DNA of 36,039 nt from a virus (IMGVR_UViG_3300037603_000145:1-36039), one strand, 5' to 3'; numbered from the stretch's first letter, positions 1 to 36,039 are shown. A program made the numbers and translations. Notes: a model not told the origin generated them from the letters alone.

Positions 1-417
1 GAGAGGGATGTGAGTGATGGAAATGGTTTATCGGAAGTGCATGTGATTGATCATGAGGATGGAGGCAATGCTGCAAAGCTGAGATACGGACGCAGAGAGC
101 AGAGGGATGAGCGAACGCGGTTACTGAATAGGAAAGAATGAGAGAGGCGTACAGAAGCCGAGAGGAAGGGAAGGACGGTCGATTTGCGAAGCCGCATGCT
201 CGTGAAAGCGTGAGATCACTGTTTGGGATCAGTATGTGGTAGACGTGGATATAACTCAGATGGAATGCAGACGGACTTGACGCGGAACAAACCCCGTAAA
301 ACGCCGGCTCGAACCCGTTTCGATTCGTTTGCCTTTTTGTCCGCTCTAACACTACGTGTCTTAGTTAATAGGGTAGCGCTAGAACGGAATTCAGATGAGC
401 GTTGAATCGGGGCTCGA

Positions 418-439
418 ATTCGGCGAGTGCTCGCCGAAT
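418..439. repeat. 22-bp palindrome ATTCGGCGAG-TG-CTCGCCGAAT (copy 1 of 3)
   Basis: Perfect 10-bp arms; recurs at 3299-3320 and 4753-4774. Confidence 0.9.
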
Positions 440-444
440 GGAAA

Positions 445-1602
445 TCACCGCCCGTTGGCGTCTTGAATGATGGGCTTGCTTATCGCCCATCCCCTTTCAA
501 GATCGAACTCCGCGTAGAACTGAATGTTGTCTGGATTCATAGGCGGATCGCATGGCAATTGCCCGCGAATTGTTTGCTCCATTCCAAACCGACGGTGGAG
601 CCGACTTGGTTTGATGCCCATCATGTCGCACATCTGACGGGCTTCGGCGATGCCTTCGGCTGACCATTTCCGTTTGAAAGGACGACTCATGTAATTGAAT
701 GCCTTCATTGCCAACTCGGATGGTCTGTCATTCTCGTCTTCGTCGAGCATCCACGGGTTAAACGTTCCCCACCGAACGCCCTTTAGCTCGTCCGGCACTT
801 GCGAATCTCTGAAGATCCTGTTCTTCGTCATGTGCCTGATCTCGGGTTCATCTCGCTTCGCCGTGTACGACATATTAAGCTGCAGCTTTGCCTTGTCGTA
901 CAGCTCACTGATCTTCGCACGCAACCGTCGAGGTCCGTGTTCTTGCGTGGTAACGATGCCAAGGTGCAGGTGAGCGTGGGCGTAGCCGTCGTTGGACTCG
1001 GAGCATGGAACGAGGTGGATGGACCCGACGGTAGGACCGAGCAGATACCTTAGTTTCTTGTTCCTTTCCCGGAAGTCCTGCTTCTTCCCCCTCGCAAGCC
1101 ACGCGGTGTTGTGTTTAGCGTGCCACTCTTTCAAAAGACCGAGGAAATGAGTGAGCAGTTTCGTCTGTTCAGGGAAGGCTTCGGTACCAGCGACAGGTAT
1201 GCTGAATGACTCGGGCATGATTACAAAGCTATGCAGTCGGAGACTGCTTCGATTGCTGGCATCTGAGAAACGGAAGCTAGCAGCCATCAACTGCTGTGCC
1301 CGTTTGTTCGCCAGGATCGACGCACAGCGGGAACAGGAGTAGGGCTTCTGGCAGTAGTGGTTGAACAAGGTTAGATCCTTTGGGGTCCGAGCCCTGCGGT
1401 GAGTACCGCAGCCAAGCAAAGCAAGGCCTTCATCGTGACGGTCAGTTTGACTGTATAGACGGGCGACTTGAATGTTGCGAGCAAGCTGGCGGTTGTTCGA
1501 ATTGAGCTTCTCCCAGACCTTTGGATATTGCCGTGCAAATCTTTCTGTAACTTCGCGATATTTCACTCCCGCGACCGTTGAATCTGGTTTGATTTTGGAC
1601 AT
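445..1602 (-). CDS. HUH-superfamily rolling-circle replication initiator (Rep_1/pC194-like)
   Basis: 385 aa; N-terminal Cys cluster (CGT...CQKPYSCSRC), HUH motif YAHAHLHLGIV, candidate catalytic Tyr in AFNYMSRP; ends at a TGA where the paralog has TGG. Confidence 0.65.
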   Translation of the reverse strand: MSKIKPDSTVAGVKYREVTERFARQYPKVWEKLNSNNRQLARNIQVARLYSQTDRHDEGLALLGCGTHRRARTPKDLTLFNHYCQKPYSCSRCASILANKRAQQLMAASFRFSDASNRSSLRLHSFVIMPESFSIPVAGTEAFPEQTKLLTHFLGLLKEWHAKHNTAWLARGKKQDFRERNKKLRYLLGPTVGSIHLVPCSESNDGYAHAHLHLGIVTTQEHGPRRLRAKISELYDKAKLQLNMSYTAKRDEPEIRHMTKNRIFRDSQVPDELKGVRWGTFNPWMLDEDENDRPSELAMKAFNYMSRPFKRKWSAEGIAEARQMCDMMGIKPSRLHRRFGMEQTIRGQLPCDPPMNPDNIQFYAEFDLERGWAISKPIIQDANGR

Positions 1603-1732
1603 GGAATCGCCTCAGTTATTTTGACACTGTGAACGTCAGGTGAGAGTTCCTGAACGAAGTTCCAGGATGGAACGCCCAAACACCCGACACGCCGAAGGTG
1701 CCTATGGTCCAGGTGAGTTTTTGCTAGTTGCG

Positions 1733-1766
1733 AAAAAAGCCCACCAGAGTACTCCGGTGGGCTTTT
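1733..1766. terminator. Probable bidirectional intrinsic terminator
   Basis: AAAAAA-GCCCACC..GGTGGGC-TTTT. Confidence 0.7.
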
Positions 1767-1891
1767 GTGCCTTGGTTCAGCGAAGCTGCATCAATTCCGC
1801 AAAAATGGTTGTGGCTTGAGCTCCAATTCACCACGAAGGTCTTGCATGCGGGATGGAAGTCAATGTTTGGATGTTCGCTTGAGAAAGCGTG

Positions 1892-2013
1892 ATAGGGGTA
1901 GGGAAGTCCGGTTGAGCCGGACTCCCCTCCCTCAGAACCGTACGTGCGGTTCTCCCGCATGCGGCTCGCCAGTCAGTGGGTCCCATCGAGGGATTGAACG
2001 TAAGCTGAGTGGG
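1892..2013 (-). mobile_element. Group II intron 3' remnant (domains V-VI)
   Basis: Minus strand GAGCCGCATGCGGGAGAACCGCACGTACGGTTC (DV, AGC triad), then DVI ending CCCTAT; no RT ORF or 5' part in the window. Confidence 0.9.
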
Positions 2014-2017
2014 CTAA

Positions 2018-3073
2018 CAGCCTGTTGATTCTTGTCGTTCTGGCGCTATTTTGAGCGGACTCGATTTGGAGGCTCTGCGATGGTACTTGGGAAGCGAAGA
2101 CGACAGCAGGATACGTCGGGGTGGCTGCTGATAAACTCGGCAGTGGGCCGAGTAATGCGTTCTGCGATCAGCTCTATCAACTGTTGGACGGGATCGACTT
2201 CGATCGGAAGCTGGAGAAGGCAGCCGAGCCGTTTTACGAGAAGACGGGACGAAAAGGTCTGCCCCCTGGCGTCTACTTCCGGATGATCTTTATTGGATAT
2301 TTCGAGGACATCTCCAGCCAGCGAGGAATTGCTTGGCGGTGTGAAGACCGCCGTTCACAGGCCAGATTCCTGGGTTACGCAGCGGGGAACCGGCACCGGA
2401 TCACAGCGCCCCTTCGCTCACCCGCGAGCGACTGCCGATGGAAGTTCACGCATTGGCTTTCGAGTTGATTCTCTCGGCCGCTCAAGACAATGGACTCCTC
2501 AAAGGAAAGACCATTGGCGTCGATGCGATCGACTTGGGAGCCAACGCTTCGATGAAGTCGATCGTTCGCAAGGACAACGGCGATGATTGGCGAGAATACC
2601 TTCGCAAGCTGTACGAAGAAGAGAATGGCATTAGCGATCCAGGCGACGACGAACTGCGTCGTTTCGACAAGCGGCGGAAACCGAACAAGAAAGTCAGCAA
2701 CGAAGACCAGGAAAGTGCAACCGATCCCGATTCGCGGATTGGCAAGATGAAAGACAGTCGTTTTCACCTGATATACAAAGCCGAGAACGCGGTCGGTTTG
2801 GAAACCGAAGTGATCGTGGCGGCGGAAGTTTATCACGGAAACATTGGTGACACTTCAACCATCGAAGACACGGTCATCGCCGCTCAAACTCATCTGCGTG
2901 AAACGGGCACTGAGTGTGAAGTCAAAGAAGTTGTAGCCGATAAGGGCTACCACGGCGAAGAGACGTTGGACTCGCTGCAGAACGAGTCGCGTGTTCGTAC
3001 TTACATTCCTGACGCCGCTCGAAAAACCAACCACGCCTGGACCGACAAGAACCCCCGCCGCGAGTCTTCCTAG
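2018..3073 (+). mobile_element. Truncated IS1182-like (IS5/IS1182 group) insertion sequence
   Basis: Probable left end CAGCCTGTTGA after CTAA; transposase remnant; matching right IR not seen. Confidence 0.7.
2080..3073 (+). pseudogene. IS1182-like DDE transposase, frameshifted and C-terminally truncated
   Basis: GGAGG RBS + ATG 2080; pieces in different frames (2121-2468 GRKGLPPGVYFRM, DUF772-like; 2438-3073 VDAIDL...ADKGY). Confidence 0.85.
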
Positions 3074-3241
3074 CCACCTAAAAGATCTCGGTGTCTATGG
3101 GACGAATGGCGATGGGCTGGAGAAAACGCAAACGAAACCCGGACGGGTCGAAGGCGTGCAAAAACCAGTAGAACGCCGCCTTGAGCCCGTCTGAGGCGTG
3201 TGTGTTTCTTTCTCCTTTACACATACGTGTCTATACGTGTC

Positions 3242-4190
3242 TTAGTTAAGTGGTTGAAGCCGCAACGGAATGCAGATGAGCATTGGATTGGGTTTCGGAT
3301 TCGGCGAGTGCTCGCCGAATGGAACCCACTTCCCGTTAGAGTTTTGGGCAACCGGCTTGCAGATAGCCCATCCATTCTCAGCATTGAAGTCCGCATGGAA
3401 CTGAACGTGGTCAAGGCTCATTGGCGGGTCGCACGGTAGCTGTTTGAAAATCGTGTCCTCCATGCCAAAGCGACGACGAAGACTGTGCGGCTCGATTCCT
3501 ATCATGTCGCACATCTGGCGAGCTTCGGCGATTCCTTTCTGCCGCCCAATGATGTATGAACGGGCGACTCGAGTAGTAGAACGCCTGCAAGGTAAGTACA
3601 GCTGCTGGGTCGTTCTCGTCGATGGCGTCTGGCCTGAACAAACCCCATCTCACACACGCCAACTCTTCTGGCACCTTGCCGTCTCGAAAGATCCTACGCC
3701 GTGTCATTCAAGTAATCTCTGGATCTGTTCCTTTCACCACGTAAGTCATTCCGAGCTGCTGCTTTGCTCTGTCGTACAGCATCTGGATTCTGTCGTGCAG
3801 ACGACGCGTGCCGTGTTTGAGCTTCGTGACGAGTTCCAGATGCAAATGGGTGTGAGCGTACCCGTCTTTGGGTTCGCTGTAGGGTACGAGGTGAATGGAT
3901 CCGACAGTGGGCCCAAGCAATTCCTTCCGCTTCTTTTTCCTCTCGCGTAATCCCTGCTTTTTGCCCGTAGCAAACAACGTGGTATTGTGCTTCGTGTGCC
4001 AATTTTTCAGCTGATCCAAGAACCGCGTCAGGAGTCTCGTCTGCTCTGGGAAAGCGTCTGCACCAGCGATGCCCATGCTGAAAGACTCAGGCTTGATTAC
4101 GAATCTGACTCAGCCAAGAGCAATGTTGCGGCGCAAACAGAAACTGAATTTGGGGGCTCGAGTCAGTCAAGAATGCAACGCGAATGGCAA
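3242..4190 (-). pseudogene. Degenerate second copy of the HUH Rep gene
   Basis: Fragments 3708-4076 (LLGPTVGSIHLVP...GYAHTHLHL), 3411-3707 (AFYYSSRPF) and 3242-3514 (QLPCDPPM) align with 445-1602; frameshifts; N-terminus lost. Confidence 0.9.
3299..3320. repeat. 22-bp palindrome copy 2
   Basis: Identical to 418-439. Confidence 0.9.
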
Positions 4191-4420
4191 CCGTCTTGAG
4201 GTTGCCGTGAACGCTTTTCTTAAAGCGGTCTTTTTCAATTTCGCAGCTTGCTGCCAGGTAGCGGACAAAGAATTCCTTGCTGTACGCACTCAAGTTGTCT
4301 GCAATCAACCCTCCGGCGTTTCTTTCATGCACACGTGATTTTGCACCAAACGTCAATTGAATCGTTCTTCGCACTCGGCTCCATTGGTCAACGCACACTT
4401 CAAGCGACACGGAGAGAACG

Positions 4421-4819
4421 ATGAATCAAGACAACAAAAACCGGGGACTCAAAGCTAACTTTGCCGATCTCATGAGATTGCTCGCGGATGCTTTGATCCA
4501 ATTCAAAGACGTGCCGCCGCTTTTGCAGAAACGCGTTCATGCTTCGACTGCGTGGCGATGGACTAATCGAGGCGCAAACGGAATCAAGCTCGAAACCGTA
4601 GGTGTCGAAGGCAAACGCTTAACGAGTGTTCAGGCCGTCACGAGGTTCCTGAAGCGGACCTCAACACGGTGTACGCGGTGTGCAGAATACTTTCGCATTC
4701 AACTGAGACCACGAACGAACCCCGCACAATCGATCGTCTTGCAACATTCACTATTCGGCGAGGACTCGCCGAATTGCTGGGGCGCACTGGTCCCGTTGAG
4801 CGAGATCGAATCGGTTTAA
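4421..4819 (+). CDS. DUF1580-like HTH DNA-binding protein (excisionase-like); C-terminal extension may be spurious
   Basis: VHASTAWRWTNRGANGIKLETV...RLTSVQAVTRFL; paralog of 7192-7428; GGAGAG RBS. Confidence 0.75.
   Translation: MNQDNKNRGLKANFADLMRLLADALIQFKDVPPLLQKRVHASTAWRWTNRGANGIKLETVGVEGKRLTSVQAVTRFLKRTSTRCTRCAEYFRIQLRPRTNPAQSIVLQHSLFGEDSPNCWGALVPLSEIESV
4753..4774. repeat. 22-bp palindrome copy 3 (ATTCGGCGAG-GA-CTCGCCGAAT)
   Basis: Same arms as 418-439, in unrelated flanks. Confidence 0.85.
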
Positions 4820-4987
4820 AAACAGACAAACCCGATATCCGGCAGGGACAGCGAGATCCGCTTGCCCGCGACTCCCTCGCCGGGGCCAACAGGTTCTTGC
4901 GAACCCTACTGCGAGCAGATTTTCGCTGGGCTGGATGCCGGGCTAGCGGAACCACGTACCAACACCACTTCAATCATCGGATCAACC

Positions 4988-5254
4988 ATGTCAACCAACA
5001 CTCCAAACTTCATCGTCCTCACTGAGGAGGACTACTCGCGATTGATCGATAGGATTCAGCAGACGATTGTTGATGCGATTCCATCTCACCAATCCGCCTC
5101 TCCGTTGCTCGTAAACTCAGCTGAGATGGCTCGCTTGCTATCGATCTCTGAGCAACATTTGGACAGGATGCGAAGAGAAGGGCGTGTACCATCGACAACT
5201 GTCGGCAGATCACGTCGATACTGTCCGCAGCAGGTGATCGAGGCGTTGCGATGA
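4988..5254 (+). CDS. Excisionase/AlpA-type HTH protein
   Basis: LLVNSAEMARLLSISEQHLDRMRREGRVPSTTVGRSRRY; ATG 4988 within ORF 4862-5254. Confidence 0.8.
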   Translation: MSTNTPNFIVLTEEDYSRLIDRIQQTIVDAIPSHQSASPLLVNSAEMARLLSISEQHLDRMRREGRVPSTTVGRSRRYCPQQVIEALR

Positions 5255-5349
5255 ACGATTACCCAATCCATCCTGCAGCTGAGAGAATGCCGGACATGAC
5301 TCTAGATGAATCTCAGGAGCTCATCGAGGACAGGTACGGTCGAGAGTAA
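5251..5349 (+). pseudogene. N-terminal fragment of a ParB/Srx-like protein
   Basis: ATGA-coupled to the previous gene; MNDYPIHPAAERMPDMTLDESQELIED resembles the phage ParB-like N-terminus; stops after 32 aa. Confidence 0.5.
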
Positions 5350-5631
5350 GGGTTCGCTAGCTACCTATTGACGAAGGAAGGCGACGTGATGCCCCCACTC
5401 TGATCCAACTGATTGAGGACGGCAAGTTGTTTCTTCCGCTCCCCGACGGGAATGTCACTCATGAATCCGATGCTGAACTGGATTGCCAACGGATTCGGGA
5501 GTCAGGCGAGAAGGTGCTCGGGATCGTGCCACTTGTCCGCATCAAATGAACCATCACTCAAACGAACGCATTGATTGGTCAAATAGATCTAAAATATATA
5601 CCACCCAAACCCAAGAAGCGAGGTAAAGCGA

Positions 5632-7035
5632 ATGGCTAGCCTGGAGCACGTTGCACGAGACGGACGAAATCACTATCGACTGCGATTGTCGCTGGACAAG
5701 AAACGGATTCGCATCGGCTTGGGTGAGTTCAATGAAGAGCAAGCCGACGAAGCTAAGGAGCACATCGAACACCTGATTGGGCAGTATCGACGTGGACGCC
5801 CCCCTGCACCATCAACGGCTGAGTGGCTGGATCGCCTACCGCTGGAGATCCATGATCGCATCGCGTCGTATGGACTGGCCGAGGCTCGCCAACGCGCAGA
5901 ACTCCCGCGAACTGTGTTGGCGTTCATGCGTGCCTACATCAAAAGCCGAACGGACTGGAAAAAGCCGGAGAACTATCGGCAGGCCGTAGATCATCTTGAG
6001 GCTTACCTGGGAAAAGATGCTCCGCTTAGCAGTTTGGCAAAGGGAGATGTTGAGCGGTGGCAACGGTGGATGATTAATGAAGCAAAAGGTCCGAAGTTGT
6101 CACCGAACACTGCGGGGCAGAACGTGAAGCGTTGCCGTCAGATGATGCGACAGGCAGTTGACGACAACCTGATCGAATCAAACCCGTTCGTTGGGGTGAA
6201 GATTGATCTGCGAAGCGACACGAGCAAGAACCGGTTCATTTCAGCAGATCAAGCAACCGCGATCATGGAAGCTTGTCCTGATCAGGAGTGGCGAGTGATA
6301 TTTGGTCTTTGCCGCTATGCAGGACTGCGTTGCCCGAGCGAAGTGCTGCGGTTGCGGTGGTCGGACATTCACTGGGACCGGGGGCGATTCAAAGTCACCG
6401 CGCCGAAGACGGAGCGATACGGGAAGGGAACGCGGATTGTGCCGCTGTTCCGTGAAGTCAGGACAGAGTTGGATGCTCTGTTCTCAATTGTGGGGCCTGG
6501 GCTGGAATGTGCCGCTGATTCCTATGTCATCCAGCGATACAGATGCAGTGAAGCAAACTTGAGGACGACGTACAACAAAATCGTGGAACGGGCTGGAATT
6601 GCGGTTTACCCGAAACCGTTCATGGCACTGCGTGCCAGCAGGCGAACAGAGCTTGAGCGATCGGGCAAGCACAAAAACTACGTTCTCAACGATTGGTTTG
6701 GGCACTCGGGAGCCATCGCAGAAACCCACTACCTCAGCGTCACCGAGGATGACTTCCTCGATGCCCTCGCGGATGAACCAGCATCTAATCGGCCCTCAAC
6801 AGATTTGGAGGGCACACAGGAGGGCACCTCTGTAGATAGTGCCGGGTCATCAGCAGATCAGGAGCAACCGAAGAAAGCCAACGATTGCGAGCCTGAGATG
6901 GCTGGAGAGGCCTTGGGAAAAGCCAATCAATACATCCGGAGGGATTCGAACCCCCAACCCTCGGTTCCGAAGGAGCAGTGCCTCGCAGGACGAATGCTTA
7001 TGAAAGCCCCGTTTGTTCTGCACCTAAGTAAATAG
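5632..7035 (+). CDS. int: Tyrosine recombinase/integrase (left element)
   Basis: AGLRCPSEV, PKT, ALRASR, WFGHS, THY motifs; GAGG RBS; 3' end crosses the att scar. Confidence 0.92.
   Translation: MASLEHVARDGRNHYRLRLSLDKKRIRIGLGEFNEEQADEAKEHIEHLIGQYRRGRPPAPSTAEWLDRLPLEIHDRIASYGLAEARQRAELPRTVLAFMRAYIKSRTDWKKPENYRQAVDHLEAYLGKDAPLSSLAKGDVERWQRWMINEAKGPKLSPNTAGQNVKRCRQMMRQAVDDNLIESNPFVGVKIDLRSDTSKNRFISADQATAIMEACPDQEWRVIFGLCRYAGLRCPSEVLRLRWSDIHWDRGRFKVTAPKTERYGKGTRIVPLFREVRTELDALFSIVGPGLECAADSYVIQRYRCSEANLRTTYNKIVERAGIAVYPKPFMALRASRRTELERSGKHKNYVLNDWFGHSGAIAETHYLSVTEDDFLDALADEPASNRPSTDLEGTQEGTSVDSAGSSADQEQPKKANDCEPEMAGEALGKANQYIRRDSNPQPSVPKEQCLAGRMLMKAPFVLHLSK
6931..6972 (-). other. att site: 3' half of tRNA-Arg(UCG), not an intact tRNA
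   Basis: Minus strand CTTCGGA-ACCGAGGGTT-GGGGGTTCGAATCCCTC-CGGATGTA = anticodon loop, T arm and acceptor strand; 5' anticodon stem and D arm absent. Confidence 0.85.
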
Positions 7036-7191
7036 CAATTTCGCGCTGCTGTCCATTAGCCTGCTTGGATATTCAGCATCGGGTTGTTCTGTATTGTTCG
7101 GTGGTGCCCTCAGGTGCCGGTTTACCCAACGTGTTGAATCTCGATTTTCGCGCTGTCTATTGTTTCTCGTCAACCGAGAACACGAACCGAA

Positions 7192-7428
7192 GTGAGAGAC
7201 ATGACGACAGCACAGGCAATAAAGACAGACCCAATGGATCTCCTCACGGAAGATCTGATCACCATGAACGAAGCCGCGAAGGCAGTTCCCGGCGGAATCC
7301 ACCTGGGGACCCTCTATCGCTGGGCTGAGCGCGGCCTAAACGGCGTGAAGCTGGAGACGGTGAAGATCGGAAGCAAACGGCGAACTAGCGTCCAAGCGGT
7401 GCATCGGTTTCTAAAGCGGACGCAGTGA
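7192..7428 (+). CDS. DUF1580-like HTH protein, probable prophage excisionase
   Basis: LITMNEAAKAVPGGIHLGTLYRWAERGLNGVKLETVKIGSKRRTSVQAVHRFL; next to att; start may be ATG 7201. Confidence 0.8.
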   Translation: MRDMTTAQAIKTDPMDLLTEDLITMNEAAKAVPGGIHLGTLYRWAERGLNGVKLETVKIGSKRRTSVQAVHRFLKRTQ

Positions 7429-7435
7429 GGGCCGT

Positions 7436-7885
7436 ATGAACATCGGAAATGAAAGTGGTGACAAGCGGAAAACTCAGCCGACCGTGAGCGAGCGATGGGA
7501 GTGCCGCCACTACGGCAGTGGCACGTGTACCGTAGAAGACGCCAACGGTCCCAAACGGGCATTCGCCCACGGCGTGCATGGCCTGAGCCCGCACCTCTAT
7601 GTCTACGGGCCAGGAAACGCAGATGAAGCGAAGTACATACGCGATCGCATAAAGTGCTGCGAAGACATCCGCGACTACCTGAATGGTGGCGAGCGACCAG
7701 CCTGGCTAGATGACATGCAGCGAGTCAGCGAAACCCACGCAACCGACATGGACGGCACGTCGATCACCGCCACCGGACCATCCTACGACGCGAACCCACC
7801 AAGCTGTCACTGGCGGCAAGACGAGTCACCTGAGGCGAGAGACGCGCGGTCAAGACTAATGGACCGGCTGTTTCTTTCACGATGA
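7436..7885 (+). CDS. Hypothetical phage protein
   Basis: 149 aa, GAGG RBS, directly follows the DUF1580 gene. Confidence 0.65.
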   Translation: MNIGNESGDKRKTQPTVSERWECRHYGSGTCTVEDANGPKRAFAHGVHGLSPHLYVYGPGNADEAKYIRDRIKCCEDIRDYLNGGERPAWLDDMQRVSETHATDMDGTSITATGPSYDANPPSCHWRQDESPEARDARSRLMDRLFLSR

Positions 7886-8078
7886 AGAGGAGAAGAACCG
7901 CTATGGAGCAATGAACGGGTGAGGGTTGAAACTAATAGACGAACTAGCGTTCAGGCACTTCGTCGTTTTGTGAAGCGAACCCAATGAGAAATGGAGGAGC
8001 TTCTGGAAGTCTATCGTTTGTTGTCTAATGAAGCTGATGGTGCCGTGCGGGCAATGGTGTTGTATTGCCGGTACCTGT

Positions 8079-8687
8079 CTACGAGATTGCGTCAACGTCA
8101 CCTTCGAATGTCCCGGCGATGTAGTTGAGTTGCGAGTACAACTGATTTGAGCGATCGCGTAAGTTCGGAATGTTCACGTGGGTAACGTCTGCCAGGTTCT
8201 GGTTGCCTTTCCTGTCATTCTCGTAGCGAAAGGCGAAAGACCACCTGTCAACCGCATCGTAATCGCTCAGGACGGACTCAATTGTCGCAAAGTCAATTGG
8301 TCGGTTTTGCTCGGGAAATCGAGATACCACGTGCGGCTTCAGGCTGTTCCATAAGGGCAAAAGCGTGTGGACCAGTTCGATCGCAGTAGAGCCGGGGTTC
8401 AGTCTATTGAGGAATTCCAATGCACGCTTTAACTGCAATTCAAATGCGTGCCGGAAATTGAACGCGATCGGATAAACGAGCGAATCGAGCGATGATTTTT
8501 CCTTCAAAGCATGTTCAGCAATGACATTGGCTGCATGGTGATAGCCCTCTGCTATCAAGTCCATTCGCCAGCAGGCAAGGCTTGCCGTGTTTACCGTGCT
8601 GTCCTCGTCGCCTTCGACGAAACAGAAAGTGTCATTCCCTAGTGTCGGCTGCGAAGATTTAAGCGACACCACCTTTCGTTCGTTCAT
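8079..8687 (-). CDS. Hypothetical helical protein, HEPN-like
   Basis: 202 aa, AGGAG RBS; YPIAFNFRHAFELQLK...H.L..LW...D..SFAFRY pattern. Confidence 0.6.
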   Translation of the reverse strand: MNERKVVSLKSSQPTLGNDTFCFVEGDEDSTVNTASLACWRMDLIAEGYHHAANVIAEHALKEKSSLDSLVYPIAFNFRHAFELQLKRALEFLNRLNPGSTAIELVHTLLPLWNSLKPHVVSRFPEQNRPIDFATIESVLSDYDAVDRWSFAFRYENDRKGNQNLADVTHVNIPNLRDRSNQLYSQLNYIAGTFEGDVDAIS

Positions 8688-8905
8688 CTCTGGCTCCTAC
8701 CACAGGCACCTCGGATTTATGCAGTGCCGTTTCGTGTGAAAATAGAAACCGCTCGATTGTAGGGCATTTATTGATTGAGCAACCACCCTGCGAAGATGTG
8801 ATACATAATGAAAGCCACTGTGCGTCGTGGCATGGTGGTGAACGTTGCGGCGAGGACCACCCACGCCTGACCGCTAAGCACGTGAGCGGGAGTCATTGGG
8901 CTTGA

Positions 8906-8969
8906 TCACGTAGCGGCGTCTCTCCGAGACGCTGTCATTCGCAAGTCTCAGAGAGACTCGCCTACGTGA
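8906..8969. repeat. GTAG-type REP doublet (REPIN-like)
   Basis: TCACGTAG.GCGTCTCTCCGAGACGC and inverted partner GTCTCAGAGAGACTCGCCTACGTGA. Confidence 0.65.
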
Positions 8970-9048
8970 GGTTCTACCCGATCATTCCTGCCGACCTGCT
9001 TAGTGATGGCACCCGTTGCCATCGGCGGTCAGGATTTCACCAGGCTAG

Positions 9049-9408
9049 CTAGCCGTCAATCGCAGCCAACCGATGCTCTGTCATTGCGGCAATCACGTCG
9101 CAATCGACGGAACCGGACTGCGACCAATGCCAGTCTCCATCGATTAGGTCGGCGACGCCAACACGCGCAAGGTACTCAAGATCGGCAAGCGTGGTTCGCA
9201 CGCTAATGAAGCGACCAACGATCTGAGAGGCGTCAGTGGCCATCTCTCGCGGTGTCTGGCCAACAGGGGAAAGCATCAGCAGCTTGGCCGTAACAAGCAC
9301 ACGATCGAATTCAGCGACGTTGTGGGCTTGGTGCTTGGGACGCGACGAAAAAAGGCGACTAAACATAGTGGACTCGCAACAATGAGAAGGGGAAACGGTA
9401 ATGAACAT
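9049..9408 (-). CDS. Small winged-helix-like DNA-binding protein
   Basis: TPREMATDASQIVGRFISVRTTLADLEYLARVGV; start uncertain (9408 with GAGGGAG RBS, or 9366). Confidence 0.5.
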   Translation of the reverse strand: MFITVSPSHCCESTMFSRLFSSRPKHQAHNVAEFDRVLVTAKLLMLSPVGQTPREMATDASQIVGRFISVRTTLADLEYLARVGVADLIDGDWHWSQSGSVDCDVIAAMTEHRLAAIDG

Positions 9409-9578
9409 CAATCTCCCTCGACGACCGGTTGCGACGGTCTTTGCTTCTGTCGTGCGATGAATATTGCAAACCCCGAAAGGCCCGTCAAGCAGATTTTCAC
9501 CGAAAGATTGAAATGGCCACCGGCGCCCCATAACCTACAAGTGCCCTGGGTTTGACATTCCCCGGGGCGGAAACGGGG

Positions 9579-9618
9579 GCCTCCGCCAGCTTCAAGTCAG
9601 CCTGGCGGGGGCTTTTTC
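9579..9618 (+). terminator. Intrinsic terminator
   Basis: GCCTCCGCCAG...CTGGCGGGGGC-TTTTT. Confidence 0.65.
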
Positions 9619-9634
9619 GTTTCCAGGTCTTCGA

Positions 9635-9910
9635 TTATCCATCGAGGTCTATTTCAGATACAGCGGAGCGAATCAAATCCAGGGCATCTTCTTCTGATTC
9701 GCAGGTTGATATTTGGTCTTTGCGACCCTCCAGCTTCCAGGCAACATCAAAACGGCCCTCGCGAGTTCGCTCGATGTCGCACACGTGAAGGAACTCATTG
9801 CTGTGAATCGCGTGTAGTCCAATCATCAAGGTGCTGCCTGCTAGCTTGAGCTTGTAGAAGTCTCCGTTTCCCGAAAGTCTTCCCGTTAAAGCAGTCTGGA
9901 TATGATCCAT
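9635..9910 (-). CDS. Hypothetical protein
   Basis: 91 aa, ATG with GAGG RBS. Confidence 0.6.
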   Translation of the reverse strand: MDHIQTALTGRLSGNGDFYKLKLAGSTLMIGLHAIHSNEFLHVCDIERTREGRFDVAWKLEGRKDQISTCESEEDALDLIRSAVSEIDLDG

Positions 9911-10045
9911 TTCAAACCTCTGTATTCTGGCTTGCGTGAGGCTTCTCGCTGCCTCGAAAGCGGCGGGTGATGCTCTCCCGTACTTCTATAGTGGATTTCT
10001 AAGCGCGAGAAGGTCGGCTTTTCTTAGGAAATTCGCAAACGTAGA

Positions 10046-10483
10046 TTGCGATGGACATTTGCTAATAAGTGTTCTCGTCGCAATATCACCGACGAAAAGA
10101 TCAAACAGTGTGAGCGTGAAGCGTTGATGCGGCTTGGGCGGCGTTACAACGCTGAAAAGGCCGACAAGAAAGACTCGCTCAAGCGAGGCAGGTCACCGAT
10201 GCCCCAAGCAGGGGCAACGGGGGAATCGACACGGGACAAAATCGCCAAAGAGGAGGGTGTCTCAAAGAACACGGTCGAGCGAGCCGGAGCCCGTATGGAG
10301 ATCCACGACGCAGTCGAGGAAGTGGCTCCCGATGTGGCGGTTGAGGTGCTGGAATGCCCCGCGACGCAGCTCAAAAGGATTGTTTTTGCGGCACCGGCAA
10401 ACTTGAGCCACAAACACAACCTCAGGTTGAGGCTTTTCAAAAACACCGTGTTTTGCGGGGTAGATTTAATAGCCTCAACTTGA
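10046..10483 (+). pseudogene. C-terminal HTH part of a phage ParB-like protein, probably a fragment
   Basis: RRNIT...LGRRYNAEK...TRDKIAKEEGVSKNTVERAG; no good start; 3' end runs into the left inverted repeat. Confidence 0.55.
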
Positions 10484-10519
10484 GGCTATGCGCGCAAATC
10501 AAAAAATGATCGCCAGCGA
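10418..10519 (+). repeat. Left ~100-bp inverted repeat
   Basis: Reverse complement of 13179-13279; exact blocks of 27 bp (10461-10487) and 18 bp (10502-10519); contains palindrome ATAGCCTCAA-C-TTGAGGCTAT. Confidence 0.92.
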
Positions 10520-10545
10520 GAGCCTGAAAAGACGGCCAATTTCCC

Positions 10546-10574
10546 TTGACCTGTTTTGGATCGGGGCCAAAACT
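10546..10574 (+). promoter_or_regulatory. Candidate sigma70 promoter
   Basis: TTGACC-N17-AAAACT just upstream of the structured leader. Confidence 0.4.
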
Positions 10575-10580
10575 GAGAGC

Positions 10581-10763
10581 GTCGTGGCACCAAGCTAGCG
10601 GCTAGACCACCAGGACGGTGGCAAGAAGACAACAGCCCCGTGAGCCAATGCTGCAAAACGTAGACTCACGAGGCTGCCTCCCGATGAGTCGATAATAGAG
10701 CACCAATGTCGGTGGTCAAGGCGCATCGGGATAGACGACTCCGTCCTGACGAATGGCCATGAC
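10581..10763 (+). ncRNA. Predicted multibranch structured RNA
   Basis: Nested pairings GTCGTGGC/GCCATGAC, CAGGACGG/CCGTCCTG, CAGCCCCGTGAG/CTCACGAGGCTG, TCCCGATG/CATCGGGA; no ORF of 60 aa or more here. Confidence 0.5.
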
Positions 10764-10922
10764 AACGACGACATCTACCTATGCGGCAGGACACCAGATC
10801 CTGCCCTCTATCTGCTCGGTCTCTGAGCATGCAACGTCTAAACCTCGCAAATCACGGTGTGAAATAGGCGTGATTCGCAGAACTGGAAATAGGCCCAACA
10901 GCCTGTTTTGATGTCACTACAT

Positions 10923-10959
10923 AAAAAAAGGCGACTCACGAGTGCAAATCGTGGTCGCC
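10923..10959 (-). terminator. Intrinsic terminator of the antisense RNA
   Basis: GGCGACCACGA-loop-TCGTGAGTCGCC-TTTTTTT on the minus strand. Confidence 0.75.
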
Positions 10960-11001
10960 GTAATTTGCTGAGGCAGTGGTAGGCCAGCAAACTGAGAGAA
11001 C
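10923..11001 (-). ncRNA. Predicted ~80-nt antisense (counter-transcript) RNA
   Basis: Minus-strand TATAAT at 11008-11013, hairpin 10964-10991, terminator hairpin 10930-10959 followed by T7. Confidence 0.6.
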
Positions 11002-11057
11002 ACCCGAATTATATCGGGCTCGGTTGCCACCTTCCAGTCCTCAGTTCCCACGAACTG

Positions 11058-12395
11058 ATGAGAACGAAGATGGAAACTGTTGAAGCGAGTGCAACCACAC
11101 TTTCACGCAGCACGCCAGTCGATCATAGCTTCGCGAACAAGGTGTTCGAAGCCGGGCTGTCAGAGTCAGCGGAGAACGAGCTGTTTGACGCCTACGCCCG
11201 TTGCCGCAAAAACGGCTACGTTTCGTGGCATACCGAGGTCCTGCACCATAACCACGGTTCGGCAGTGCGTCGCGAGGTCATTGGCTTCGCGAACAAGAGC
11301 GGCGTTTTTCGAAAATCCAAAAAGTTCCTGCCGGATAGCCACTGCAACGAATACGTTTTCAACGCCAAATTCGACCCTGAAAAGACACCCCCCACATTGT
11401 GTAAAAATCTGGCAACATATAAGACACCCCTGCCTCGTTGCCTCTCTCCTTCGTCCCCTCTTCCTACTCTCCCCTCCTCCCTTCTCTTTCCTCTTCCTTC
11501 TTCCTGGCTCTTTAATCGAAACCGCAATTGGGTTGCGATCTGCAAAAAGAAAAATTGGACAATCCCAGTCGATTACCACGGTGATTCGGTTATTTGCCGA
11601 GCCGTTTTCCAGGCCCTAAATGAGCTGGAGTTACCCGGCGACGCGGTACTGGAGGAGTTGAGTCCGATTCGGAAGCGCGAAGACCGACTCAGCCCCCGCG
11701 AGGTTGGGCGAAACCTGCTGAACAAAGCCCAAAGCGGAAAGGTTGTTCGCAAGCTCAAAATCAAAAACAACACGTGCTACCACTTCGTGTCGAACATGCC
11801 GAGGGTGATGCGGCGAAGCTGCAAGTTCGGTAGCGAAGCGATCGCCGAATCGGACATCCCGAGCAGTTATCTTTGCCATCTTGCCGGTCAAATGTCCGAC
11901 CAGAGTGAAAAGCAGCGGATGGTCAACATGCTCCCTCGAATGTACGAGTGGATCGATGATGTTTGCCCCCGCAAGTTCGATCGCACAGATGAGGGCGACG
12001 AGCAGCAAGCGGAATTCGATGCTTTGCCAATGGATGAACGGCGTGATGCAGTCAAACGTGAGGTTCAGCGTCAGTTGCTATTCGGCATCGACTGGAGGGT
12101 TTGCTCACGCCCAATGTGGAAACCGTTTCGGAAAGAGTTCCCCTTATTCGCCGGGATGATCAACGAAAAGCGAAAACGGTGGGGCAGTGCCAGTGGCTTC
12201 GCGCGTTACCTGATGCGGTTGCAGGGCGACACGATGAGCGCTGCGATGATGGATCTGATTGGGCAGGGGATCACGATGATGCCGTTGTCTGACGGGCTGC
12301 TTGTCCCTGCGTCAAAAATTGAGTTGGCTGGGGTCGCGATCGAGAACGCAGCGGAGGCGGCATTGGGGTTCAGGCCCATGGTTCGGCGGAAGTAG
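11058..12395 (+). CDS. Small family-A-like polymerase (possibly TV-Pol type); probable replication protein
   Basis: 445 aa; motif A-like ESDIPSSY, motif B-like RDAVKREV, motif C-like PLSDGLLV; no exonuclease domain recognised. Confidence 0.55.
   Translation: MRTKMETVEASATTLSRSTPVDHSFANKVFEAGLSESAENELFDAYARCRKNGYVSWHTEVLHHNHGSAVRREVIGFANKSGVFRKSKKFLPDSHCNEYVFNAKFDPEKTPPTLCKNLATYKTPLPRCLSPSSPLPTLPSSLLFPLPSSWLFNRNRNWVAICKKKNWTIPVDYHGDSVICRAVFQALNELELPGDAVLEELSPIRKREDRLSPREVGRNLLNKAQSGKVVRKLKIKNNTCYHFVSNMPRVMRRSCKFGSEAIAESDIPSSYLCHLAGQMSDQSEKQRMVNMLPRMYEWIDDVCPRKFDRTDEGDEQQAEFDALPMDERRDAVKREVQRQLLFGIDWRVCSRPMWKPFRKEFPLFAGMINEKRKRWGSASGFARYLMRLQGDTMSAAMMDLIGQGITMMPLSDGLLVPASKIELAGVAIENAAEAALGFRPMVRRK
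11441..11505 (+). other. Intragenic polypyrimidine tract, candidate origin
   Basis: 63 of 65 nt are C/T; preceded by AAGACACCCC twice (11382, 11421). Confidence 0.5.
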
Positions 12396-12505
12396 CTTGA
12401 TTATGTTTGCGAAGTCCAGATTCAGCAGTTTCAAAATGAAGCTGCTGTCCAGGCGCAAAACAGCCGATGACCTGAGCTGACGTTTAGTAGTCAGCACGCG
12501 GACAC

Positions 12506-12703
12506 GTGATGGCAACCACTCCAGCAAATTTGGTGGAAATGCCCCACTTCAGCCAGCCGCCCTACATCTACGTATTCGCTGCCGTAGTGCTTATCATCGT
12601 CGCTGGGATTAGTTTCCTGGCCGGATTAGATCCCGCAGCCGTTTTTGCCTTCGCCTTTATCACTGTTGGCATCACGATCTTCATCGGCCATGGCGAGAAT
12701 TGA
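12506..12703 (+). CDS. Small two-TM membrane protein
   Basis: YIYVFAAVVLIIVAGISFLAGL and AAVFAFAFITVGITIFIG. Confidence 0.6.
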   Translation: MMATTPANLVEMPHFSQPPYIYVFAAVVLIIVAGISFLAGLDPAAVFAFAFITVGITIFIGHGEN

Positions 12704-12729
12704 CCTTCAAAGCCTGGCTGGCATTTTAA

Positions 12730-13178
12730 GTGTTAGCCAACGTCGGCAGCTGGGCAGACCGAGGGAAATCAGGTTGCAACGGTCACGGCGGAGTCAAACC
12801 TCCCAGCCGCCGACGAATAGCTAACACGCTTCAGGCGACAGATCGACGATACATTCGCTGCTAAACTCATAAAATCCAGAAGCCCGGTAAATGCCGCTCC
12901 GGTGGCCGACTGGTGCCCCAAGTCACGCCACCGGATTGGCATCTGCCCCAATTCTATTATCGACTGAACTCGCCTTTGATCTTAACGAGTGGATACACTC
13001 AAACCGAGCGTTGGCAATGTGACGTGGCGAACACACTCGGCGACCGTGTGCCCCGTGTCGCCGGGTTTGCCCGGTGGAGTCTTGCCCCGACTCCGCCGGG
13101 CTCCTTCTCTTTACGACATATCGCATCGTCGTCACCCGCCTTTGCTGTCTCGTTGCTGACACGAGGTCGAAGGGAGAA
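12730..13178. ncRNA. Hairpin array with repeated TGCCCC loops
   Basis: Stems 12730-12827, 12891-12942, 13036-13065, 13069-13101, 13105-13178; TGCCCC at 12914, 12944, 13049, 13083. Confidence 0.5.
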
Positions 13179-13279
13179 TCGCTGGCGATCATTTTTGGAA
13201 GTTTTGAAAAGCCTCAAGTTGAGGCTATTAAATCTAGTGCGGAAAACACGGGGTTTTTGAAAGTCGAGGCGTTGAGGTT
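13179..13279 (-). repeat. Right ~100-bp inverted repeat
   Basis: Partner of 10418-10519; palindrome AGCCTCAA-G-TTGAGGCT at 13210-13226. Confidence 0.92.
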
Positions 13280-13316
13280 TTTGAATTCGGATCGTCTCAG
13301 TGCTAGCACTGTTCGC

Positions 13317-14246
13317 ATGTGTGACGCGCCCAAAAACGAATCAGCGACCGACAGCCGTGATGTGCTAGCTGCCTTTGGGTTGAGCTTGCCTGCTGCAGTT
13401 GAGTCCACGCCTACTCTGCCGTCGGAAAAGAAGCCGAAAAAGAGGCTGAAAAAGAAAAAGCGACAGCGACGGAGGGCACAGATTGGTGAGTTCAGTGGTC
13501 ACTTCGACCTTGTTGGCACGGCTCCGTACTGGGTTACCACATCTGGCCATCGGATTGCTCAGTATCGCTTCCGTTGTGTTCGCTGTGGGTCGAAACAGGT
13601 CGGTCGCCTTACTCCCTTTCGGGCGGAGAAAATGAAGTGTCCGAACTGCGATGACGTCCGGAGGCCCCTCACTCCTGGCGAGGTAGCAGGCGGATTCGAA
13701 TTGTTGGGGCGAGTTGGTCCGGTCAGTAAATGCGGAAACTACACGATCCGAGTTCGGTGTACCCGGTGCGGTCACGAGCGGACTTCTGTCAGCTCTCGGT
13801 TTCGAGGTGGCTTAGTTTGCCGGGGGTGTGACGTTCGCGAGCTACGGACATCCATGTCTAGCATGATCGGAGAGTCGATTAGCGGGTTCGTCTGCCTTCA
13901 GATCATCCGCTGCGTAGGCGCGAAACCCAGGACCATTGTCCGCTGCTCGGGGTGTGGTCACATTCGAACAATTTCGCTGGGTATGTATCGCCTGGGCCTA
14001 AGGTGCCAGCGATGCGGCCTCAATGATTCGCCAAAGCGAGACTACACCGGGCAGCGGTTTGGCAGGTACCTGTGCCTGGGTGCCGAGTACAGCAGGCCGC
14101 GCAAGAGCGGCGCCCGCTCGCGCCTTTGGACGATCGTGTGCCAGGACTGTGGCAACCAGCGTATCGTCCAGCGGCGACAGATTGAGACACGCATCCGCTG
14201 CCCGAAGTGTGATGGGTACAGTCGCCTTGACTCGCCCACTTCCTGA
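13317..14246 (+). CDS. Tandem zinc-ribbon repeat protein
   Basis: Four ~60-aa repeats with two CxxC each; last begins DYTGQRFGRY, as in DNA-binding modules of phage HNH/AP2 proteins; likely start ATG 13317. Confidence 0.75.
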   Translation: MCDAPKNESATDSRDVLAAFGLSLPAAVESTPTLPSEKKPKKRLKKKKRQRRRAQIGEFSGHFDLVGTAPYWVTTSGHRIAQYRFRCVRCGSKQVGRLTPFRAEKMKCPNCDDVRRPLTPGEVAGGFELLGRVGPVSKCGNYTIRVRCTRCGHERTSVSSRFRGGLVCRGCDVRELRTSMSSMIGESISGFVCLQIIRCVGAKPRTIVRCSGCGHIRTISLGMYRLGLRCQRCGLNDSPKRDYTGQRFGRYLCLGAEYSRPRKSGARSRLWTIVCQDCGNQRIVQRRQIETRIRCPKCDGYSRLDSPTS

Positions 14247-14288
14247 TCCGTTTTCTTTAGTTCTAGTATTCCCATAGGGGCGTCGCGC

Positions 14289-14540
14289 ATGGCGAAAAAA
14301 AAGAAGATCACCAAGCAGAAATTCGCAGCACCAAAGGACGATCGCGAGGTCTCCCTTCTTCGATTCAGCATTCGGATGGTTGGTGACGATGATGTGCTCT
14401 CAGTAGTTCGATCCCGCCAAATAATCAACCTGATCGAGCGTGAGTACGGTGTGACTGTCACGTTGGCCGAGTATCAGCGCCCGGGGATTCGCGGCTTTGT
14501 GAAAATGGACCGTGAAAAGCTGCGAGGCCGAAAGGTTTAG
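14289..14540 (+). CDS. Hypothetical protein
   Basis: 83 aa basic protein, ATG with AGGGG RBS. Confidence 0.6.
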   Translation: MAKKKKITKQKFAAPKDDREVSLLRFSIRMVGDDDVLSVVRSRQIINLIEREYGVTVTLAEYQRPGIRGFVKMDREKLRGRKV

Positions 14541-14569
14541 CTTGGTCCGCAGCTGCATTTAGATCACTG

Positions 14570-15385
14570 GTGACTCCCCCGTTACCAGCGAGATGTTCAA
14601 TGGCCCCTGCCTGGCACTACTGCCTTCGTCCGATACCCGGGCACAGACTCTATTACGCCGGTATCGATGGTTCAGTCTGGTCCATGCGAAAAGGCGGTCC
14701 TTCCCACTGGCCACCACGACGGGAACCGCTTCTGCTGAAAGGAATGAGGGTCAAAGACGGCCCCAAGACCGGCAGGCACGCTGTCACGCTTAGCATGGGG
14801 TCCAGGGCCGCCCACCAGACGCGAGAGGTGCCTCACTTGATATGGGAGGCGTTCAGAGGCGAGAGGCCCGCAGGGCGGAGCGTATGGCACCACGATGGCG
14901 ACCTAGGGAACAATGCGTTGGGCAATCTTCGGTGCGACACTCCCGCAGACCTTTCTGCCCAACTTCGGGAACAGGGGCGGGTTACCCCTGCGGCTTCGAT
15001 CGAAGAACGCTTCACCGACGATGAGATTGTTCACATCGTCACGTCGCATCACACCTCGCGACGACTGGCCCATGGGTTTCGCGTCTGCCAGTCCAAAATC
15101 CTTATGGCTCGCCAGTCACCGCCAGAGCGTCTTCTTGCCAGTCAGGCCCAACAGGATGCCGTTCTAGCCCTCCACATGCCCAGCCTGCGATGCGAAAGCC
15201 ATCAGATGGTTCTGAGGTGGCTCGTCTCGCGGATGCTTCCATGCGGCTTTGTAAGGATCGACACGCCTTGCAGGAGAGGTGAGCTTCCATTGAGGGATAG
15301 TCGGTACTGGCCAGCGTTGCTGTCTTTGGCCTCACGGGGAGTTATCACCCATGAGTCACGCGGTGCGTATCGAGTCTCCCTTTAG
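14570..15385 (+). CDS. NUMOD4/HNH endonuclease-like protein
   Basis: RPIPGHRLYYAGIDGSVWS and HLIWEAF...VWHHDGDLGNNALGNL. Confidence 0.8.
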   Translation: MTPPLPARCSMAPAWHYCLRPIPGHRLYYAGIDGSVWSMRKGGPSHWPPRREPLLLKGMRVKDGPKTGRHAVTLSMGSRAAHQTREVPHLIWEAFRGERPAGRSVWHHDGDLGNNALGNLRCDTPADLSAQLREQGRVTPAASIEERFTDDEIVHIVTSHHTSRRLAHGFRVCQSKILMARQSPPERLLASQAQQDAVLALHMPSLRCESHQMVLRWLVSRMLPCGFVRIDTPCRRGELPLRDSRYWPALLSLASRGVITHESRGAYRVSL

Positions 15386-15397
15386 GTTTTTGGGTTA

Positions 15398-15856
15398 ATG
15401 GATTTCGAGCAGTACGACTTTTACGCCCAGCCTATCGGCAGCCGACCGTCTGGCAGTCGCCAGTTAGACCGGGCACATCTGGACGGGAATTACGGCGACG
15501 GAGAGCTATGGGACGTGACGGTCTTCCTTCGCCAGCCTGATGGTTCATTCGACGTTGATAGCCCGATCACCGCGACATTGTCGGAGCAGTTCCCAATCGA
15601 CCTGGATGAATCACCGTTGTTTGAGTCCATTTCCAGCGAGATCGAACGCTGTTCATGGCAGCTCTATGGCCCATGCATGTCGCGGGGGGATGACCGTTCA
15701 TGGTCTCCGTCTTCCCTTGATATCCCTGTTGGGTCCGTTATCAGGGTGGGGGTGTCGACTGATTGGTATGTCGCCCAAACGAAACGGATTATGCACGGCA
15801 CGACATGGCGCTGCCCCAGTGTTTACCGTATCGATTCCAGCAGGAGTTTAGGTTGA
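15398..15856 (+). CDS. Hypothetical protein
   Basis: 152 aa, co-directional with neighbours. Confidence 0.55.
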   Translation: MDFEQYDFYAQPIGSRPSGSRQLDRAHLDGNYGDGELWDVTVFLRQPDGSFDVDSPITATLSEQFPIDLDESPLFESISSEIERCSWQLYGPCMSRGDDRSWSPSSLDIPVGSVIRVGVSTDWYVAQTKRIMHGTTWRCPSVYRIDSSRSLG

Positions 15857-16121
15857 GCACTTACCCCCACCAGATCGCATGTTCCTGCGCCTCGTCACTG
15901 ATAGGCGACGAGCCGCTTCCCGTTCGTCTTCGTCGTTGCGAAGGCTACTTTCTTCGGTTGGTGCCCGGGAATACACCTGAGGCCCTGTGGTCGACTGTAG
16001 AGAGTTTTCAGCGTCGATTGCGATTTGTTCTACTGCTTGAGGCATGGGGGCAGGAGAGACTCGCTACGGACATTCTTACGGTGTTTCTTCCTTTGGTTTC
16101 TACACGAGATGAGGTTGAGTT

Positions 16122-16460
16122 ATGAGGTTGACGACAGTGGGCGAGCTTGAGGGTCCAGAGATTACTGCGTTGAGGTCGCACCTAGCTGATGTTCCGCATG
16201 TGGTGAGGGCTTGGCTCACGATCGAGGAGAGCACTCGCCGGGTGCTCTCCTTGATGGTTTGCGTTCCCAGGGGGGCTTTTGAGTACGTCGACAGCGAGCA
16301 CAGCGAGGTCGTGGATGCGTTGCACGGCTTTCAGGGTGAGCTTCACAGGTTGATTCCAGCATATATCGCACCGATTGGTCTGGGGCGCATTTCAGCTACC
16401 GAGACGCGAGGCACCACGCTCTACTCCATCGAGCACACGCCGGGCGTTGTCGTCCAGTAG
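16122..16460 (+). CDS. Hypothetical protein
   Basis: 112 aa, ATG with GAGG RBS. Confidence 0.55.
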   Translation: MRLTTVGELEGPEITALRSHLADVPHVVRAWLTIEESTRRVLSLMVCVPRGAFEYVDSEHSEVVDALHGFQGELHRLIPAYIAPIGLGRISATETRGTTLYSIEHTPGVVVQ

Positions 16461-16530
16461 TCTCATTTTTCTGGAGTGGGCTATCCGCCGTCCATTCCAG
16501 ACCAGTCCAGGCGGAAGCGTGAGAGTAAAA

Positions 16531-17007
16531 ATGATTCCCGAACAGAACACCGAAGCGCCAGCGAACAGTGAGTTCCGCACACCCAAAATTTTGGGTGTTG
16601 TTAGCGAGCTCACCAAGCACCTCCCCGCGACGGCCAGAGCGAAATGCTTCGTCTTCGATGAGATGTCGATCGTCTTCGCTGGCGCCGAGCACGAAAGTGT
16701 GACAGAGGAGGCGGATGCGTGGCGTGCCGTGTTGGCGTTCACGACTGCGCTCCAGGAGGCCACGGGTAGGCCAGCAGAGGCGTTCATCACTGATCCGGAG
16801 TGTCCTGGCATGTCGGCAAGCGGCGGTCCGTTCGTGCTCGTTGTGCCATCGCCCCAGAATCACAGTGGGGAGGGCGAGTCTCATTGCGAGCCAGGCAAGA
16901 GTCACGAGGTTATGTATGTCAGCGCCGGGAGGCCAGGGCCTTATGTTCTGTCCAGGGTCGAGAGTGGCAATGGCGATGCCGATTGGCAAATAGAGAGTGT
17001 GGGGTGA
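16531..17007 (+). CDS. Hypothetical protein
   Basis: Likely start ATG 16531 in ORF 16375-17007. Confidence 0.55.
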   Translation: MIPEQNTEAPANSEFRTPKILGVVSELTKHLPATARAKCFVFDEMSIVFAGAEHESVTEEADAWRAVLAFTTALQEATGRPAEAFITDPECPGMSASGGPFVLVVPSPQNHSGEGESHCEPGKSHEVMYVSAGRPGPYVLSRVESGNGDADWQIESVG

Positions 17008-17164
17008 GTCCGCAGGGTCCGCACTTCGTTGTTAGTGGTCCGCACGTCGCGGACCATGATGGCATGAGTTCAGCCAACACACCCGCCGCCAACGCGATGA
17101 CGCCCTCAGGGCCGTACGCCCCTGCATTTCCCGGGATTTGCGGGGATTTTCTTTTTTTGGTGGG

Positions 17165-17215
17165 TTACGGGTCCTTCCTGGGGTTCTTGAACGCTCACGG
17201 TCACAGGGAACAGCC
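17165..17215 (+). promoter_or_regulatory. Candidate cos packaging site
   Basis: TTACGGGTCCTT contains lambda cosQ (GGGTCCT, 17169-17175) about 100 bp upstream of terS. Confidence 0.6.
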
Positions 17216-17271
17216 TTGTGAATTCAAAAACGTAGCGCTACTCCACTAGAGAAAAGGGGTAAGGGGCCGTT

Positions 17272-17586
17272 ATGGAAATTCAGACCCGATCCGACTGCGT
17301 TCAGGTCCAGGCGGCGGCGAATAATCGCTGGCCAATGACGATGGATCAGCGGACTGCTGCCGTTGATCGCTTGCTGCAAATCATCGCGGACCCAAAGAGC
17401 AGCGGGCGTTTAGTGGTCAGTGCGACGAGAGCGTTGGCCGCGATGGACAAACTCAACATGGATGAGCTTCCCAGGCAGACCCACAGCGTCAACCTGAATT
17501 TGAATGTCGACGATCGAAAGAGCGAGTTGGCGAAACGGATCGAATCGTTAAAGGGCAGCCTTGGCGTCACCACCGACGACGATTGA
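17272..17586 (+). CDS. Putative terminase small subunit
   Basis: 104-aa helical protein between cos and terL (positional call). Confidence 0.55.
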   Translation: MEIQTRSDCVQVQAAANNRWPMTMDQRTAAVDRLLQIIADPKSSGRLVVSATRALAAMDKLNMDELPRQTHSVNLNLNVDDRKSELAKRIESLKGSLGVTTDDD

Positions 17587-19801
17587 TCCCGATGAGCTTG
17601 CCAGCCTCCTGGAGCTTGCGACCGATGCCGATGACCTGTCGCTGATCGAGCAGGCGGTAGCGGAGATCGAGGCTGAGCTAGCCGGTCGACAGCCGACGAT
17701 GACCCGCGCAGACAAAATGCGGGCGGCTTCCGCGAAGGCACAGCGTGCTGCGACTCGTTCGTCGCAGGACATTGGACCGCCACCGGTTGGGCTTGGGGAT
17801 GAGAAGCGGCGAAAGCGTTCTGACGAGGACCTGGAGTACCACCTTTCGGAGTATTACCCCGAGACGTTCTGTCTTGAATTCAGCGACGATCACCGCCGCA
17901 TCATCAAGCAGATTCAGACGACGATTGAGCAGGGTGGGCAGAAGGCTATCGCGTTGATGCGTGGGGCGGGCAAATCATCCATTCTGCTACGCGCGATGCT
18001 TTGGGCGGTTCTGACTGGTAGGCGTCGCTTCTGTGTGTTGATTGCGGCATCGTCCGCGTCAGCCAAAAAGCTGATGAAGACATTGAAAAAGCTGATTCTG
18101 AGCAATCGCAAATTACAGGCGGACTACGCGGCGGAGCTTCATTGCTTGATTAGCTTGGGCAACCGGGGAACGCTTTCCGATGGTCAGCACGTGGGCGGAG
18201 TCCGCACTGGTGTTGCCTGGGACGCTTCGATGATCGCCAGTGGCTTTATCGGGGGAGTTGCGACATCTGACTTCGTCATCTCAGCGGTGTCGATCCTAGG
18301 TGATGTTCGCGGTCAGCAGTTTGTCACTGCGTCAGGCCAGACGCTTCGGCCTGACTTGGTCCTGCTCGATGACCCCCAAACGAAAGCGTCCGCGAAATCG
18401 AAACCAGCCAGTCGCACCCGCTTGGAAATCTGCAACGGTGACGTCCTGAAAATGGCGGGTGGGTCCAAGAACATCGCAGCCTTCGCGGCTGTGACCATCA
18501 TCCGTAAAAACGATCTTGCCGACATGCTGGTGAGTCGCAAGACCAGCCCGTACTGGCGGGGCGAGAAAGTTCCTTGCGTGAAGCAATTCCCAAGCAAGGA
18601 CGCAATGGAGTTATGGGAGGAGTTCCAGGAGCAGTATGAGGCAGAGCTGGATGTCGACGCCCCCCATGACAAGAGCAAACAGTTCGTAGCCGACCACTTC
18701 GATGCAATGCACGAAGGCTCGTCCCTGTTTTGGGATGCGAACTACGATCGCAAAAACGAGGTGTCAGCTCTTCACCGCGCGATGATCGAGCGGGCGAAAG
18801 ATATTGATTCATTCAATGCCGAGCTGCAATTGGAGCCCACCAGCGACAGGCCGGAAGGGTCATCAGACCTTTGGGACCTGAGTGCCGACGACATCGCCAG
18901 CCGCATCGGCCCGTATGACCGGGGTGAGTTGCCAGACAGCGTTGAGGTCATCACTGCGTTCATTGACGTTCAAACCAGTTTCCTTCCGTGGATGGTGATG
19001 GGCTTCACGCTTCGAGGGCGTGGCTACGTTCTCGATTATGGATCGTTCCCGGATCAGGGCACGCGATATTTCACCAAGGATTCAATTCCCAAAACGTTCA
19101 AGGACATCTACGGCGACCACGTCACTCTTGGCGACATGGTGACCCAATCGATGGATGAGTTGACCGGTGACCTATTGACCCGTGAGTACATCCGTGGGGA
19201 TAGCGTTCACTCGATCGATAGGGTTGGTTTCGACATCGGGTTCAAATTAGTTGCCAACGAGTTAAGAGACTTCGCATTGATGTCACCGCATCGGGCAATG
19301 CTCATGCCCATGCAGGGCCGCTACGTGGGGCCAGACACCCGCAACTGGCAGCGTATGGGCGGCGGCAAGATGAGACGCACACGGGGCGTTAACGTCGCTC
19401 TCAAGCCACCACCAAAGGGGCAACGAGGCGTGCCGACGCTGCAGGTCGACACCAACGCTTGGAAAAACCATGTGGCTGAGTGCCTGACCATCCCGGAAAC
19501 AAGCCAGAAATCGATACTGCTTTTCAACGACACGCCAGAGAATCACCTGATGATCGGTGAGCATTGCGAGGCAGAGTACCCCATGCTGTCGCGGGGCAAG
19601 GATGGAACCGAAATGGTGATCTGGAAAAACGCTCAGTCCGGTGTCATCGACAACGACTATTGGGACTGCATGGTTGGTTGCTGTGCGCTGGCATCCACCT
19701 TAGGCGTGTTCGCCAAGCAAAAAGCATCTAGCGGTGTTGGGCAGTCTGACACCACCAGCCGGAAGCGTAAGTATGGCGCTTCGAACCTTAACATCGGATG
19801 A
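17561..19801 (+). CDS. terL: Terminase large subunit (lambda GpA family)
   Basis: Walker A MRGAGKS, Walker B LVLLDD, nuclease FIDVQ and NDYWDC; start uncertain. Confidence 0.92.
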   Translation: MASPPTTIDPDELASLLELATDADDLSLIEQAVAEIEAELAGRQPTMTRADKMRAASAKAQRAATRSSQDIGPPPVGLGDEKRRKRSDEDLEYHLSEYYPETFCLEFSDDHRRIIKQIQTTIEQGGQKAIALMRGAGKSSILLRAMLWAVLTGRRRFCVLIAASSASAKKLMKTLKKLILSNRKLQADYAAELHCLISLGNRGTLSDGQHVGGVRTGVAWDASMIASGFIGGVATSDFVISAVSILGDVRGQQFVTASGQTLRPDLVLLDDPQTKASAKSKPASRTRLEICNGDVLKMAGGSKNIAAFAAVTIIRKNDLADMLVSRKTSPYWRGEKVPCVKQFPSKDAMELWEEFQEQYEAELDVDAPHDKSKQFVADHFDAMHEGSSLFWDANYDRKNEVSALHRAMIERAKDIDSFNAELQLEPTSDRPEGSSDLWDLSADDIASRIGPYDRGELPDSVEVITAFIDVQTSFLPWMVMGFTLRGRGYVLDYGSFPDQGTRYFTKDSIPKTFKDIYGDHVTLGDMVTQSMDELTGDLLTREYIRGDSVHSIDRVGFDIGFKLVANELRDFALMSPHRAMLMPMQGRYVGPDTRNWQRMGGGKMRRTRGVNVALKPPPKGQRGVPTLQVDTNAWKNHVAECLTIPETSQKSILLFNDTPENHLMIGEHCEAEYPMLSRGKDGTEMVIWKNAQSGVIDNDYWDCMVGCCALASTLGVFAKQKASSGVGQSDTTSRKRKYGASNLNIG

Positions 19802-20088
19802 TTCAGACGATGAGTGATTTATTGCCAGTGATGACCGACAGCACCGACGAGCCCCAGCAGGCCCCGAAGGTGGAAAAAAAAGCAAAGACAAAAACGCGTT
19901 GCCCAAAGTGCCTTTCTATTAAGCGAGAACGCTACCACCGGGTTAAGACCAGAGAGATCAGTGGCACCACTAAGGATGGGCGGTCTTATACCCGAGTGAC
20001 GTGGAGACGGACGAAATGCCAAAGTTGCGGCCAAAACCGAGTCGACATTGAGTACAGCCAGGACGCTGTTCCGCCTGGGACGCCTTAG
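19798..20088 (+). CDS. Small zinc-ribbon protein
   Basis: RCPKC...KCQSCG. Confidence 0.7.
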   Translation: MIQTMSDLLPVMTDSTDEPQQAPKVEKKAKTKTRCPKCLSIKRERYHRVKTREISGTTKDGRSYTRVTWRRTKCQSCGQNRVDIEYSQDAVPPGTP

Positions 20089-20127
20089 TCCGTTTTTGGT
20101 GGACCTGTGTGCCCCTAGTTTTGGGGC

Positions 20128-20358
20128 ATGAGCGATTACAGCTACCTGCACCGGGCCAGCGACAGCGAGATCCTTGAGCGAATCAGGGAACTCGATGAGA
20201 TGCTGGCATCCCCGGTGAGTTCGATCACAGTCGACGGCACCACCACCAGGTTCGATATCGACGCTGCCCGCAAGGAGCGTCAGCAGTTGTTGAATCAGTT
20301 GCCGGGTATCAGGGGGCATCGTCCACTCTTCACTAGCGTCCGAACGACCGGGGGCTAG
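20128..20358 (+). CDS. Head-tail joining protein (gpW-like)
   Basis: 76 aa, VSSITVDGTTTRFD, between terL and portal. Confidence 0.7.
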   Translation: MSDYSYLHRASDSEILERIRELDEMLASPVSSITVDGTTTRFDIDAARKERQQLLNQLPGIRGHRPLFTSVRTTGG

Positions 20359-20361
20359 CTC

Positions 20362-21741
20362 ATGGGGTTCTTTGCCAGTTCCATCGATCGGGTTCGTAGC
20401 GCCTTCACGTATGAGGCGCTGTCCCCCAGGGGAAAACGCAAAAGCGTTTCCAGCCAGATCCATCGCGAGGACTACCACACGCGTGGCGCGAAGCACCGGT
20501 CCCTCCAGGCCAATGCGTCCGACCTCGCGAGGAATATGTCGGTGTTGGCTTGGGCCGTTCGCCAGCATTTGAGTTATACGTCCTGCTTCACCTTTAACTG
20601 CCAGACAGCCGACACCGACCTGAATAATCAGATCGAGCGGTTGATGCGAGAGGATTCAGTTCGCTCTCGCTGTGATGCTGCCGGGAAATTCGATCGCGAG
20701 AAGATGTGGCGCATCGCTGAGGCCCGCCGAGTTCTCGACGGTGACTGCGCGATAGTCCTCACTAGTCGGGGGCAGATGCAGGGCATTCAGGCCGACCTGA
20801 TCCGCAATCCATCTAGGCCCGCGAAGGGCGAGGATTGGATCAACGGGGTATTGGTGTCAGAGACGGGGCAGCCTCTTAGGTACTGCGTTCATTCTCGACG
20901 TGGATACTCGGGAGTCTGCAATGAGCGGCAGATTCGAGCGGCCAACATCATTCACTATGGCTTCTTCACCGAGCGTTTCGCTGCAGATGCCGTGCGCGGG
21001 GTGAGCCCTCTCACTGCCGCACTGGACCCGCTTCGGGACCTGAAGGAGTCGGTGGCGTTAGCCCAAGCCCGTGCGAAGGTCGCTCAGGTATTCGCCATGG
21101 CGATCACTCGTGATGGCGAAGGTGCTCTGGGTGATCCAAATGATCCAAATGATCCAGATGAGGTCGCCACGGGCTACGCGGTGGACTTTGACCGTCCCCA
21201 GCTACTTGATCTGTCACCAGGTGACGACGCCAAGTTTTTGGAGTCCAGGACACCGAGCACGGAATTCCAGTCGTTCACGAAGCTGGTGACGATGCTTTCG
21301 CTGAAGGCATTGGACATCCCCTATTCGTTGTTCGACGGCGAGAAAGCAACGTTCCATGGTGCCCGCGCAGAGTGGCTGAACTATGTCCATTCGTGCCAAG
21401 AGAAACGGGCTGATCAGGTAACTGCGAGGGGTGAGTACACCGTCTGGAAATTTCGCCAGTGGATTCGCGATGGACGCCTCGTTCTTCCAAGTGGCATGCG
21501 AATCAGCGACATCGAATTCACTTGGATTCCCAAGAACTCAACGCCTTGGTGGGACAAGTCGAAAGAGACCCGTGGTGATAGAGATGCCGTCCGCTGCGGC
21601 TTCGACAATCCCATGCGCATAGCTGCTGAGAAGGGCTTTGTCTGGAAAGACAACATCGACGCCACCGCAGAGGCGATCCGCTACGCCAAGGAAAAGGGCG
21701 TGCCATTGGACTTCGCACCCGAAGACACGAATCAACCGTAG
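20362..21741 (+). CDS. Portal protein (lambda family)
   Basis: ASDLARN, RVLDGD, INGV, VRGVSPL, WWDKSKE motifs; position. Confidence 0.92.
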   Translation: MGFFASSIDRVRSAFTYEALSPRGKRKSVSSQIHREDYHTRGAKHRSLQANASDLARNMSVLAWAVRQHLSYTSCFTFNCQTADTDLNNQIERLMREDSVRSRCDAAGKFDREKMWRIAEARRVLDGDCAIVLTSRGQMQGIQADLIRNPSRPAKGEDWINGVLVSETGQPLRYCVHSRRGYSGVCNERQIRAANIIHYGFFTERFAADAVRGVSPLTAALDPLRDLKESVALAQARAKVAQVFAMAITRDGEGALGDPNDPNDPDEVATGYAVDFDRPQLLDLSPGDDAKFLESRTPSTEFQSFTKLVTMLSLKALDIPYSLFDGEKATFHGARAEWLNYVHSCQEKRADQVTARGEYTVWKFRQWIRDGRLVLPSGMRISDIEFTWIPKNSTPWWDKSKETRGDRDAVRCGFDNPMRIAAEKGFVWKDNIDATAEAIRYAKEKGVPLDFAPEDTNQP

Positions 21742-21749
21742 GTGACAAG

Positions 21750-22934
21750 ATGACTGCAACAGCAACACGTCCAGCAAGACCATCCGTCGAACTGAAGGCA
21801 ACTGCCTTTCGCGGAAGACGTGCAGATATGCCCGCCGACGCGAAGATCGAGTGTGATCGTGAGGGCGGTCGTTTCGGTGCCGGGCTTATTCCAGGTGTTT
21901 CGCTGATCATGACTGGCGAGGCCCTGGGGCATGAGTACTGGATCGATGAGGTGACTCTCGATCAGGTTGCAAGGCTTGGCAGCGAAGCCGACGAAACGGG
22001 GCTGAAATGTCGCTTCACTCATCCTGGGATGAGCAGTGATGGACTGGGACGCTTGCTTGGTCGAATCCATGGCATTCGCCGCGATGGCAATCGCGTGACT
22101 GGCGACCTCCATCTCGCCAAGCTCGCGCACGACACGCCAGAGGGTGACCTAGCCGAGTACGTCATGTGCTTGGTCGACGAGGACGCAACCGCAGCCGGGT
22201 TGTCCATCGTCTTTCATCATGACTTCGCCGCTGAAGAAGAGTTTCTAAATGACAATCTCGGTGAGATCACCTATGAGGATCACCGGGGGCGCGAGGTGAG
22301 GCGTCAGGCGTTTCAGTCACCAGACCAAGATAACGTCCACAGTTACCCACACGTCCGACTTAGCTCTCTCAATGCAGCCGACGTGGTAGATGAGCCAGCG
22401 GCGAATGAGAACGGCATGTTCGATCGCCAGACGCTTCCACGCGAGATGGACGAGCTGCTGAGCTACGCGGCTGGACTTTCGCAAGACAAACCAGAGGCAT
22501 CGGCCTTTGGTGTCGATGCCGATCGGGCATCACAGTTCCTCAGCCGGTGGCTTGATAGTCACGGGCTTTCAATCACCCCGAAGGAGCCTCCATTGGCTAC
22601 TCAACAAAATGAGCCCACAGAGGCTCCAGAAACTCCCGCCCCAACCCGCGAATCATTTGCTGCGGAATTGGAAAGGTTCACCAGCAAGTTTGGAACCGAA
22701 AACGGCGCCAAATGGTTCGCAGAGGGCAAGAGCTTTGAGGAGTCGCTGAGCCTTCATGCGGAAGCGCTTGAGTCTCGCATCGAAGCAGCCGAAGCCGCTC
22801 AGCGAGAGGCTGAGGAGAAGCTCTCATCGCTCGAACTCGGTGAGACCGAACCGGTTGCCACTGGTGCTTCCGGCGACGGCAAAGACGGCCCCAAACGCTT
22901 CTCCGAATTCTTCGCCAAACAATCCAAAAACTGA
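21750..22934 (+). CDS. Prohead protease/scaffold protein
   Basis: GEALGH, RFTHP, GLSIVF, ADVVDEPAAN and a coiled-coil C-terminus; between portal and capsid. Confidence 0.75.
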   Translation: MTATATRPARPSVELKATAFRGRRADMPADAKIECDREGGRFGAGLIPGVSLIMTGEALGHEYWIDEVTLDQVARLGSEADETGLKCRFTHPGMSSDGLGRLLGRIHGIRRDGNRVTGDLHLAKLAHDTPEGDLAEYVMCLVDEDATAAGLSIVFHHDFAAEEEFLNDNLGEITYEDHRGREVRRQAFQSPDQDNVHSYPHVRLSSLNAADVVDEPAANENGMFDRQTLPREMDELLSYAAGLSQDKPEASAFGVDADRASQFLSRWLDSHGLSITPKEPPLATQQNEPTEAPETPAPTRESFAAELERFTSKFGTENGAKWFAEGKSFEESLSLHAEALESRIEAAEAAQREAEEKLSSLELGETEPVATGASGDGKDGPKRFSEFFAKQSKN

Positions 22935-22999
22935 TAGTCAGCGACGCTCGCTTGCTTTGACTCAACCAAACAAAAAACTCAATTTCAGAAAGTAGACAC

Positions 23000-23944
23000 A
23001 TGGCAGATACGCCAATCACCATCGCCGATCTCGTCAAAATCAACTCGCAGGACGTCGCAGACAACGACATCAGTGACTTGCTGATTGACGCTCCACTGAT
23101 CCGCTCGCTCGTTGCCGACACCGCATCGAATGGAACCAGCCACAAGTACACGAAAGAAGCCAGCGCCCCAGTGGTCGGCTTCCGATCGGCCAATGATGGT
23201 CGCGACCACGACGCAAGTTCAGACACGCTGGTCACCATCGATCTGAAGATTCTTGACGCGTCGTTCCACGTCGATAAAGCAGTCGCAGACGCCTACACCA
23301 AAGGTGGCCCGGATGCGCTGATGGGCCGCGAGGCGAAACGTCACTTGCGGGCTGCGTTCAGCGTTGCCGAGAATCAGCTTTTATACGGCACTGGCGCCGC
23401 CGAGTCGGACGGCTTCGTTGGCTTGGCTGACGCCGCGACTCTCAGCCATTCCGACGCCGAGAAGGTCATCCAGCACCCAACAGCCACCGGAGGTTTCTCT
23501 AGTGTCTTTGCGATCCGCAGCGTCGATGAGTTGTCAGACCTCGCCCTGATCACCGGCCAGGATGGCAATCTGGAGGTCGGTGAACGCTATGAGCAGATGG
23601 TCGAGGGGGCCAACGGGAAATACCCTGCGTATTGTCAATCGATCACGGGCTGGATGGGCCTTCAGTTGGGATCGGTTCACTCGGTTGCTAGGTTGTCGGG
23701 CCTCGGAGATGAGGTCGGCTGGCTAGATGACGACCTCATTGCACGGTTGCTCGGCCTGTTCCCCTCGTCGCGTCCGGCAACCATGTTGGTGATGAACCGG
23801 CGAAGCTTGTCGCAGCTGCAACAAACCCGCACTGCAACCAATTCAACCGGGGCTCCCGCACCGTTCCCGACAGAGGCGTTTGGCGTGCCGATCATCGTGA
23901 CCGATTCCATCAGCAGCAACGAAGCTGCGCTAACTCCAGCCTGA
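23000..23944 (+). CDS. Major capsid protein (HK97 fold)
   Basis: VGFRSANDG, LLYGTG...GFVGL, FGVPIIVTDSI. Confidence 0.85.
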   Translation: MADTPITIADLVKINSQDVADNDISDLLIDAPLIRSLVADTASNGTSHKYTKEASAPVVGFRSANDGRDHDASSDTLVTIDLKILDASFHVDKAVADAYTKGGPDALMGREAKRHLRAAFSVAENQLLYGTGAAESDGFVGLADAATLSHSDAEKVIQHPTATGGFSSVFAIRSVDELSDLALITGQDGNLEVGERYEQMVEGANGKYPAYCQSITGWMGLQLGSVHSVARLSGLGDEVGWLDDDLIARLLGLFPSSRPATMLVMNRRSLSQLQQTRTATNSTGAPAPFPTEAFGVPIIVTDSISSNEAALTPA

Positions 23945-23946
23945 TT

Positions 23947-24318
23947 ATGAATCGGGTCTCGAAAGCTTTAGACATTCACCGGCGTGCTCTTATGAGTGCC
24001 GCCGGTGAAACTGTGACCTTCAAGCGAGGATCGCTCGCAAAGGAAGTTACTGCTGTTCCGTCTCACACCGTCTTTGAGGTGGTTGATACGGGCGGCGGTG
24101 TCATCGAGGTGCGTTCAGATGACTTCATCTTCTCGCCCGGATTCATCGACGACTTCGGTGACGGCGACAAGACGCCGATGGCAGGCGACGTGATCATCCG
24201 AGCCAACGGGGACCGCTTCGAGACCATGCGTGGGCCAGGTGGTCACTACTGGGTTTGGGGCGATGGTCGCCAGACTCAGATTCGCTGTTACACCAAACGA
24301 AGGGGCCCCAGTGAGTAG
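23947..24318 (+). CDS. Head closure/head-tail adaptor
   Basis: AAGETVTFKRG...PMAGDVI; position. Confidence 0.7.
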   Translation: MNRVSKALDIHRRALMSAAGETVTFKRGSLAKEVTAVPSHTVFEVVDTGGGVIEVRSDDFIFSPGFIDDFGDGDKTPMAGDVIIRANGDRFETMRGPGGHYWVWGDGRQTQIRCYTKRRGPSE

Positions 24319-24799
24319 GGCGAGTGACTTGCGTGATGCCGTTCGTGATGAACTGGCAGCGAGACTTGAGCGGACCGTGGATGCGGTTCTCGTTCCGGCG
24401 TATAGCCGTGAAGAACTGGCTTCTTTCGACGGCCCCCGTGTCTGGGTTCGTCGCGGTCGTCGTCGTGTCTCTGCTGAGCAGGGGCCTGACACTCGCCTCG
24501 TTGTCATTGAGGTGGGGCTAGCTGGTCTCCTGCCAGAGAAAGCAGAAGGCGGCGAAACCAAAGCCGGGTACCTCGCGCAAAGACTGGCAGCGGCTGACTC
24601 CTTTGATGACCTACTGGAGCAGGTCCTTAGCTTATGGACCCCGGATGGCCCACTATCTGAGTGTTATTTGGCTGGGCACAGCTTCGTCAGCATTGATGAG
24701 GTTCAGGTGTTCGACGCCAAGGAAATGGATAAGACAGGGATTTATATCCCGGTCTTGCAAATCACATATTTTGATTCCCTTGATGACTCGGAAGACTGA
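24311..24799 (+). CDS. Putative tail terminator/neck protein
   Basis: GTG 24311 overlapping the upstream gene; precedes tail tube. Confidence 0.55.
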   Translation: MSRASDLRDAVRDELAARLERTVDAVLVPAYSREELASFDGPRVWVRRGRRRVSAEQGPDTRLVVIEVGLAGLLPEKAEGGETKAGYLAQRLAAADSFDDLLEQVLSLWTPDGPLSECYLAGHSFVSIDEVQVFDAKEMDKTGIYIPVLQITYFDSLDDSED

Positions 24800-24801
24800 A
24801 C

Positions 24802-25284
24802 ATGGCAACTGACTTGACTCGTGGCGCGTATTCTGGTCGCGAGACGAAACTGTATTACAACAGCGCGACCCACGCATCGCCAACCTGGGTTGAGATCAAA
24901 CGCGCTCGCAATATTCAAACCAACCGTGGTCCTGCACTGTCGGACATCGAGTTCCACGGTGCGTCGGAGACGAAAGCCATTCCCGGCTACAAAAAGTTCG
25001 CTGGGTCGTTTGAACTTGTTCGAAAGCGCGGTGCCGATACCGTTTATGACGCGATCATCGCAGCGCGAGAGGCGGGCTCCATCATCGAGCTGGTCCACCT
25101 CAACGGTTCGATCACTGACGACGACAGCAAGGGCTGGATGTGCCCTGTGCTTTTCGGGGAAACAGGGGACACCGCTAACGGTGGTGACGGAGTCGTGCTC
25201 ACGATTCCCTTCCAAGCAGCTGATGCCTTTGATGCCAGCGGCGACGAAGTGAACTACCAGGCCTTCAGCGGTAGCAGCTCGTGA
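24802..25284 (+). CDS. Major tail tube protein
   Basis: KLYYN...PTWVEIKRARNI; size and position. Confidence 0.75.
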   Translation: MATDLTRGAYSGRETKLYYNSATHASPTWVEIKRARNIQTNRGPALSDIEFHGASETKAIPGYKKFAGSFELVRKRGADTVYDAIIAAREAGSIIELVHLNGSITDDDSKGWMCPVLFGETGDTANGGDGVVLTIPFQAADAFDASGDEVNYQAFSGSSS

Positions 25285-25625
25285 TGATCACCCCCATCAC
25301 ATGCCAGGAATTGGCGGATCTTTCAGACAGGTTGCCTTCGGGTGAGTTGCGTGATTGGTGCGAGTTGTCGGCGGCGTCTGGTACGCCCCGGCAAACCGTC
25401 TTTGCTGACGCGGAAATGCTCTCCCGTTGTCGCGAGGCCGCCGCTAAATCAGTCGAGAGCGAGAGCACCCCAGAGAGCAAAAACGATGAAGACGTTCAGC
25501 GACAATCGCGGCCAAATTTGGAATCTCAGTCTGACACTGGGAAAGGTTCGAAAAGTGAGGGACGCACTCGGTCTCGACCTTCTAAATCCGAATCACTACC
25601 AGCAGATTCTGAGCAGTCTGACTGA
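25281..25625 (+). CDS. Hypothetical protein; C-terminus overlaps the chaperone gene
   Basis: GTGA-coupled to the tail tube gene. Confidence 0.4.
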   Translation: MMITPITCQELADLSDRLPSGELRDWCELSAASGTPRQTVFADAEMLSRCREAAAKSVESESTPESKNDEDVQRQSRPNLESQSDTGKGSKSEGRTRSRPSKSESLPADSEQSD

Positions 25626-25977
25626 CCGTTTGGCGTATGCGTTCCTCTTGTGCGAAGAACAAGCCAAAGGACTCGACATCGACGCCGATGAGTTTGAAAA
25701 ACGGATCTACGGCAAGACCAGCGAGGCAAGCCATGCGTTGCTGGGGGAGTCAGCGAGTTTCTTCCGGCTGCTAGGTCCCGATCAGGAGCCGATGGCCCTG
25801 CTGGCAGAGAAGAGTGTGGAGTCGATGAAGGCGGGGTCAGCCCGCTTGAAAGAAATGAAATCGACTGGGCAACTCGATTCGCTGTTCAGTCAGATGGAAA
25901 CGGCGATGGACGAACTCATTCAGCAGACCGCGCCTCCGAAATCGCCAGTGAGCGATGGGAGTGGGTCACAGAGTTAG
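25486..25977 (+). CDS. Tail assembly chaperone (gpG-like)
   Basis: MKTFSDNRGQIWNLSLT; between tail tube and tape measure. Confidence 0.7.
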   Translation: MKTFSDNRGQIWNLSLTLGKVRKVRDALGLDLLNPNHYQQILSSLTDRLAYAFLLCEEQAKGLDIDADEFEKRIYGKTSEASHALLGESASFFRLLGPDQEPMALLAEKSVESMKAGSARLKEMKSTGQLDSLFSQMETAMDELIQQTAPPKSPVSDGSGSQS

Positions 25978-25982
25978 CCTTT

Positions 25983-26219
25983 GTGTCTCGGGTTGAGCCT
26001 TGGCCTTACACCCTGCGAGAGTTGATCGCGGGTGACCGGGCGAGGCGAACTTATGACTACGATCACACTTGTGAGTTGATGGGGGTGATCGCCAGTGTTC
26101 AAACCGGCAAGTCTTACTCCAGAGACTACTTCCATCCCTATCGAGCGAAGCAAGCCGAGCCAATGAAGCTGGATGATCCAGGCAAGGCTTTCGACGAGCT
26201 GACAAAGGGCAAAGGTTAG
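25983..26219 (+). CDS. Tail assembly chaperone C-terminal part (gpT-like)
   Basis: -1 frame relative to 25486-25977; EPWPYTLREL...FHPY. Confidence 0.6.
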   Translation: MSRVEPWPYTLRELIAGDRARRTYDYDHTCELMGVIASVQTGKSYSRDYFHPYRAKQAEPMKLDDPGKAFDELTKGKG

Positions 26220-26224
26220 AAACG

Positions 26225-26683
26225 ATGTTCGAATTCGATCTTCAGGTTGACCAGATCGAGTTCGACCATCAGGTGATCGAGCGTGCTGCGAAGAAAGCGG
26301 CCAAGAAGCCTATCGAAGAGGCTCTTGGTTCAGTCAGGGAGCGAATGCTTGATCGACTTCAGCCTGGGAGCGGTCCTTCACGCCCCGGTGACTCCCCTAA
26401 CGTCCATGTGTCCGCCAATGCGGGCCTTAGAGACATCATGTTGGCCTATGACAGCCAGGCCCAATTGGGCGTTGTAGGGAGCGTTCTGCACAGCGGCAGC
26501 GGTTCCGATCTACCGCTTCCTGGTTTGTTAGAGGACGGGGGCACGACGACCATAAGGCATAAGAAAAGCGGCAAGAAACGCCGTGTACGTATTGCCCCAC
26601 GGCCTTATGCCGGACCTTCGTTTGATGATGCGATTCAGGCAGGTGAGATCGCTGGTCCGTGGGAGGGCGAAATCACAGGATAG
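26225..26683 (+). CDS. Tail completion protein (HK97 gp10-like)
   Basis: SRPGDSP, LLEDGG, IAPRPYAGPSF. Confidence 0.7.
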   Translation: MFEFDLQVDQIEFDHQVIERAAKKAAKKPIEEALGSVRERMLDRLQPGSGPSRPGDSPNVHVSANAGLRDIMLAYDSQAQLGVVGSVLHSGSGSDLPLPGLLEDGGTTTIRHKKSGKKRRVRIAPRPYAGPSFDDAIQAGEIAGPWEGEITG

Positions 26684-26687
26684 GTAG

Positions 26688-29600
26688 ATGTCGAGTAGCT
26701 CAATCGAAGCCGGTCGCGGTCATGTTTCCATCGGTCTCAAGAGCCGTATCGCGGAAGGTTCTTCGCGGGTTGAGAGCGACCTCAACCAGTTGAGTAAAAA
26801 GACGCTCGCCATTGGTGCGACGCTTTCCTTGGCGACAGCCAGTCTTCTTTCCGCCCCGCTGAGTTCTGCTTCTGACCTTCAGGAAACGGTCGGCAAATTC
26901 AACGTCGTCTTCGGTGACTCAGCCGGGATTATGTCGCAGTGGGCTGACACCACCGGCAACGCCATGGGCGAGTCCCGCGAGAGCATGCTGGGGATGCTTG
27001 GGGGCATGCAGGACTTGCTCGTTCCGATGGGTTTGATGCCCAACGTCGCGGAGGGAATGAGTCAGACGCTGACTGGCTTGGCGGTCGACCTTGGCTCGTT
27101 CAATAACATGAGGACGAGCGATACGTTCAGGGACCTCATGGCCGCGATGACTGGCTCCAGTGAGGTCATGAAGAAGTATGGTGTCATCGTTGATGAAACC
27201 GCTGTGAAGCAAGAGCTGCTGGCGATGGGGCTCGACCCTAAGGCAGCCGACAACGCGGCAAAGGCTCAGGCTCGGTTAGCAATCATCATGCGTGGCACGA
27301 CGGCTGCCCAGGGTGACGCAATCCGCACTGCTGATTCGCACGCCAACGTGGTGAAACGATTGTGGTCAACAATCAAAGACGTGTCGGGCGTTGTTGGTGG
27401 TGCATTCCTGCCTGACATGACTGCCTTAGTCAGCGTCGCGTTGTCCGGTGCTGCTGCCGTTGGCGACTTCGCGAAGAACAATCAGGACCTAGTCCGAGTG
27501 CTCGGTTTGGCAACGCTTGCTGCCGGTGGCCTGGGCGTTGCATTGGTTGGCGTCGGAATCTCAGCGAAGATTGCGGCAAGTGCGGTTGGAGTGGTCACGC
27601 TGGCCTCTCAGGTGGCTAGCACCGGAGCTGCTGCCGCGTGGGAAGCCGTCTCGATCGCATTGTGGGTGATCACGCTTAAATCGCGAGTGGCTGCGACCGT
27701 CGTCCAAACGGCGTGGATGGTTGCGGCAAAGGCGATCGCTGTTGGTTGGCAGGTGTTGACAAGCGCAATGTCGATTGCGGTGAAGGGGGCAATCGCTTCG
27801 GTCACTGCAGCGGCAATTGCGACACCTTGGATCGTTGCTGCTACTTCTATCGCGGTGGCTTGGTTTGGGGTGGATGCGGTGCTGCTGTCATCTGCCCTAG
27901 CGGCGAACGCGGCTTGGACTGCCTCTGCTGGTTTTGTGACTGCGGCATGGACCGCATCCGCTGGTGTTCTTATCCCGATTGCGGTTGCGATCGGTGGTGC
28001 GTACACAGCGACCGCCACGTTCATCTCAGCGGCTTGGGCAACACTGTCGGCGGCATTCGTTGGCGCCGGGGTAGCTAGTGTGGCATCGGCGACCATTTCC
28101 AATCTTGCGTGGTCCGCGCTCGGTGCGGTCCAGGCTGCGTTGGCTGCCGAGGCAACATTGTCCGCTGCGATTACATCGCTTGCATGGTCCGGTGCGGCGG
28201 CAGTTTCCTCGCTGGCGTGGTCAGGGTTCGTGACATTGCTGACGGCTGCCTTGGCGCCTGCGTCTTTGATGGCTGCGGCTGGGTTTGCTGTGTCTGGGGC
28301 TTGGACGGTAGGCGCTGCGTTGGTGTCTGCTGCTTGGGCTATTGCCTGGGCAACGATCAGCGGTCCGCTGCTGCCCTTCATTGCGTTGGGTGCTGGTGTC
28401 CTTGGCATCATCACTGCAATGGGTGTTGGCATCAGTGTTCTAGCGGCGAAGTCAGTCGATCTTGGCGCGGGCTTCGAGAAAGCGCGGTCGATGATTGGTG
28501 GCGTCGTTAGCGTCGTGACCGACGTATTCAACACACTTCAGATGGCATTGAGTTCGGGCAACTATGCAACGGCTGCACAGGCTCTTTGGGCAGGCATTCG
28601 TCTTGCATTCTGGGAGGGCGTCAGCGGAGCCATGTCGGCGTTTGGGTGGTTATTCGACGAAGGCATGAAGATGGCGGGGAGGTTCTTTGACTCGCTGCTT
28701 CAGACCACCTGGCGAATCATGAAGGCTGTGGCAAAGGCCATCATGAATCCGTTTGAAGCAGCCAAGGAGATCGGTAGTGCGATCGCTGATTTGGCCAGCA
28801 CGGCAACGAGTTTCAACGTTGATGATCGATCCGCAGCCGCGCGTGCAGAGCTTGCGACTATCCAGGGCATCTTGAGCGCCGAAGCAAAACGGAATCAAAA
28901 CGCAAAAGATGCCAAGAAGGTTGTCGAGGAATCGATCAGCCAACAGGAACGGCTTCGCCAAGAGCTGGAGAAGATCAACCGTCTTCAGAAGGCCGGAGCA
29001 TTAACGCCTGAGCAGGCCAACAAAGCTCGTGAGCACGCCAAGGCAACGATCATGCCGGGGACGCCAACGGCTTCAGCAGACGACCGCGATGTGTTTGGCG
29101 AAAAGGTCAAGGCGTTGGAGCTTGAGATTCTCGCTCTCGAAAAAGGGGAGACCGCAGCGGAACGAAAACGGCTCGCCGACGAGGGGCTGACCAAGGCGCA
29201 GATTGCCCAAATCGAAATGCTCAAACGTAAGAAGCAAGCCATCGAAGAGGCCGCTGAGGCGGAGAAGAACGCTTCGCAGAAACGAGTCGAGCAGGTGTTC
29301 AAACGCGGCGAAGAGCTTTCCGAGCAGGGTGCGTCGCCTGCCCAAGTCTTTGAGAGGGTGATGAGACAAATCAACGTCGACCAAGAAGCAGGACGCATCG
29401 ACAAAGGAACGGCGGAAGACGCCAAGGAGACCGCTCGTGGCAATCTTGATGACCGAATGGAGGCGTTGAAACGAGAAGGCAAAGCGTTGGCCGATGCGCT
29501 GCGAACCCCGGCTGAAATCCTCAACGCCAAGATGAAGGAAATCGCCCAACTACAGGATGCTGGCGCCATCACCGAAGACACGGCATTGCGAGCCGAAGAC

Positions 29601-29849
29601 AAAGCTCGGAAAGAGTTCATGGCCGAACAGGAGCGAGGGATCGAGACCGCGCGGCAAGTTGATGAAACGATTAAGTCGGAACGATCCAAGACCGGCCCCA
29701 CTGGTGCATTCAGTGCAGCAGCTGCCGTGATCATCGGATCTAGCGGCAGCGTGGAAAGTGAATCGCTGAAGGTCCAGAAAGAGACAGCAAAGAACACCGC
29801 ATTCATCGCCAAGCAGGCGAAGAAGAACTCTGCCCCTAGGTTTGCTTGA
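26688..29849 (+). CDS. Tail tape measure protein
   Basis: 1053 aa, Ala-rich, KFNVVFG, LAVDLGSFNN, Trp at about 11-residue spacing. Confidence 0.93.
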   Translation: MSSSSIEAGRGHVSIGLKSRIAEGSSRVESDLNQLSKKTLAIGATLSLATASLLSAPLSSASDLQETVGKFNVVFGDSAGIMSQWADTTGNAMGESRESMLGMLGGMQDLLVPMGLMPNVAEGMSQTLTGLAVDLGSFNNMRTSDTFRDLMAAMTGSSEVMKKYGVIVDETAVKQELLAMGLDPKAADNAAKAQARLAIIMRGTTAAQGDAIRTADSHANVVKRLWSTIKDVSGVVGGAFLPDMTALVSVALSGAAAVGDFAKNNQDLVRVLGLATLAAGGLGVALVGVGISAKIAASAVGVVTLASQVASTGAAAAWEAVSIALWVITLKSRVAATVVQTAWMVAAKAIAVGWQVLTSAMSIAVKGAIASVTAAAIATPWIVAATSIAVAWFGVDAVLLSSALAANAAWTASAGFVTAAWTASAGVLIPIAVAIGGAYTATATFISAAWATLSAAFVGAGVASVASATISNLAWSALGAVQAALAAEATLSAAITSLAWSGAAAVSSLAWSGFVTLLTAALAPASLMAAAGFAVSGAWTVGAALVSAAWAIAWATISGPLLPFIALGAGVLGIITAMGVGISVLAAKSVDLGAGFEKARSMIGGVVSVVTDVFNTLQMALSSGNYATAAQALWAGIRLAFWEGVSGAMSAFGWLFDEGMKMAGRFFDSLLQTTWRIMKAVAKAIMNPFEAAKEIGSAIADLASTATSFNVDDRSAAARAELATIQGILSAEAKRNQNAKDAKKVVEESISQQERLRQELEKINRLQKAGALTPEQANKAREHAKATIMPGTPTASADDRDVFGEKVKALELEILALEKGETAAERKRLADEGLTKAQIAQIEMLKRKKQAIEEAAEAEKNASQKRVEQVFKRGEELSEQGASPAQVFERVMRQINVDQEAGRIDKGTAEDAKETARGNLDDRMEALKREGKALADALRTPAEILNAKMKEIAQLQDAGAITEDTALRAEDKARKEFMAEQERGIETARQVDETIKSERSKTGPTGAFSAAAAVIIGSSGSVESESLKVQKETAKNTAFIAKQAKKNSAPRFA

Positions 29850-30745
29850 TGGCATCTGACCTGAACAACACGCTGCCCAACGGTCTCTACCAGGGCGGAA
29901 CACTTGGCGTCTACAACGGCGTTCGAATCAAAGAGCAACGGGGACGCAGTGGCGTAGACACCACCACGGGAACGGGGACGGCTCAGCGCACTTGGTTGGT
30001 GTCAGGCACCGAAAACCCGCAAACGGCGAAGGCTGCGATGATCGACGGGCCAGTGCTAATCAATCAGTACGACGGCAAATTCATTGAGTCGTTGGAGTAC
30101 GACATCGGGCCGTCGTCCGATAGCTGGGAATTCACGGCTCACTACTCTGCCGCTGTTCCTGACATCGGTGGATACACGGTATCGATTGACACTTCCGGTG
30201 GGACCATCCTTCAGACTGCCAGCTACGAACAAACGAAGTACGCGATTGCAGGTAAGCAAGCACCGGACTTCCACAAGGCCATCGATGTCCAAGATGGGGC
30301 ACCGCAGGGCGTTCAGCGGATCATCCCAGCTCTCAAGATCAACGTTCGGGCAAAGATCGCCACGGAATACGTCTACTCTCCGATGCGGTACGCAAAGCTC
30401 CTTGCGAGGCTCACTGGAACGGTCAACACCGCTTCAATGTTTGGTGGTGAGTTTGGCCCCGGAGAGTTGCTCTTCGCAGGGGCAAGCGGTGAAGTAGTCG
30501 CCGAAGACCCACAATTGACTTTTACCTTCCTTGCCTCGGAGAGCGTTACCAGTTTGTCGATTGGCGGAATCACCGGCATCAACAAGGCTGGGCATTCATA
30601 CATGTGGATGCTCTTCGATACGGACAAGGACCCAACCACAAAGATGCTGGTGAGTAAGCCAAGAGCCGTCTACGTCGACAAGATCTACGGTGATGCCGAT
30701 CACGATCTGATGAAGATTGGACACACCCCAACGGTGGTCGTATGA
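29849..30745 (+). CDS. Tail tip/distal tail protein
   Basis: Immediately after the tape measure gene; GTVN...FGPGELLFAGASG. Confidence 0.6.
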   Translation: MASDLNNTLPNGLYQGGTLGVYNGVRIKEQRGRSGVDTTTGTGTAQRTWLVSGTENPQTAKAAMIDGPVLINQYDGKFIESLEYDIGPSSDSWEFTAHYSAAVPDIGGYTVSIDTSGGTILQTASYEQTKYAIAGKQAPDFHKAIDVQDGAPQGVQRIIPALKINVRAKIATEYVYSPMRYAKLLARLTGTVNTASMFGGEFGPGELLFAGASGEVVAEDPQLTFTFLASESVTSLSIGGITGINKAGHSYMWMLFDTDKDPTTKMLVSKPRAVYVDKIYGDADHDLMKIGHTPTVVV

Positions 30746-31461
30746 GCGACCTGAAGGTCAGACCAGGGCAGCCCATCCGAGCGTCCAGCATCAACAAAAT
30801 CGTTGATCGTCTGGAGAGCAATTCCGCTGGCTTCGCGGCGGCAGGCTTCGTAGTCAATCGAGTCGAGTGTCTTATCAAAAACACCAGCGGCGAAGACCGT
30901 GACCTTGGTGAGCTGATGGTCATCGACGATTGGGACGGTCCCGATGGTGAAAGCCCTTACGAGGTCGGGAAGAACATCGCCTACCTCTGCATTGATCCGG
31001 TTTGGCATTCCCAAATCAGCCGGTTGGTCATTCTTGCTGAGCCAATCCCCGATGGTGAATACGGTCGCGCGGTGTTGAGCGGTCAGTGCCTCGTCAAGAT
31101 CACCGGTGGTGATAGCGACGATGACTTCATCGCCATCGACCCGGAAACGCCCACTGAGGGCCTTGGTACCACATCCGGCTTCGGTCGCATCCTTGCCGTT
31201 CCAGAGGAGGGCGACCACGCGTTGATTGTCTTCCGCGATGAGCAGCCTATGTGGCGGTACGAGCTTACAGAGGACGTCAGTGGGGGCGAGGCGGAGGCCA
31301 AGCTCCTACCTTTGGATTCAAACACTCCGATCGGTGGGACGGAGCGAATCACGATCGACGACTTTGGCGACTACATGGACGACCAGGAAGCGGGAAACCG
31401 TGGGACGTGTTGGTTGGTCGGCAATAAGTTCATTCCTATCCAGGCGAGGTGTGGATCATGA
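30742..31461 (+). CDS. Putative tail protein
   Basis: ATGA-coupled; KVRPGQPIRASSINKIVD, ILAEPIPDGEYGRA. Confidence 0.6.
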   Translation: MSDLKVRPGQPIRASSINKIVDRLESNSAGFAAAGFVVNRVECLIKNTSGEDRDLGELMVIDDWDGPDGESPYEVGKNIAYLCIDPVWHSQISRLVILAEPIPDGEYGRAVLSGQCLVKITGGDSDDDFIAIDPETPTEGLGTTSGFGRILAVPEEGDHALIVFRDEQPMWRYELTEDVSGGEAEAKLLPLDSNTPIGGTERITIDDFGDYMDDQEAGNRGTCWLVGNKFIPIQARCGS

Positions 31462-32033
31462 GCAGGCGTGGTTGTGGGTGTTGTGGCGGTGAGTGCTTTT
31501 GCGGCGACACAATTGATGGCGAGGTGGCGATTAAGTTCACCGTCTCCGGCCTTCTTTCGTCATACGACATGTCTGGGGAGCCTTCGTCCTGGGGGACACC
31601 CTTCACTGTCGACGGGCTTGATCAGTTCAATGGGACCTACCTAGCTGGCTTGCCAGTGTCCGAGCTGAATTGCCAGGTGATGGACAGGACGGAGGTGATA
31701 AATGTCTCGCACAACATCGTGAATTCGCAGCACGGAACGCGAGTGCAGACATTGACTTCCAGTTCGTCGACTGGCGGATCTGGTGTTACGTTCAATCTGC
31801 TATTTGGATTCGGCGGAGGAACACCCGGAAACGCTGGGAACTACGTCTACCAGGAGAGGTTCCACTGCTGGAGCACAGCAAACGGTGCGACGGTCCTATC
31901 GCCTCTCCCTGAAACCACGGTCACGTTTAGCCCTTACGTCCTATTCTGGCGTCAGGCAGGTCCTCCTGGCACCCAGGTGACATCCTCGTATCAGTTCACA
32001 GTCAAAAGGGAATTCGTTGTCATCCCAGTGTGA
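31458..32033 (+). CDS. Putative tail/receptor-binding protein with Cys-rich N-terminus
   Basis: ATGA-coupled; MSRRGCGCCGGECFC followed by a beta-rich region. Confidence 0.55.
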   Translation: MSRRGCGCCGGECFCGDTIDGEVAIKFTVSGLLSSYDMSGEPSSWGTPFTVDGLDQFNGTYLAGLPVSELNCQVMDRTEVINVSHNIVNSQHGTRVQTLTSSSSTGGSGVTFNLLFGFGGGTPGNAGNYVYQERFHCWSTANGATVLSPLPETTVTFSPYVLFWRQAGPPGTQVTSSYQFTVKREFVVIPV

Positions 32034-32388
32034 TCTGTGTGGAGTGTGGCACTCGCGTGACAGTTGCCCGCTATGCCTTCCGGGTGGGCCGGGGACCGAA
32101 CTAGCCAAGATAATTCCGAAATTCTTCGGGGCAGACGGATGCGGGTGTCGTGCCTACGCACGCAAGATGGACCGATGGGGTGTCCGTGGCTGTGAGGAGC
32201 GATTTGACGAGATCGTCGAACACCTGGTGGAGCAAGCGAAGTCGAAGCGGATCATCAGACACTTCGGGGTGGTCAACCGAGTTGTAGCTGCCTGTTGGGT
32301 CCGAAAGACCATCGCCGTCGAAACTGACCGTCTTCAGCGGCACCATAGGGGTGATGAGCGTCCTGGGCATGGTTCCCACGGGCAGTAG
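32017..32388 (+). CDS. Cys-rich hypothetical phage protein
   Basis: CDLC..CPLC, GPGTEL, CGC..ARKMDRWG..GC. Confidence 0.6.
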   Translation: MSSQCDLCGVWHSRDSCPLCLPGGPGTELAKIIPKFFGADGCGCRAYARKMDRWGVRGCEERFDEIVEHLVEQAKSKRIIRHFGVVNRVVAACWVRKTIAVETDRLQRHHRGDERPGHGSHGQ

Positions 32389-32411
32389 CTACTCCGATAC
32401 AGACTCGATCG

Positions 32412-33158
32412 ATGCAGAAAAACACCGCGAACCAACGCTTCTTCGTCAAAGCCTTCGATGAAAACGGCGCGGTGACCGGCGACGCTGCGAACATCACCTG
32501 TCAGCTCTCCATTGATGCCGGTTCCTACGTCGCTACCAACGACGTTAACCCCACTGAGATTGGCACGTCCGGGCAGTACGTTTTTGATCTCACCCAGGCG
32601 GAGACCAACGGCTACGAGTTAAGCTTTGTCCCTGAGTCATCGACATCCGGCGTTCAGGTCATGGGGATGCCGACGAACGTTATCTACACCACAGAGCCAC
32701 TTGATCTGAATGCCCTTGCGCAGGCCGTCGCGGATCGCATGTCCGGGGTTCAGTTATCGTTCCAGCAACAGGCGCAGCTATCGAGCGAGAAACGTCTGTC
32801 TGTCGTCCAGGGCGATGACTACTCACGCAATCCAATCAGGATCGACATCGACGTAGCGGGTGAGATCGACGGCGACACGGACCTGACCGAGACGGTGCTA
32901 GTCGTATCGTTCGAGCGATGGGGATCGCCCTTTGGTTTCCGCATGCCGATCGAAGGCAGCGTGGGCGACTACTACGCGATGTTCTCGGCCTCGTACATAC
33001 AGACTCGCTGGCTACCCGTGGGGCATCACGAAGCGTTGTTCCGAATCGAGTACGAGGCCGATGAGCTATTTACCATCGGCGAGGGTTGGTTCTCGGTGCT
33101 TGGGCAGGCGGTGGATCGGACTGACCTGACGACGGTTGATGACTACGTGGATGTGTAG
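32412..33158 (+). CDS. Putative virion protein (Ig/BppU-like beta domains)
   Basis: GQYVFDLTQAETNG, LSVVQGDDY; last gene of the tail operon. Confidence 0.55.
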   Translation: MQKNTANQRFFVKAFDENGAVTGDAANITCQLSIDAGSYVATNDVNPTEIGTSGQYVFDLTQAETNGYELSFVPESSTSGVQVMGMPTNVIYTTEPLDLNALAQAVADRMSGVQLSFQQQAQLSSEKRLSVVQGDDYSRNPIRIDIDVAGEIDGDTDLTETVLVVSFERWGSPFGFRMPIEGSVGDYYAMFSASYIQTRWLPVGHHEALFRIEYEADELFTIGEGWFSVLGQAVDRTDLTTVDDYVDV

Positions 33159-33259
33159 TCGACACGCTCCATCCAAAGTTTGCTCACCAGCTGAGCCAAT
33201 CCCTGGCGTTTGAATTTGCTAAAATCCCGAGAACCTTTCTCGAATTGCAAGGGATACGC

Positions 33260-34657
33260 ATGGCAAATAGATGGAATCCGACTGACCTGAACTTCGACAA
33301 CGAACCGCTCAAGCGTAGCGATTTCGCGGATCGACTAGAGAGCTTCCTGACCGTCGATCACATATTTGTGCCGGGAAGCTTGGTGGTCTCACTGGAGGCC
33401 CCGTTTGGCTCAGGAAAATCCGTTTTTCTGTCGATGTGGGCAAAACGGCTGAAACTGAACTATCGACAAGGTTCTGATACCCCCGTTCCGGTACTTCTCA
33501 ATGCATGGGAGGATGATTTTGCTGGGAACCCGTTTCTTTCGCTGATTAGCAACCTGATCAAAGCCGTCGAAGAACTGGATATTGGGGACGATGAGCAAAC
33601 AGCCGACTTGCGTGATGCGGCAGCTAAGGCTGGATGGTATCTGACGGGGGTTGCGAACAGTTTTGTGCGGTCAAAGGTCGGGGTTGATTTTGCATCGGGA
33701 GCAAAACTTGCGGAAGAGAAAACCGAAGATGCAGAAAAACGCAACCGCGCCGATTTGGTAAAAGAATTTGAAGCAATGAAGGCTGCGCTAGAAAGCCTAA
33801 AGAAGCTTCTGAGGTCAATTCTCGGCAGCAATAGCGAAATCAAAGCGATTGTTTGCGTTGATGAACTCGATCGATGCAGACCTGATTACGCAATTGCGTA
33901 TTTGGAGACCATAAAGCACATTTTCGACATTCCCGGAATCGCTTTTGTTCTTGCAATCGACAAAGGTCAGCTAGAAAACTCGGCAAGATGTTTGTTCGGG
34001 CAGGACTTAAAGACTGAAGAATATCTGAGGAAATTTGTCCATCGAAGGATCTATCTACCTCGCCCAAGTCCCGAAGATGTCAAGGATTTCGTTGAGTCCT
34101 GTGTTTCGCGTTTTGTAGTTGTGCCAGGTGTCCGTGACAGTCGCCTTTCAGCAAGTGAGTTGCACGCGAGTATCACGAAAATTTGCATCGGTTTCGGGTT
34201 GTCTCTAAGGCAGATCGAATCTGTTTTCCGCACCCTCGGGCATCTTTTCTACACCGAAACATCAAGAGGTGAACTTTTCCCAGCTTTCAACTATGCCAGT
34301 ATGTTTCTTGTTTGCTTGCAAGCTTACGACTCAAAGACTTACGAAGCCTTTCGAAATCGCGATCTGACCGTAGCAGAACTGTTCAAAAAGTTGTTGCCTG
34401 TTTTAGGATGGAACAGCGCAGAGATGTATGTTGGAACGTGCTACTATGGCCAACCGGAACATATGATTTTGGACGGATTCCGCGAGTATCTAAAGCAGAA
34501 TGATCTTCTGGATGACACCGGCAGTTCGAACGATGAACAGCGTGCTAGAAGACGCGAACGGCTGGAATCGAATCTCGCGTCGAGTTGGGGAGACTTTGGG
34601 GAAGAGCCACTGGAACGCGTTTTCAAGAATATTGAAACAGCATCCACTTTTCCCTAG
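33260..34657 (+). CDS. KAP-family P-loop NTPase
   Basis: EAPFGSGKS, NAWEDDF, VCVDELDRCRPDYAI..LETIKH, YLRKF. Confidence 0.92.
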   Translation: MANRWNPTDLNFDNEPLKRSDFADRLESFLTVDHIFVPGSLVVSLEAPFGSGKSVFLSMWAKRLKLNYRQGSDTPVPVLLNAWEDDFAGNPFLSLISNLIKAVEELDIGDDEQTADLRDAAAKAGWYLTGVANSFVRSKVGVDFASGAKLAEEKTEDAEKRNRADLVKEFEAMKAALESLKKLLRSILGSNSEIKAIVCVDELDRCRPDYAIAYLETIKHIFDIPGIAFVLAIDKGQLENSARCLFGQDLKTEEYLRKFVHRRIYLPRPSPEDVKDFVESCVSRFVVVPGVRDSRLSASELHASITKICIGFGLSLRQIESVFRTLGHLFYTETSRGELFPAFNYASMFLVCLQAYDSKTYEAFRNRDLTVAELFKKLLPVLGWNSAEMYVGTCYYGQPEHMILDGFREYLKQNDLLDDTGSSNDEQRARRRERLESNLASSWGDFGEEPLERVFKNIETASTFP

Positions 34658-34740
34658 CGACTGAATGCATGATGATTCTTCAGTTTTTGCCCGCATGGCG
34701 TATCAGGCGGGCTTGTGAGAGGCTTCGCTTGGGAATGCGG

Positions 34741-36039
34741 CTACAGCTTCGGGGCGACCTTAGCGGCACGCACAGCGGCATCTAGTGACTTCTGGGCGTA
34801 GTGGTCAGTCATCAGGGCAGTTGAGTGCCCTAGCAGTGCTTGTGCTTCCTCTGTGCCACCCAGTGCGGCTCTGATTGTCGTGGCGCTCAAGTGGCGCAGT
34901 TGGTAAGGGAACCAGTGAGGACTCCCGGCAGCTTTCTGGGCGCGTTGGAGTGCCTGCCGGTAGGAGTGAGCGTCGTAGTGATCCCTTGGCAGACGTTTCG
35001 GATCTTTCTTCCGATTGGTTCCTTTGCGATTCCCACACGACATCGGAGTCGTTCGTTTGGCAGCTCCGACAGCACGTCGCCATTCCATCGCCTCTTTCGG
35101 TGAGAAACAGTAGGACTCGGGGTGGCGTTGCAGGAAGTCAGTAATCGCATCGCGGGCATCGTCGATGATCGGAACAGCCTTCGCTTTCCCACGCCAGCCG
35201 GTTTTGTGTTTGCTGGGGACGTAAATCCAATTGTCACCTGACCGGTCGATGTCACAGGGACGCATGATGCAAACCTCACCTGGACGCATTCCGGTTGCCA
35301 CCTGGATGCGCAACATCGCCTTGATGATTGGGCTGAGGAACGGAGCGGTCATCCGAACATGCTCGATCGGCACAGGCTTCACCGGTTCAGTTTCGGGAGC
35401 AGTTGTTTGCCCGTTGCGTAGCGTGTCGAGAGTCTTGAGCTGCTGAACCTTGGACACGTCAACAAGTTCCCCTGCCACTGCAATCGTGAACATGCCGATG
35501 ACCGAATTGATGATCCGATTGACGTAGGTTCGTGCGAGTGGCTTCTTCGGCTTCTTGCGTTTGTGTTTCCACTTGGTAGGCATGCCGTTGGCAACCAGCT
35601 CATCACGGAACGCTTTGAGTTTGACCGGTCCAAAGTCATCGACGGTGACGTCGCCAAACATCGAGTCCAGCTTGTCGGCCAATTGCTCGCCACGGTAGCG
35701 ATCCTGGTTCTTCTCTGCGTATTTCTCTTTGAGATGTTCGCGATAGAGAGCGGTGACGTGGCTGACCAGCACCGGAGCGTTGCTCTGGTTGCTTTGAACC
35801 AGCCCCGAGTGGGAAGCGTTCACCATCGCCAACGCCTGATCTTCGATCGACTGAACAGAGAAATCTTCTGGCAGAGAAAGCCCACCGGACTGGTAGGTCG
35901 CGATGAGGACGGCGTAGCGAGCAAGCGATTCAGGCGAATCATGTTTGCCGAGATAGTAGTCCTTGCCGCCGATCGTGCAGACTGACTGCCCGGAAACGTG
36001 GAATCGACGGGCGGGCGCTTTGGACTTTGGACGAGCCAT
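34741..36039 (-). CDS. int: Tyrosine recombinase/integrase (prophage)
   Basis: TGMRPGEV, HKT, YQLRH, LLGHS, DHY. Confidence 0.93.
   Translation of the reverse strand: MARPKSKAPARRFHVSGQSVCTIGGKDYYLGKHDSPESLARYAVLIATYQSGGLSLPEDFSVQSIEDQALAMVNASHSGLVQSNQSNAPVLVSHVTALYREHLKEKYAEKNQDRYRGEQLADKLDSMFGDVTVDDFGPVKLKAFRDELVANGMPTKWKHKRKKPKKPLARTYVNRIINSVIGMFTIAVAGELVDVSKVQQLKTLDTLRNGQTTAPETEPVKPVPIEHVRMTAPFLSPIIKAMLRIQVATGMRPGEVCIMRPCDIDRSGDNWIYVPSKHKTGWRGKAKAVPIIDDARDAITDFLQRHPESYCFSPKEAMEWRRAVGAAKRTTPMSCGNRKGTNRKKDPKRLPRDHYDAHSYRQALQRAQKAAGSPHWFPYQLRHLSATTIRAALGGTEEAQALLGHSTALMTDHYAQKSLDAAVRAAKVAPKL

What the first reader, a model, noticed from the sequence alone, without database searches (positions are those of the whole stretch)
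10418..13279. Inverted-repeat-bounded cassette: minimal family-A-like polymerase with structured RNAs, a candidate new replication module
Seen: ~100-bp inverted repeats enclose a 540-bp structured leader, a 445-aa ORF, a small membrane protein and a 450-bp hairpin array. I recognise no other replication gene (DnaB/C loader, O/P, primase, helicase) in the prophage. Known: family A DNA polymerases and T7-like RNA polymerases share motifs A (Asp), B (RxxxK) and C (HD); small element-encoded relatives have been called TV-Pols. Inference: the ORF (SDIPSSY / RDAVK / LSDG) is a primase-like initiator and the cassette is a self-contained, RNA-regulated replicon.
Basis: partly seen in the sequence, partly recalled or inferred. 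Interest (0 to 1): 0.85.

Follow-up and report, generated by a model that had tools for sequence, protein, structure and literature searches.

The report
Winged-helix mini-polymerase, likely prophage initiator
This phage gene is predicted to encode a stripped-down relative of DNA polymerase I and T7 RNA polymerase with a DNA-docking head, a named but untested family that likely starts the phage's replication; the flanking repeats and folded RNAs are real but do not travel with the enzyme as one fixed cassette.

Summary
Observation confirmed. The inverted repeat (E 1e-18), the structured leader and trailer (z -3.8, -6.6) and the pyrimidine tract are real. The 445-aa protein models at pLDDT 91 as a winged helix joined to a PolA/T7-RNAP core, and both catalytic Asp are kept. 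It is a distant relative of divPolA2 (Yutin 2024, untested). This scan has reported the family before on other DNA. Homologs sit in Planctomycete genomes, often beside a tyrosine integrase (14 of 23 loci), never beside a primase or replicative helicase. The ICP1 homolog lies at 59.0-60.6 kb, where that phage's theta origin was mapped. Best reading: origin-binding primase-initiator (about 0.5). The 'self-contained cassette' is only partly supported. The repeat flanks 1 of 23 homolog loci, in direct orientation. It also occurs once without the polymerase, and it tracks a small upstream gene instead. The trailer is shared with other contigs independently. This copy has lost three near-invariant active-site residues (R239T, E389Q, H411S), so its activity may be altered or reduced.

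The parts
10418..10519 (+). Left arm: three palindromes (10418-10434, 10440-10454, 10471-10487) plus a conserved non-palindromic 3' block; member of a ~100-bp site family
10546..10574 (+). Weak sigma-70-like promoter read by eye (TTGACC-17-AAAACT), kept at the same place in L108; below the scanner's threshold
   Evidence: not listed
10520..11069 (+). Structured leader, probably a 5' UTR; no Rfam match
10924..10960 (-). Intrinsic terminator on the antisense strand about 130 nt before the ORF; candidate end of a counter-transcribed control RNA (inferred)
11058..12395 (+). Winged-helix plus minimal PolA/T7-RNAP-fold protein (divPolA2-like); likely start at 11070
11097..11381 (+). N-terminal domain predicted as a winged helix (residues 14-108)
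11441..11500 (+). Pyrimidine tract at the end of the low-confidence linker (residues 109-137); candidate origin or priming template (inferred)
12506..12703 (+). 65-aa hydrophobic ORF; no family match, no homolog in the loci held
12714..13113 (+). Conserved structured trailer ending in an intrinsic terminator (13069-13101); 12787-12795 is complementary to the terminator's 3' arm 13089-13097, a possible switch (inferred)
   Evidence: sequence
13179..13279 (-). Right arm: inverted copy of the same site; lacks the promoter-like stretch that follows the left arm
9049..9531 (-). Small unannotated protein (helix-turn-helix-like by eye only) found in exactly the three loci that carry the site family; candidate binder of the arms
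10046..10483 (+). ParB-like fragment running into the left arm; same order in L108

Best explanation
The ORF is predicted to be a winged-helix domain joined to a minimal family-A polymerase core, and it likely acts as this prophage's replication initiator: it would bind a local origin with the winged helix and lay down or extend the first primer for host replication proteins. Shown: the conserved motifs, the absence of other replication genes, and the family's link to integrated elements. Predicted: the fold and the winged helix. Inferred: origin binding, priming, use of host helicase and polymerase, and control of the gene by the folded leader and an antisense RNA ending at 10924-10960. The ~100-bp arms are a multi-palindrome protein-binding site of the element backbone, most likely operator or origin type, duplicated in inverted orientation here. 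They are not ends that define a polymerase cassette. The trailer is a separate conserved RNA with a terminator, which likely gates read-through towards the downstream genes.
For: Fold: AF2 pLDDT 91.3, pTM 0.87. The top Foldseek PDB hits listed are all family A polymerases. VIA Z 14.7 for yeast mtRNAP (rmsd 4.4, 262 aligned) and Z 13.9 for Pol theta (rmsd 4.0, 254 aligned). Conservation in 94 sequences: D266 94/94, D412 93/94, K333 93/94. N-terminal domain: top matches are mostly winged-helix domains (ORC Z 6.1, CodY Z 5.9) and HTH_36/DnaD_N clusters at TM about 0.6. Context: 14 of 23 homolog loci have a tyrosine-integrase-family ORF among the neighbours scanned, and no DnaG, AEP, DnaB or D5 gene appeared among 149 neighbours. 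13 of 20 loci hold a tRNA. 4 of 23 show att-like direct repeats enclosing 6-11.5 kb. In the window the gene sits between the integrase/regulatory block and the HNH-terminase block. The ICP1 homolog (linked through) lies at 58,951-60,618 of ICP1_2006_E, and Barth et al. place the theta origin of that strain near 60 kb (PMC7145576 passages). Upstream 200 nt fold at z <= -2.3 in 7 of 14 homologs, against 1 of 14 inside the gene. An antisense terminator lies upstream in 7 of 28 loci (window included) against 15 of 189 control ORFs, p 0.012.
Against: No activity data exist for this protein or, in the searches I ran, for its family. This copy and its 89% relative differ from the family at R239 (92/94), E389 (92/94) and H411 (89/94); the equivalent residues contact the primer-template in Pol I (recalled). 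The best structural hit is an RNA polymerase, tied within 1 Z with a DNA polymerase, and Yutin et al. favour repair or RNA polymerase roles. ICP1 has its own PolA and helicase-primase. Its origin peak is broad, read from 1-kb bins, near mid-genome, and from a CRISPR-deletion strain whose reference was not stated in the passages seen. The pyrimidine tract is kept in only 1 of 23 homolog loci. The winged-helix Z-scores (5-6) are modest and show no function. The folding and terminator controls were not matched for intergenic DNA, and start offsets were set by hand.
Confidence: 0.5

Rival explanations
1. The protein is a small promoter-specific RNA polymerase. The winged helix recognises a local site and the enzyme makes the structured leader or trailer RNA, or phage transcripts.
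For: Top VIA hit is yeast mtRNAP, and T7 and N4 RNAPs are in the top 15. Yutin et al. raise this for divPolA2. Structured RNAs flank the gene.
Against: Homologs sit in small elements with few genes to transcribe. The trailer and arms do not follow the gene. Foldseek's listed hits are DNA polymerases.
Confidence: 0.17
2. This lineage's copy is catalytically weak or dead and works only as an origin-binding or regulatory protein, or is decaying.
For: Three near-invariant residues are replaced together. The upstream ParB-like gene looks like a fragment.
Against: Both Asp and the motif B Lys are kept. The frame is intact, and a relative at 89% identity shares the three changes.
Confidence: 0.15
3. 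The arms are site-specific recombination sites, and the polymerase segment is an invertible (here) or excisable (L044) module. This concerns the arms and can hold together with the best explanation.
For: Two copies bracket the polymerase gene in two distant elements, inverted here and direct in L044, and they are the only copies in that 8.5-Mb genome. Three palindromes in about 100 bp recall resolvase sites (recalled).
Against: No strand-switch joint appeared in four runs, and X1 contigs cross both arms unbroken (contigs drop rare variants). There is no resolvase in the window. One lone copy exists in L108, and 22 of 23 homolog loci lack the full site.
Confidence: 0.2
4. A retron-like defence system made of a polymerase, a non-coding RNA and a membrane effector.
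For: Three-part layout in the window. Some homolog loci carry Abi or restriction genes nearby.
Against: No PADLOC match for the polymerase or membrane protein. Neither the membrane protein nor the trailer accompanies homologs. The family is also common in lytic phages.
Confidence: 0.05

Closest known systems
divPolA2 (Yutin et al. 2024, Virol J 21:200, PMC11348598; section 13 and passages read)
   Same: About 430-450 aa, palm with catalytic Asp, no exonuclease, N-terminal globular domain, mtRNAP among top structural hits. Profile match to Barba18A gp034: probability 93.5, E 2.2e-7. Foldseek match to a Barba31A protein: E 1.8e-7.
   Different: The published members sit beside a regular replicative polymerase in lytic phages; here it is the only replication-type gene found in a temperate phage. 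The N-terminal domain, unassigned in the paper, models as a winged helix here. The sequence match covers only residues 233-437. Three near-invariant residues are changed.
TV-Pol (Iyer, Abhiman, Aravind 2008, PMC2579912; parts 1-2 of 3 read)
   Same: Minimal PolA core in mobile elements, integrase neighbourhoods, proposed primase-polymerase.
   Different: No D5 helicase or resolvase. The beta-hairpin Arg is lost in this copy. The RxxxK Arg is present in only 39 of 94 family members.
CcPol-MP PolA-SSB primases (Rice 2022, 10.1101/2022.12.02.518924; part 1 of 4 read)
   Same: The precedent that a family A core can prime DNA synthesis de novo.
   Different: It needs a separate OB-fold partner and a helicase; neither was found here, and a fused winged helix is predicted instead.

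Membership tests
PolA / T7-RNAP superfamily | Palm and fingers fold with motif A Asp, motif B Lys and motif C Asp | tested here: met
   (predicted model)
divPolA2 | Detectable homology to the barbavirus protein | tested here: met
   hhalign 93.5, E 2.2e-7 over residues 233-437; Foldseek E 1.8e-7. That Barba18A gp034 is the paper's divPolA2 is my inference from size, host group.
divPolA2 | No 3'-5' exonuclease domain | tested here: met
   The model holds only the N-terminal domain, a linker and the polymerase core
divPolA2 | No canonical thumb | tested here: inconclusive
   Helices at 148-225 may be a reduced thumb; not compared separately
divPolA2 | Same N-terminal globular domain | tested here: inconclusive
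   The N-terminal parts do not align by profile; the barbavirus domain was not modelled
divPolA2 | Encoded in addition to a regular replicative DNA polymerase (context as published) | tested here: not met
   No other polymerase among the ORFs scanned; the record may be incomplete
TV-Pol | Conserved beta-hairpin Arg | tested here: not met
   T239 in this copy; Arg in 92 of 94 family members
TV-Pol | D5 helicase fusion or neighbour | tested here: not met
   None in the window or among 149 neighbours
TV-Pol | Integrase, resolvase or transposase neighbourhood | tested here: met
   Integrase-family ORF near 14 of 23 homolog loci and at window 5632-7035
TV-Pol | Match to the published TV-Pol alignment | not tested
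   No TV-Pol profile was built; only a weak structural hit to a Zamilon virus protein, E 5.5e-4
CcPol-MP primase | Adjacent OB-fold partner and helicase | tested here: not met
   The adjacent ORF is a 65-aa hydrophobic protein; no helicase was found
Any of these | Primase, DNA polymerase or RNA polymerase activity | not testable with these tools
   Needs purified protein

The most novel reading that the evidence does not exclude
A one-protein replicon of a new kind. A winged-helix mini-PolA binds its origin and primes without any element-encoded primase or helicase. Its level is set by a folded leader and an antisense RNA, and it sits between paired three-palindrome sites that can invert or excise it. 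The coordinated loss of three primer-contacting residues would mark a shift to primer-free initiation. The same family would be the unidentified initiator at the theta origin of lytic phages such as ICP1.
Probability: 0.2. Interest if true: 0.82.

Novelty: new variant of a known kind. Interest (0 to 1): 0.5.

Why it matters
divPolA2-type enzymes are widespread and have no tested function. A compact temperate phage and small integrated elements in which this is the only replication-type gene make the initiator hypothesis directly testable. The match between the ICP1 homolog and that phage's mapped theta origin extends the hypothesis to well-studied lytic phages; I did not find this link in print (paper searches). 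If true, it would add a new class of replication initiator built from a polymerase. The ~100-bp site family and the ~380-nt trailer RNA matched no Rfam family.

Tried and rejected
No Pfam, PHROGs, NCBIfam, PADLOC or PDB sequence hit for the protein. No meaningful PDB hit for the 94-sequence profile, and no Pfam family shared among its members. No close loci in viral contigs or metagenome contigs, so no near relative with full flanks could be read. Scans of viral contigs for the trailer and for the full arm motif gave 0 matches. The 35 single matches to the 17-bp palindrome carry no family member and are taken as chance. The trailer gave only two short weak matches in 401 genomes. No RNA holder was listed. 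The first repeat search used only 2.5 kb of flank and missed the L044 pair (corrected). L004 (Bradyrhizobium, E 4e-4) was dropped as a weak match. Of 151 neighbour ORFs listed, 149 were scanned; a second family member in L033 and a 1727-aa ORF in L046 were left out. The idea that the arms are a host-wide repeat was rejected: 1 of 151, 2 of 61 and 1 of 5 genomes had a full copy, in overlapping samples. GC skew of the window shows no clear origin signal. No complex prediction was run. Supplements of the papers were not opened; the divPolA2 accession lists there bear on family membership.

Full report
Observation. The window is a 36,039-base virus record with an integrase, terminase, portal and capsid gene. 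The inverted repeat is real: 10435-10519 against 13179-13262, 84% identical over 87 columns, E 1.3e-18, fading out near 10418 and 13279. Each arm is built from palindromes. The 17-bp one occurs three times in the window, only in the arms, against 0.11 expected. The leader folds at z -3.8 and the trailer at z -6.6, while the coding region mostly does not. Rfam has no match. The ORF, the small hydrophobic ORF and the 97% pyrimidine tract are as described.

The protein. Sequence libraries give nothing, but a full profile search finds 345 relatives at E <= 0.001. The named close ones are from Rubripirellula, Rhodopirellula and other Planctomycetes. With 94 sequences AF2 gives pLDDT 91.3 and pTM 0.87, with one low-confidence linker at 109-137. 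The Foldseek hits listed are family A DNA polymerases. VIA ranks yeast mitochondrial RNA polymerase (Z 14.7) and Pol theta (Z 13.9) first, tied within 1 Z. Residues 14-108, folded alone, match mostly winged-helix domains at Z 5-6 and HTH_36/DnaD_N clusters at TM about 0.6. D266 is present in 94 of 94 sequences, D412 in 93 and K333 in 93. This copy and its 89% relative, however, carry T239, Q389 and S411 where the family has R (92), E (92) and H (89). In Pol I the equivalent residues touch the primer-template (recalled), so the activity here may be changed or reduced.

Known family. The best viral structure hits are 400-450-aa phage proteins, including one from a barbavirus. Yutin et al. 2024 named such proteins divPolA2 and left the function open between repair and RNA synthesis (PMC11348598 section 13). 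The family profile matches Barba18A gp034 at probability 93.5 and a Vibrio phage K354 protein at 95.8. That protein in turn finds 246 phage records, including 115 Rheinheimera phages and ICP1. I reached this, which showed that the scan has reported the family at least eight times on other DNA with the same initiator idea; those notes are unchecked and are not counted as support. TV-Pol and CcPol-MP are looser relatives; their helicase and OB-fold partners are absent here.

Context. The family was found in 21 of 401 genomes of the family of G003 (Pirellulaceae, name recalled) and in 4 of 401 genomes across the phylum. Among 149 neighbours of 23 loci, integrase-family genes lie near 14 loci and ParB_N domains near 5 (one of them a host-type ParAB pair). 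No primase or replicative helicase appears; the only helicase-type hits are one SNF2-like and one Lhr-like gene. Thirteen of 20 loci hold a tRNA, and four show att-like direct repeats enclosing 6-11.5 kb. In ICP1_2006_E the homolog lies at 58,951-60,618. Barth et al. used that strain and saw the bidirectional origin peak near 60 kb (PMC7145576 passages). This is a coarse coincidence, and ICP1 has its own polymerase and helicase-primase (PMC9040626 passages), but it is the only link to an experiment.

The arms. They belong to a conserved ~100-bp site family. Two copies bracket a distant homolog (13% identity) in L044, in direct orientation 4.25 kb apart, and they are the only copies in that genome. 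A single copy lies in L108, after the same ParB-like gene and before the same weak promoter-like stretch as the left arm. That element has a truncated integrase and no polymerase; the genome's polymerase homolog is 4 Mb away. The other 22 homolog loci lack the full site. A profile of the small protein at 9049-9531 hits exactly the three loci that carry the site, and none of the other 28 searched; eight of those are under 4 kb, and the profile was built from the three. So the site follows the element backbone, not the polymerase. No inversion joint was seen in four runs.

The RNAs. The leader has no sequence match among homologs, but upstream structure is common: z <= -2.3 in 7 of 14 homologs tested (14 of 23 loci, starts set by hand), against 1 of 14 inside the gene and 1 of 14 downstream. 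An antisense terminator lies upstream in 7 of 28 loci, four of them at -115 to -150, against 15 of 189 control ORFs (p 0.012). This recalls antisense control of plasmid rep genes (recalled); the controls are not matched for intergenic DNA. The pyrimidine tract recurs at the linker only in L001. The trailer is conserved in colinear blocks in 35.6-kb and 31.6-kb contigs of other runs, with no listed piece of those contigs on the polymerase or arms (15 rows not shown). It ends in a strong terminator whose 3' arm is also complementary to 12787-12795 (sequence).

Verdict. The enzyme is a divPolA2-like winged-helix mini-polymerase, most likely the replication initiator of this Planctomycete-type prophage (0.5). 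The rivals are RNA polymerase (0.17), a weakened or non-catalytic copy (0.15) and defence (0.05); recombination at the arms (0.2) is a separate question. The idea of one fixed, repeat-bounded cassette is not borne out. New here are the temperate context without another polymerase, the three changed active-site residues, the site family, the trailer RNA and the ICP1 origin coincidence. Seven paper searches found no functional study of the family; the library lacks most subscription papers and no supplements were opened. Novelty: new variant of a known kind; interest 0.5.

Noticed in passing
window 8874-9003: Palindromic ~130-bp element matched by many contigs at very high summed depth, with unlike flanks: a multi-copy, REP-like repeat inserted in the phage.
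   Followed up: no
window 12735-13108: Three colinear blocks shared with a 35,556-bp contig and two with a 31,571-bp contig from other runs; the variant T13075C makes the terminator's 5' arm identical to 12787-12795. Candidate undescribed structured RNA or switch.
   Followed up: partly
window 33245-34657: KAP NTPase matching PADLOC candidate defence system PDC-S20, E 2.5e-72.
   Followed up: no
window 353-1230 and 3234-4106; 418-439, 3299-3320, 4753-4775: Two diverged copies (69%) of a segment near a DDE transposase fragment, and a 22-bp palindrome present three times.
   Followed up: no
L044:1206-2315: Tandem array of about 139-bp units with an internal palindrome next to the element's att-like repeat.
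   Followed up: no
L108:8991-15592: 6.6-kb element at tRNA-His sharing four genes and the arm motif with the window, with a truncated integrase and no polymerase; possibly a deleted relative.
   Followed up: partly
L033:7175-8638 and 11333-12721: Two family members in tandem, separated by a ParB-domain gene.
   Followed up: no
L037:9122-10821: Family member split into two overlapping frames.
   Followed up: no
window 12478-12524: 47-bp hairpin stretch also found in an unrelated contig context; the X1 assembly has a gap at 12497-12586.
   Followed up: no
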